From NCBI GenBank assembly GCA_963843575.1, contig CAWJKZ010000019.1, positions 160,001 through 224,000 on the forward strand: DNA of 64,000 nt, written 5' to 3'. Below, piece by piece: positions 1 to 64,000 of this stretch; position 1 is the stretch's first letter, and each line of letters opens with the position of its first letter. Made by a program: the position numbers and the translations under genes. The stretch comes from an uncultured Acidobacteriota bacterium (GTDB lineage Bacteria > Acidobacteriota > UBA6911). The notes below the pieces were generated by a model that was not told the DNA's origin, searched no databases, and saw only the letters and a list, made by a program, of their open reading frames with translations.

Positions 1-256
1 TTTCGTAAAAGATCCCGACGTTGCGGTAGGCGTTGATGTATTCCTTGAGGGACTTCAGTTCGAGGCACCACCGGTCGGGGATGTAGGTCACGGTCAGGGT
101 GCCGAAATCCGGCAGGCCTGTTTTCGGGCAGATGGCGGTGTATTCGGGAATCACGATCTGTATTTCGTATGACGGGAACTGGTTTTCCCAGCATTCGATG
201 CGGGGCAACGGCGTCTCCAGGCCCGCGCGCGCATGCTCCTCCGTGTATCGCCTCAT
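1..256 (-). CDS. queF: preQ1 synthase / 7-cyano-7-deazaguanine reductase (runs off the window edge)
   Basis: Manual translation from ATG 256: MRRYTEEHARAGLETPLPRIECWENQFPSYEIQIVIPEYTAICPKTGLPDFGTLTVTYIPDRWCLELKSLKEYINAYRNVGIFYE. The CPxTGxPDF and ELKSLK motifs are QueF signatures. Confidence 0.93.
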   Translation of the reverse strand, partial: MRRYTEEHARAGLETPLPRIECWENQFPSYEIQIVIPEYTAICPKTGLPDFGTLTVTYIPDRWCLELKSLKEYINAYRNVGIFYE

Positions 257-398
257 GCGGCTAAGTTAACACACCCGCCGACGGAATTCCTGTGCCCCGC
301 CGTGGGTATTTGCCTGCGATAAAGAAATCCCCCATCCCCGCCGATGAGTTTGACGTGCTCCGTCCTGTTGTGCACCCACATCCGATCGAGTGAGACCC

Positions 399-1091
399 AT
401 GCGAACGAAGGGCCCGAACACCCTGTTTATCGCTGCCCCGAAGCTGAACCAGCTCAATCTGCTGAAGGAGCTTGCGCTGGATCCACACCTGACGCAGGCG
501 GAACTGGCGCGGCGCTGCGACCTGTCGGTGTCGATGGTCAACAACTACATGAAGGAGTTCTGCACGCTCGGTTGGCTGCAATACCATCGCAAGACCACCA
601 AGACGGTCTCCTACCACGTCACGGCGGCCGGCGACAGCCGGCTCAAGTCCGTGCAGCACGAACTCATCAACGAGGTCGCCGACCTGGTCGCCCGGGCCAA
701 GGAGCGCATCCTGGCCGTGATCCTGGAAAGCACCCACGAGAGACCCCGCCGGGTCATCCTCTACGGCAGCGGCGTCCTCGCCGAGATGACCTTCCACGCC
801 CTGGAGTCGGCGGGCATCGCCGTGGTCGGGATCTGCGACGACGATCCGGCAAAACTCGGCGACGACTGGCTGGGCAGGGAGATTCTCAACCCACTGCAGA
901 TCCGTTTCCTGGACCCGGACGCGGTCATCTTCGCCTCGGAAGGCGGGTCGACCGCGTGCGACGTCGAGGGTACGCTGCGTCACATCGAAGAACGTGGCAT
1001 CGACTTGGTTCGCCTCGGCCGGGCCACGGGCCAGGGGGTTTCCCCAGGCCTCGCCGCCGAGGACCGTCTCCAGTCCCTCACCATCGGCTAG
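399..1091 (+). CDS. winged helix-turn-helix (MarR/AsnC-like) regulator with C-terminal Rossmann-like domain
   Basis: N-terminal LTQAELARRCDLSVSMVNNY HTH; C-terminal VILYGSGVLAE...VVGICDDDPAKLG nucleotide-binding-like fold. Confidence 0.75.
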   Translation: MRTKGPNTLFIAAPKLNQLNLLKELALDPHLTQAELARRCDLSVSMVNNYMKEFCTLGWLQYHRKTTKTVSYHVTAAGDSRLKSVQHELINEVADLVARAKERILAVILESTHERPRRVILYGSGVLAEMTFHALESAGIAVVGICDDDPAKLGDDWLGREILNPLQIRFLDPDAVIFASEGGSTACDVEGTLRHIEERGIDLVRLGRATGQGVSPGLAAEDRLQSLTIG

Positions 1092-1132
1092 CGTCCACAC
1101 ACGTAGGGTCAATTGCAGGAGCAAAGACGTTC

Positions 1133-1310
1133 TTTCGGACGCTGACCCACGGAGATCAAAGACAAAGGCATTGGTGACAGGCCGCGGCAGTCCTGTGTGC
1201 CCGAGGCAGCCCTCGTGGCGGAATGCCGGGCGCCGCCGATCCGCGTGAACCCGTCCAATCCGTGAAAATCCGCGTTCTGCTTTTGCTCCTGTCTTCCTTG
1301 ACCGGTCCAG
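1133..1310. repeat. intergenic repeat family A, copy 1
   Basis: GCCCTCGTGGCGGAATGCCGG..GCCGATCCGCGTGAA..ATCCGCGTT..GCTTT..TGACCGGTC is shared with about 4150-4248. TTTCGGACGCTGAC..AAAGACAAAGGC resembles 4356-4396. Confidence 0.75.
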
Positions 1311-1391
1311 ACGCAGATGAACACCGATCACCGCCGCGCTTCGAGAGCTTTTGTTTTGCGGCGGCCGACCGCACCGTGATAAACATGAACC

Positions 1392-2740
1392 GTGGACCTG
1401 TTCGAGCAGCGCAAGATCTACTCCGTCTTCGAAATCACGTCCGAGATCAAGAGGACCCTGGACCGCATGGGAGTCCTGTGGATCAAGGGAGAGATATCGA
1501 ACTTCAAACACCACTCCTCCGGCCACATGTACTTCTGCCTGAAGGACGAGCGCGCGCAGGTGAAGGCGGCGTGTTTTCGAGGCAGCAACGCCTACCTCAA
1601 ATTCCGCCCCGAAGACGGGCTTGAAGTGCTGGCACGCGGGCGCCTGAGCGTCTACGAGCCGCGCGGCGACTACCAGGTGCTCGTCGATTACATGGAGCCG
1701 GTGGGTCTGGGTTCGCTCCAGCTCGCATTCGACCAGTTGAAGGAGAGGCTCCGCCGGGAAGGCCTGTTCGACGAGGCCCACAAGGTGGCCCTGCCCCTGC
1801 TGCCGGGCAAGGTCGGGATCGTCACATCGCCCACCGGCGCCGCCATCCGCGACATCCTGCGCATCCTCAAGAGGCGGAACGCCTCGCTTCACGTCCTGCT
1901 CTACCCGGTCAAGGTGCAGGGCGCGGGCGCCCGCGACGAGATCGCCGCCGCGATCCGCTACTTCAACCAGCGCTCCGACATCGACGTGATCATCGCCGGC
2001 CGCGGCGGCGGATCGATCGAGGACCTCTGGGCATTTAACGAGGAGGTCGTCGCGCGCGCGATCTACGCCTCGGACGATCCCGGTCATCTCGGCGGTGGGC
2101 CACGAAGTGGACTTCACGATCGCCGATTTCGTCGCCGACCTGCGCGCCCCCACGCCCTCGGCGGCGGCCGAGATGGTGTCGGGTGCGCGCGAAGACCTGC
2201 GGGCGACCGTGACGTCCTTGCAGGGGAGGCTGTCGCAGGCGATGATGCTCGGCTTCGAGAGGCGCCGCTCGGCGCTGGATCGACTCTCCCGCAACCGCGC
2301 CTTCATCACCGCACCCAACCGCGTCAAGGAACTGCAGCAGAGGTTCGACGAAGCGGCGCTGCGCATGAACCAGGCGATGGAGCGCTACCTCACGAGGCTC
2401 GGGCGCCGGCGCGAAATCGCCCAGACGCGCCTCGTCAGGCTCGACCTGCGGAAGGCGATCGCCCATCGGCGCGAAGTTCTCGCGCGCAACCACCAGGGGT
2501 TGACCGCCTGCATGCGGGCCCGGCTGCGCCAGGAGCGCGCCCGTCTCGCGCTGGCCGCCGGCCGCCTGGACGCGCTCAGCCCGCTGGCCATCCTGCAGCG
2601 CGGCTACGCCATCTGTCGCGACGAAAACGGGGCAATTCTGCGGGACGCTGCCGCCACACAGCCGGGCCGCCAGGTCGGAATCAATCTGGCCCGCGGGAGT
2701 ACTCCGCTGCCGGGTCGAAGATGTGGTCGAGTCCCCTTGA
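1392..2740 (+). CDS. xseA: exodeoxyribonuclease VII large subunit (apparent frameshifts at about 2080 and 2697)
   Basis: [36 protein letters not shown], then in a shifted frame [25 protein letters not shown] and [13 protein letters not shown]. Confidence 0.92.
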
Positions 2741-2829
2741 TATTGTTCGGGTCCCCGGCGCCTTCGAGGTGACGAGTTCCTTGACCGGATCGAAGGGCCC
2801 CGAGGTTCGAACATTGGAGCGTAGTTATC

Positions 2830-3072
2830 ATGGATCTGAAGGTAAAGGATTTCGAATCCGCGCTGAAGTCGCTCGAGGATATCGTCGTTCAACTCGAAAA
2901 CGGCGACCTCCCCCTCGATCGGGCCCTCGAATTGTTCGAGGAAGGGGTGCGCATCAGCCGCTTCTGCAGCGGCAAGCTGGAAGAAGCGGAACGCAAGGTG
3001 GAGATGCTGATGCGCAACGCCGACGGCTCGGTCAAGGAAGTCCCGTTCGCCGATGACGTCGAAGAAACCTAG
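2830..3072 (+). CDS. xseB: exodeoxyribonuclease VII small subunit
   Basis: FESALKSLEDIVVQLENGDLPLDRALELFEEG; directly follows xseA. Confidence 0.95.
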   Translation: MDLKVKDFESALKSLEDIVVQLENGDLPLDRALELFEEGVRISRFCSGKLEEAERKVEMLMRNADGSVKEVPFADDVEET

Positions 3073-3186
3073 GGACATTGCGCCGTCTTGGTTCGCCGTC
3101 GGGCGCCGCCGCGACCCGCAAGCCGCGAACCGGGACTGCCAAGTCATGCTGTGAACCCACACAGCGAACTCGCACTGCGGATCGTG

Positions 3187-4071
3187 ATGGACATTGACCG
3201 TTATCTCTCGCTGATCAAGCACGAGGTCGAGACCTGCCTCGACACGCTCCTGCCGCCGGAAGAGGCGGAACCGCCGACGATCCACCGCGCGATGCGCTAC
3301 TCCATTTTCGCGGGCGGAAAGCGCATCCGGCCGGCGCTGGTGGTCGCGTCCGGGGAAGGGGTCGGAGGCGACCGCGGCACGCTCGTGCACCTGGGCGCCG
3401 CGATCGAAATGATCCACACCTACTCGCTGATTCACGATGACCTGCCCGCGCTCGACAACGACGATCTGCGACGCGGCAGGCCGACCTGCCACAAGGTGTT
3501 CGGCGAGGCCATGGCGATCCTGGCGGGGGACGCCCTGATGACCTGCAGCTACCAGGCGCTGGGCCGCCTGCCCGACGTCTCCGACCGGGCGCGGCTCGCC
3601 GTTATCCGCGAGATCGCCTCCGCCACCGGCACCCGCGACGGCATGATCGGCGGGCAGGTCGTCGACCTCGAGTCGGAAGGCAAGACGATCGGCCCGGAGG
3701 TCCTGGATTACATCCACCGCTCCAAGACCGGCGCCCTGCTGACGGCCTGCGCGCGCTGTGGAGCGCTCGCGGCGGGCGCGGGTCCGGGTGAGCTCGAGTC
3801 CCTGACCCGCTACGGCCGCAACGTCGGGCTCGCGTTCCAGGTCGTGGACGACATCCTCGACATCACCGCCAGCAGCGAGCGGCTCGGGAAGACGGCGGGC
3901 AAGGATCAGAAGGTGAAGAAGGCCACCTATCCCGCCCTTTACGGGATCGATGCGTCCAACGCCAAGGCGCGCGAGCTGGTGGCATCGGCACTCGAGGACG
4001 TCCGGGACCTCGGGGAAACCGCCGCACCGCTCAGGATGATCGCGCGCTTCATCCTGAGCCGCACGACCTAG
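3187..4071 (+). CDS. ispA: farnesyl/geranylgeranyl diphosphate synthase
   Basis: GGKRIRP, SLIHDDLPALDNDDLRRGRPT, FQVVDDILD and GKTAGKD motifs; xseB-ispA synteny. Confidence 0.93.
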   Translation: MDIDRYLSLIKHEVETCLDTLLPPEEAEPPTIHRAMRYSIFAGGKRIRPALVVASGEGVGGDRGTLVHLGAAIEMIHTYSLIHDDLPALDNDDLRRGRPTCHKVFGEAMAILAGDALMTCSYQALGRLPDVSDRARLAVIREIASATGTRDGMIGGQVVDLESEGKTIGPEVLDYIHRSKTGALLTACARCGALAAGAGPGELESLTRYGRNVGLAFQVVDDILDITASSERLGKTAGKDQKVKKATYPALYGIDASNAKARELVASALEDVRDLGETAAPLRMIARFILSRTT

Positions 4072-4099
4072 TGGTCAGTTTCATAAACCTGGTGACGTG

Positions 4100-4514
4100 T
4101 TTTTTCGGACGCGGATTGACGAGGGCCGGCGCTTCGCGCCGACCGGTCGGCCCTCGTGGCGGAATGCCGGACGCGGCCGATCCGCGTGAATCGGCAAAAT
4201 CCACGAACATCCGCGTTCCGCTTTCGACTTTGTCATTCCTGACCGGTCAAGGCCGGACAACGTCGACTACCGCCGTGTTCATCCGTGCCCTGAGATCACG
4301 TCACCGCAATTATGAAATCGCGCACTACACAGTCTCATAAGTACGCTGACGTATTTTTCAGGACGCAGACCAACACGGGCGATGAAAGACAAAAGCCAAA
4401 ACAGAACGCAGATTCCGCGGATCCAAGAGATTCACGCGGATCGACCGCGGCCTGTCGCCAGGTCGATCTGTGGGGATCCGCGCGCATCTGCGTCCTGACA
4501 AATACGTTGGCGTA
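4100..4514. repeat. intergenic repeat family A, copies 2 and 3, including a MITE-like unit with 28-bp imperfect inverted arms
   Basis: About 4150-4248 resembles 1209-1305. 4385-4445 is an inverted copy of the same motif. Arms 4342-4369 (TACGCTGACGTATTTTTCAGGACGCAGA) and 4487-4514 (TCTGCGTCCTGACAAATACGTTGGCGTA) pair with 3 mismatches. Confidence 0.75.
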
Positions 4515-4552
4515 TTGGTGAACATCAGTACTAAGCCCGCCGGAGGTCACGC

Positions 4553-5335
4553 TTGAGCCCGCAAAAACGGCGCATCGACGTGCTGCTCCTCGAGCACGGT
4601 TTCACGGAGAGCCGCCACAAGGCCCAGGCCCTGCTGCTCGCGGGGAAGGTCCTGGTCGATGGGCAGAAAGTGGAAAAACCGGGGCAACTGGTCCGCCCGG
4701 ACGCCGATGTCCGTCTTCTTGGACAGGAGCGCTTCGTCAGCCGCGCCGGCGCCAAGCTGCAGGCGGCGCTCGACGCGTTCGCCCTCCAGGTCGCCGGCCG
4801 AGTCTGCGCCGATCTCGGAGCCTCGACCGGCGGGTTTACCGACTGCCTGCTGCAGAACGGCGCCGCCGCCGTGCACGCCTACGACGTCGGCCTCGGGCAA
4901 CTGGACTGGAGGCTGCGCTCCGATCCCCGGGTCGTCGTGCACGACGGCTTCAACGTCCGCCACCTTACCGGCAGGGACCTCCCGGACGGTCTCTCCGTGG
5001 TCTGCGCCGACCTCTCGTTCATATCCCTGACGAAGGTCCTCGCGCCGCTGCGCGACGCCCTGCTGGAGCAGCCCCCGCACGGCGGGCCCGGCGTGGTCGA
5101 CGTCGTTCTGCTCGTCAAGCCGCAGTTTGAGGTCGGCAAGGGCCAGGTGGGCAAGGGGGGCATCGTGCGCAGTCCCGAGAAAAGAGCCGAAGCCGTCGAA
5201 GCGGTGACGGCCTTCTCACGGGGCGCCGGGTACCAGCCGCGCGGCAGCATCCCTTCACCCATCGCGGGCGCGAAAGGGAATCAGGAGTTTTTGTTGTACC
5301 TCCAACTCCCACCTGATCTATCATCCCCCGCATGA
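4553..5335 (+). CDS. tlyA: TlyA family rRNA 2'-O-methyltransferase
   Basis: S4 domain RIDVLL, FVSRAGAKL, DLGASTGGFTDCLLQNGA, LVKPQFE, GAKGNQEFL. Confidence 0.93.
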   Translation: MSPQKRRIDVLLLEHGFTESRHKAQALLLAGKVLVDGQKVEKPGQLVRPDADVRLLGQERFVSRAGAKLQAALDAFALQVAGRVCADLGASTGGFTDCLLQNGAAAVHAYDVGLGQLDWRLRSDPRVVVHDGFNVRHLTGRDLPDGLSVVCADLSFISLTKVLAPLRDALLEQPPHGGPGVVDVVLLVKPQFEVGKGQVGKGGIVRSPEKRAEAVEAVTAFSRGAGYQPRGSIPSPIAGAKGNQEFLLYLQLPPDLSSPA

Positions 5336-6186
5336 ATTTGCCCGTCGCCAGAGTGGGGCTGGTTCTCAAGCGTCACGATCCCCGCGTCCCCGCAATTGCC
5401 GCCGAAATCATCCCATGGCTGCAGGCGAAAGGGGTCGAGGTCTTCCTGGACCATGAGTCCGCGCGCCTGTACCCGAACTGCACCATCGCGGCCCCGGAAG
5501 ACTTGGCCGGCCGAGTCGACGTGGTCGCCGTCTTCGGCGGGGACGGAACCCTCCTTTATGCGGCGCGCCTGGTCGCGCCAAGCGGCATCCCGATCCTCGG
5601 CGTGAACCTGGGCTCGCTCGGATTTCTCACCGAGGTCAAGATCGAGGAGATGCGGCAGGCGTTCTCCAGGCTGCTCTCGGGGGAGTATCTGCTGGAAAGC
5701 CGGATGCTGCTCGAGGTGGAGGTGTACCACGGAGGGCGCTGCGACCGGTATCTCGCCTTGAACGACGCGGTTATAAACAAGGGGGCGCTCGCCCGGATCA
5801 TCGAGCTCGAGGTTACCGCAAACGAGGACCCGGTTATGCTGATCCGTGCCGACGGGCTGATTATTTCGACCCCGACCGGCTCTACTGCTTACTCGCTGTC
5901 GGCGGGCGGACCCATCCTCTATCCGACCCTGGAAGCGTTCATCATCACGCCGATCTGCCCGCACACGCTGACCAACAGGCCTGTCGTGGTCCCCGACGGC
6001 ATGGTCATCGGCGTCTGCCTGCGCCACGGCGCCGACGTGATGCTCACGGTCGACGGCCAGGTCGGGGTGCCGCTCGGAGCCAACGACCTGCTGAAGATAC
6101 GGAAGGCCGTTCCTTTTGTCCGACTTGTGCAGGCCACCGGCACGAGTTTCTTCCGTCTGTTGCGTGAAAAGCTGAAATGGGGTTGA
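5332..6186 (+). CDS. nadK: NAD(+) kinase
   Basis: GGDGT, NLGSLGFL, ALND, DGLIISTPTGSTAYSLSAGGP. Confidence 0.95.
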   Translation: MNLPVARVGLVLKRHDPRVPAIAAEIIPWLQAKGVEVFLDHESARLYPNCTIAAPEDLAGRVDVVAVFGGDGTLLYAARLVAPSGIPILGVNLGSLGFLTEVKIEEMRQAFSRLLSGEYLLESRMLLEVEVYHGGRCDRYLALNDAVINKGALARIIELEVTANEDPVMLIRADGLIISTPTGSTAYSLSAGGPILYPTLEAFIITPICPHTLTNRPVVVPDGMVIGVCLRHGADVMLTVDGQVGVPLGANDLLKIRKAVPFVRLVQATGTSFFRLLREKLKWG

Positions 6187-6198
6187 TCGGGGGTTAGC

Positions 6199-6375
6199 GT
6201 GGAAGACGCCAAAGAACAGCATCCAGATGCGCCCGGCCGGGAGGCTCCCGGCGACAAAGCCAGGAAGCGCCTGCGGCGCACCTGGCGCTGGGCGTTGGGC
6301 GCTGTGTCCATCGCCGCCGTCGGGGCCGGCATCTTCTTTGTCTCGAAGAAGGGTGCCATCCGCCGCCACCCCTAA
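6199..6375 (+). CDS. small putative single-pass membrane protein (58 aa)
   Basis: Manual translation from GTG 6199: MEDAKEQHPDAPGREAPGDKARKRLRRTWRWALGAVSIAAVGAGIFFVSKKGAIRRHP*. Basic patch followed by a hydrophobic helix; starts 12 nt after nadK. Confidence 0.5.
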   Translation: MEDAKEQHPDAPGREAPGDKARKRLRRTWRWALGAVSIAAVGAGIFFVSKKGAIRRHP

Positions 6376-6378
6376 ATG

Positions 6379-6458
6379 TGGAGTGCGGCGGCTCGACGCC
6401 GCCAGAGACCGGGGCTGCAAGGTCGCAATCCGGTGTGGCACCGAGCCGCCGCACTTCC
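6379..6458. repeat. REP-like element family B (inverted pair)
   Basis: TGGAGTGCGGCGGCTCGACGCCGC at 6379-6402 with inverted partner GAGCCGCCGCACTTC at about 6443-6457. Confidence 0.8.
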
Positions 6459-6459
6459 T

Positions 6460-6553
6460 AACCGGAAAAGGTCGATTCCCAGCGCGCGGCACATCTTGTC
6501 GAAGAGGGCTACGGGAAGCCCACGATGTTGAAGTAGCAGCGCCTTCGATGAAT
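6460..6553 (-). pseudogene. diverged duplicate of the maf 3' end
   Basis: Aligns to 6578-6680. Encodes about CYFNIVGF.VALFDKMCRALGIDLFR versus Maf CYFNIVGFPVALFDRMCRRMGIDLFR. Confidence 0.8.
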
Positions 6554-6577
6554 GCGGCGCCGAGGCGCAGCACACCA

Positions 6578-7171
6578 TTACCGGAAGAGGTCGATCCCCA
6601 TCCTGCGGCACATCCGGTCGAAGAGGGCTACGGGGAAGCCCACGATGTTGAAGTAGCATCCCTCGATGCGGTCGATGAACAGGGCTGCGAACCCCTGGAC
6701 CGCGTATCCCCCCGCCTTGTCGCGGTACTCGCCCGTCGCGGTGTACCAGCGGATTTCGCGGTCGCTCAGGCGCCGGAAGTGCACGCGCGAGCGGCTGAAC
6801 CCGGACCTGAGCCGGCCGGAGGCGCAATCCAGCAGCGCGAGCCCGGTAATGACCTCGTGCCAGCGTCCGCTCAGCGCGCGCAGCATCGCGGTAGCCTCGT
6901 CCCGGGATCCGGGTTTTCCCAGCACGGTCTTTCCCGCGACCACTATGGTGTCCGCCCCGACGACGAGCCCCGAGCGGCGGCTGCCGGCGACTTCGCGCAC
7001 CTTGATGCGCGCCACGCGGACCGCATACGCCGAGGCCGTCTCGCCCCGCCGCGGCGGCGGTTCGGGAAGCGAACTCGGCTCGACCGCAAAACCGAGTCCC
7101 AACCCGTGGAAGATCTCCTCGCGCCGCGGCGAGGCGGACGCCAGCACCCAACGGCTGCTGCTTGTTGTCAT
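6578..7171 (-). CDS. maf: Maf family nucleoside triphosphate pyrophosphatase
   Basis: VLASASPRREE, GADTIV, LGKP, DKAGGYAVQG, GCYFNIVGFP. Confidence 0.95.
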   Translation of the reverse strand: MTTSSSRWVLASASPRREEIFHGLGLGFAVEPSSLPEPPPRRGETASAYAVRVARIKVREVAGSRRSGLVVGADTIVVAGKTVLGKPGSRDEATAMLRALSGRWHEVITGLALLDCASGRLRSGFSRSRVHFRRLSDREIRWYTATGEYRDKAGGYAVQGFAALFIDRIEGCYFNIVGFPVALFDRMCRRMGIDLFR

Positions 7172-7244
7172 CAGGGTATCTCTCTGCTAAGTTAGGATCG
7201 CCGTCACGGCTCGGTCCCGCGCGCGGCCATTTTTCGACCCGTTC

Positions 7245-8277
7245 ATGAAACAGACACTCGGCATTGCCGCCCTGTCGTTCCTGCTCGTTGCCCGGTTCTG
7301 CACCGCATCCGGCCCCGCGCGGCCGCAGGCGACAGCACCGGCGGCACCGGCCACGACGTTCCCGGAAAAGCTACTGGAGGGGGAGCCCGATTTCAACCTC
7401 GCTTTCCTCATCCAGGGCGACCTGCGCGGGAACTACGGGCCGTGCGGCTGACCGATCAACCCGATGGGCGGTTTCGCCCGCAGGACAAGCTACTGGAACG
7501 CCTTCGCCAGGAAATACCCGGAGCGGCCCCTGCTTGCGGCTCGACGGAGGCTCGTTCTTCACCCTCGGAGTAGCCGAGGCTGCCTCAATCAACCGCTGGA
7601 TGCTCGAGGGGACATACCGGTCGCGCCTGGATGCGCTCAACCTCACGGCTTGGGACCTCCCCGCGTGGCAGGAGATGTGGGACCTGGCCGCCGCAGGTCA
7701 GCTGCCGCGCCAGTTCCTCGACCTGCCGCTCGTCTCCGCGAACGTGAAGGCGAAGGCACCGAACTTTCCGGCTCTCCGGAAGTTTGTCTTCAAGGAGCTC
7801 GTCGTCGACCCCAAGTCCGGGACGAAGCTGCGCGTCGGGATCAGCGGCGTGCTGTTCGACCCGGAAGAGCGCATCTCCCGCGAGGAGTTCAACGTCAAGG
7901 ACCCGCAGGAAGCCGTCCGGCAGGTCGTTGCCGAGATGGAGCCCGGCAGCGACTACCGGATTATCATGATCGACGCGGGCGTGGGCAAAGCCATCAGCCT
8001 GGCCGCCGTTGTCCCGGGCATTAACCTCATCATCGTCGCCCACAACTACGAGGAGATCCTGGAACCACAGCAGGTCGGCGACACCCTGATCTCGGTGCCC
8101 GCCAACGAAGGCCGCCTGATCAGCGAGGTCCGGGTGTCGTTTCAGCAGGGATCCCAAAGCCTCGGCGTGCACACCCGTTTCGTCCCCCTGGACCGCTCCG
8201 TCCCGGACGACCCGGAGATGAGCGCCCTGATTCGCAAGGCCCAGGCGGACGTCGACGAATTCAAGCGAGCCCGGTGA
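7245..8277 (+). CDS. secreted UshA/5'-nucleotidase-like selenoprotein (CGU motif, Sec at TGA 7449-7451; apparent +1 indel at about 7535)
   Basis: Signal peptide, then GDLRGNYGPCG-TGA-PINPMGGFARR in one frame, matching the PCG(C/U)xxxxGGxxRR motif. After one indel it continues as RLDGGSFF...PLVSANV...IIVAH...DDPEM. Hairpin GGGCG-GTTT-CGCCC lies 14 nt after the UGA. Confidence 0.8.
7466..7479 (+). promoter_or_regulatory. putative bacterial SECIS apical hairpin
   Basis: Perfect 5-bp stem GGGCG/CGCCC with a GUUU loop that begins after a 19-nt spacer following the in-frame UGA. Confidence 0.7.
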
Positions 8278-8570
8278 GCGCCCGTATGCAACCCGTCTCT
8301 TCCGTAATCTACTCGCTGTTCCGCGGTTCCCCCCGGCACGACGAGTGGGTCGTCGCCTGTCTCGAGGGGGCTTGGACGGGGCTTCTGGGCGAGAGGCTGG
8401 CTACCGCGTGCAAGCCCGTCCGATTCGAGCGCTCCAGCCTTCTGGTCGAGGTGCTGGACGAAGCCTGGATCGAACCCCTCCGCTCATGTTCGGCGGAACT
8501 GCTCGCCAGGATCCGCACCGCCACAGGCGGCGAGGTTCAGTGCGTTGATTTCAGGCTCCGGCCCTACTAA
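8274..8570 (+). CDS. DUF721/DciA family protein
   Basis: 98 aa with W..LLGERLA.ACKPVRFERSSLLVEV...W...L pattern; overlaps the upstream stop (GTGA). Confidence 0.7.
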   Translation: MSARMQPVSSVIYSLFRGSPRHDEWVVACLEGAWTGLLGERLATACKPVRFERSSLLVEVLDEAWIEPLRSCSAELLARIRTATGGEVQCVDFRLRPY

Positions 8571-8581
8571 ATGGTTCATTC

Positions 8582-8630
8582 TGGAGTGCGGCGGCTCGAC
8601 GCCGCTTTGGCGTCGGCGCCTGGGCGCCGC
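8582..8630 (+). repeat. REP-like element family B
   Basis: TGGAGTGCGGCGGCTCGACGCCGCTTTGG followed by the CGGCGCC-TG-GGCGCCG palindrome. Confidence 0.85.
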
Positions 8631-8765
8631 ACAACTATGGGTTTTGACGACACCGCCTCCCCCCGATGCGCCGATGATTACCCAGCCCCCTCTCCCCAAG
8701 CGTTGTCTCTAATGCTATTATCAAACCGGCCCGCAATTTTAACGCTTGCAGTTCTGGAGAACAGG

Positions 8766-11297
8766 ATGCTTCAAAGGTACGGTAACCCCGCACGATACTG
8801 TTTATTGCTCTGCCTCCTGGTGACGGAACTTTCGGCACAAACAAGGATCCGTGTACGCGTCGAACCCAACGCCGGGGATGTGACCGACAAGCTTGTTTTC
8901 GACACCAACCTGGACACGACCGACAACATCGCCCCCAACATAATCTTCACGGCGGACTCCAGCCGCGGGTTTGTCGCTTATCCGGGCTCCGGAACCGTTG
9001 CGGTTTTTTCCGTGCAGAGCGGCGCCGTGCTGAACCGGATCCCCACGGGCGGCAAGCCGTACTGGGGACTGCTGCTGCCTGACGGCCACACGATCGCGTA
9101 TACCTCGGTCCTGTCGAACGAGCTGTTTCTCGTCGACGAAAGCAGCGCGCTGCAAGTCGGCGTCTGGTCGTTCGCCGGTGCGCAATTCGGTTTCGGCAGC
9201 ATACCAGTCCTGTCGCCCGACGGAGTGTACGGCTACATCTCTTCCACCGGCACGGGCGAGGTCATCAAGTTCCGCGTCGCGGACGGCAGGGAGGAGGGGC
9301 GCCTCAAGGGAGTCCCCACGCCCGCCCAGCTGGCCGTCTCCAGCGACGGCGCCACCCTCGTAGTGGTGGAAACCACCAACGAGGAGATCCTTTTCGTCGA
9401 CACCGCAGCGCTTACAACAAAGGCCACCATAAAGCCGCCGTCAGACAGGGCCATTAATTTCACGATCTTCAACCGCCCGGTGCTTGCACCGGACGGCGTC
9501 ACGGGTATCATCGCCAGCCGCGACAACAACGGGATCCTCGGATCCGACTCCGTCTACCTGTTCAAGACGGCCACGGGCGAACTCCTGGATACTGCCAGCA
9601 TCGGGTCCGAACCCGGTTTCACGGGCCTCACGCCCGACGACCGGTACTGGGCCGTCTTCTGCGAGTTTACCATCTCGCTGATTTCCACCGCGGACTTCAA
9701 GACGCGCCGCGAACTCTCGCTGTCTCACGGCGAGCCGATCGGTTCGGCCAACATCGTCTTCAGCCCGGACTCGAAGCTGGCCTACTACGCGTCTTCGGCC
9801 GACGACCTCGTCTACGAGCACCAGATCGACAACGACGCCATCCTCGGGCAGTTGCTGGTCGGCGACAACCCCGACACGGTCCTGGAGCAGCCCTCCGCGA
9901 TGGCCATGACCCCCGACGGGAAGACGCTCGCCGTGCTCGAGTTCGCCAGCAACAACATCGACCTGCTGACCCCGGTCTGGACCCTCGACACCCCCAAGTA
10001 CATCAACTCGCCCGGCCTCTTCACCGGTCTGACCCTCATCAACCTCTCCGACACGGCCAACAAGTTCACCGTGTACGCGCTCGACAACTACGGCCAGCTC
10101 TTGAACGAGACCGGCGTGACCAACCCCGTCACCTACGTCCTGGAGCCCAACGCCCAGGTCTCGAAAACCGTGGCGCAGATGTTCACGCTCGACAGCACAA
10201 AGGAAACGACCGGCTGGATTTCCGTCTTCAGCGAACAGCCGCGGGCGACCGGGTATCTCTCGATCGGGGACAACAGCCTGAACCGGCTCGATGCCGTTCC
10301 CCTGTTCGCGTCCACCTCGTCGACCGACTGGGTCATCCCGGAAGTGGCCAGGCACGAGGGGACCCTGCTCGAACTCAACTACGTCAACCCCACCTACACC
10401 CAATCCCTGTTCAACACCACGCGCTATGCCGTCGACGGCACCGTGCTGGCCTCGAGCACCGGCAACGTCGGCTACCCCACCAACCGACAGACCCAGTATT
10501 TCGGCGACCTGTTCCCGGACCCGGCCGAGGTCAGCGACGGGTACGTGCGGGTCACTTCCAACAAGGGGATGATCTTCACCGAATTCCTGACCACGGCCAA
10601 CACTGCGACCGAGCTGAACGGCATCGATGTCAACCGCTACAGCGGCATCTACACCCTCTACTCCCCGCAGTTCGCGGTCACGCCGGCGTTCAACACGATT
10701 CTCAACGTGATCAACGCTAGCCCCGAAGACGCCGACATCACGGTCACACTCCACGCGGCCGACGGCTCCCCCGTGGGGCAGCCCTATCACACGCGACTGG
10801 TCAAGGGCGCGCAGCTGAAGCGGAACCTCGCTATCCTCTTCCAGGGCGACCCTGCCGTGGCAGACATCACCGGCTGGCTGGAAGTGGCTAGCACCAAGGA
10901 CCGTGTTCTGGGCACCATCACCTTCACAAACGAACAGGCCTCGTTTGCGACGACCTTCGAACTCCTGGGCACCCCGCAGGGGAATTTCCTGTTCCCGGTT
11001 CTCGCCCAGGACGACGTGTATCAAATGGGCCTCGCGCTCCTGAACCCCGGCGCCGAACCCGCCCGGCTGACCCTCGAAGTCCGGGGAGAGGGCGGGGCCG
11101 TCGACGCGACCACTGAGCTAACCCTGCCGGCGAGACACCGGACCGCCCTGTACCTGCCGAGTTTTTTCCCGAACATCGGGCCGCGGCTGACCGGTCACGT
11201 GGGGGTGCGTTCGGACAAGCCTCTACTCGGCTTCTCCCTCATCCACGACGCGGGCTTCACGTTCATGACCGCGATCCCCGCCATCCCCATCCCGTGA
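8766..11297 (+). CDS. secreted YVTN/YncE-like beta-propeller protein with C-terminal beta-sandwich repeats
   Basis: Signal peptide; repeated (L/F)(S/T)PDG blades; C-terminal [10 protein letters not shown] / [12 protein letters not shown] repeats. Confidence 0.75.
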
Positions 11298-11342
11298 CGC
11301 TTCGGGCCCTGCGCGGCGAGCCGGACCCGATATGTTTTATTT

Positions 11343-11371
11343 TTGCAGAAAGCCGGATCCTGTGGTATCCT
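11343..11371 (+). promoter_or_regulatory. putative sigma70 promoter of rpsO
   Basis: TTGCAG-17 bp-TATCCT with an extended -10 TG, about 40 nt before rpsO. Confidence 0.55.
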
Positions 11372-11412
11372 TAGCGTTTGTCATATCCAGGTTTGCTTGT
11401 TCGGAGGAAGCC

Positions 11413-11682
11413 TTGGCGCTTACGAGAGACAGAATGATTCAGCTGGTGGACGCTTATCGAACCCATGAGACCGACACGGGCTCGCCCGAGGTGCAGATCG
11501 CGATTCTGAGTGAGAAGATCACCTATCTGACCGACCATTTCAAGACTCACGCCAAGGATCACCATTCCCGCAGGGGCCTGTTGAAGATGGTCGGCAAGAG
11601 GCGCCGGCTTCTGGATTACCTCAAAGCCACCGATGTGACCCGCTATCGGACGATCATCGACAGGCTCGGGATCCGGAAATAG
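11413..11682 (+). CDS. rpsO: 30S ribosomal protein S15
   Basis: TTG start after GGAGG; 89 aa; [35 protein letters not shown]. Confidence 0.97.
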
Positions 11683-11696
11683 CTGCAAACCACAGC

Positions 11697-11720
11697 CCCT
11701 CCTGCCCGTGGCGGGAGGGT
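11697..11720 (+). terminator. hairpin after rpsO (possible terminator)
   Basis: CCCTCCTGCC-CGT-GGCGGGAGGG stem; no clear U tract. Confidence 0.4.
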
Positions 11721-11852
11721 GTCCCCATCCGATCGGATTCGCCCTCCTCACCCGCGCAATCCGGTTTTTCCAGCCATTGGAGCCTGGAAGTGCCCTGAGA
11801 AGACGTGGGAACGCGAACGTTCCCAAACACAACCGCGAACGGCAGGGAGCCT

Positions 11853-11956
11853 GCAGGGTCTATGAATTATGAGTTATGAGTTAAGGGCTAGTCCGTGAAC
11901 CCCCTCGGACTTCGCCGGATAGCCTTTAACTCAGGGCTCATAATCATAATTCCTGC
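11853..11956 (+). promoter_or_regulatory. long stem-loop in the pnp leader (candidate RNase III site)
   Basis: GCAGG..TATGAATTATGAG..TGAGTTAAGGGCTAGTCCG pairs with CGGATAGCCTTTAACTCA..CTCATAATCATA..CCTGC; imperfect arms of about 40 bp. Confidence 0.7.
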
Positions 11957-12010
11957 TTTGCCAGATCCCGCTCGGCACCCGCCCGTTCAGAATAATCCAT
12001 GGAGGATTAC

Positions 12011-14221
<2,211 letters not shown>

Positions 14222-14296
14222 CCAACCTTCTGCCGCCCGCAGCCCGCAGCCGTTTTCGGTTGCGGGCCGCGGGCGACAGCCACATCGGGGTCGGCG

Positions 14297-15049
14297 ATGA
14301 ATCGTCAGAACATCCTCGAGTTGCTTGAGCGGGTGAGGGCGGGCGCCGTCAGCCCCTCCGAGGGGGTCGAGCGGCTGCGCAACCTGCCGTACGAAGACCT
14401 CGGCTTTGCGCGCGTCGACCACCACCGCACCCTCAGGCTCGGGTTTCCCGAGGTGATCTTCGGGCTCGGAAAAAAACCCGACCATGTGGTCCGCATCGTC
14501 CGCAGCCTGCTGCCCCAGAAGTGCAACATCCTAGTTACCCGGTGCTCGCCCGAAACCTACGCCCGCCTCCGCCGCTCCGTCCGGAAGGCCCGGTTTCACG
14601 ACGACGCGCAGGCCGCCAGCGTCCTCCAGGACCCCACCGTCTACGGAGACGGCACGATCCACATCGTGTGCGCCGGCACCTCCGACATCCCCGTCGCCGA
14701 GGAGGCTGCCCTCACCGCCGAACTCATGGGCAATGTCGTCGAGCGGACCTTCGACGCCGGCGTCGCCGGCATCCACCGGCTGCTTAGCGCCCGCGAGGCG
14801 CTGGTGCGCGCGCGCGTGGTGATCGTCGTGGCGGGCATGGAAGGCGCGCTCCCCAGCGTCGTCGGCGGTCTGGTCAGCGTCCCGGTCATCGCCGTGCCGA
14901 CCAGCGTCGGGTACGGCAGCGCCTTCGGCGGCATGACGGCCCTCCTGGCCATGCTCAACAGCTGCGCCTCGAACGTCTCGGTCGTCAACATCGACAACGG
15001 CTTCGGCGCCGGCTACGTCGCCAGCCTCATCAACCGCAAGCGCCCCTGA
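14297..15049 (+). CDS. larB: nickel-pincer cofactor biosynthesis protein LarB (PurE-like)
   Basis: [62 protein letters not shown]. Confidence 0.9.
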
Positions 15050-15157
15050 GAGTCCAACAGGAAACCCCGGGCGTGAGTTGTGGGTGCACTGTGGCCTGAG
15101 ACAAAAAGGGCGACAGTCGTGTCAACGTGTCCGTACCGAGGCCAGCCAGCCCTGGGT

Positions 15158-15207
15158 CGGCGCCGAGGCGCCGACCCCAAAGCGGCGTCGAGCCGCCGCA
15201 CTCCAGA
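15158..15207 (-). repeat. REP-like element family B
   Basis: CGGCGCCGAGGCGCCG..CCAAAGCGGCGTCGAGCCGCCGCACTCCAGA, the reverse complement of the 8582 copy. Confidence 0.85.
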
Positions 15208-15276
15208 CCGCAAATCGGCATTCTTCGGGGCGCGTGAATTTGGTATTATTCCGGCACTCAAATCCAGGCGAGTGGT

Positions 15277-17054
15277 ATGCCCCTGTACTCTGACGGTGTG
15301 CTAGACGAAGTGCGGAATTCCGTCAACATCGTGTCGCTCGTCTCCGAATATGTCGCGCTCAAAAAGCGCGGCCGGAATCACGTCGCCCGGTGCCCTTTCC
15401 ACACCGAGAAGACCCCGTCGTTCAACGTCAACGAAGAAAAGCAGATCTTCATGTGCTTCGGCTGCGGCGTCGGCGGCGACGTCTTCAAATTCGTCATGCA
15501 GGTCGAACACCTGACCTTTCCCGAGTCCGTGCGCTTCATCGCAGAACGCTACGGGGTCGCGCTGCCCCAGACCGCCGCTCCGGCCGAGGACGGCGGGGGC
15601 AGCCGAGCCGCTGCGCAGGGCCATGGCGGAGGCGTGCAGCTTCTTCCACCGCCTGCTGCTCGAATCGGAGGAGGGGCGCCCGGCGCTGAAGTACCTGGAA
15701 GGGAGAGGGGTGACGCGGGCAACGATCGACCGCTTCGCCCTGGGTTACTCGCCGGCCGACGGCAATGGGCTCACCCAGGGCCTGTCGAAGCTCGGCATCG
15801 ATGCGGCCTTGCTCGAGCAGTGCGGCCTCACCAAGCGCTCCGAGGACGGGAAACGCCTCTACGATGTGTTTCGGGGGAGGGTCATGTTCCCCATCACCGA
15901 CGTGCGCGGCAGGGTGATCGCCTTCGGCGGCCGGGCCATGGGTGACAGGCAACCGAAGTATTTGAATTCCCCGGAGACGAGGCTCTATAATAAAAGTCGC
16001 AACCTTTTCGGCTTGTATTTCTCCCGGGAGGGAATCAAGCGTCTGGACTTCGCCGTGCTGGTCGAAGGCTACATGGATTTCGTGGTGCCCTTTCCAGCAC
16101 GGGATCGAGAACCTGGTTGCTTCGCTGGGAACGAGTCTGACTCCCCAACAGGTCCAACTGCTCGGTCGGTACACTCGCGAGGTCGTGGTGAGTTACGACC
16201 CTGATTCTGCGGGCCTTGCCGCGACGCAGAGGTCGCTCGATCTTTTTTTGGAGGAGGATTTTCGAGTCAGGGTACTTCGCCTGCCTGACGGTCAGGATCC
16301 CGACGCCTTTATAAGGAAGACAGGGGCGGCCGAATACCGGGACCGATTGCGCGCGTCCACACCCTACCTGGACTTCGTGCTCGATGCGGCAATTCACAGC
16401 CAGGGCAGTCTGGATAACCCCAGGAATAAAATACAGGTCATAAATGCGGTTCTGCCGTACCTGGCCAAGTTGCCGAACGCTGTGGAGCGATCCGACTACG
16501 TATTCCGGTTCGCCCGCAGACTGCGCATCGAGGACCAGCAGTTGCTGGCGGAAGTGAAGCGTGCCGCCCAGCAGAAACGAACCCGGCTTACCGAGGCCCC
16601 GCTGGCGTCCCTCGGGGCCATGAAGTTCGCGGAAAAGCGACTCCTCCAGGTGCTGCTGGGCAATACGTGCGCTCCAGTCGGAGATCCTGCCACTGTGCTC
16701 CGAGCGGGTTTTCGACGGGTTGGCGACCGAGAAGATTTTCGCCGTGATCACTGGAGGAGCTCCGCAGCAGCCGGATTTGCACGTTCGACCTTCTACAGAG
16801 CCGCTTCGCGGGTCAGCCCGAGCAGGCGCTCGCCGCGCAGCTGCAGATGGAGGAAGTCCCGGAGGACCTGTCGCGCGACGCCGCGGAGAGCTGCTACAGC
16901 GCGCTGCTCGCGCTCCGGCTCGCGCACGACAAGCAGGAGATCCTCAGCCAAGATCGACGACGCGGTGCAGCGCAAGGACGACGAGATGCTCAACCGCCTC
17001 ATCGAGCAGCGCGTGCTCGTCGATCGCGAACTGGTCAGCCTGTCCAGGAAATAG
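15277..17054 (+). CDS. dnaG: DNA primase (several apparent frameshifts)
   Basis: [22 protein letters not shown] zinc finger; [37 protein letters not shown] spread over frames; upstream of rpoD. Confidence 0.93.
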
Positions 17055-17074
17055 CAGGAAAGGAGACATCGGTT

Positions 17075-18766
17075 TTGTCTATCGAAGAAAAGTACGATGA
17101 AGTGAAAGAGCTGATCCTCATGGGGAAAGAGCGGGGATACCTGCTCTACGACGAGGTCAACGACCTCCTCCCCGAGGGGATCTGCTCTTCGGACGAGCTC
17201 GACAGCATCTTCTCTCTTTTCGGCTCCGCCGGCATCGAGGTCATCGATTCCGAGCAGAAGTTCCAGGACGAGGGGAAGAAAGACGAAAAGGGTGCCGACG
17301 CCGGCGAGGAAGGCGAGTTCGACTTCGGGGCGATCACGCTGGACAAGACCAACGACCCCGTCCGTATGTACCTGCGCGAGATGGGGACTGTTCCGCTGCT
17401 CAGCCGGGATGGCGAGGTGGAGATCGCCAAGCGGATCGAGCACGGGCAGAAGGTCGTCCTGAAGGCGCTCTCCCGTTCCCCTCTGGTCGTCCAGGAGATC
17501 CTGATCCTCGGCGACAAGCTAAAAAAGGGCCTCGCCAGCATCCGCGACGTCGTCTCGTTCACCGAGGACGAGATCACCGAGGAGCGTCTGGAAGAGAAGA
17601 AGGCCGCGGTCCTGGATATCATCGAGAGCATCCGGAAGGACGAGCGCACCGCCGACCGGATCGAAGGGAAGTTCACGGGGTTGCGCAAGGCGTCCCTGCA
17701 GCACAAGAAGCTGGCCCTGAAGCTCGCCCGCTTCCGGGTGCACATCATCCAGAAGGTCCGGGCGCTTGAACTCAACTCCCCACAGCACGACCATCTCGTG
17801 CAGGTCATCAAGAAGACCGTCGACGACGTGCTCGAGGTCGAACGCGAGAGGTCGAAGCTCAAGAAGAGCCTTGAGACCCCCAGACGGCTCGAGGACGCCA
17901 AGTCGATCAAGAAGCGGATCAAGTTCCTCGAGGCCCGCATCCGTGAAATCGAGAGCACGGCGTCCGCCGGGGTCACCGATCTGAAGCGCACCCTCGCCAC
18001 CATCAAGTCCGGCGAGCTCGAGGCCGACATCGCCAAGAAGGAACTCGTCGAGGCCAACCTCCGCCTCGTCGTCTCTATCGCGAAGAAGTACACCAACCGC
18101 GGCTTGCAGTTCCTGGACCTGATCCAGGAGGGGAACATCGGACTCATGAAGGCGGTCGACAAGTTCGAGTATCGCCGCGGGTACAAGTTTTCCACCTATG
18201 CCACCTGGTGGATCCGCCAGGCCATCACCCGCGCCATCGCCGATCAGGCCCGCACCATCCGCATCCCCGTCCACATGATCGAGACCATCAACAAGCTGAT
18301 CCGCACCTCCCGCAGCCTGGTCCAGGAGTACGGCCGGGAACCCACCAGCGAGGAAATCGCCAAGAAGATGGATTTCCCGGTGAGCAAGGTGCGCAAGATC
18401 CTCAAGATCGCCCAGGAACCGATCAGCCTCGAAACGCCCATCGGTGAGGAGGAGGACAGCCACCTCGGCGACTTCATCGAGGACCGCGGCGTCATTTCGC
18501 CGGCCGAGGCGGTCATCAACATCAATCTCAAAGAACAGACGGAATCGGTCCTGAAGACGCTCACGCCACGCGAGGAACAGGTCATCAAGATGCGGTTCGG
18601 ACTCGGCGACGGCAGCGAGCACACGCTCGAGGAGGTCGGGCAGCGCTTCTCGGTCACCCGGGAGCGCATCCGCCAGATCGAGGCCAAGGCCCTGCGCAAG
18701 CTGCGTCACCCCTCGCGCAGCCGCATGCTGAAGGCGTTCCTGGAAGGCGCCGCCGTCAGAGACTAG
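17075..18766 (+). CDS. rpoD: RNA polymerase primary sigma factor
   Basis: Region 1.1 [14 protein letters not shown]; [11 protein letters not shown]; [13 protein letters not shown]; [18 protein letters not shown]; [19 protein letters not shown]. Confidence 0.98.
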
Positions 18767-18785
18767 GTGGTGCTACAACGTACTG

Positions 18786-18846
18786 TGGCGGCGCCGAGGC
18801 GCCGCCACCAAAGCGGCGTCGAGCCCGTCGAGCCGCCGCACTCCAC
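18786..18846 (-). repeat. REP-like element family B
   Basis: TGGCGGCGCC-GA-GGCGCCGCCA palindrome plus CCAAAGCGGCGTCGAGC(CCGTCGAGC)CGCCGCACTCCA with an internal duplication. Confidence 0.85.
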
Positions 18847-18868
18847 AACGAAGCAAAGCGGAAGTCCT

Positions 18869-18898
18869 TTGACAAACAACCCCGGTCTACACTAGCCT
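18869..18898 (+). promoter_or_regulatory. possible sigma70 promoter upstream of the ECF sigma gene
   Basis: TTGACA-18 bp-TAGCCT. Confidence 0.4.
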
Positions 18899-19006
18899 GA
18901 TTTCCGTCGCGAAGAAAAGCAAGCGGGCCCGTCCCCAGCCGTCGTCCAGGGTGGCCCCACTTGGCTTTTTTTCCTGTAGAAACCAGCCTGGTGAACCGGA
19001 CCTGTC

Positions 19007-19705
19007 GTGGCGACTGATCCTGCGCAACTCGAGTCGGTGGAACTGCTGTTCTCGTGCGCCGAGAACAGGGACGATACCGAGCTCTGGTCGGAATTCCTCC
19101 GGCGCTTCGCACCAAAAATCAAGATCTTCATTCGAGGGACGATCCGGCAGGAAGGCAACCGGTCGTGTTCAGGCACTGCCGGGTTGCCGGACGAGGTGCA
19201 GGGAAGCGACCTGTTCCAGAACACGATCGTCCGGCTCATAGAGAACGACTGCGCCGCGATTAAGCGGTTTTCGGGCGATACGGAATCCGAGCTGCTGGCC
19301 TATCTGGCCGTCATCACCCGTTCCGTGGTCCGGGACTACCTGCGCTGGACCCGGGCGCTGAAACGCGTCCCCGTATCCAGCACCACGACGACGGATGCCG
19401 ACAACACGGCCCGATTTCTGCAGGGCCCGGCCGCACCCGGTCCCGCCATCGAACGCGGCATTCTGATCCGCGAGCTGAACGAAATCAGCGTCGACGCCAT
19501 AAGAAACAACTCCGGCCCATACTCGGCGCGCGACCTGATGATCTTCAAGCTCTACTTCGACCGGGACCTGTCGATCGCCCAGATCGCCGGTTGCAAGGGC
19601 CTCAAGCTGTCCAAGACGGGAGTCGAGAAGGTGCTCAATCGCCTGAAAAACAGGATCCGGAGCGTCGCAGCGAGCTCGGCAGCTGGAGCGGTGGAACTTC
19701 GATGA
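19007..19705 (+). CDS. ECF-type sigma-70 family factor
   Basis: Region 2-like WSEFLRRF..DLFQNTIVRL..YLAVITRSVVRDYLR; region 4-like RDLMIFKLYF..LSIAQIA..LSKTGVEKVLNRLKNRIR. Confidence 0.85.
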   Translation: MATDPAQLESVELLFSCAENRDDTELWSEFLRRFAPKIKIFIRGTIRQEGNRSCSGTAGLPDEVQGSDLFQNTIVRLIENDCAAIKRFSGDTESELLAYLAVITRSVVRDYLRWTRALKRVPVSSTTTTDADNTARFLQGPAAPGPAIERGILIRELNEISVDAIRNNSGPYSARDLMIFKLYFDRDLSIAQIAGCKGLKLSKTGVEKVLNRLKNRIRSVAASSAAGAVELR

Positions 19706-22700
19706 CATCCAAAGCCAGGACAACCGACAGCGCCTGCCTCGACGACAACGATCTCTACGGCTACGTGACCGGGTCCCCAGGGACGCGGCCGGCCGAGGAG
19801 CTCGAATTGCACCTCGCGAGCTGCGCGGTGTGCCGCGAAGAGTTGGCCGGGCTGCTCGAACTGCTTCACCCGGAAGCCGACGACGCGCCCGAGGCGGAGC
19901 CCGGCTGCCCTTCTCAAGAAATGCGGAACACCCTCGAGCTCATCCGCCAGACCTCGGGGCCACGGGCCGGAAACAGTTCCGGGCGCCGCTGGTATCAGTG
20001 GGGCGCTGCCGCCGCTGCTGCCGTGTTCGTCCTCGGCGTTCTGGCCCTGGCCGCACTTCGCCTGTACGAGGGCGCGAAGGCCGGGGCGCTCTCGGCCCAG
20101 GCGCGCGCGGCCCTGCAACACGCCTACGCGCCCCGGAGCCCGAACGACCTCCGGCTCGATCTTCCCTTCGCGTCCGACGAGTCGCAGCGAAGCCCCGAGC
20201 CCGCCGGCAGCCTGGAAAGCGCCGAGGCGTTCTACCACGGGGCTCTGGGTGTCAGGGATGGCCTGCGGGAACCCCTCCTCGGCCTGGGATACATCTACCT
20301 GCGGCAAAACCGAACCCCCCAGGCCCTCGAGCAGTTTCAACGCATACTCGACTCGAGCGCCGCTGACATCCAGGCGTTGCTGGGCCGCGGGGTTGCGCGG
20401 TACGAGAGCGCCATGGCCGCCACCGATCCGACCGAGCGGAGCGGCGCCCTGGACGCCGCGCTGGGCGACTTCGACGCCGTACTCGCGCTCAAGCCGGATT
20501 CGCACGAGGCTTCGTTCAATAAGGCCCGCACGTTGTTCGAGCTGGGGCGCCACCAGCAGGCCGTACGCGAGATCGAGTCGTACCTCGGCCGGGACCCCGA
20601 CTCCATCTGGGGCAAGAAACTCCAGGAACTCAAAACCCGGATCCTCATGAACCGCTCGGAGCTGTTGGACCGCGAGGTCCAGCGCGCCGCGAGGGCCAGG
20701 GACGCACCCGCGCTGGAGCGCCTCGCCCGCATCGTCCCCGAGAAAATCCCTCCAATAATCCGCAGCCTCCTCCTCGAATCGCTGACCGTCGCAGACAATA
20801 CCGATCCATCCGGCCTGTCGTGGGCCGCCGGCGTCCTGGAAGCGTCGCGCCGCGCCGCCACGGGCGACGCCAGCGGCGCCGTGCTGTTGAAACAGTACCG
20901 CAGTTTTTCCCAATCCCAGCGCCGTGCCCGGCGCGAGCTGAACGCGCGCCTCGAACGACTCATCGCGTCGTTTTCCGGCGGGGGCATGCTGCCGGCCCTG
21001 AAAGGAAGCGACGGACTCGCCGTCGCGCTGGAGCGGTGGCGGGACCACTGGCAACTGGTCCGACTGTACCAGTTGCGGGGCACCGCGCGGTTTTATGGCC
21101 TCTCCGATTTCGCCGGCGCCACCGCCGAGTACCGGAAGATGCTGCGCTGCGCCGAGCTGTCCACCGATCCTGACCTGGTCGCGCGCTCGCTGGCCGCGTT
21201 GAGTTCGTCCTACGGCGAGGAGGCCCGCTACGACGAAGCCCTGACCGCGCTTTCCCGCCTCAAACAAGTCGCGCGTAACTCCGGGCTGCGCTCGTGGACG
21301 CTTTTTGCGTGCAACTCCCTCGGGGCCGTCTATCTGAAGCTCAACCAGCTGCAGGAGAGCCTGCGGGAGTACTCGTCCGCCCTCACCCAGGCGTACCGGG
21401 CGATGGATCACGAGTCTCTCGTCCTCGCGCTCGAGAACCTCGGGGTCGTCATGGAACGGCTGGACCGGTATCCGGAGGCGCGCCGGTTCTACGCCGAGGC
21501 CGGCCGCATGCAGGCCTCCCTGCTGTCGGACGGCATCCTGCAACCGACGCCGGACACGGAGGCGCGCCGACGCAACCTGCTGGCCAAGGAGGGATCGCTC
21601 GCCCTCCGGTTGAAGGACTTCCCCGTAGCCCGGGCCCGTTTCGAGGAGTCGCTGCCGCATCCACCCACGGGCGTGACGGAGTTGGAGGCCAGAGACCGTA
21701 TCGGCCTTGCCCAGGTGTGCATCGAGGAGGGGAAGCTCTCCGAGGCGGAGGGCGAGGTGAGACGAGTCCTGGAGATCGCCTCGGCCAACGCGCTCCCGGA
21801 GGCAACCTGGCAGGCCCACAGTCTGGCCGGCTTTATTCGGGGACGCGCGGGAGACGACGAGGAGGCGCTTCGGCACTTCGATGCCGCCACCCAGGTCCTG
21901 GAACGGATGAGAACGCGGATCTCCTCGCCCGACCAGCAACGGTCTTTCCTGGCCCCGCGTTTCGATCCGTACCGCGAGCCGATTCCCTTGCTGTTCCGCC
22001 TGCACAAGGCGCCGGACGAAATCCTCGCCGCCGTCGATCGGGCCAAGTCGATGACCCTGCGGGAGTCGTTGCGTTCGCGTTCCGGCGCGCCGGATGTCGC
22101 GGGCTCGTCCTGGGCTTCCGGCCCGGCCGCTGCTCGACTGCCGCCCGGCACCGCCGTCGTGGACTATTTCCTCTGCTCCGATCAGGTCTTTGCGTTTGTT
22201 TCGGGCGAGCGTGGGAGCGACGCCGTCCGCCTCGGCGTGGCGCCGGATGAGCTTGAAGCCTCCGCCTCCGAGTACGTCGAGAGCATCCGGACCGGCAATT
22301 ACGAATCGTTCTCGAGCCTGTCTCGAACTCTCCACGAGGCCCTGATCGATCCCATCCTGCCGGCGATCGCGGAGCCGTCGGTGCGCGCCCTGATCATCCT
22401 GCCGGACGGCCCGCTCCACCTCGTGCCGTTCGCCGGCCTCACGGACCCCGCTGGACGCTGCCTGCTCGAGCGGTATGCGCTGTCGTTCGCGCCTTCCCGA
22501 AGCGTCCTCAGCCACTGCCTGGCGGCCGGCAAGGCCGGAGGCTTCACGCGGAGCTCGACGGTGCTGCTGATGGACGGCAGCGCCAATCTCCCGGGGTCGG
22601 CGCGCGAGCTGGGTCGCATCGGTGCGCTGTTTGAGCGAAACAGCCGGATGGCGACCTTCGCCGACCTTGGGGCCCTGGACTCCTCCCTTGGGACGTTTGA

Positions 22701-23133
22701 GATCATTCACTTCTCCGGGCACGCGGAGATGCGCGGCGGCAAACCCGCGCTGGTGTTCGGATCGCGCCCGCGCGAGGCGTACCTGGAAGGTCCGTCGATC
22801 CAGGGGTGGAGGCTGACCCGGAACCGGCTGGTTACCCTGGCAGGCTGCGATACCGGGCTGGGACCCATATCCGGCGGCGAGATGCCCTGGGGCCTTGTCC
22901 CGGCATTTCTGAGCGCCGGCGCCCCCGCCGTCCTGGCCACCGTTCTTCCTGCCGAAGATGCCGACACGTTCCGGCTCACGGCGCGCTTCTACGAGCTGCT
23001 GGCGCGAGGCGGCATCTCGAAAGCGGGTGCATTGCGGGAAGCACAGCTGAACGTTGTTCGCTCCACTCCCGGCCCGTGGCCCGGCCGCCCGATCGCCTGG
23101 GCACCCTTCGTCCTGGTGGGTGACCCCAGATAG
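19702..23133 (+). CDS. zf-HC2 (zinc anti-sigma) - TM - TPR - CHAT caspase-like protease
   Basis: ATGA overlap with the sigma gene; HLASCAVC; hydrophobic WGAAAAAAVFVLGVLALAAL; TPR repeats; CHAT motifs LIILPDGPLHLVPFAGL, IIHFSGH, VTLAGCDTG, GLVPAFLSAGA, WAPFVLVG. Confidence 0.9.
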   Translation: MTSKARTTDSACLDDNDLYGYVTGSPGTRPAEELELHLASCAVCREELAGLLELLHPEADDAPEAEPGCPSQEMRNTLELIRQTSGPRAGNSSGRRWYQWGAAAAAAVFVLGVLALAALRLYEGAKAGALSAQARAALQHAYAPRSPNDLRLDLPFASDESQRSPEPAGSLESAEAFYHGALGVRDGLREPLLGLGYIYLRQNRTPQALEQFQRILDSSAADIQALLGRGVARYESAMAATDPTERSGALDAALGDFDAVLALKPDSHEASFNKARTLFELGRHQQAVREIESYLGRDPDSIWGKKLQELKTRILMNRSELLDREVQRAARARDAPALERLARIVPEKIPPIIRSLLLESLTVADNTDPSGLSWAAGVLEASRRAATGDASGAVLLKQYRSFSQSQRRARRELNARLERLIASFSGGGMLPALKGSDGLAVALERWRDHWQLVRLYQLRGTARFYGLSDFAGATAEYRKMLRCAELSTDPDLVARSLAALSSSYGEEARYDEALTALSRLKQVARNSGLRSWTLFACNSLGAVYLKLNQLQESLREYSSALTQAYRAMDHESLVLALENLGVVMERLDRYPEARRFYAEAGRMQASLLSDGILQPTPDTEARRRNLLAKEGSLALRLKDFPVARARFEESLPHPPTGVTELEARDRIGLAQVCIEEGKLSEAEGEVRRVLEIASANALPEATWQAHSLAGFIRGRAGDDEEALRHFDAATQVLERMRTRISSPDQQRSFLAPRFDPYREPIPLLFRLHKAPDEILAAVDRAKSMTLRESLRSRSGAPDVAGSSWASGPAAARLPPGTAVVDYFLCSDQVFAFVSGERGSDAVRLGVAPDELEASASEYVESIRTGNYESFSSLSRTLHEALIDPILPAIAEPSVRALIILPDGPLHLVPFAGLTDPAGRCLLERYALSFAPSRSVLSHCLAAGKAGGFTRSSTVLLMDGSANLPGSARELGRIGALFERNSRMATFADLGALDSSLGTFEIIHFSGHAEMRGGKPALVFGSRPREAYLEGPSIQGWRLTRNRLVTLAGCDTGLGPISGGEMPWGLVPAFLSAGAPAVLATVLPAEDADTFRLTARFYELLARGGISKAGALREAQLNVVRSTPGPWPGRPIAWAPFVLVGDPR

Positions 23134-23326
23134 CCGCATTTTCCCCGGCCAGTTCTCACCTTAATTCAAATCTCCGGTAGGCGAAACGCCCTGGTTTTCG
23201 TTCTTGATAGATGTAGGCCAAATGAATGGCCACGAGACGGCACCGGGATGTCTGGCCGGCGCCGATGACACTACCTTCCCGGCACGGAGACGACTCCGCT
23301 GCCGGGATCTTCCCCGGGAGTCCGAT

Positions 23327-23839
23327 ATGCGTAGTCCCAAGTCCCTGCTTCTGCTGGCCCTGTTCGTCGTCCTGATCCCAGTCGCGCTGTCGGCGCAAGA
23401 CAATCCGCCGCCGAAGTGCTGCCCGCGTGCGCCCGAGCCGATCACCACCCCCACCGAAGGGACTCCGGTCCAGCCACCGGTGCAGGGCGAGCTCGTCGTT
23501 CCGCGGGCCGTCCTGCACCGCCAGGGGATCACCCCGGCCGAATTCATCGATCGTCTGTCCGACGGTATTTTGCCGGGAAGGCGGATCACGATCGTGACCT
23601 TCTCTGAAAATGTGATCGACCTGGCGGACGAGAGTGCCCGGCCGGCAGCCGCAGCGGATGACGAGGGGCTGATTGCGGTGCGTGAGACGCGTGTGTTCCG
23701 GCAACCTCGCGCCCGGTTCACGCCCCAACAACTGGACCAGTTGAACCTGCTCTGGATCACCGACGGTGAAATCTACCTGAAGGTCACCTTTGTCGACAGC
23801 GCGTCGCCGGTAGACCTGCTCTCGATTCAGCGGCCGTAA
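23327..23839 (+). CDS. hypothetical secreted protein (170 aa)
   Basis: Signal peptide MRSPKSLLLLALFVVLIPVALSAQ; Pro-rich linker containing CC; same strand as the CHAT gene. Confidence 0.7.
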   Translation: MRSPKSLLLLALFVVLIPVALSAQDNPPPKCCPRAPEPITTPTEGTPVQPPVQGELVVPRAVLHRQGITPAEFIDRLSDGILPGRRITIVTFSENVIDLADESARPAAAADDEGLIAVRETRVFRQPRARFTPQQLDQLNLLWITDGEIYLKVTFVDSASPVDLLSIQRP

Positions 23840-23863
23840 TGCCAGGAGGCGGATGGAAAACGT

Positions 23864-24079
23864 ATGCATGAACCCGAGCCCTCAGCGTGTGTGCAGATAG
23901 CCCTCGACTTGATCTGTTACGAGATGCACTGCGGCAGGTTGAGCCAGGAGATGATCGAAATTCTGGAGGAGCATGCTGCGGATTGCCCGTTCTGCAGCCG
24001 GCACATCAGGCAGTTCAAGGAGATGGTCCGCTCGGGCGAGTATGACACCTCCGGCTGGCGGGGCCATTCCATCCAGTGA
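23864..24079 (+). CDS. small zf-HC2 (anti-sigma-like) protein
   Basis: 71 aa with C..(E)MHCGRLS...LEEHAADCPFC (HxxxCxxC); GGAGG upstream. Confidence 0.7.
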   Translation: MHEPEPSACVQIALDLICYEMHCGRLSQEMIEILEEHAADCPFCSRHIRQFKEMVRSGEYDTSGWRGHSIQ

Positions 24080-24273
24080 AGTGGAGTGGTTCCGTCAGCC
24101 GGAGGTCCATACGCGGCTGACGGAAGAAATCGAAGGGCAGGGGAAGGAACAAGCCTGGCTCTTCGAGATTCAACGAGTTCCTGGAGCCTGGAGGTGAGTT
24201 CATCGACTCACCTCCAAGGCCCCGGGTGTCTCAAAGAGCGCGCAGCCCGCCTGGAGGCTTCGGCCACGCCGCA

Positions 24274-24987
24274 TTACCCGGTAGAGACCGCCTTCAACGC
24301 GGCCGCGATCCTTTCGAGTGCGGGGGGCGGGTGAACCGTTTCGTTCTTGACGATGCCGGCGAACATCAGTCCATAGCGATGACCGGCACGGCGCCGAACT
24401 TCGGCAGGAAGGGTCACCTCATCCTCCCCGAGCCGTAGCCCCACTTCGACCATCGTGCCTAACTGTAGCTCCGGATCTTCTTCGGGGCCGAACTCGAGCA
24501 GTATCCCGGTCAAACTCAGATCGAGCGGGATGGCGTGCAGTGTCCCCTCCCGTCGGACCAGGGAGACCCGGGCCGACAGACCCTTGCTGCTGTCGACGGG
24601 CACACGTAAGGCTCGCCTCGCTTCATGCCCGAAGAGCTCCGAGGGCATCCTCAGTGCCAGTTGGGCGCCAACCGAGGATGTTTCCAGACGGTGATCCACG
24701 AGCGTCGAGAAGAAGGCGCGGGATTCCCCGCGGTAGGAAAAAAATACCAGAGCGCTGGTGCCCACGCGCAGTTCCTGGGTCGGTTCGAAGACGTGTATCC
24801 TGATCATGTGCCCCGACATCAGGACGAGGCGCGCGTGGCGATACGCGGCCACGTCCTCCTCGAACAGGATTACGGCATGGGCGTGTTGTCTGCAGGCTTC
24901 GGCCAAGGCTTCCGAGGGATCCTGGTCGATGGGGCGCAAGTGATATTTTTCGTGAGCGATCGACAGATCCACGACGAGATCCTCCAC
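24274..24987 (-). CDS. PilZ domain (c-di-GMP binding) protein, flagellar-brake-like
   Basis: RRALR (RxxxR) and DLSLTG (DxSxxG) motifs. Confidence 0.8.
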   Translation of the reverse strand: MEDLVVDLSIAHEKYHLRPIDQDPSEALAEACRQHAHAVILFEEDVAAYRHARLVLMSGHMIRIHVFEPTQELRVGTSALVFFSYRGESRAFFSTLVDHRLETSSVGAQLALRMPSELFGHEARRALRVPVDSSKGLSARVSLVRREGTLHAIPLDLSLTGILLEFGPEEDPELQLGTMVEVGLRLGEDEVTLPAEVRRRAGHRYGLMFAGIVKNETVHPPPALERIAAALKAVSTG

Positions 24988-25143
24988 ATCCTACTTACAA
25001 GAACGTAAGCAACGGGGATTCGTCCACCGGGGGGACCGGATTTTTTTTCGCGTCACGCGCGCCCGGGTGAATCGCCATTCTCTCGGCCTCCCGGCGCGCA
25101 TAGTGGGTTGCGCCCCGTGCCCCGTCCGGATTAATCTTGGCCA

Positions 25144-27234
25144 GTGTATGGCTTGACCCTGTTCGTGAGCGCCTTCCTGCTCTTCTGGATTCAGCCCCTG
25201 CTGGGAAAGCGACTCCTCCCCTGGTTTGGCGGAAGCCCGGCCGTCTGGACCTCCTGCATGCTGTTTTTTCAGGTTCTCCTCCTTGCGGGGTACGGGTACG
25301 CGCACCTGATTGCCGGCCGCGCGCGCAGGACGCAGGCGGTGCTGCACGGGTCACTTCTGGCCCTCTCGCTGGCGACCCTTCCCCTGCTCGCTCCCTCGGC
25401 ATGGAAGCCGGCGGCCGATGGACGGCCCCTGCTCCGCATCCTGGGTCTCCTCGCTGCCGGCGTCGGGTTTCCCTGTTTCGTGCTCTCTGCGACGAGCCCG
25501 CTGCTGCAGGCTTGGTTCGGCCGGAGCCGGCCGGGCGAGTCTCCCTACCGGCTTTATGCACTTTCGAACGCGGGCTCGCTGCTGGCGCTTCTGGCGTTCC
25601 CGTTTCTGATCGAGCCGTCCCTTCCGCTCCGGAACCAGACCGGGATTTGGGCGGCGGCCTACGTCGCGTTCGCGGCCCTCTGCGGCTGGTGCGCCCTCGC
25701 CGGACTGGGTGCACCCAGCGGCGCCGTCGAGGGCGGCGGCCCCGCTACACCCTCCGTCGAACAGGAACCGGGCGCGGTGCGGCGGACTCTTTGGCTGGCA
25801 CTGCCCGCGTGCAGCTCTCTCATGCTGCTGTCCGCGACCAACCAGATGTGCCTGGATGTCGCCGCCATCCCGCTCCTGTGGGTTTTACCGCTCGCGATTT
25901 ACCTGCTCTCGTTCGTCGTGTGCTTTCACAGGCCGGAGTGGTATGTCCGCCCCATTTTCGGGATCCTGCTGGCTGCAGCCCTCGCCTGGTCCTGCGACGT
26001 GCTGGTCGACGGCGTGTTCGCCCCGCTGGGGCGGCAGATCGCCTCTGGCTCGCTGACCCTCTTCGCCGTGTGTATGGTCTGCCACGGCGAACTGGTCCGG
26101 ATCAAGCCCGGCACACGACACCTTACGGCCTACTACGGGATGATCGCCGCGGGGAGCGCAGTGGGGGCGCTTTTCGTCTCGCTCCTGGCGCCAGTGCTGT
26201 TCACGGGGTACTGGGAGTACCCCGTCGCCCTGATGGCTGCCGGCCTCGTGGTCGTCGTGCTGACCTTCGTGGAAGGGGCGAGGTTCGCCTACCGCGGCAA
26301 GTCCGTCCGAGCCTGGATCGTGCTTTGCGTGCCGCTGGCGGTCCTGGGGTTGGTCCTGGGATCCCACCTCGAGCTTGCCATGACTGGCAACCTGGAGATG
26401 GCGCGGAGTTTCTATGGGGTCCTGCGCGTTTTCGAGAACAACCGCGGCGACCCGCGCCTGCACCGCGTCACCCTGATGCACGGCCGGGTCCAGCACGGGT
26501 TTCAGTACCAGTCCCCGTTCCGACGCAACTGGCCTACCTCCTACTACGGGCCCGCGAGCGGCATCGGCCTCGCCCTGCGCTATCATCCGAAACGGAACGA
26601 GGGTCCGAAGACTCTGAGGATCGGCGTCGTCGGGCTGGGGACTGGGACACTCGCGAGCTACGGCCAGCCGGGCGACACCATGCGCTTCTACGAGCTCAAC
26701 CCCGACGTCGTGCGCCTCTGCCGGAAGTATTTCTCGTACCTGAGCAACAGCGCCGCCCAGGTGGCCGTCGTCCCGGGAGACGCGCGGATCGCGATGCAAC
26801 AGGAGAATGCGCGCGGGGAGGACTGCCGTTTCGACGTGCTTGCCGTCGACGCGTTCAGCGGCGACGCCATCCCCATGCACCTGCTGACACGGGAGTGCGC
26901 CGAGATCTACTGGTCCCACCTGCAGCCGGACGGCATCCTGGCGCTCCACGTCAGCAGCAGGTACTTCGATCTGACCCCGGTCGCGCGGGGCTTGGTCTCC
27001 GTGCTGCCCGGGGAGGGGACCGAGGCGTCGCTGGTTGCCAGTCCGCGCCGCACCGACGAGGGAATCGAAGCATCCGACTGGGTTCTGCTCACGGCCAACG
27101 CGGAGTTCTTGAGGACGGGCGCCGTCCGGCGGGCGATCCGGCCGTGGACGGAAGACGACCTGCCGCCGGTGCTCTGGACCGACGACTACAGCAACCTCTT
27201 TCGCCTGCTCCGGCGCGGCTCCCACCTGTTCTAG
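25144..27234 (+). CDS. fused membrane/spermidine synthase-like SAM-dependent protein
   Basis: FVSAFLLFWIQPLLGK..PWFGGSPAVW TM region; C-terminal VVGLGTGTLASY, YELNPDV, GDAR, DAFSGDAIPMHLLTRE, WTDDYSN. Confidence 0.88.
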   Translation: MYGLTLFVSAFLLFWIQPLLGKRLLPWFGGSPAVWTSCMLFFQVLLLAGYGYAHLIAGRARRTQAVLHGSLLALSLATLPLLAPSAWKPAADGRPLLRILGLLAAGVGFPCFVLSATSPLLQAWFGRSRPGESPYRLYALSNAGSLLALLAFPFLIEPSLPLRNQTGIWAAAYVAFAALCGWCALAGLGAPSGAVEGGGPATPSVEQEPGAVRRTLWLALPACSSLMLLSATNQMCLDVAAIPLLWVLPLAIYLLSFVVCFHRPEWYVRPIFGILLAAALAWSCDVLVDGVFAPLGRQIASGSLTLFAVCMVCHGELVRIKPGTRHLTAYYGMIAAGSAVGALFVSLLAPVLFTGYWEYPVALMAAGLVVVVLTFVEGARFAYRGKSVRAWIVLCVPLAVLGLVLGSHLELAMTGNLEMARSFYGVLRVFENNRGDPRLHRVTLMHGRVQHGFQYQSPFRRNWPTSYYGPASGIGLALRYHPKRNEGPKTLRIGVVGLGTGTLASYGQPGDTMRFYELNPDVVRLCRKYFSYLSNSAAQVAVVPGDARIAMQQENARGEDCRFDVLAVDAFSGDAIPMHLLTRECAEIYWSHLQPDGILALHVSSRYFDLTPVARGLVSVLPGEGTEASLVASPRRTDEGIEASDWVLLTANAEFLRTGAVRRAIRPWTEDDLPPVLWTDDYSNLFRLLRRGSHLF

Positions 27235-27286
27235 GGCCCGGCCCCGAGTCTCTTCAGCTTGTCGTTCTTGCAGTATTTCCTCGACG

Positions 27287-27478
27287 GTGATCAACCAGAT
27301 CGATCGGGCGGACAGGGCGTTCCAGTTCGTGGATTGGCTGTTCGACGGGGACGACATCATCGCCGTGAGCCGAACCGCGTGGGATGGGGCTCGCAGGCCC
27401 CACGACGCAAACTACATGACGTTTCACCGGATCAGGGACTTTCGCCGCCGCGGCCTGCACGACCCGCCGCTATTCTAA
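27287..27478 (+). pseudogene. C-terminal remnant of a sialidase-like protein
   Basis: AFQFVDWLFDGDDIIAVSRTAWDGARRPHDANYMTFHRIRDFR resembles the C-terminus of exo-alpha-sialidase-like proteins; no upstream body. Confidence 0.5.
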
Positions 27479-27539
27479 TTCGGCGCTGGGGCAAGCCGGT
27501 TCCGAACCCCGATGACCGGTTGTCCTCGCGGTATCGTGA

Positions 27540-28034
27540 TCAGATAAACACGCCCGCTGGCGGGCGGCCGATCGCTCGCCTCCACGCCGCGAGCTGCCCC
27601 GCGTGGAACGCCGCGTGAGCCGCGACGACCTGGAGTACGGCGTCGCCCGTCGTCGGGAATGTGCGGCGAGCGTCGACGTCGGGCACTGGCGCCGCCAATC
27701 CGGCTTCGCCCGCCGCGAGAAGGGCGGTGCGGAGCCGCCGGCTTGCATCGCTCAACGCGGCGAGCAGGGCGTCCTTGCCCAGTTGCTGCGACGCCGTCTT
27801 TTCGGGGGCGGTGCCGTACCCGAAGCGTGACTCCCACTCCCCACCGAGCCATGGCGCGTCCCCCAGCTCGCACGCGATTGCCTGGAAACTGAAGACGAGG
27901 TGTCCGAGCGTCCAGGCGGCGTGATTGGGGACCCCCTGCGGTTGAACGATCATCTCATCATCGGACAGGTCCGCCACGAGTTCGTGCACGAAGGCCACCG
28001 TCCGGTCCAGACAGCTCACGAGTTCCGGAACCAT
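27540..28034 (-). CDS. DinB family protein
   Basis: PNHAAWTLGHL...AHAAFHAGQLAAWRR His triad pattern. Confidence 0.85.
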   Translation of the reverse strand: MVPELVSCLDRTVAFVHELVADLSDDEMIVQPQGVPNHAAWTLGHLVFSFQAIACELGDAPWLGGEWESRFGYGTAPEKTASQQLGKDALLAALSDASRRLRTALLAAGEAGLAAPVPDVDARRTFPTTGDAVLQVVAAHAAFHAGQLAAWRRAIGRPPAGVFI

Positions 28035-28304
28035 CTCGCTCCTTGGGCTGGTTGCCGGGCGCTGCACTTCCCTGCGTGGGCCCGGCGAACCTTCGGTCTC
28101 TGCAGCATCGTCCTGAGAGTACACCCTTTTGCGTTTTCGGAGCGGCGTCGTGCTTGGGCCGTAAACCGCTCCGAGTTGAGGAGAGGTCCCCGGCTGGCCC
28201 GGTTTCTTGCCCCGAGGGATCCCGAACAACCGCGGCGAACTGCCTTTACCCGCCGCCAGCAGGCATGCTACCCTACGCGACGTTGCTGCGCGCTCCCGCC
28301 GCAC

Positions 28305-28381
28305 GGGCCCATAGCTCAGTTGGTTAGAGCAGCTGACTCATAATCAGCGGGTCGCAGGTTCGAGTCCTGCTGGGCCCACCA
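28305..28381 (+). tRNA. tRNA with CAT anticodon, probably tRNA-Ile2 (lysidine)
   Basis: GGGCCCATAGCTCAGTTGGTTAGAGCAGCTGACTCATAATCAGCGGGTCGCAGGTTCGAGTCCTGCTGGGCCCACCA folds as a cloverleaf with encoded CCA. The acceptor stem is fully paired, so it is not fMet. Ile2 versus elongator Met is inferred. Confidence 0.93.
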
Positions 28382-28439
28382 GTGATCTCAACTACTTACA
28401 GCTGGCATCGAATAGCCCAGAATCACGAAAATCGCTCTA

Positions 28440-28460
28440 GGGTAACACCGGGGTAACAGC
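28440..28460 (+). repeat. putative integrase arm-type site (left)
   Basis: GGGTAACACCGGGGTAACAGC (tandem GGGTAACA), identical at 34555-34575. Confidence 0.75.
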
Positions 28461-28544
28461 CGGCTGGATTTCCTATGCTTGCCTTTGGCGATTTGGAGTC
28501 GGGCTCCATTTAGGATATGCTCGGGATCCAAAGCGAGAGGCTGG

Positions 28545-28829
28545 ATGCCTACCATACTTTTCGTCCTGGGCTGGAGGTTCTTCTTTTACAGCAATGAGGG
28601 AAACGAGCCCCCGCACGTGCATGCCCGCAAGGGAGACGCCGAGTGCAAGTACTGGCTGAAACCTGATCTTTTTGAGATCGAGGAGGCATGGTCGTACAAC
28701 CTGACGCCGCGACTGCGGCGCGAGGTGCGCAAGATCATTTTTGACCACTTCGAACTGATCATGGGAGAATGGGAGAAAGCTTTTGGGGGGAAACGTAATG
28801 AAAGCGACCGAACCGCTGACGGCGAGTGA
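28545..28829 (+). CDS. DUF4160 family protein (TA toxin-like)
   Basis: MPTILFVLGWRFFFYSNEGNEPPHVHARKGDAECKYWL. Confidence 0.88.
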   Translation: MPTILFVLGWRFFFYSNEGNEPPHVHARKGDAECKYWLKPDLFEIEEAWSYNLTPRLRREVRKIIFDHFELIMGEWEKAFGGKRNESDRTADGE

Positions 28830-29040
28830 AATCGAGGCGACGCTCGAGGCCCTCGTCCTTGTGGTGGGCGGTCGCAATTTCCGTGTGCCTTGGGAGAAGT
28901 GTTCCAGCCGGCTCGCGGTCGCGACGGAGCACGAACGTCTTCACGCCGAGCTTTCGCCAGGCGGTTACGGCATCCACTGGCCTTTGATCGACGAGGACCT
29001 GTCCGTCAGCGGACTTCTGCGGGATCTACACGGGGCCTGA
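28798..29040 (+). CDS. DUF2442 family protein (TA partner)
   Basis: RLAVATEHERLHAELSPGGYGIHWPLIDEDLSVSGLL; overlaps the DUF4160 gene. Confidence 0.88.
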   Translation: MKATEPLTASEIEATLEALVLVVGGRNFRVPWEKCSSRLAVATEHERLHAELSPGGYGIHWPLIDEDLSVSGLLRDLHGA

Positions 29041-29340
29041 CGGCGTCATCGCAAAAACCCGACGCGCGTTTGAAGCATGTCGATCCCGGGCACCGCAACT
29101 AACTCCTTTCGTCCTGTTCCGACCTCGAATCGGCTTGGACGGAGCCGCAGCTCCAGGGAATCCTCGCGTGCCGTTAGCAAATACGCACCCAGCCGAAGTC
29201 TCAGTGTCGGAACACCCGATGCAAACTGCGCAGCCAGCCGGTGGCCTTCGTGAAGAGGGAAGTCTCGCGCGGAAAGATCCTGGTGCGGCTGGGCCTTTCG
29301 CCGGATGCGGCTGTTCAGGCCGCGGTGAGCGGGTACGAAA

Positions 29341-30498
29341 GTGAGTAGCGTCGACCAGCAGGCGATCTACCCCGGCTTGCGCTGGTCCGAGGTCGGCTTG
29401 GAGGGCCCGGTCACCGACGCCATCCAACCCGTGGAATTCCAGGTTCCTCCGTCGCCTACCTGCGCTGGTTCTGGTTCCAACTCGAGCCGGAGCGCGGGAA
29501 GTACCGCTGGGAGATCCTCGACTCTGCGCTCGACGAAGCGCGCAAGCACGGCCAGGTGCTCAGTATCAGGCTCATGCCTTACGACCAGGGCAACCCGATG
29601 CCGCGAGGCGCCCGCCGTGCGAACAAACCGGAAGACGAGGACGGGACGTGGTCGCCCGATGCGGACGACCTTTCTTACGTGAAGTACTGGCGCACCCTCA
29701 TCCTCGAAGCCGGCCGCCGCTACGACGGGCACCCGTATCTCGACACAGTCGATATTTCCACGGTCGGGTACTGTGCGGCGAAGACTGGGGGCCGTACCTG
29801 CCGTCGTGGGCCGTGCTGCAGGGGCTGGTCGACCTCTATTTCGAGGCTTTCACGCGCACGCCGCTGCCGATGAATTTCGACGAGCCCATGGCCCTCGTCT
29901 ACAGGTGCGAGGTTCGACATGTACCCACAGCGGATTGCGCGGGGAGGCCTCCAGGACATCTGTTGGAGTTCGCCCGTGTTGCTCGAGACGTGCGGCACCC
30001 CGGGTTCCTGGAAGAACATGAAGTACGAGCTGAAACGGATCCTGGACCAGGCGCTAGGGTGGCACGCTTCGACCATCAACGAGAAGGCGACGAAGATTCC
30101 CGACGAGTCAAAGAAGGATTTCGAGGAGTTTCAAAAGCAGATCGGGTACAGGTACATGCTGCGCCGCTGAGTACCCGCCTAAAATCAAGGCCAACCGCAT
30201 GCTCCCTGTAAAGATGTGGCGGTTCAACGCGGGTGTGACGCCGGTTTACCGGGAGTACCGGCTGATGCTGCGTATGGGCAGCTCGCAGATCGAGGTGCCG
30301 GTGGACGTACGTAAGTGGCTGCCGGGCGGTGCGGTCTAAGAAGGCTCGCTCTACGTCGACGGGGCGCTCCCGCCGGGACAGTATAAGATCGCGGTGGCGA
30401 TGGTGGATCCGAGAACGGGTCAGCCCGTCATCCGGCTCGCGATGGAGGGCCGCCAACCCGATCGCTGGTACGACCTCGGCACCTTGGCGATCCGGTAA
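29341..30498 (+). pseudogene. degraded DUF4832/beta-galactosidase-like glycoside hydrolase
   Basis: Fragments AYLRWFWFQLEPERGKYRWEILD, GRRYDGHPYLDTVDI, QIGYRYMLR and W.NAGV.PVY..Y in several frames, with in-frame stops and apparent deletions. Confidence 0.6.
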
Positions 30499-30949
30499 GG
30501 CTCATGTGCTGTTTGGTAGCTGAAAGCCAAGGAATTACGACGTGCTTGCTGCGGTGCCGCCTTTGGCCTGGAGTATTCCACTCGATGTCGCCGGACCCGC
30601 GGACGATATATTCCATCACCCGCATCGTCCGCTCCGGGTGGCCATTTCCTTCAGCCTGAAATACCCGGCCGCACCACGTTGTTCCCTGCCGCGAGTGCGC
30701 TGATCGTAGGAACGAATCTCGAATTCGTGATTCCGATGCGGAGCCTGCAGGCGCCTTGCCCGGCGGCAGAGACGCTCGCCTCGCCGAAGCTCATGTGCGG
30801 CATATGGTCCGCCTAGTATAGCGTGCGCGTCAGATTGCGGTGGCACAGCTCCTCATTCTTGAACCTGGGCGGCACGCGTCGCTGCTGTCGTAACGTGTTG
30901 CTCAGGGTCTGCTCGACGATGTAGTTCTGGCCGCTCTGCAAAAAGCCGG

Positions 30950-32183
30950 ATGGCCGACACTGCGGCGCATCTCGTCGACCGTGTTTTCCCGGAAGCCCCT
31001 GTCCGCCAATGGGTACTGTCGCTTCCTTTTTCGCTGCGCTACCTTCTGGCCTGCAACGCAGGCCTGGTCAGGGAAGTTCTGCAGATATTCGTGCGTGCAG
31101 TGTTCGCGTCGATCCGCCGCCGGGCGGGTTTCCCCGCTTCGAGCCGGAGAGCGAGGTGCGGCGCCGTCACCTTCGTGCAGCGGTTTGGGGATGCCCTTAA
31201 CCTCAATGTTCATTTCCATACTCTCGCCCTCGATGGGATCTACGTTGCCGACAATGATGGCAAGCTGGCCTTCCGCCGGGTTGGGCCTCCGGGCGATGCA
31301 GAAGTGGCGCGAGTGGCGGAACGCGTCTCACGCCGCGTGCGCCGGCTTCTCGAACGCCGCGGCCTGGGCCCGCACTCGAGCGCGGAAGAAGACGACCTGC
31401 CCTCTCAGACCCAGCCGATGCTTGCAGAACTCTGCGGTGCTTCCATCATCGGCCGCGTCGCAGCCGGGGCTCGGGCGGGCGAGCGCCTCGCGAAGGTCGG
31501 TGACGCGGTGGAGGTGGAAGACCTGCCTGTAACCGGCGGCCGGAGCTGCGCTGCGGTTTGCGGCTACAACGTTCATGCGGGCGTGTGCGTCGCCGCCCGC
31601 GACCGGCTGCGCCTCGAGCATCTGTGTCGTTATGCCGGTTCGTCCTCCGCTTGCCGCCGAGCGTTTGAGGACCTTGCCTGACGGCAGGCTTCTGTACCGT
31701 CTCAGGCACCGCTGGCGCGACGGAACCACTCACGTCATTTTCGAACCGCCGGATCTGGTTGCGAGAGTCGCGGCCCTTGTGCCGCCGCCGCGGTTCAACG
31801 TTGTGAGATATCACGGAATCCTGGCGCCCTGCGCGGCTCTCAGGCCGATGGTCGTCCCCGAACCTGCGTCACACGAACCATTTGAGAAAAGACGGCATCC
31901 AGGCTGTTCGAATGCAGATGACGACTTCGCCGATAATTCCGAACGCTCCGCAAGCAAAAGGCGATGCCATCCCCGGAATTACACATGGGCCGAGCTCATG
32001 AAACGGGTATGGTCGCTGGATGTCCTGAAGTGCGATCGTTGCGGCGGGCGGATGCGGGTCGTGTGCGCGAAGCATCCTCCTGATGCGATCCCCAGCATCC
32101 TGGACTGCCTCGGCCTGCCTGCGAGGGCACCGCCGGTTGCACGGGCAGCATCAATCATGGATGAGCCGCCTATTGATTGGTAG
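30950..32183 (+). mobile_element. IS91-family (Y2) transposase remnant, 5'-truncated, frameshift at about 31640
   Basis: MADTAAHLVDRVFP..VRQWVLSLP, QRFGDALNLNVHFH (HUH), LEHLCRY, VPPPRFNVVRYHGILAP, WAELMKRVW..DVLKCDRCGG. The N-terminal zinc-binding domain is missing. Confidence 0.88.
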
Positions 32184-32674
32184 ACGGAAGCAGGAGACAG
32201 CTTGTCTTCTTCCGGTAGAAGGAGGTGCGTGCACCAAGTCCGCATCTCCTTCCGCCATTATGGAATATAATCAAAACGAAGCGAGATTTTCGGGGGCGCC
32301 GGCCCGGAAGTTGACGTGATCCCCCCATATCAGAAGCAGGGCGGCGACGCGGCGAGCGGCATCCCTCCAAGGCGTGGTCACTCAAACGGCAGCTTATTTC
32401 ACCTACTTATTCGTGAGGCCGCCTCCGGATACCGTCAAAGTTCAGCTGACATACCGCGGCTTGAAGCCGGAGCACGATGCCCGTGCTCCCGGATGGCTGC
32501 CCTCCCGTGCAGCCGTGCGGCGCACAACGAGGCCTTATTCATCCGACCCGGAACTTGAGGTAACGCCGTGTGTCCAACAAAAACCTGGGCGTACAAACGC
32601 AGGATCAGTTGTGCAGAAGATCGCAAGAAGATTCCGAGGCTCATGGCCAATACAAACGTTGGGGCAGCGCGATG

Positions 32675-32872
32675 TCACGCGCTGATGTGTTCGTAGGAGA
32701 ACGCGGGGATTTCGGTGCGCTCCCGTGCGTGCTCGATGGTTATGGCGCAGATGTTTCCATGGCCGTCCAAGTCGAGGACAGTGTTCTCATCGAGGTCTCT
32801 CGTCTCTACGACCTCGCCGGGGCGGAACTCTATGTACAGGGTGTCGGTGTCCTCGAAATACTTGATCTTCAT
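32675..32872 (-). CDS. DUF2283 family protein (TA antitoxin-like)
   Basis: MKIKYFEDTDTLYIEF..VVETRDLDENTVLDLDGHGNICAITIEHA. Confidence 0.88.
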   Translation of the reverse strand: MKIKYFEDTDTLYIEFRPGEVVETRDLDENTVLDLDGHGNICAITIEHARERTEIPAFSYEHISA

Positions 32873-33104
32873 GGCTCAAAGGACCAGTCAAAAAAAGCAT
32901 TGTGCAGAGTTTCGCCATCGGGGAGCAAGATCACTCGGAGGTATCTGCCTTCCATGTCCGCAATCGGCGCCCACATCCGGATGCGGCCATCGTCCTGTGT
33001 CAGCGATCGCACAGGCTGCCGGATGACAGACTCGATCCATTCAAGTTTGATACTCTGCCGGTCGGCCGTTGTCGCATCGCGGAAAAGTATCGGGTGAATT
33101 TCAT
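32869..33104 (-). CDS. DUF4258-like toxin partner of DUF2283 (one apparent frameshift)
   Basis: MKFTRYFSAMRQRP/DRQSIKLEWIESVIRQP..QDDGRIRMW..YLRVILLPDGETLHNAFFD; ATGA-coupled to DUF2283. Confidence 0.7.
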
Positions 33105-33258
33105 AGGCATTCGACCAGGTACAGCCTCCAAGCCGGCCGCCGCGGAGACCGGATACGGCCACCTGCGCCTGCAGCTTCAGGGCGAGCTCTGGAGCTGACA
33201 TAGGACCCAGCCGGGTCGCCTCGCCCCGTCGCTCTCGGACCTGCCTCCCGAGCGCCAC

Positions 33259-34539
33259 CTATATCCCGGCGGCGTCGTGCCGGTCGACGAGTTGGATAGG
33301 GGCGATGATCTGCATAACCTTCTTGCCCCAGGCATCGAGGGCTTCGCGCTTCTCGTCGAGGTATTCATACTGGTTGTAGACGGCGCTCGTGACGTCCGTC
33401 TGCTTGTGATTCAAGATGCGAGCGATAACGTGGCCGGGAACCCTCATCTGTCCAAGGCGCGTTGCACAGGTGCGACGGAGATCGTGCGCGGAAAAAGGAT
33501 CGAGCTTGAGTTCCTGTACCACGCGCGGAATCACATTTCGTAGATAGGTGACCGGCCCGGCCGAACGCCTGGCGATCACTCTATTCGGGAAGACATAGAT
33601 CGATTCGGGCGTTTTTTGTCGCCGCTCTTCACGCCTCTCGGTCTGCGCCTGTAACACTTCGTCCTGCTTTTCAAACACGCGCACAGCCTGTGGACTCAGT
33701 GGGACGATATTCGACAATCCGTTTTTCGTGCGCGATCCCGGGATCGTCCAAAGAGCCTCGCGTAAATCGACCTCGCTCCAGCGCGCGCCCATAACTTCGC
33801 CGGGACGCTGGCCCGTAAGCAGGATGAGTTGCAGAACTCCCCGGATGAAGGCGTCCTCGGTTTCCAGCGCATTCCAGAAGGCTTTGATCTCCTGATCCGC
33901 CAGGACTCGCTCTTTCGGCCTTTCTTTGCCGCCCGGGCGGGACATGCCGGCTGCGGGGTTGGCTTCGAGGTCAATCAGTTCTTTGTTCATCGCCCAATTG
34001 AGTAATTTTCGCAAGCAGGCGTGAGTGCGGTTCGCCGCCACGGGCGCCTTGACCGCAAGGATGCGCAGGAAGGAACGGACGTGGGACCGGCTGATATCAC
34101 GAACGTTGATACTGCCAAACTCGGGGTTAAGGCGCTTGTCGATTATGCGTTCGTCCTCCCGCCAACTGCGCTTGTTTGGTTTCGCGTACTCTTCGAGGTA
34201 CTGGCGGGCCAGCTGCGAAAACATTCTTGCTTCGGTCCGCTCTTTCAGCGCCTTCGCCTCTTCCGCCTTCTTCTCCTGCACAGGATCTCTTCCCTTGCGG
34301 ACGAGTTCGAAGGCAGCTCTCGCCATGTCGCGGGCCTTGGCGAGCGAGAGCTTTGGGTACACTCCAAGCGTGTGGCGCCTTTGCTTGCCGCCGATCCGGT
34401 ACATGATGCAGAACGTCTTTTCACCGTTGGGCGTTATGCGCACGCCGAACGCGGGAAGCGACTTGTCCCAGTACTCTGCGCGGCGTTGGCCTGGTCTGAG
34501 GCTCTGGATCTTCTTGTCGGTGAGATTTTGGGTTGGCAT
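33259..34539 (-). CDS. tyrosine recombinase / P4-like integrase with N-terminal arm-binding domain
   Basis: LTDKKIQSL..YWDKSLPAFGVRITPNGEKTF..TLGVYPKLSLAKAR; catalytic R (TGQRPGEV), K (RTKN), HDLRRT, LNH and Y (VYNQY); uninterrupted. Confidence 0.95.
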   Translation of the reverse strand: MPTQNLTDKKIQSLRPGQRRAEYWDKSLPAFGVRITPNGEKTFCIMYRIGGKQRRHTLGVYPKLSLAKARDMARAAFELVRKGRDPVQEKKAEEAKALKERTEARMFSQLARQYLEEYAKPNKRSWREDERIIDKRLNPEFGSINVRDISRSHVRSFLRILAVKAPVAANRTHACLRKLLNWAMNKELIDLEANPAAGMSRPGGKERPKERVLADQEIKAFWNALETEDAFIRGVLQLILLTGQRPGEVMGARWSEVDLREALWTIPGSRTKNGLSNIVPLSPQAVRVFEKQDEVLQAQTERREERRQKTPESIYVFPNRVIARRSAGPVTYLRNVIPRVVQELKLDPFSAHDLRRTCATRLGQMRVPGHVIARILNHKQTDVTSAVYNQYEYLDEKREALDAWGKKVMQIIAPIQLVDRHDAAGI

Positions 34540-34554
34540 GACGATCTCATTCTG

Positions 34555-34575
34555 GGGTAACACCGGGGTAACAGC
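34555..34575 (+). repeat. putative integrase arm-type site (right)
   Basis: Identical to 28440-28460. Confidence 0.75.
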
Positions 34576-34738
34576 AAGCTGAAACTTCTATAAACAAACA
34601 TCCTAAACCGGACCGAACAGAATGATGCGGCTAGAACCCAGCATCGACAAGCTTGATACAACAGCTGCTTACATTTATGGAAAACACAAATTTGTTCGCT
34701 CGGGTGTCGGTGGGTGTCGGTGAGTGCCTTATTGTCGG

Positions 34739-34785
34739 GACTCATAATCAGCGGGTCGCAGGTTCGAGTCCTGCTGGGCCCACCA
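34739..34785 (+). repeat. attR: duplicated 3' part of the tRNA
   Basis: GACTCATAATCAGCGGGTCGCAGGTTCGAGTCCTGCTGGGCCCACCA. The 5' half of the tRNA is absent; preceded by tandem GGGTGTCGGT x2 at 34702-34721. Confidence 0.93.
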
Positions 34786-35049
34786 CAAAACAAAAGACTT
34801 ACAGGAAATCAAGAGAACGCCGAAACGCCCATAGGTAAGCGCATAGGTAGCAGCTGCAATCCGTTGTGACCGTACTTTTCCTGTCATGTAGGCGTCTCGA
34901 CTCAGGGGTTTCTGCGCGCCCTGATTTAAGCCTGACTTCGGTGCGGACTACACAAGCCCACGCTTCGCCTCCGGCATGGGATCGTTCTGTGTGAGCCTCG
35001 GCACTGGGCCGGGCTGCCGATTCAGCACATCTCCGTATCGTGCTACCAG

Positions 35050-36385
35050 TCATTTCAATTTCGGCAACGGTGGCCGTCGCATCTTCTGCCCGCTCCTGAG
35101 GCGGGCCCAGTATCCCCGCGGTGGAGCTGGAATGTTCAGGATCCGGCAGACCTTCCCGATCCTGACGCCGGAGACGCCGTATGACGCGGCGACCCGCAAC
35201 ACCGGCTCGGACCACACCTCCTGATACAGCTTCTCGCGATCGTATCGCCAACTCAAGCTCTGTTGGGCGGCCCTGCGCTTCTCGGCCTCGCTCACCTGAG
35301 GCTTGATGACCTGGAGCGCGAGCATGCGCTCTCGTATGGGTTTTGCCCGTGTCAGCTCTTCGAGAGTGCCGCGATCGCAGATCTCGGGCTTTCCCAGGAG
35401 ACGCATCACGGTCCTGAAATCGTAATCGCTTCATTAGGGACCGACGGAGTCGGGCCAGCTTCTCGGAGTCGGTCTCCTGCCAGCAAACTCCGCATTGCAG
35501 TGTGGCTTCCAGTGCGGACGTGCCCCCGCCATGGTGGAACGGGCTCGGTGCAATGAGGAGCAGGTGCAGTTGCAGGATGGAGGTAAGGTCCCGAGGCGGA
35601 CAGATGGCCGCGAGGTACTGAACGACGTGCTCGTATTTTGCACTTTGGTAGAGGTCGCCGAAATCGTCGCACGCGGGATCCGGGTCCAGTCTCTCGAGCA
35701 TTCGCAAATCGCCATCGTGGACAGCGAGCTCAATGGCCGTCCAGCCAATGGACTGATCGTCCTCGCGGGACCGTCTGCGGAGGTCAGGGACAGACGTATG
35801 GGGATCGGCACCCGCCCAGAGGCATAGGGCTATTCCCCTCTCGTTACCTTCCCGGATGTGCGCACCGAGAGCAATGTCGAGCTCCCGCTGAATCCGTGGG
35901 TCCTCCAGCCTGTGGCGCTTCGCGAACCCATACAGCGGCCTGTTTGAGGTACCGAAGCCCAACATCGAGGCCATTGCGTGGTTACGCGTCAAATCGTGTC
36001 CGGCAGTGTAATACCGCTCGTAAAGCTCGGTGCTGTAGGTGTCAAGAACGACGTAGGTGCTGACGCTTTTCAGGTCCGCCCCCCACTCCAGCAGGAGCTC
36101 GAAGAGATCCCAACGGCGGCTTTTGAGGGCGATGTCGAGTGAGGAGGGCTCCAGCTCCAGCTGGTAACCGTTGCGCAACAGCAGCAGGGCAAGGGAGTGC
36201 TGTCCTGTTTCGAGCGCTATACGGAGAGCGGATGTCGGTTGTCGGCCCTTCGGGGTTGCCACGGGATCGAGCTGCAGTGGCTTGCCTTGCTGGATCCACT
36301 GCTCCACGTCGTAAACCCTGCCGTTCCGGCATAGGAGGTGCAGTTCCTTAAGCTTCTCCTGGAAACAGGCAAGAGAGCGTTTCAT
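35050..36385 (-). CDS. ankyrin-repeat protein with C-terminal HTH-like domain (frameshift at about 35430)
   Basis: SALRIALETGQHSLALLLLRNG, LFELLLEWGAD, WAGADP, TAIELAV; C-terminal DREKLYQEVWSEPVLRVAASYGVSGVRIGKVCRILNIPAPPRGYWA. Confidence 0.7.
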
Positions 36386-36464
36386 GGGCGGCGATGCCGG
36401 ACACTCTTCGACCATTCCCCGTCCCGCCTTTTGGATTGGTAAGCCACTGGGATCACCTCCGAGT

Positions 36465-36650
36465 TCATTCCTGTGCTGCATTGATGGGGAACCGCGCCTT
36501 CAGGGCCTGAAGGTCGCGACGGACCGTGCGGGTGCTGCATGCGAAATCGTATTGCAGGGAGCGAGCGAGTTCTTCAAGAGTAGCGCTTCGGGGTTTCTCA
36601 AAGGCCTGCAACAAAAACCACTAGCGAGTTACCCGGTCGTTGCGGGGCAT
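36465..36650 (-). pseudogene. N-terminal HTH remnant of a WYL/DeoR-type regulator
   Basis: Manual translation: MPRNDRVTR*WFLLQAFEKPRSATLEELARSLQYDFACSTRTVRRDLQALKARFPI. Contains the TRTVRRDL..L HTH, an internal TAG, and is truncated. Confidence 0.6.
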
Positions 36651-36912
36651 ACGCGCCATCCGATCCTGTAGTCGAATCAGCAGACTAATACCACAGCGCG
36701 GGCCTTCCCACTGGAATGCAGGGGCCGCGGTTACCGTACTTCAATCAAATAGCCCTTTTCAACGACGATCAATTGTTGCGGTTTGAGCGCCACTCGGTCG
36801 GCGCGTTTTCGGTCCTAGACGGGCAAACGGGGCGGTGTTCTCAATCGGAGGCCGCACGATGGCACCGCGATTGCATCCGAATGGTATGATCAAAAAAAGT
36901 GCAGGAGGATCT

Positions 36913-37743
36913 ATGAAATCGGCAAAATACATTCTGTTAGCAGCGGCCCTGCTGGTTCCTCTGTGGAACGCCGGGGCACAGGACAGGGACTGGCGCGACC
37001 GCGATAACCGGCGAACGGACAGGCTCGAGGACATAGCGAGGGACCTGGCCGCCCGCGCCGATTCCGTCTGGAAAATGGTCCAGAGCCGGAATCCCCGCAA
37101 CGAGGACAGGAACGATCTCTACACGGCATTCCGCAACTTCGCAAGCAACGCGCGCAACTACGCCTCGCGCGTGAACACTTCGAACAGCGACACCTACAAG
37201 CTAGGAGCCGGGCAGCTGGTTCGGGAAGCTGAGAACATCGGAAAACTCGTCGACCGGTTTCAGAACATGTACCGTGTACAGGACCAGTGGAATGACGTGA
37301 AGATCCAGGTCGACCGGTTGAGCCGGTTCTACGGCATCCCGTACTCTGAGAGCCGGAACCTGGCGAAGACGGATCCCTACAACAGGGGAAATGGGGCGGA
37401 TGGCGGGTTCGGCCGCGACCGCGATTACCGGGGCGGAGGATCCGGCTACCAGTCCGGCGTCTTCCGGTGGCGCGGCCGTGTCGACGGCTCGGATTACATC
37501 TATCTTAGAGGCAACCGGGTCGACATCCGGCACCTGCAGGCCCAGCCGATCACGAACAGCTCCTACGACCTGCCGTCGCCGCTTCCAAGAACTCCGGCAA
37601 AAGTGCAGCTCCGGACATTGCGGGGGCGCGGCCGTGTGCAGCTCACACAGCAGCCGACGCCTGCAAACGGCTATGCGGCCGGAGTCCTGATCGAGGATAA
37701 CGACGCCGGCGCAGATTACTACGAATTCGAACTCTCGTGGTAG
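36913..37743 (+). CDS. hypothetical secreted protein
   Basis: AGGAGG RBS; signal peptide; helical N-part, Gly-rich linker, C-terminal WRGRVDG..GRGRVQLTQQP..IED..AGADYYEFELSW beta domain. Confidence 0.8.
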   Translation: MKSAKYILLAAALLVPLWNAGAQDRDWRDRDNRRTDRLEDIARDLAARADSVWKMVQSRNPRNEDRNDLYTAFRNFASNARNYASRVNTSNSDTYKLGAGQLVREAENIGKLVDRFQNMYRVQDQWNDVKIQVDRLSRFYGIPYSESRNLAKTDPYNRGNGADGGFGRDRDYRGGGSGYQSGVFRWRGRVDGSDYIYLRGNRVDIRHLQAQPITNSSYDLPSPLPRTPAKVQLRTLRGRGRVQLTQQPTPANGYAAGVLIEDNDAGADYYEFELSW

Positions 37744-37929
37744 AAAGGTAAACAGGCAAGAGGTGTCATAGCTTGACAATTGTTGACAGCCGAACCGGTC
37801 CATCCCCAACCCGATACTAAAGGCGGTCGACAAGGAACTTCGCAAGCTCGTAGCCGTCTCGCGAAACTACAGGAACAGTACAGATCCGAGTTGTTACCAC
37901 ATTTATTACCACATTAATGTGGGTGATGC

Positions 37930-38982
37930 TCATTTACGTCCAACGTGGCGCCATTTGGCATCCCGGCCCCGGCCGAGCACCTCGAGACGGCCATCTTTGC
38001 GCCATCGATTCAGGACTACGCGGATCATGTCCCGGCTCACGTTCGGACATAACCGCTCAACGTCCGCGATTCCGAAGGGGCTCTGCAGATTTTCGAGGGC
38101 GTAAGCTATCAGCTCGGCTTTGGATCCGCGGGCAGGCCTCTGTCGGCCCGCTCGATCTTCAAATTCCCGATAGGCGAGGCGCAGCGTGGAAAGGAAGTAA
38201 TTGAACCATGGCAGGACATCATGCTTTCCCTCATGCCAGCCGCCGGAACTGATTTTGAGAGTCTCGTAGTAGCTCTCTTTTGTCTGCTCGACCAGACGTT
38301 CCAGGCTCACATAGCGGCCGACATCGTAGCCCTGCTGATAAAGCGCCAGCAGAGTCAAAAGGCGCGACACACGGCCGTTCCCGTCGCGAAATGGATGGAC
38401 GCAAAGGAAGTCAAGCACAAGCCCCGAGATTGCCAGAAAGGCTACAACTTCGCGCTGGTCCAATGCCGCGCGGTAGCCGAGGCACAGTTCCTCCATGGCT
38501 GAAGGCACAAGTTTTGGGGATACAGGGCGGAATCTGATCTCGCGCCGGCCATTGGGCAGGATCTCAATGATCTCGTTTTGCGTTTCTTTCCACCGCCCGG
38601 CGTCACCGCTTGTTCCTCCCTGGGCGAAGGCATGGAGACGGAGAACCGTTTCGGGATTGATCTGGATTTTCTCGTGATTTGTGTGGATCCAGCTGAGCGC
38701 CCTGCGGTAGCCGACGATCTCCTCTTCGGAACGATCGCGCGGCCGGCTTTTGCCGAGCACCAACGGCCGGAGTCGGGCGCGCTCCACCGTAATCCCTTCA
38801 ATCCGGTTCGAGGATTCCGCGCTCTCAATCAGGGCCATTTCCCGCAAGGCTTCGAGCAGTTGGGGGGACTGGGCCTGATAAAGCCCCTGTTTTCCTCTTG
38901 CCTCAGCCAACGACTCCAGCAGCCAAACGGTGCCCTGTGGGAGCGATAATTTACCGAGATGATTGTGGCGGAACGACATCAT
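37930..38982 (-). CDS. Fic family protein with N-terminal inhibitory motif
   Basis: HPFRDGNGRVSR; SNRIEG (S/TxxxEG); C-terminal wHTH-like tail. Confidence 0.93.
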   Translation of the reverse strand: MMSFRHNHLGKLSLPQGTVWLLESLAEARGKQGLYQAQSPQLLEALREMALIESAESSNRIEGITVERARLRPLVLGKSRPRDRSEEEIVGYRRALSWIHTNHEKIQINPETVLRLHAFAQGGTSGDAGRWKETQNEIIEILPNGRREIRFRPVSPKLVPSAMEELCLGYRAALDQREVVAFLAISGLVLDFLCVHPFRDGNGRVSRLLTLLALYQQGYDVGRYVSLERLVEQTKESYYETLKISSGGWHEGKHDVLPWFNYFLSTLRLAYREFEDRAGRQRPARGSKAELIAYALENLQSPFGIADVERLCPNVSRDMIRVVLNRWRKDGRLEVLGRGRDAKWRHVGRK

Positions 38983-39043
38983 AGGATATATGCCTCACGA
39001 TTTAACCCGGATTGTATTTTCCGTAAATGGTTTGTCAAGCGTG

Positions 39044-39289
39044 TTAGCGATTGGTGAGGAATGCGTTCCAGGCACTTTCATGAGCAAGGTCCGCCGCATG
39101 AGCGAGAGAGGCGTGAATGTCGTCTTTGGTCAGTTGCGGGTAGTGATCCAAGATCTCCGCCTCCGTCACGCCCTCGGCCAAGCCGTCCAAGGATCACGGC
39201 GATTGCACTGCGGGTGTCGCGGATGCAGGCCTTCCGCCGCATACATCAGGCTTGGAGGTGATCCTTGCCGTTAGATCCGGTCCCTTCAC
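39044..39289 (-). pseudogene. DUF433 family protein (two compensating indels)
   Basis: Manual translation: RITSKPDVCGG/KACIRDTRSAIAVIL/DGLAEGVTEAEILDHYPQLTKDDIHASLAHAADL. Confidence 0.75.
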
Positions 39290-39312
39290 TCTTGTTCATC
39301 TCCGTCGGCTTT

Positions 39313-39575
39313 TCAGCCTGCGGCGGCCTTGGGATCTAGGAACGCCGACGAAATCGACAACCTTCTGCTGCCGGCACTGCTGCCGGCGCAGATGTTGCCG
39401 CCGCTGTCCGGGTCGACCATCGTGTTCCGAACGAGGTCTTTTCTCTCGACCGCCTTGACCTGGCTGAACTCGATGTAAAGCGTGTCGGTGTCCTCGAAGT
39501 ATTTTATCTTCATGGCTCCAAGGACCAGTCACAGAACGCATTGTGCATCCTTTTGCCTGGCGGGAGCAAGATGGT
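39313..39575 (-). pseudogene. degenerate second DUF2283/toxin pair
   Basis: MKIKYFEDTDTLYIEF start identical to the 32872 copy; upstream toxin tail HNAFCDWSLEP resembles HNAFFDWSFEP; both genes eroded. Confidence 0.75.
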
Positions 39576-39789
39576 CCCGTGAAATGAAGAACACGCTGGA
39601 ATGGACCCGATTCATTCCTTTGTGATTCAGGATCTGGCAATGGCGTGCTCGGGCGTCCAACGCACGAGAATTCAGTGAATAACGTTCCCCGTTACAGCTC
39701 GACGAAGGGGGGCAAAGCACGGAAGGCACTCTGCGTGCTCGTTGGCGGGACGGTGCTCGTCCTCAAGAAGCACTATACCGGACCCGGCG

Positions 39790-40030
39790 AACAGCGAGTT
39801 GGGGTTTTTCGGAGGGTTGACTCTCGAGGAGACGGCGGAAGTCTTGCAGGTTTCTCCCGACACCGTCTACCGCGACCTGGAGGTTGGCCAAGGTCTGGCT
39901 CTTCACAGAACTCAAGGGTGGGGCGAAGCCATGCATCCCGACCGCTGGCGGCAGGTGGAAAGCATCTGGAACGCGGCGCTGGAGCGCCGGCCGGAGGAGC
40001 GCGCTGCGTTCGTGGAAGTGGCTGCTCTAC
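39790..40030 (+). pseudogene. remnant of an ECF sigma C-terminus plus a Ser/Thr kinase N-terminus
   Basis: ELGFFGGLTLEETAEVLQVSPDTVYRDL..AKVWLFTEL followed by MHPDRWRQVESIWNAALERRPEERAAFV. Confidence 0.7.
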
Positions 40031-40279
40031 TGCGGCGGATTCCCAACTTCCGACATCATGCCGATCGACGGCTTTCGCTGATCCAGTCGTCGGGTGCCGC
40101 ATGTGGTGACCCAACGCCGGTCGATTTCATCGCCGGAGGCAGCTTCTCCACAACCGGAGGAGCACGATGGAGCGCAGGGAACGCTCTATTGCGGTGTCAC
40201 GGCCGGCTTGCTATGTTTGATGTGATCCATGGCTTACTATCAGTGACACATGGGAACAACGCACCCGGAGGAATCCCGG

Positions 40280-40507
40280 ATGAAGAAGCTTACGATCAGG
40301 CAGGTCAGAGAATCGCTGGGCAAGCTGGATGAACTGCTGGCCAAGGAGGGCGAAATGGCGATCACACGACGCGGAGACGAGATCGCGCGCGTCGTTCCGG
40401 TCGGGGGCAGGAAAGCGATGCCCTCGCACGCGGCGCTGCGCAGGAGCATGCCGCGTCTGCGACGGGGCAGCGAACGGCTGATTCGTGAAGATCGAGACGG
40501 GCGATGA
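40280..40507 (+). CDS. Phd/YefM-like antitoxin
   Basis: MKKLTIRQVRESLGKLDELL..EMAITRRGDEIARVVPV..LIREDRD. Confidence 0.82.
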   Translation: MKKLTIRQVRESLGKLDELLAKEGEMAITRRGDEIARVVPVGGRKAMPSHAALRRSMPRLRRGSERLIREDRDGR

Positions 40508-40964
40508 ACGAAATCATCTATTTCGACACGAGTGCGCTGGCCAAATGGTATCTCAACGAGCCCCGTTCCGAGGACGTCGAGGCATTCATCCAGGAACGAG
40601 GCCCGGTAGCATTAGCGATCTTACTGTTGTTGAAATGCGTTGCCTGCTGTCCCGCCGCCGCAGGGAAGGGCACTTCAATCACGGCACCGAGCTGAAGGTT
40701 TTTGCGACCTTTCAGGATGAAGTGCGGCAGGGGATTCTGCTCTCTCAACCGATCACGCAAGGGATCGCTGCGGCCGCGTTGAACCTGCTGTCCATGGTGC
40801 CGGGCGTGCCGCTTCGCACGCTGGATGCCTTCCACTTGGCAATTGCCCGCGAGATTCAGGCGTCATTAATTGCCACGGCGGATCGCGTGATGATCGCGGC
40901 CGCTGTAGCTCTGGGCATGGGCGTGGCCCGATTCGACGGAATGCCCGCCAAACGCCGGCGCTGA
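40504..40964 (+). CDS. VapC/PIN domain toxin (frameshift at about 40605)
   Basis: IYFDTSALAKWYLNEPRSE then LRTLDAFHLAIA..IATADR; ATGA coupling. Confidence 0.85.
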
Positions 40965-41103
40965 CTCGTGCCCCGGGAATGCATCGCGGATCTGAACCGG
41001 CACGCACTCATCGGCTAAGCGTCGGAGTCACCGCCCCAGCGGATCTCAACGTTACCCATCTTCTTTTCTACGGTCCTCCCGGACGGAGCGCTTGGCGATT
41101 CTC

Positions 41104-41481
41104 TCACCTGTAGTATTTCCTGTCGTGAACACAGAAGACGCCTTCTTCACAGACCCACCGTTGGAGCTCTTCTTCCAGGAACTTCGCTATGCCCTTGTCT
41201 CGTATGCGCTCCAGGTTTTCGATCTGGCTCATGCCATACCGCGTACGATAGCGGCGGTCCAGGTGGCGTAACCGGTCGCAAGGGAATTCCGCGCAGTCCC
41301 AACAGAACTTGCCCTTGCGTTTGCTGCAAACCCGCAGTCGGCATAGCACTCGGGTTTTTGGCTTGTTCTGTTCGACGTGGTTGCAGCCGTGGCAGGGGTT
41401 GCGTTGACGCAGGTGGGCTTTGCAGATGGCGCAGTTCATGCCGCATGGTGCTATGAGGGTTTTGTCTATCGCCGTTGCCAT
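41104..41481 (-). CDS. DUF3795 family Cys-rich protein
   Basis: IAPCGMNCAIC..CHGC..CRLRVC..FCWDCAEFPCDRL..ENLERIR. Confidence 0.85.
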   Translation of the reverse strand: MATAIDKTLIAPCGMNCAICKAHLRQRNPCHGCNHVEQNKPKTRVLCRLRVCSKRKGKFCWDCAEFPCDRLRHLDRRYRTRYGMSQIENLERIRDKGIAKFLEEELQRWVCEEGVFCVHDRKYYR

Positions 41482-41777
41482 CGAAACCCTCCGTTGCGGT
41501 CTCGCGTCGGGTATAGCCGATGGTCGGTGCCAGCCGCGGGCGGCATCCCAGCCGCGGTGTTTGAGTCGTCTCGCACCGTTCCCCGCAGTACTTCCATCAG
41601 GCCTGCCGCACGCCTTCTGGGAAGAGGAGGACTGGCTGACGCCAGGATTCGGATCGAGTTGAGGATCTCACGCCGGGTGGAATGTCGTTCTCCCGTACCT
41701 GGCCTCCCTTCTCAATGATTAACGGGCAGAGCAGAAGATGCGGCGGCCGTTGCTGTCGAGATCGGCATACCGGGCTC

Positions 41778-42662
41778 TCAGAAGAACGGGAACAACTCCT
41801 TCAGGTTCTCCCGCGTGAGGCGCGACCCGTATTCGCAGCCCTCGAAGGCCTCGGCATACCTCACTCGCGTGGCCCGCTCCGGGCCGTAAAGCTCAATCAG
41901 CTTGTCGCGGTACTTCCCGGCGATGCCTGACCAGAGGGGTTTCCAGGTCTCTCCCAGCCACCTGCGCCGCTCGGTTTTGTCTTTCGGGACGAGATTCAGG
42001 ATGCCCCGATTGAAGGGGAGCCACTCGTACATCTGGGATTCGTGGCAGTCGAGCATGTCGATCTTCTTTTCGATGAACTCAGTTATGTCGACGACCACAT
42101 CCGGCTTGAACGGGACCGGTTTCTGGAAATCGTCATGCGTGTAGACGATCACGGGATTCTTCTCGAGGTGCGGGATCGACGGAACGATGTTGGGGACCGT
42201 CACCATGTACGCCGCATCCTGGATCAGTGTCGCAGTATACCGATGATCCGGATGATAGTCGTTCGGCCGGGGAGAAACGATGAGATCCGGCTTGAACTCC
42301 CGGATTGTTTGGATTATCTGGCGCCGCACGTCGAGTGAAGGTGTGAGCTCGCCGTCGGGATTGTCGAGCACTGTGTAATGGGCCCCGATCGTCTCCCCGG
42401 CTCTCCGGGCTTCCTCGAAGCGGCGTTTGGCCAACGCGCCGCCGCCCGTGGACTGGTGTCCGGCACAGCCGTTCGTCACGGAAACGAGCCGGGCCTTGTG
42501 GCCCAGAGCAATGTATCGCGCGGCAAGGCCGCCGCAATTGTCGGCGTCGTCGGGGTGAGCGCCGATAATGAGCAACCTCAGGGTCTTCTGCTGTCCTGCA
42601 GCCTGGTGGATCCCGAGCATCAAAACAAGTAAGCACAAAAAGGTCCGTAAGCGTGTCCTCAT
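41778..42662 (-). CDS. PIG-L family N-deacetylase (secreted)
   Basis: IGAHPDD, RRFEEA, DYHPDHR; signal peptide. Confidence 0.9.
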   Translation of the reverse strand: MRTRLRTFLCLLVLMLGIHQAAGQQKTLRLLIIGAHPDDADNCGGLAARYIALGHKARLVSVTNGCAGHQSTGGGALAKRRFEEARRAGETIGAHYTVLDNPDGELTPSLDVRRQIIQTIREFKPDLIVSPRPNDYHPDHRYTATLIQDAAYMVTVPNIVPSIPHLEKNPVIVYTHDDFQKPVPFKPDVVVDITEFIEKKIDMLDCHESQMYEWLPFNRGILNLVPKDKTERRRWLGETWKPLWSGIAGKYRDKLIELYGPERATRVRYAEAFEGCEYGSRLTRENLKELFPFF

Positions 42663-42973
42663 GATTGCCTCGCGCTGTTGTTCAGATGACGGATTGTACC
42701 GGGACGGCCCCTTTGATTGTCGAGATAATTCGGCCAGCCTTATCGATTTCCTGCACCTGCCCACTCCGGTTCATTTTGGCAACGCGCGCCGCGCCCGGTC
42801 CACGGCGCTTTGGCATAGAGAATTTGATCCTCTTCCCCCATAAAATGCGAATCAGCCCTGCCCCCCATGCTACATTCATCGACACCGTGGACTATCAACG
42901 AACCGTCCCTCGGCCAACCTCGCGGAACCGGCAGCCCTGTGATCGGGAGTAACCGCGATATGGAGGCGGAACA

Positions 42974-43387
42974 ATGGGTATGATCCTTCGAAGTGTGGGA
43001 GCCGTCATCGCCGGTCTCATCATTGCCACGGTCTTTGTTATCGGCGTGGAGTGGATGAGTTCCATTCTCCATCCTTTCCCCCCGGGGGCAGATCCCACCG
43101 ACATCGAAACGTGCCGGGCGCATGTTGCCCGATATCCGACGGGGGTCCTGCTGCTGTGTTCTTTGGGTTGGGGGCTCGGCACGCTTGCGAGCTCGTGGCT
43201 GGCGGCACGCCTCGGACCGAAAAGGCATGCAGCACACGGCATCGCAGTCGGTTTGATTCTGCTCGCCCTCGCGGTAGCCAACATGGCCATGTTGCCGTAT
43301 CCGGCATGGTTCTGGATTATAAACCTGATCGTATTTCCGGCCGGTTTTTGGTTTGGGGCCAGGTTGGCGCGCGAACGCCGACAATAA
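42974..43387 (+). CDS. hypothetical membrane protein
   Basis: About four hydrophobic segments; GGAGG RBS. Confidence 0.75.
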   Translation: MGMILRSVGAVIAGLIIATVFVIGVEWMSSILHPFPPGADPTDIETCRAHVARYPTGVLLLCSLGWGLGTLASSWLAARLGPKRHAAHGIAVGLILLALAVANMAMLPYPAWFWIINLIVFPAGFWFGARLARERRQ

Positions 43388-43661
43388 GGGCGGTTGCCTC
43401 AGACGTGGAGCACGGGGGCGGCGCGCGTTTTGGGGAGGGGCTGCGATGAGCCGAAGAACGCGTGAAATCACACGAATGGAGGCTCTCGGAGCACTTGTGT
43501 TCCATAGTCGCCGAGTCCGTTCTCGTCAAGCAGCAACTCGTAGTTCTCTGGCACCACTATCCGAGGAGTCCGAGGGAGCGCAACGCTGTAGACATGCCAG
43601 TATCCGCCGCCGCAGTAGAAACCTGGTGAGAAATGCGGGCTAGCGTACGGTGCGAGCCGCC

Positions 43662-44591
<930 letters not shown>

Positions 44592-44810
44592 GGACGTCTC
44601 CTAGGGAAGTCGGAAGGCCGGGAGCCGGGAAGCTCGGAAGTTGCCGGGTTCGGCAGCACAGCCGCCAAGCCTCTGTTCTTTGAACCGTCAAAGCGCGCGC
44701 GTGTTTCGTGTCGACCTGTCGCTCGCCGGCCGGCCGCAATTCTATCGGCATCGGAGGGGTGGATCAAGGACCCAAATCTGACGGCATCTGACGGAGGAGG
44801 GAAACGCCTT

Positions 44811-45104
44811 CTATTGACTATTAGGAGAGTGTCGTAGCTGTAAATTCACATTGTTCTTCAATTCGATTGTGCCTGTCGTGCATTCGCCGGGAGGAACGTA
44901 GACGACTCCGCCTCCGGCCGCGACGCAGGCCTCCACGGCCGCGCGGAGGGCTCCGGTCGCGTTGTCCGCACCCCTGCCGGTGGCTTCCGAAATGCCGGAC
45001 GCCGAAGATGCTCTCCGGCGCCGCAACCGCTGGCTTCTTCGAAGCGGGACAGCCAGGCCGATAACGGCGCTCAATGTCAAAAATGCCGTCCTGGAATTCA
45101 TCAT
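44811..45104 (-). pseudogene. N-terminal fragment of a GH28/pectate-lyase-like beta-helix protein
   Basis: VRHFG.ATG.G..NATGALRAAVEACVAAGGGVVYVPPGE.TTGTIELKNNVNLQL, then truncated; frameshifted. Confidence 0.7.
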
Positions 45105-45192
45105 GCCGGGAAGTGAGGGTCGCCAACGACCCTACGCGGCGGGGAGAATCCCTGGGACGGTGTGCTTGAGGCCGTCGTATGCGGCTGGTGTA

Positions 45193-46071
45193 TCAGCGAT
45201 TGATCTTCGCTATGGCCTCTTTGGCCCAGGTGGCGTATTCGGGACGCTGCTGCAGGTCCGCCACGCGAAAGATTCTCAGGCCGTGGATTTTGTTTTCATT
45301 GATGTAGCGGACGAAGGTGGCCAACGTCTGCTTGTACTCTTCCGGATTCTGCCATCCCGGCACCGTTCCGGAGTTGAGGTAGAGTCCCGCTATGATGGTC
45401 TTGCCCTTGAATTTTTTTGAGATGATGGACAACACTTCGTCGGCGTATGGGAGCAAACGTTCACCGTAGAAACTGGCGACGACCCCGTCGAAGTCGTAGT
45501 CGAATGCCCGGTCCATTTCCATGCGCGGGTAGCACGGAAGCCAGATGGGCAATTGCGGATTCGTGGCGCGGATTTTGGCAATGATCTCGCGCCATTGCGC
45601 GTCAGTTCTTCCCCCCTGGCTTCGCGGGTCTTTCTCTGCCTCCGGTCTCTTCACCGCGTCCATTTCACCATAGAAATCGTTCAAGTAGATTCCGATGATT
45701 CGTTTTTCGGTGAGTGCCTGTTTGGCGATCCACTCGGCATGTGCCATGGACTGGTCGTGCTTCCATCCCCAGACCGACCTCTCGATCTTGGCAATGACGT
45801 ATTTGACTCCCGGCGTATTCAGGTGGCGATACATCAGGGTGTCTTCCAGTTTGTACGTACCGTCGTAAGCCTTGTCGTGCGTCCATATCGTGTTGAAGCC
45901 CACTTCCTTCACGGTGGGCGCAATGTCGACCTTGTCGCTGTGTTCCCAAGCTGTGATCAACACTTCGTTGGGGATCAACGGTGAGCGCTGCGCTTTCGCG
46001 CCGGCCGGGCAGAGCAGTGAGATAGCTGCGGCCAGCAGCGCACTATTCACATGCCTGGATTTTCCGAACAT
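45193..46071 (-). CDS. hypothetical secreted protein, possibly TIM-barrel glycoside-hydrolase-like
   Basis: Signal peptide; IIGIYLNDF; clean 292-aa ORF with GGAG RBS. Confidence 0.65.
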   Translation of the reverse strand: MFGKSRHVNSALLAAAISLLCPAGAKAQRSPLIPNEVLITAWEHSDKVDIAPTVKEVGFNTIWTHDKAYDGTYKLEDTLMYRHLNTPGVKYVIAKIERSVWGWKHDQSMAHAEWIAKQALTEKRIIGIYLNDFYGEMDAVKRPEAEKDPRSQGGRTDAQWREIIAKIRATNPQLPIWLPCYPRMEMDRAFDYDFDGVVASFYGERLLPYADEVLSIISKKFKGKTIIAGLYLNSGTVPGWQNPEEYKQTLATFVRYINENKIHGLRIFRVADLQQRPEYATWAKEAIAKINR

Positions 46072-46719
46072 GGATGATTTCTCCTATTTCAGGTAGTCGT
46101 TCCCTCCGGTCCATCCAACGGGAGGATCATACGCTGATAGTCCGAACAAGCTGCGAGTTTTCTCGCATACTCAGGTACGGAACCAGCTTCTGATATAAGG
46201 TGGTGGACCAGATCCACCTGCGGCGGACGGAAGGGACGCTGATGCCAGAACGAGCGCCGCTGCAACCAGCCAGTTCCCTGGTTGGATCCGGAATTTCGGG
46301 ATCGAACTCGGGCATCCTCTCCAGCCAGTAGATCCCTCCGTCCACCACCATGCCGGTGTTGTGAGTCGCCTGGCCAATTGCGAAGGTGAGCTTGTTGCCC
46401 CCTTATACACTGTCCATCCAAAGTGCGACGAGATGGTCGCGGAGGCTTTTCATGGTGTGCCTCCCGAAAACTCGATCCGAGTATGATCCAATAAAGCCCG
46501 GCGAGCCGCTAACGATTACTGGGACTGCTAAAACTCGATCTCGAACGCCTGTGCCGGCATATAATCGACCTCGACGACCGATGCAGGAACCGCGGAGCGA
46601 CTCGCCGAAGTTGTCATAGGGCCCTATTGGGGAACTTGATCGGCAGCCGCACCCGAGGCTGGCATCCGTAATGCAGTCCATTCCGACTGCGCGCGTTGGC
46701 AGGGATGTTCTTCGTCGCA

Positions 46720-46843
46720 GGGCGCCGGCCGGAATCCGGGAGTGGCGGTGGTGGGTGGCAGGGATTCTGCCGGTGCTCCCGGGGCGGTCGGCGGCAAAGT
46801 CGATATCGGCTGCTACGAGTCGAAACAGGAGGAGTCAACATGA
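46720..46843 (+). pseudogene. C-terminal remnant of a paralogue of the downstream beta-helix gene
   Basis: AGRNPGVAVVGGRDSAGAP..VGGKVDIGCYESKQEEST* versus downstream AGRNTDASVTGTEDLAGSPRVKGGKIDIGCYQAQ*. Confidence 0.6.
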
Positions 46844-48378
46844 ACCGCATTATCGCGCCGGCTGCCGTATGCCTCGTGCTGGCCGCCGGGGCTGCGCTCC
46901 GCGCCCCGGCCGTCTACGTATCCACCACCGGAGACGATGCGAATCCCGGGACCAAGGCCAAACCGTGGAAGACGCTGCAACATGCCGCCGATGTCGCCAC
47001 TACCGGGAACCACCGTGAACATTCGCGGGGGCGTCTATTGCCAGCAGTTGGCGGTGAAGGTTTCAGGCAGCGCGGAGAAGGGATTCATCACCTTTCGCAG
47101 CCAGCCGGGCGAGACGGCGGTCCTCGACGGCGCCTGCCTGGCACCGCCCGAAGGGGGCCCCCGCGGCGGCGGCGCGGCCATGGTGGCGCTGAACAACGTG
47201 AGCTACGTGCGCCTCCAGGGCCTGGAGATCCGCAATTACCGCACCGACGACCGCCGCCGCACGCCGGCCGGGATTCGCGTCTCGGGCGCCGGCAGCCATA
47301 TCGAGATCCTGAAGAACAACGTCCATCACATCGAGCAGAACTTTCCGGGACGGGACCGGCCGGGCAGCGGGGGAAACGGCTTCGGCATCGCGGTCTACGG
47401 CACGGACCCAAAGACCCCCATCAGCGATCTACTCATCGATGGCAATGAGGTTCACCACCTGAAGACCGGTTCGAGCGAGTCGCTGGTGCTGAACGGTAAC
47501 GTGGCGGGTTTCCGCGTCACCCGCAATGTCGTCCATGACAACAACAACATCGGTATCGACCTCATAGGCCATGAGCGCGTCGCCAAGAACCCCGAGGTAG
47601 ACCGCGCGCGCGACGGCGTGATCAGCGGAAACCTGGTCTACAACATCACCTCGAAAGGCAACCCCGCCTACGGCGACGAGGTGAACTCAGACGGTATCTA
47701 CGTGGACGGCGGCACACGTCTGCTGATCGAGCGCAACATCATGCACGACGTGGACTTCGGAATCGAGCTGGCAAGCGAGCACTTCGGCAAGACCACGAGC
47801 CATATCACGGCGCGCAACAACCTGATCTATAACTGCCACACGGCGGGCATTACCGTGGGAGGCTACGACGCCAAGCGGGGCACCACCGAGAACTGCATCA
47901 TCGCAAACAACACGCTTTACAACAACGATACCTGGGGCACCGAAACAGGCGAGTTCATGATGCAGTTCTACATGCGCAACAACGTCTTCGAGAACAACAT
48001 CATCTACGTCGGCAAGCACGGTCGCGTGATGACCAGCAAGTCGGGGCGCATGGACCCGAATACCCCCACCGTGACCATGGACCACAACGTCTACTATTTC
48101 CCGGGAGGGTCCCGAAAGCGGCCGAATGGCATTTCGACAATCAGGATTACCCCAGTTTCGAGGACTACGTCGAGGCCACCGGCAACGACCGCAACTCCCG
48201 CTTCGCCGATCCGCTTTTCGTCAATCCCACGGCCAATAACTTCCACTTGCGGAAGGGCTCTCCGGCGCGCGGCGCCGGCCGCAACACGGACGCCTCGGTG
48301 ACCGGCACCGAGGACCTCGCCGGCTCGCCCAGGGTGAAGGGCGGCAAGATAGACATCGGCTGCTACCAGGCGCAGTGA
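46840..48378 (+). CDS. secreted right-handed parallel beta-helix protein (polysaccharide-lyase-like; 2 apparent frameshifts)
   Basis: YVSTTGDDANPGTKAKPWKTLQHAAD; PbH1-type repeats (NNVHH, NVVHDNNNIGID, GIYVDGG, NNTLYNN); DIGCY tail. Confidence 0.82.
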
Positions 48379-48384
48379 AGCGGG

Positions 48385-49338
48385 TCAGCGCATGTAGGGA
48401 ACGAAGCCCCGCGTTTTGGTCTTCAGCCGGTACACGGAGGACGTTGCCGTAATGTAGAGCGTGCGCAGGTCGGCATCGCCCCAGGCCAGGTTCGCGGCGT
48501 TCTCCGGCAGGACGATGGTGCCCAGGTGCTTGCCGCTGGGGGCCCAAACCCAGATCCCGAGCGGCCCGGTCACAAAAAGATTGCCCCGGCGGTCAACCCG
48601 CATGCCATCGGGAACGCCGGTTCGCGGCGGTCCTTCTTCCTTTCCGAACAGCCGTGGGTTGCTCAGGTCTCCGTTGCGGCCAACATCGTAGACACGAATC
48701 TCGCGCGTTTTGGAGTCATCGATGTAGAGGCGCTTGCCATCCGGTGAAAACGCCAGTCCGTTGGGTGCGTCGAGGTCTTTGACCAGGAGGCGCAGCGACC
48801 CGTCCGTGCCCAGCCGGTATACGCCCTGAAACGGGATCTCCTGTTTCTGATCCTTGGGCAGGTCCATGTTCGGGTCCGTGAAATAGAAGGCGCCGTCAGG
48901 GCCCAGCACGATGTCGTTGGGGCTGTTGAGGCGCTTCCCCTCGTACTTGTCGGCCAATACCCGGTACGTGCCGTCCGGTTGAACCGCAATCACCACGCGG
49001 TCGGTATCGCCGGTGGTAATCAGCCGGTACTTGCGGTCCATGGTGCTGCCGTCGGGGTCGCCGATGTCCAGCGCTTTCTCGATGCGCCCGTCCGGGAAAA
49101 CGCGCGAGACCCGGTTGTTGGTCTCATCCGTCACGTACAGGAACCCTTTTGGGTGCCAGGCGGGGCCTTCCAGGAAACCGAAACCGCCTGCGACCTTTTC
49201 AAGCGTGGCTCCCCGATCGATCAGCTTCCAGAATTCTTCCGACTCCGCCTTTAATTCGAATGGACGCTGCGGGCGCGGCTGGGCCTCCAGTCGCTGCAGC
49301 AGGCACAATCCCAACAGTACCCAATGTATCGGTTTCAT
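48385..49338 (-). CDS. SMP-30/gluconolactonase/LRE family protein
   Basis: FLEGPAW, LNSPNDIV..DGAFYFTDP, PNGLAFSPDG, PDGMRVD, ANLAWG. Confidence 0.92.
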   Translation of the reverse strand: MKPIHWVLLGLCLLQRLEAQPRPQRPFELKAESEEFWKLIDRGATLEKVAGGFGFLEGPAWHPKGFLYVTDETNNRVSRVFPDGRIEKALDIGDPDGSTMDRKYRLITTGDTDRVVIAVQPDGTYRVLADKYEGKRLNSPNDIVLGPDGAFYFTDPNMDLPKDQKQEIPFQGVYRLGTDGSLRLLVKDLDAPNGLAFSPDGKRLYIDDSKTREIRVYDVGRNGDLSNPRLFGKEEGPPRTGVPDGMRVDRRGNLFVTGPLGIWVWAPSGKHLGTIVLPENAANLAWGDADLRTLYITATSSVYRLKTKTRGFVPYMR

Positions 49339-49436
49339 AAACTGTAGTATACACAGCACGGCAATCGAGTTCAGGCCAGAAGGCCCGTGCCACTCAAAAC
49401 CTTTTCCGGCCCTTCGAGGCGGCCTCGTTTTTTCCG

Positions 49437-49629
49437 TGAAGCCCGGACGCAGTTTGCGGTCGCTGTAACGAGCGCCCGTCGCTACAGAGATCAGATCAAA
49501 AGACGTCCGGGCTGAAGCCCGGACCCACTTGTTTTCCGGCAGGCCGGGAGGTTCAACCGTTGGACGACCTCTGAAGCCCGGACGCAGTTTGCGGTCGCTG
49601 TAACGAGCGCCCGTCGCCACATAGATCAG
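49437..49629. repeat. two 58-bp direct repeats with REP-like palindromes
   Basis: 49437-49494 and 49572-49629 differ at 2 positions; the spacer contains the GTCCGGGCTGAAGCCCGGAC palindrome. Confidence 0.85.
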
Positions 49630-49784
49630 GACTGGCGCGTTGCTCTTGTCCGCCCGCAGCGCGGCTTTCAGTGTCGCCTCCACTCGGAGACCCGCCGCAA
49701 CCATCCCGCCTCAGAACGAAGACCAAAGGAAGCGCAATAAAGCCAGAAGCCTGCTATGCTCCATTGGAGACAGGAGTTGAGACG

Positions 49785-52142
49785 ATGAAGCTCTATCCCC
49801 TTGTTGCATCTCTGGCAGCAGTCGCGGCCGTGGCTGCGCCCCTGCCCAGCCGCTTTGAAAAGCCGCGCGTGGCTATTATCATCAGCCACGACAGCTTTAA
49901 GCAGGACTGGAATACGACCCAAATGTCGGGCCACGCCTGGGCCGGGAACGCCAACCTGGCAGGTCTTCCCTACGACACCGTCTTCGTGAGCGACGTCGCG
50001 GACGCAACGGCTCTCCAGCGCTACCGTGCGCTGGTCTTCGCGCAGTGCTTCGCCGTGGAGGACGCGCCGGCGCGGCAGTTGGAAACGGCCCTGGGCGCTT
50101 ATCTGCAAGCCGGCGGCGGCGTGATCGTGGACGGGAGACTCGCGGTGGTGGACGAGAACGGCAAGCCGCGGGACCACGCGGCGCTCGATGCGCTGCTGGG
50201 CATCGAGTATCCGGGCCTCCAGGGCGACACGGGATTTCGCGTGACGGTCAAGGACAACCGGCACTTCATCGTGCGCCAGTTCGACCCGGGCCAGTACTTG
50301 AATCAGTTCATGGCCGGGGGATTGAACATCCTCCAATTCGCCGGGCAAACGGGCACGCTGCTGGTCAGCACGGACGGCAGGCAGTCCTGGCCGTTTCTGT
50401 CCGCGGCCAGCCGCGGCCCAGGCCGCGTGGTGCTGTTCAGCGACCTCACCACTCTGGCCGGAGCGACATCCATCTTCCGCAACGAGCCGCCCCAGGGTTT
50501 TTACGCCAACAAGCTGATCGACACTGCCATCCGCGGGTTGCAGTGGGCGACCTACGGCAGTGTGCGCGGGCCTATTCCGGCCCCGCAACTCGTCAACGCC
50601 AACATGGCCGCCATTGTACGGCTGGATGCGGACCTCAGCCCCAAACTGGAGTATCAACAACAGACCTTCCGCTTCCTCACCGAGACCGCCGAGCAGACCG
50701 GTGTTCAGAGCCGTTTACGCGTGGGTTTCGAGCGGCGCCACAAAAGCCGGCTGGGAGGCCCTCGCGCCGCTCGGCAAACGGCTGGAGGAAGTCGGCGGCC
50801 AGATCGGCACCCACAGCAAGAACCACCGCATCCGCAACGGCATGCCGGAGGAACAGTGGAAGGTCGAACTGGAGGACTCCGTCGCCGAAATCGAAAGCAA
50901 CCTGGCGCGGGTGGGCACGCCACTGGGAAAGGTCGAGTGGTTCATCAATCCGGGCGACACCATCAGCAATCTGCTACTACGACAAGCTGGCGCGGCTGTT
51001 CCGCATGTGCATGACCCACGGGTTCGAGCAAGACACGCCCATCGGATTCGGGAACATGACCTGGTACACCGGCGCGGAGAAGAATTTCGTGGTGTTCGAG
51101 GACGTTCCGTCACCCGACTATCAGTGGTATTACGACCCCGAGTGGAGCTATACGACGGCGCAGATCACGTCCTACCAGGAGGCCATTCTCGATCACCTGT
51201 TTCAAGGTGTCGGCCGCGGCGTGGTGTACAACCAGATGTGGCACGACTACGGGATCTTCTCCATGCCGGTGACTCAGCGTGCGTTGCCTGCCGGCGCCGC
51301 CCCCAGGCCACCGCGCATCAAGAACACCTACCTGCTGCCGCTCTACGAAGCCGTGCGCGCGAAGTGGGCGTCGCTGCCCATCTATGCACCGGAGCCTGAA
51401 GATCTCGCCAACAAGGTGCTCGCCCTGGCGCAATGGGACTATTCGTGGCAGGCCGACGAGTCGCGCGTCGATCTGACTCTGGATATGTCGGGGCTGCGAA
51501 AAGACGAGATCGCACAGTTTATCGGCGGCATGGGGATCCGCATCGACAACACGGCCGACCCGATCCAGTCCGTTACGATCGACGGCCAGCCGCACCTCGC
51601 CTTTTCCGATCACATGGTGATCCTCCCCAACCTCGCGAAGGGGCTCCACAAGGTGTCCGTGACCCTGGGGCCGCTGCCGTCCAACGCGACGCGCCTCACT
51701 TACGTATCCAAGAGGATGCCCGCCGTGCGGCAGCAGGCCGACGGCCTGGCGGTGGAACTGCTGGCCAGGAGCAAGGCCCGCATGTCCTTCCACACGGATA
51801 CCCCGGCGGTCCTGGTGGGGGCCGATTTCCAGGAGTGGAACCGCAAGGGCAACCGCCAGTTGGATGCCTGGGTGGTGTCCGACCGGACCGTGGTGCTGCG
51901 CAAGGCGGCGCGTACCGGTTTCGGGATTTTGCAGGCCTCGGTCGCGCGTGCTGGATTTCCGGGACACACCTTCGGCTGTCATCCTGACGCTGGAGGGTCC
52001 GAGCGCGGATTCGCCGCTCCGGTTCACCGCCGGCCGGGCTCCCAAGCGCATCCTCGTGAACGGCAAGCCCGTCCAGGCGCCCGATTCGGAAATCATGGTG
52101 CCGCAGGCCCGGGGCAAGGTGCAGGTGCAGGTAGAGTTCTGA
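49785..52142 (+). CDS. secreted protein with a glutamine-amidotransferase-like trimerisation domain and a polysaccharide-deacetylase-like domain (3 apparent frameshifts)
   Basis: Signal peptide; ALGAYLQAGGGVI..LDALLGI; IVRLDAD, QIGTHSKNH, MWHDY. Confidence 0.65.
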
Positions 52143-52217
52143 GTTGTCAATCAGTACAGTGCTGAGTGGCACAGGAAAGGCACGTGAAACAGAGCCCCCA
52201 GCACCCCAAAACGGAAC

Positions 52218-52406
52218 ATGCTGATCTGCACGAAGCCGACTCGGAAATGGCGCTTGGTTCGCGACGGCAGCTTCCCCCCAAGCCGCCGAATCGGAAAATT
52301 TGCGACTGCGTGGCTTTTCTCAGAGGTAACCGAATGGATCCAGGCCCGCGCCAACGGACGCGCGACATGGCACAGCAAATCGGAGGAACCATCGACCTGT
52401 AAATGA
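52218..52406 (+). pseudogene. AlpA-family (excisionase-like) regulator, N-terminally eroded
   Basis: WRLVRDGSFPPSRRIGKFATAWLFSEVTEWIQAR matches the AlpA C-half pattern G.FP....G....AW..SEV..WI. Confidence 0.7.
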
Positions 52407-52642
52407 GGACACTCAGTCAATCCACACTTGATTCGTCGTTCCACCTCGGACCAAAGAGCGTGTCCGAGATCCTTGTGTTGAAGGGTAAAGCGCTGCAGCG
52501 TATTCCCTGAACGTGTCTTGTCAGATAGGCTCCAGCCTCCATGGCAGATCAATCCGGAACAGGGAACTCGATCGAGAACAGATCGAGGAACGCCAGCAGC
52601 CGGTTGCGGCTCGGTTGAAGGTTTCTGTACCACGGCCGCGCT

Positions 52643-54590
52643 TTACCGATACACCCCCAGTTCGGCGATGTGGCCGGCGTCGTTGGCGCTGTTGGCGAGG
52701 ATCGTCACCCGCACATACCTGGCCTGGCGGGGAGTGAAGCGGTAGGTCTCGCCGGCGGCCGTGGCCAGGGCGTCGTCCATCTTCTCCCCCACCTGGCACC
52801 AGGCACTGTTGTCCGGTGATACTTCCACTCGATAGTGGTAGTGCCGCTGATCCCCGAAGCAGGTCAGCACCCACACGCGGCTGATCGTCTCCACCTTCCC
52901 CAGGTCCACGGTCAGCCACTGTGGCAGACCGTCAGCGCCCCAGTAGGTGCCGGGAGCCTGGTCGGTGGCGTACGCCAGCGGGTACCCGAGCCCGTGCAGT
53001 CCGGCGTCGCGGCGCGTCCAGTCGGAGCACTCACCACCCTTGAAGGCCGCCAGGTTGTCGACCGCCTCCGGCGGCCGAGCTTCTGCTTCTGGTCGGCCAG
53101 GTAGCCAGCCAGAGCCGCCTCATTGGCTGCGCGCCGTGCGGACAGCTCCGCCGCGCGGGCCTGGCGCTGGCGAGATCGCCTCGGCTGCCCACGGTGCCAG
53201 GTCGCGAGGGCCGCGGATGCGGTCAGCGGCCGGCAGGTAGTAGTCGCGGAACTCCCGGTCCTCTTCAGGGAGCAGGAAGTACTTCGCGCCACTGTGGACC
53301 TGCAGTCCCGGCCAGTAGGGAATGCGGAAGTTGGCCCCCAGCGCCCAGTCGAACATGGTCTGGTCCAGGCGGCAGTTCTCGTAGCACAACTCCCCGATCG
53401 CATTGCTGAGGCTGTAACCCGACACGACATAGCGCAGGTAGACGGGGTCAACGTGGTCGCGCCGAAGCCCCTCGCCACGCAGCAGGTAGTCGGCCCAGGT
53501 GTCCACGAAGGGGCAGTAGACGTCAACCGATCGCAGCGGGAGCGTCGTGCAGTGCACGTAGAGGCGACGGCTTCCGAGCAACTTGCGCGTCTGCCGGATG
53601 CATTCCCAGGCCTTCAGCACATCGGGAAACTCCCCGTCCCAGTACAGGCCGTCTACGCGGTACTCGCTGCAGGAGCCACCTGACCTCCTCCAGGTAGAGG
53701 TCCACGGCGTCCGCGCGCAGCTGGCCATCGGGCGCATAGGCGGGAGTGTAGTAGTAGGGCGAGCTGTAGGGCAGCACCAGGTAGCCCAGCTTGTGGGCCA
53801 GATCAATTACCTCTCGGAAGCGCGCGGGGTCTTTTGGGCTTGATGTGCTTGACGCCGAATCCGTCCCAGAACTCCAGGTGCAGGACCAGCACGTTGCCCA
53901 TCTTCCGCCAGGCGACGAGCTCCTCGTCAGTCGGCAGCGGACGGTCGGAAAGGCCCGGCGTCAGCTCCTTTGGGAACTGGTGGACGATGCGCTCTTCGCG
54001 ATGCTGCCGCCAGTTGTACGCGCGGGGCGGGCAGACGCCGATGAGCAGGGTGCTGCGCGCGGGCAGGTCCTGTCGGACGACGAACGCGCCGGCCGACTGC
54101 GCCACTGTCGGCTGCTTTGCAGCGGCGCCGAGCGGGTAGAGACCGAAGCCGCCGGAGGTGTCGAGGGCGAGGACGCCGTAAGGCTCGACCCGCAGGTACT
54201 CGGGACCGAAGCTGCCGTCAACGATGACGGACAGCGGCCGGCGCGCATCGAGACGGAGCACGGAGTCGCAGGTGACCGTGGCGAGAGGCCCCGAGGCGCT
54301 GCGCAGCTTGACGCTCTCGTCGCTGCGCTCCAGTACTCCTCAGGCCGCGCAGCGCCTCCGGACCGACCGCCAGCGACCCGAGGCGGCGCGAGGCCGCCGA
54401 TCCGCTGGGAGAAGGCGACCGTGCCCGCAGCGGGGCGGAACTCGAAGGTGGCTCCGGTCGTCGTGACCCGGAACGAAGCGCGGTCACTGGTGACCTCCTC
54501 GACGCGCATGTCGAAAGGCCAGGGCAGCGTGGCGGCGAAGGTGATGGTGCAGATGGCGGGCAACACCGCGACGGCCCACAGGCGGTGCAT
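52643..54590 (-). CDS. secreted GH-like protein with C-terminal F5/8 type C (discoidin) domain (multiple frameshifts; possibly a pseudogene)
   Basis: Signal MHRLWAVAVLPAICT; YRVDGLYWDG; C-terminal VDLGKVETISRV..YRVEVSPDN..W..ARYVRV..HIAELGVY. Confidence 0.6.
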
Positions 54591-54764
54591 GACGGTCAAC
54601 CTCCAAGCGTGGTGAACGTGCGATGTTTCTGCGATCCCGAACGGGACTTTATACCTTGAAGATATTTCCGGATACGGAATTCTCAGAATTGTCCGCTGTA
54701 GCACGTCGGACTAGTGGCGTGCCACGGTCATGCTGCAAGTCGAGCGCTGTAAGCGCGGTACAGG

Positions 54765-54912
54765 GCAGCCCAGGGTGGAGGACCCCGGTTTCAGGTGTCC
54801 GGAACCCTGGGTAGAGGATCGAGACCACGCAAGCCCTGAAAGGGCGACACAACGATGTGTCGCCCTTTCAGGGCTGCGGCTCGCTTCGCTCGCCTTGGCC
54901 CTGGGCTATCCC
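54765..54912. repeat. REP-like palindromic cluster (family C)
   Basis: Perfect 20-bp inverted repeat AGCCCTGAAAGGGCGACACA-ACGA-TGTGTCGCCCTTTCAGGGCT at 54832-54875, flanked by AGCCCAGGGT..ACCCTGGG and CCCTGGGCT. Confidence 0.85.
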
Positions 54913-54955
54913 GGCGCTTCAGCGCCTGGCGGAGATGCTGCACTATCGGTTACTA

Positions 54956-57608
54956 CTATCGGAGGATCACTGTGTACCGGAAGTTCTCCGCCGTGGCCCA
55001 ATCCTTGGGATCCGGCTCCTGACCGAAGGTGGTGACGTGCAGAATCAGGTCGTGGGTCACCCGGTCTTCAATCAGACAAAAATTAGAGAACTGGATGTCG
55101 CCCTGGCCAAGCTGACGATCGTCGATGGCCGTGATGGTGCTGCGCCTCAGAGCTGCCTTCTCTTCGTCCACCTCGGCGATGACAAGCGGATAGCGTGGCG
55201 AATTCCCGGACGGCGGCGTGGCACTGATGTTGCCAAGCCAGTAGAGCTTGCCGGTTACTCTGTGGCGAATCATGCGGTGGAACGACGACGGCGAGTAGAA
55301 GCTGGAACCGTCATCGTATTTCCATTCGGCGGGCGCGCCAAACGTGCGGCCGCCGTCGGTGGACAGGCTGTAGAACTTGCGTCCGGGCGTCCTCGCTGCC
55401 GTGCCGTCCCAGCCGCGGGTTGAACCGCGCCACACTACAAGCAATCGACCGTCCCGCAGCTCGGCGAGTTCCGGCTCCATGAGTCCGCGCGCCGACACCT
55501 CGGGCGCAATTTCGACGCGCCCGCCGGTTGTCCAACGGTATTCATTTGCACCAGCATTCCACCGGCCGAGGAAGCACACAGATCCCATGCGCCACGGCCG
55601 CGAGTCGTTGTCCGGATCGCCGGGCGCATTTGCATGCGCCAGACAGATCACCAGACTTCCGTCCGAACGCACCAGGATGTTGTTGCCCGGATAACCTTCG
55701 TTGCGATTGAGGAAACCCGCCTTCAGCGGTTCATCCGCGTCGAAGGCGTTGCACGCTTCGTAACAAAGCTGTCTTGGCTCGCCCCACGTGCGCCCCTGGT
55801 CACGCGACGTGCGGACATAGGTGAAGTTGTGGTAGACACCTTTGACCTCAATCTGGCGCAGCCACAGCTGTACGAGGAGCATCGAAGCGGGATCAAAAAC
55901 GGTCGCGCCTTCCACTTCCGAGATCGCGACTCCCCTATAGCTCACCTTGTTTGACGGCTGAACCGGCACGAACCCGGACCATGAACGGCCGTTGTCAGGG
56001 GACCAGCGAGCCTTGATCTGTTCGCCGACGTCGGAGGTGCGCTCGATGCCATTCACCTCCCGGAGTTCGTGCTTCGGGCCGACATACTCCAGCGAGACCC
56101 AAGGTGCGATCCGAGGCGCCGGGTGTTTCAAGTAAAGCTCCTTTTTGACCAGCGCTATCGGCAGGTTGGACTTCCATGGAGCGGCTGCGGCTTCACCCTC
56201 CGCCGCACGCATCACCCGTCGGATGGCCTGAACCAGGCGCAGCTCGGAACCAGGCGCTACCCACGACCAGTCCTTCAAGTTGTCGTCGTGCTCGGCAATG
56301 TGGCGTTCCGTCGGGATGTAGCCGGTCGCCCCCTCGCCATATCCCGGCGACCAGCACGAAGCTGTCGGGCATCATGCGTTGCGCGGCAAGCTGGAATTCG
56401 ACGTACGACTCGCCGGGCAGAAGCAGCAACTGGGCAGCACCGAAATCGAGACACGGAATTTCGATGGTATGGCCTTCTGCGACGCGATGACGCCAGCTCA
56501 GACCCATCGCCGCGAGGCATTGTTGAAACGGACGGAGGTCGGCGGTAATTGTGCGCTCGAGGTCAGCGGCGGTGAAGCCAGGGCCGTCGCGCGGTTCGAG
56601 GCGAACATGGTCAACGCGGAACTCAACGTGGGAGATCGGGACGCGCCGGGTCGCGTTCCAGGCATCGACCATGGCCCTGTAGAGACGTCCGGCGAGCGCA
56701 GGGCGGTTTTCGGGGGCGCCATTGTTGTATTTTCCGGCGGTCACATTGCCCGCGCAGCCCGTGAAGTAGATCTGCTTCACACCCGGCGTATCTTCCTGGC
56801 GCCGTCGCCGGGCCAGGCCCGGGAAGTCTGCGGAGACCTCCCCTTGCCCGTAGTAGCTCATGGGATGCACGGCGTAGCCGCTCACCGCGGCGATGGGCAC
56901 GTCGCCGTCCCAGAAGCTCACGGTCTTCAGCCAGGGATCGATCAGGTTTTCAGGTGCGTCGCTGGCCACCGGGAGGCGCGTGCTGCTGGTCCGGTCGAAG
57001 CGCACCGAGCCGTCGGGTGCGAGATAGCGGCGGTTGGACCCAATTTTCTCGACCTGCGCCTGGCCCAGCCCGAGGTGAGAGACGCGCCGCGCCGAAGCCA
57101 GGGAAGCGCGCAGCGCTGTCGCCACGCGCTGCACCGCAACTTCGTGAAACGCCGGATCGCAGATCGTTCCCTTCGCATTCCGCTCCCGCAGCATCCGCTC
57201 AGCCGCCAGATCGGCCACGGGTGCGTCGTGTTGATGGACCGTGGCAACCATTACACGCTCAGACTCTGTGCCGGCAGCGGCTGCGAGGACCGACTGCCAT
57301 CGCTCAAATGCTTCATTCCGGATTTCGCACCAATCCACGGCCACGAACACCACAGGCTTGCCGACACCCAACAATACCAATCCATGCGCTTCCAGGGGAT
57401 CGGCGATGCTCTTTGAGAGCCAGGACCCGCCCATCATGCCGTGGCTTAATGGGACCGTGACATCGGCGGAGAAAGTGGCCAGGCGGAAGACAGCAGGAGT
57501 CTCGTCGAGAGCAGGAACCCGCGGTCCCGCCAGGAGTCCGAGAGAGAGACTTACGACCGCCAACGTTCGGATCCCCGGAAGCCGGAAAATCCATCTTCGA
57601 AGATCCAT
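54956..57608 (-). CDS. probable fusion of a neutral-ceramidase-like hydrolase and a BNR/sialidase domain (one apparent frameshift at about 56342)
   Basis: N-part ADVTVP, DPLEAHGLV, TVHQHDAP, YAVHP, SADFPG, GCAGNV, LPGE. Removing one G reads AGYGEGATGYIPT into the 54956-56278 ORF, which has Asp-boxes SPDNGRSW, SRDQGRTW and STDGGRTF. Confidence 0.72.
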
Positions 57609-57648
57609 TCTCACTCCCAACATGGCGCAGGTCGGGGCCCCGGACAAC

Positions 57649-58755
57649 TCACAGATCATCCAGCTGAACTATCGCGCCTCCTGCCTCGACACTCCGATGA
57701 ACGGCGAGCGCGGTTCTTGTGGCCTCCAATCCGTCATACCCATCGGCATGCAGACCTGCCAGATCCCGGACGGAGCCGCCGTTCAATATGTGATTCAGAT
57801 TGTCGGCAAAATTCCGGATGGACTCGATGCCATACCCGCCATACGACGGCTCTCCCTTGCCATTCGTCCCCTCCGTGAAGAAGCCCAGATTGAAGGTCTG
57901 CATCACCGGTTCCTTCCGGCGGTGCATATCCAGGGGGTCTGCCAGGCAGCCGCGGGCACCGCGGTCCTGAGTGTCCACCTCCATGACGCCATCACTGCCG
58001 ACGATGCGAATACCTTGGTTAACTACGGCTTCAAAGCCGTCAGGCAGTATCCAGGAGGTGTCTACAGCCATGCTCGCTCCGTTCTTGAGCACCAGCTTTG
58101 CCTGAATCGAATCGTAGGTGTCGATGCCGAGCGCGACAAGTTTCTTTTTGATGCCAGTCGCAGATACGAACTGCCCATCGGATTGCACCAGCCATCTGAT
58201 GAGGTCATACATATGAACGCCAAGAAACCAGGCCGGGGAGCTATTTGCCGCCCAGCAGGGGAACCAATCGCGAGGTACCTCGATACGGTCTTCAACGTGC
58301 GCATACCCGTATTCGATTTCGCCCAGGCCACCCCGGGCCACCAGATCTCGAAGTCCGCGATGATAAGGATCAAATCTTTTGTGAAAATCGACCTGCAACA
58401 GAAGATTCCCGGCTTCGGCTGCCGCGATAATATCGCGACAACCTGTCACCGTTATGTCGAGGGGTTTTTCCACGAGTACATGCTTGCCGGCTTGCAGACA
58501 ATAGACAGCCATTTCCCGATGGAGATGATCGGGTGTGACGATCGACACGCCGTCAGGGCTGGTGTCGTCAATCATCCTCCGATAGTCCGTAAACGTGTCG
58601 ATTTCATATTGCCGCCGCCGCCTGGACAGCACAGCTTCATCGATGTCGGAAAGGCCGACCAGCTTTGCTCTCCCTTCACGCTGCATTTGGGAAAAGGCAC
58701 GAATGTGCATCTCGCCGAACCTTCCAGCCCCGATGACGGCTACCCTTGCCACCAT
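57649..58755 (-). CDS. Gfo/Idh/MocA family oxidoreductase
   Basis: VAVIGAGRFG, TPDHLH, GKHVLVEKP, HKRFDP. Confidence 0.93.
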   Translation of the reverse strand: MVARVAVIGAGRFGEMHIRAFSQMQREGRAKLVGLSDIDEAVLSRRRRQYEIDTFTDYRRMIDDTSPDGVSIVTPDHLHREMAVYCLQAGKHVLVEKPLDITVTGCRDIIAAAEAGNLLLQVDFHKRFDPYHRGLRDLVARGGLGEIEYGYAHVEDRIEVPRDWFPCWAANSSPAWFLGVHMYDLIRWLVQSDGQFVSATGIKKKLVALGIDTYDSIQAKLVLKNGASMAVDTSWILPDGFEAVVNQGIRIVGSDGVMEVDTQDRGARGCLADPLDMHRRKEPVMQTFNLGFFTEGTNGKGEPSYGGYGIESIRNFADNLNHILNGGSVRDLAGLHADGYDGLEATRTALAVHRSVEAGGAIVQLDDL

Positions 58756-58826
58756 GTCTGTTCCTCGCTCGAATCACTGTCACCAAATCCAAGAATAGGG
58801 TCAGGCGATGCCTTCCGGTTCGTCTA

Positions 58827-60170
58827 CTACCTCAAAACAGATTGAAGCGCCTTCGCGGCCACAAGAACAATAGAAAGAAGGCTCAGCCACAAAGCGACGT
58901 CGAAGACGCGTGAAGGCACCAGTCGCCGGTCGGTATGCCTGTATCGGAAGACAAACGCCTGGTAGGCCACAACCAGCAAGAACAGCGAGTTGGCAATTCC
59001 CATGAATACCACTAGAAAAAGGGGCTTCCGGACAGTCAGGTAAACCGCACCCCAGACGGAAGGGAGCAGCCAGGACAACACAGCCACGGCAACCCTTCTA
59101 TCCTTCGGATCGGCAGGGTCTAGGAGCCTGAATATTCCGAGAAGGTCCGTCCAAAGGCGAGAAAATCCGGCAGTATTTGAAAAGAGGGTCGAGAAGAGGA
59201 CCGTGAACGCGCATATCATATATACGATCTGCGATCTTTCGCCAAGAACCCCGGTGAAGATTCCCGAGAGCTGCACAATCAGTCCACTGCCATCGGCTAG
59301 GTTTCCCTGAGGCCGTAATACGGATGCTCCGAGCAAGTAGAAGCCGCAGGTCGCCACAGTATAAATCAGCATCGAAACTATCGCGTCAAGTTGCATGACC
59401 CGGATCCAGCCTCGCGCCCGCATGGCCCACTGGGGAGAGTCATCACGGGAACCGGCCCACGCTGAATAGCCTTTCTCGAGACACCAATAGGGGTACATGA
59501 CTATCTCACCGCCTGCTATCCCGGTGATGCCAAACACCGCTATGGCTAATGCCAGCCCGTCTGGAGGCAGCGCAAAGGTCAAACCGCTCGCAAGATCCTG
59601 AAGATTAAAAGCATACTGTGTCCGCAGAATGGCGAAATTGCAGTAAAGGACAGAAGAGACGAACACACAGTTTAAGAAGGCAGCCAGCTTCTCTATTGGC
59701 GCGTACCTCCCATGGCACACCAGGAACCCGAGCAGCATGACGATGAGCGCGACCAGTACTTCGATTCGGACCCGGGGCACGAGGTAGACAAGTACCTGCG
59801 CGGCTCCGCCTATTATTCCGCCGGCCCCGACGAAGCCCGCCAGGATGAAAATAAATCCGATGTATACGGTCCAATGGACGCCATGAATCCTGGGGCCCAC
59901 CGTGGCATTCCATGCCTCGAGGGAGGGCCTGCCGCAGCCGATACAATGCCGCCCATACTGCAATTGGACGGCCACCTTTGCAAAGCAGCTGAAGAGAATT
60001 ACCCACAGGAGAACGAATCCCGCCTTTGCACCAAGAGCCGTGGTGGCGATCAACTCGCCAGATCCCACGATTGCAGCGGACAGGATGAACCCCGGACCCA
60101 GAAAGCGTACTGCAGATAGAATTGTCGTCGGAGGGTTGAGGATCCCACGGGCTGGCTCTGGGGTGCTCAT
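58827..60170 (-). CDS. Nramp-like (APC superfamily) transporter
   Basis: LGPGFILSAAIVGSGELI, YPYWCLEKGY, about 11 TM segments. Confidence 0.85.
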   Translation of the reverse strand: MSTPEPARGILNPPTTILSAVRFLGPGFILSAAIVGSGELIATTALGAKAGFVLLWVILFSCFAKVAVQLQYGRHCIGCGRPSLEAWNATVGPRIHGVHWTVYIGFIFILAGFVGAGGIIGGAAQVLVYLVPRVRIEVLVALIVMLLGFLVCHGRYAPIEKLAAFLNCVFVSSVLYCNFAILRTQYAFNLQDLASGLTFALPPDGLALAIAVFGITGIAGGEIVMYPYWCLEKGYSAWAGSRDDSPQWAMRARGWIRVMQLDAIVSMLIYTVATCGFYLLGASVLRPQGNLADGSGLIVQLSGIFTGVLGERSQIVYMICAFTVLFSTLFSNTAGFSRLWTDLLGIFRLLDPADPKDRRVAVAVLSWLLPSVWGAVYLTVRKPLFLVVFMGIANSLFLLVVAYQAFVFRYRHTDRRLVPSRVFDVALWLSLLSIVLVAAKALQSVLR

Positions 60171-60516
60171 ACGGGCTCGCTCATTCTCGATCGAGGAGTT
60201 GGCGTCATGCGACTACACCGATAAGCGCGACGGATTGGGCGACAGCGTGAATAATCCCGACCATCATGCCCCGGGTATGGTTATCGCCTGTGTCGACTTC
60301 CCGGCCGTTCGCCACGCGCTGCTCCGGCAATCCGATCGTCAATTCGCTGCCGCGAGTACAGAACGGTTCAGCGCAAACAACCATCCTATGCAGGATCCGG
60401 CTGTTCCTCGTCTCTTCGGTGTATATGTGGTTAGGCTAGCACTGTTTGTCGGATTAGGATAATAGTAAACGCTCCGTTGCATGAAGTCCGGAACGCCTGC
60501 GTGCCAATCCTGGAGC

Positions 60517-62052
60517 TCACGGCACTTGCACGGTCCCGGACCGGCGGGCAACAATCAGGCTGCGCGGAGCTATGGTCCAGCGCGAGGCCGGGCGGGAATC
60601 GGAGGCATCGCAGAGGACATACGGATGACGGGTTGTGACCTCGACGGCGGTGCGCGAGAAATTCGCCAGGGCCAGATACAGGTCGCGGTTTACGAAAGCG
60701 CTGACCACCACCTGATCAGGAAGGGGTCCGGCAAACAGATCGCTGTCGGTGATCTCTAGGAAGACCATCGTGCCCCTTTCAACCATCGGTCGATAGAGCT
60801 TCAGCCATCGGAAGTACGTCGGGCGGGCCTCGGGCCGGCCCGGGCAGCTGTCCCACCACCCATAGGTGAAAGGACCCTCCGGATGAGACTTGTAGAATTC
60901 GCCTACCTTCCGCAGGTGCTGCATCCAGAATTCGGTTTCCTTGGCCGTATAGTTGACTCCAGGGACTGAGATGCGCTCCCCTGTAAAAGGGCGCCCGGCC
61001 AGAAGCAGCGGGAACTGCAGGTACGGGATCGCATGAAGATACAGCTCGTTTTCGTTCGCGATCCTGACCCGGCTCATGTCCACACAGGGAACGAGGTAGG
61101 GCGGATGGTCTTTAACGGTCTCCCGCAGGCGGTCGAGGTTGCTGACGCCCTCGCCGACCCAGAAATAGTCGTAGAGCCGGCGTCCTGCCGGCGGGCGCCG
61201 TGTCCCGTGATACCACTGACCCGCATGTAGCCACACCACGCCCCGATAGTGTTTCACCTCTTCATAGATGATCTCGAGCAAGTCCTCGAACGCTCCGTCA
61301 ACCTTCTCCGATTCCTCGAACGCGTCGAACTCATCCGGGGTAAGGGGCTGCTTGAGGGCGTAGGCCTGAGAGTAGCCGACATCGTTGTACAGCCCGTCGA
61401 CCTCGTACTCATCCAGGATTCTGCGCAGCCTGGTCAAGAGATAGGTACGCCAACCCACGCTTGCGGGGGAGCAATGAGCGTAGCGGTAGTAAACTTCGAT
61501 CAGGTCCCTTGGATCACGAGCCCACTCGGGACGAAAATCCGGATCATTGCGTTCGAAATAGCCACTGGACGTATACGGGATCAACTTCATGCCGAGCTGA
61601 TGGCACCAACGGATGAACCGCTTGAATCCGTCCTTGTTCACGGGAGTAAACTTGTCTCCGCCGAAGAGGCGTTCAGCGTCGTTCCACTCCTCATGGACAT
61701 GGATCCACTCGATACCGCCGCTGCGGAGTTCCTCCAGTTGGCTCCGGTCCCAATCATCGGGATTCCATGGCTTCCGCGCAGGGTATTCGCCCAGGTTGTA
61801 AGCGGCGTGACCCGGGACGTAGTCTCCGATCATCTGCTGCCGCATGCATTTGCGAATGGTGCGGCGGCACTCCTGGATGAAATGCAGCCGGCGCCGGTGA
61901 TCTTCGTGCGTGCCGATCACGATCGACAGACTCCTGTCGGGCAGCTTTGGAGGGTCCTGTTCCTGCCCGGTCGGCGAGCTTTGTGCCGTGCGGCCTGCGC
62001 CAAGGCCCGCCGAGCCGGCGGCCCCGAATTTCAGGAATTCCCTGCGTTTCAT
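60517..62052 (-). CDS. Tat-exported hypothetical TIM-barrel glycoside-hydrolase-like protein
   Basis: MKRREFLK; FKRFIRWCHQLGMKLIPYTS; EYEVDGLYNDVG. Confidence 0.7.
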   Translation of the reverse strand: MKRREFLKFGAAGSAGLGAGRTAQSSPTGQEQDPPKLPDRSLSIVIGTHEDHRRRLHFIQECRRTIRKCMRQQMIGDYVPGHAAYNLGEYPARKPWNPDDWDRSQLEELRSGGIEWIHVHEEWNDAERLFGGDKFTPVNKDGFKRFIRWCHQLGMKLIPYTSSGYFERNDPDFRPEWARDPRDLIEVYYRYAHCSPASVGWRTYLLTRLRRILDEYEVDGLYNDVGYSQAYALKQPLTPDEFDAFEESEKVDGAFEDLLEIIYEEVKHYRGVVWLHAGQWYHGTRRPPAGRRLYDYFWVGEGVSNLDRLRETVKDHPPYLVPCVDMSRVRIANENELYLHAIPYLQFPLLLAGRPFTGERISVPGVNYTAKETEFWMQHLRKVGEFYKSHPEGPFTYGWWDSCPGRPEARPTYFRWLKLYRPMVERGTMVFLEITDSDLFAGPLPDQVVVSAFVNRDLYLALANFSRTAVEVTTRHPYVLCDASDSRPASRWTIAPRSLIVARRSGTVQVP

Positions 62053-62355
62053 CTTGGACTCCCCCTATCGTAGACTCCGAAACAGTCGCGGCCCGGGACG
62101 CTGAGCTCTTATTAGTGCATCATATTTCCAACCCATGTGTCGAGGGCGAAATTGGTTCCGTTCCCAACAGAGCTGATGGGATCGATTTGCCCGGCTCTTG
62201 CGCTGCAGGTACCGGGGATACAACTTGTGCGGCCTGAGGGATTGGCCTATAAATGCATTCCGAATTCACGGAAACCTGCTCGGGTTCCCTCAGCCCTGCA
62301 GCGCATTGGCAACCCGGCCGCATCCCTGGTGTGCCTTTCTAGGAAGGGGAGCAAC

Positions 62356-63651
62356 ATGACGAGTGTTGGTGGCATCCAGTCTTACCCGAGGTCAATCGTC
62401 CTATTCCCATGCGTCTTGATATGCCTTTGCGTGGCGCCCTGCCTGGCACGTACCGGGCAATACGATCTCCTGATCAAGGGGGGGCATGTTATCGATCCGA
62501 AGAACCAGATCAATGCGGTTATGGACGTAGGTATTGCGGGCGGCAAGATCATTCAGGTGGCGCCCGGCATTGCCTCCGACCAGGCCGCAGCAGTAGTTGA
62601 TGCGCGCGGGCTGTATGTCACTCCCGGATTCGTGGATATCCACACGCACGTTTTTTGGGGCACTGAACCTGCTGCCGATTACAGCGACAGTTATGGCAGT
62701 CTTCCGCCTGATGGATTTACATTCCGGGCGGGAGTGACCACGGTCGTCGATGCAGGCGGCGCCGGGTGGAGCAATTTCCTTCAGTTCAAACAGCAGACTG
62801 TCGACCACTCCAAAACCCGCGTCCTCGCCTTCCTCAACATCGTAGGCTCCGGCATGAAGGGAGGTCCGGTGGAGCAGAACCTGTTGGATATGGATCCGAA
62901 GCTGACGGCGTTGTGCATCAAACAGAATCCCGGGACCCTGGTCGGAGTTAAAGTGGCGCACTACGAGGGCCCGGAGTGGGACCCCGTCGATCGGGCCGTG
63001 GAGGCGGGCCGGTTGGCTGACGTTCCCGTAATGGTCGATTTCGGTGAGTTTGTGCCCGCACGGCCGTTCCGAGATCTCGTGCTAGTGCACCTGCGCCCCG
63101 GGGACATTTACACGCACGCATTTTTTGGCCAGGTCCCGCTCCTCGATGCCCAAGGCAGGGTTCGGCCGTTCTTCTTCCAGGCCCGCAAGCGCGGCGTGAT
63201 TTTCGACACCGGCCACGGCGGGGCCAGTTTCCCATTCCGGCACGCAGTCCCTGCCATGGACCAGGGTTTCGCTCCCGATTCGATCAGCACCGACTTGCAC
63301 ATCGACAGCATGAATGCGGGAATGAAGGACATGCTCAACGTGATTTCGAAGCTACTCAACCTTGGGATGTCGTTGGAGGATGCCATTCTGCGCTCCACGT
63401 GGAATCCCGCCACGGAAATCAAACGGACCGATCTCGGCCATCTGAGCGTGGGAGCCACGGCAGATCTGGCTGTCCTGAACCTGCGACATGGACGTTTCGG
63501 ATTCGTTGATGCCGAGGGTGGCAGGTTGATGGGGACCAAGAAGCTCGAGTGCGAGCTCACAATCCATGACGGACAGGTTGTGTGGGACTTGAACGGCATT
63601 TCCAGGCCGGACTGGCACAAAGTACCGCCCAAGTGGGTTCCGCCGAAATAG
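62356..63651 (+). CDS. amidohydrolase/deacetylase family metallohydrolase (dihydroorotase-like)
   Basis: DLLIKGGHVIDP, PGFVDIHTH, GVTTVVDAG, GDIYTH, DTGHGGASF, ISTDLH. Confidence 0.9.
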   Translation: MTSVGGIQSYPRSIVLFPCVLICLCVAPCLARTGQYDLLIKGGHVIDPKNQINAVMDVGIAGGKIIQVAPGIASDQAAAVVDARGLYVTPGFVDIHTHVFWGTEPAADYSDSYGSLPPDGFTFRAGVTTVVDAGGAGWSNFLQFKQQTVDHSKTRVLAFLNIVGSGMKGGPVEQNLLDMDPKLTALCIKQNPGTLVGVKVAHYEGPEWDPVDRAVEAGRLADVPVMVDFGEFVPARPFRDLVLVHLRPGDIYTHAFFGQVPLLDAQGRVRPFFFQARKRGVIFDTGHGGASFPFRHAVPAMDQGFAPDSISTDLHIDSMNAGMKDMLNVISKLLNLGMSLEDAILRSTWNPATEIKRTDLGHLSVGATADLAVLNLRHGRFGFVDAEGGRLMGTKKLECELTIHDGQVVWDLNGISRPDWHKVPPKWVPPK

Positions 63652-63832
63652 TGCCGCCGGGGGACTCGCACGCCCAATTCTCAATCTTCGCATCTGTGGA
63701 GCTTTGGCAACCCATGAGACAGATTTTGGGTAACCGCTGTGGTGCCGATTCCGGCGAGACCCCCCCGGCTCCATCCGGACTGACGTCCAATTGCTGAGCC
63801 GGCCGGACCTCCGACGGTTGTGCAGATGTCGC

Positions 63833-64000
63833 TCAAGCGGCGAGCAGTTTCCGCATCGACGCTTCGATCTTGGAAGCGGAGAGACCGTATTGGTCGAGCA
63901 GCCACTCATGGCTCCCAACCTGCGACACGTATCGATCCGGAAGCGCCAGCCTGAGGAACTTCCTGGGCCGAATGCCTGCATCCATCAACGCCTCGGCCAC
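63833..64000 (-). CDS. transketolase C-terminal domain protein (3' end only)
   Basis: Manual translation: VAEALMDAGIRPRKFLRLALPDRYVSQVGSHEWLLDQYGLSASKIEASMRKLLAA*. Confidence 0.75.
   Translation of the reverse strand: MAEALMDAGIRPRKFLRLALPDRYVSQVGSHEWLLDQYGLSASKIEASMRKLLAA

Follow-up and report, generated by a model that had tools for sequence, protein, structure and literature searches.

Positions 7245 to 8277 on the plus strand of the window, a stretch of 64,000 nucleotides from an uncultured Acidobacteriota bacterium, hold a single gene whose in-frame UGA codon is very likely read as selenocysteine (Sec). The case for recoding consists of the conservation of the UGA, the presence of Cys at the same column in homologues, a constrained hairpin downstream and the Sec machinery of the genome. 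Judged by its motifs, the product is a pseudo-phosphoesterase bearing a Cys-x-Sec (C-x-U) loop. On balance, this predicted exported protein of 343 residues is probably a thiol/selenol oxidoreductase of the periplasm that works by means of its Cys-Gly-Sec loop. UshA-like proteins with a CxU motif are catalogued already (NF041198; GOS 2008), and the short, heme-less, decayed form described here is a variant of that kind. The features of the locus are as follows.

6578..7171, minus strand: maf-like gene, the conserved upstream neighbour, giving positional context
7245..7531, plus strand: 5' part of the coding sequence, with signal peptide, Pro/Ala linker, strand 1, P-C-G-U loop and GGFARR helix
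7245..7307, plus strand: predicted cleavable signal peptide of about 21 aa, recognized by eye from its basic start and hydrophobic core
7443..7451, plus strand: Cys-Gly-Sec codons TGC GGC TGA, where Sec would be residue 69
7461..7484, plus strand: bacterial SECIS-type element, assigned from folding, stem-codon constraint and the model in PMC13188914
7532, plus strand: single extra base (G), located from contig ends of sequencing runs X3 and X4
7533..8277, plus strand: 3' part of the coding sequence, with the remaining calcineurin-like domain and a C-terminal helix
8274..8570, plus strand: dciA, which overlaps the selenoprotein stop codon, the conserved downstream neighbour
8766..11297, plus strand: predicted exported beta-propeller/DUF5719 protein, a conserved further neighbour

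The in-frame UGA codon

A 68-aa open reading frame (7245-7451) ends in GNYGPCG at a TGA (7449-7451); past this codon the frame stays open and reads PINPMGGFARR, as the original prediction had it. The joined gene has 343 codons (7245-8274 minus one base), in agreement with the product of about 340 aa that had been proposed, and its true stop is the TGA at 8275-8277. The in-frame codon is TGA rather than TGC or TGT in independent sequence as well: contig 3 of run X4, which covers 7290-7531, reads TGA and differs from the window over that range in one letter, at 7435. The arrangement PCG-TGA-x5-GGFARR is found in 46 of 48 close loci, and the remaining two end short of the site. These 48 comprise the window, nine genome loci (L032-L040) and 38 metagenome loci (L090-L127), with G009 excluded and eight loci that repeat already-searched genomes counted once. 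Among 30 loci that turned up in 61 genomes searched, the column holds TGA in 22 and TGC or TGT in seven, and the site is deleted in one (G009). Cys aligned with the UGA was found in one close full-length homologue (P0102, PCDC, E 2.4e-108) and in many distant ones. Together with the Sec machinery and the TGA in the independent contig, these Cys forms support the proposed recoding.

A 77-nt frame-shifting deletion, at about 1480-1510 of the G009 locus (L031), takes out the PCG-TGA codons; metagenome loci that are near-identical to it (L091-L098) are intact at the site. The deletion may be either a misassembly or a real loss.

Were the UGA a real stop, the locus would encode a 68-aa exported peptide and a separate protein of about 270 aa starting at MGG. 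Database gene calls read it in this way, with 93 of 96 homologues beginning at or after the MGG 3' of the UGA; this is the splitting by gene callers that the recoding proposal had foreseen. The hairpin alone is also unremarkable, as discussed below. A real stop is nevertheless scarcely credible, given that neither TAA nor TAG ever stands at that column among loci covering the site, that the Cys forms run continuously through it, that in the structural model the segment before the UGA forms the first strand of one undivided domain, and that the Met of MGG is present in 25 of 28 loci and so is not invariant. The terminal stop of the eight intact orthologues is a mixture of TAG, TAA and TGA, with TGA in just two.

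The frameshift at 7532

The two coding parts stand in different frames, and a single indel at about 7535 had been proposed to join them. The frame switch is present in the assembly, but it is placed at G7532 instead. A contig from run X4 aligns up to 7531, after which four letters are clipped. In run X3, from another study, a contig begins to align at 7533, and the four letters ahead of that point are clipped. Both are at least 99% identical to the window. Among three single-base hypotheses compared, an extra G at 7532 alone fits both contig ends, and no contig in eight runs bridges the position. On this indirect evidence, the extra base is most likely an assembly error.

Similar damage is seen elsewhere in the genome. 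The xseA gene (window 1392-2772) is broken into two by a frameshift, dnaG (window 15277-17054) is spread over three open reading frames, the first and last of them matching the dnaG family, and the true 5'-nucleotidase gene of the genome (G000:C17:46386-46906) is frameshifted too. Frame switches occur in five of 40 matched loci tested, a count that includes the selenoprotein gene itself and one antisense open reading frame, which may span several genes. The assembly is indel-prone, and other split-gene findings in this genome warrant equal caution.

It is highly improbable that a gene encoding a selenoprotein in the lineage has become a genuine pseudogene, inactivated by the frameshift, in this strain. 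The frameshift does stand in the assembly, other members of the family have lost the gene, and the deletion in G009 runs over the motif. Against this, the alignments of contigs from two other studies, despite their high identity to the window, both end exactly at 7532, and essential or housekeeping genes (dnaG, xseA, selA and selD) are equally broken, in keeping with the frequency of frame switches among the tested loci.

A SECIS-type hairpin with constrained codons

The hairpin that had been described, a perfect GGGCG-GUUU-CGCCC with its loop 19 nt past the UGA, is present in the window. The upper stem pairs 7466-7470 with 7475-7479 around the GUUU loop (7471-7474), and is extended by a U-G pair (7465/7480) and by lower CC/GG pairs (7461-7462/7483-7484). 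The bSECIS model, as given in an excerpt of PMC13188914, has a loop of 3-9 nt with G at position 1 or 2, a stem of 4-16 bp, a spacing of 16-37 nt and a minimum free energy (MFE) of -7.5 or lower. The element fits this model with its 4-nt loop, stem of 5-6 bp, spacing of 19 nt and MFE of -13.2 kcal/mol.

Hairpin stability was rejected as stand-alone evidence, being within chance: the MFE has a z of -1.22, 21 of 200 shuffled sequences are equally stable, and a perfect 5-bp hairpin of the same geometry follows 1398 of the 12789 TGA triplets of the contig (10.9%). Such a hairpin also lies in range in two of seven Cys homologues, and a strict test that allows Watson-Crick pairs only is failed by six of 11 distant TGA homologues.

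The stem codons are more informative. They were counted over 28 loci dereplicated at 90% identity, which are kin and thus non-independent trials. Among these kin loci the first Gly is GGY in 28 of 28 (background 0.54), the Ala is GCY in 28 of 28 (0.49), the Phe is TTC in 28 of 28 (0.72) and the second Arg is AGG in 25 of 28 (0.14), whereas the loop codon varies freely, with all four synonymous forms occurring. In an alignment of 20 full-length genes, five of the 62 columns that are conserved hold one codon at a frequency of at least 85%, and four of the five are stem codons. Changes in the upper stem are one-sided G-U wobbles, save one mismatch; compensatory pair changes in the upper stem were not found across the loci compared. 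The conservation of the hairpin, unlike the hairpin itself, thus appears to exceed chance.

Selenocysteine machinery

The original prediction called for a search of the genome for selA, selB, selC and selD, and selA, selB, selD and tRNA-Sec were all found. The selB gene is intact. The selA gene (G000:C8:2714-3463) lies in four frame-shifted pieces and is in a single frame in most relatives, while selD (G000:C13:704799-705723) has one frameshift and an in-frame TGA of its own. The TGA is in locus L017 (G000:C13:704799-705260), which reads SCAG-TGA-ASKL; selD itself is probably a selenoprotein form.

Among 60 relatives, selA is present in 58 and selB in 57, carriers of the Cys form included. Since both genes are near-universal, a correlation between the Sec or Cys form and the machinery is uninformative. 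No match to selB was obtained in G011 (860 contigs) or G047 (490 contigs), though both have TGA forms.

Predicted export and fold, and a decayed active site

The protein had been described as secreted, which agrees with the signal peptide predicted by eye in the window and in orthologues. It has no lipobox, and the N-termini are alike in the nine orthologues compared. An AlphaFold2 model of an intact orthologue has a pLDDT of 92.6 overall, its least confident part being the motif loop (pLDDT 59, residues 31-40). In Foldseek searches the model matches the N-terminal domains of SoxB, bacterial 5'-nucleotidases and CD73 with TM scores of about 0.7-0.76 over the query, and these matches cover just the N-terminal domain of targets of about 520-550 aa. 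A profile search also gives a sequence match to 5'-nucleotidases (E 1.6e-9). Neither piece nor the intact orthologue matches a Pfam family.

Five motifs (DxH, GD, GNH, H and GHxH) hold the metal and catalytic residues of this fold, and just the Asp of motif I and one His of motif V are left. The Asp lies within strand 1 (QGDLRG) in the 5' part of the gene, and the 3' part carries the decayed motifs DGGS, NLTAWD, MID and AHNY. The clade as a whole has GDLRG, DGGS, TAWD, TD or ID, and AHNY, so that DxH has become DxR, DxGD has become DGGS, GNHE has become TAWD and the motif-IV His has become Asp. All eight intact close orthologues keep the motif-I Asp, and seven of the eight keep the motif-V His. 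The genome encodes a true 5'-nucleotidase elsewhere, on contig C17, with DTHSH, DAGD, GNHEF, SHAG and GGHSH. It had been proposed that UshA/5'-nucleotidase-like proteins carry PCGC or PCGU before the GGxxRR motif. This holds for the UshA-like family but not for true nucleotidases: the C17 enzyme runs from DTHSH to GGIARR without PCG.

An active 5'-nucleotidase or 2',3'-cyclic phosphodiesterase that happens to hold Sec is very unlikely. Fragments of the protein do bear such names in JGI, and the sequence and fold matches to nucleotidases are real. However, the bridging Asp, the Asn-His of motif III and the His residues of motifs I and IV are all replaced, Pfam Metallophos gives no match at E 0.01, and the C-terminal nucleotide-binding (substrate) domain is absent, the protein ending at about 340 aa without a Pfam match there. 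Because so little of the active site is left and the substrate domain is missing, the protein is best described from its sequence as a pseudo-phosphoesterase.

The surface is strongly conserved, with a mean column identity of 65% across 30 close homologues, and the Cys and Sec of the motif are the sole Cys or Sec residues of the mature chain in eight of eight orthologues. It is rather unlikely that the two serve as soft-metal ligands which, joined by the Asp of motif I and the His of motif V, restore a metal centre that would scavenge or sense metal or carry out an unusual hydrolysis (e.g., of a sulfur compound, as in SoxB). The motif does come after strand 1, where nucleotidases hold their first metal ligands, and the Asp and His are kept as just described. 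SoxB is an exported protein of the same fold that acts on sulfur. It is the top fold match (PDB 4uwq and 2wdc, E 2.4e-17), but it ranks barely above the nucleotidases, and with the NCBIfam model of SoxB, whose cut-off is 550 bits, the score is 39. In addition, members of the wider CxC/CxU family (L044-L054) keep the motif while their Asp and His vary freely, and so the retained residues are not tied to it. The likeness to SoxB is further limited by an identity of 16%, a match to the N-domain only, a decayed metal site and TIGR04486 scores of 37-42 bits against the cut-off of 550. No sox genes are found among the annotated neighbours at the locus.

Placement among UshA-like selenoproteins

NF041198 (UshA_like_PCGU) is the best NCBIfam match for every piece and orthologue, and the 5' part of the gene alone matches its profile with E 2.7e-5. 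The likeness consists of PCGU before GGxARR, the calcineurin-like domain and the signal peptide. The differences are in score and length: four intact orthologues reach 89-98 bits against a cut-off of 275, and the proteins of the clade (338-351 aa) are without the tetraheme tail. The tail of NF041198 is of the c554 type and occupies model positions of about 345-519, as read from the matches of the model. Members above the cut-off (L043 and L055) have it; there are four CxxCH motifs in tailed members and none in eight of eight intact orthologues. Tailed members such as L055-L059 also keep DxGD, the motif-IV His and GGH, and the clade of the window is more decayed.

Other relatives are more distant. 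NF049981 (UshA-like (seleno)protein family 2) is a 262-position model with weak likeness around the motif, and differs in that its motif is CxxU in the excerpt of PMC13188914, whereas here it is CxU, and scores are 22-31 bits against a cut-off of 140. The N-terminal metallophosphoesterase domain of UshA, CD73 and CpdB shares the fold and the GGxARR helix, but the window protein has lost most of the dimetal ligands, the catalytic His and the entire C-terminal substrate-binding domain, and has gained the CxU loop. The protein belongs with the broad UshA-like selenoproteins, having CxU on a COG0737-type domain. PMC2398784 lists "COG0737, UshA-like" with CxU and 76 selenoproteins, and tables of PMC9312934 and PMC13188914 list the UshA-like family. 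Excerpts of the main text of PMC13326102, PMC12013277, PMC13510729 and bioRxiv 2022.07.06.499078 contain no UshA passage. In the literature searched, we found neither a functional study of any UshA-like selenoprotein nor a description of the short heme-less branch, which may still be listed. Matches in the ESM Atlas were to unnamed clusters only, commonest in Acidobacteriota, and a first scan of the genome contigs with a single protein gave no match.

In a tree of 93 sequences (FastTree, midpoint root), the window protein falls in a heme-less clade of its own with support of 1.0. Frameshifted L040, the N-terminal piece from the window and representatives shorter than 250 aa, longer than 560 aa or without the motif region were left out. 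Three full-length members of the clade, P0005, P0012 and P0090, each from one contig, are without Cys and Sec, and P0005 is the sister of the window protein. Cys and Sec are thus lost together in three of three motif-less homologues. Since these three are full length, the protein may do something without the C-x-U motif.

A non-catalytic envelope protein with a binding or scaffolding role, in which C-x-U is an accessory staple or a regulatory switch, is improbable. The whole domain of the three motif-less members and the conserved surface point in that direction. On the other side, a costly UGA and SECIS are kept in 46 of 46 close loci covering the site, and protein databases hold a disproportionate share of motif-less forms, since no others get called full length.

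A tailed Sec paralogue is encoded in the same genome (G000:C25, about 146086-147500, minus strand; loci L080 and L081). It reads PCG-TGA-TQPAMGG, has four CxxCH motifs and 473 aa, and is the long form of the UshA-like selenoproteins. The CxC-type domain is fused to the tetraheme c554 domain in L043, L055 and this paralogue, and to DsbA-like domains in P0109, P0141, P0192 and P0245, the last three of which have CxxC. Fused UshA-like domains are also seen in P0247 and P0238, the fusion partners overall being DsbA-like and tetraheme domains or DUF1573; fusion proteins of about 1200 aa have two CxC sites.

Genomic context

The order nadK-maf-gene-dciA-beta-propeller-rpsO is conserved in relatives (Acidobacteriota/Terriglobia). 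The neighbours are housekeeping genes with no redox partner among them. Tailed L043, which scores 277.8 bits against NF041198, holds the same position at the dciA/propeller locus in another family, and this suggests that the tetraheme tail was lost in the clade of the window, with the deep nodes of the tree being weak on the order of heme loss or gain. The gene is missing upstream of dciA in five relatives (G005, G006, G007, G024 and G025), and is thus dispensable.

The beta-propeller neighbour was considered as a partner and rejected; it has no conserved Cys and persists at loci from which the selenoprotein gene has disappeared. One copy of it (L072:4669-7650, minus strand, G057) has a cluster of ten Cys at residues 440-489 that is absent in the other copies examined. 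Next to a Cys-form homologue in G044 lies a GrdB-like open reading frame (PF07355; L074:6559-7305, minus strand) followed by one of 87 aa; the two may be a further gene that a Sec codon has split. Further along the window (19007-23133, plus strand) an ECF-type sigma factor precedes a 1180-aa protein, whose anti-sigma-like and TPR-like matches are all below cut-off. A promoter and terminator scan gave nothing useful.

Proposed function

Support for the proposed redox role of the predicted exported protein is circumstantial. It comes from a hydrolase site that has decayed, from Cys and Sec being conserved or lost as a pair, from the fusions to redox domains, and from CxU in human SELENOF, where it is a redox motif according to an excerpt of PMC9304195. 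In this model, SelB would bind the GNUU hairpin and insert Sec at the UGA. After export, the C-x-U pair would cycle between the thiol/selenolate and selenenylsulfide states, making or breaking S-S bonds in protein disulfides or sulfane-sulfur species. Long members of the family would receive electrons from the fused tetraheme c554-type or DsbA-like domain, and the short heme-less form would receive them in trans from a separate partner that replaces the missing heme domain. The full-length clade members without Cys and Sec, sister P0005 included, speak against the redox reading, as does the finding that the neighbouring genes include no partner for it.

A more far-reaching scenario is tentative, and we regard it as possible rather than likely: a dead phosphatase fold would have been turned into a periplasmic selenoenzyme that stands alone, is not of the thioredoxin type, dropped its ancestral tetraheme tail at the same locus, takes electrons in trans and cleaves or forms S-S bonds outside the cytoplasm.

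Implications

Lists of selenoproteins have included the UshA-like CxU kind since 2008, and neither a new recoding mechanism nor a new selenoprotein class is involved here. The gene model is wrong across the clade, with 93 of 96 database homologues truncated at the N-terminus. Several of these bear a nucleotidase name that their active-site residues contradict, and intact copies score below the NCBIfam selenoprotein cut-offs. The heme-free form of 340 aa lends itself to expression and assays, and it occurs naturally in Sec, Cys and motif-less variants. If the reading as a repurposed selenoenzyme is true, this small, single-domain form would be the simplest handle for finding out what the UshA-like selenoprotein family does.
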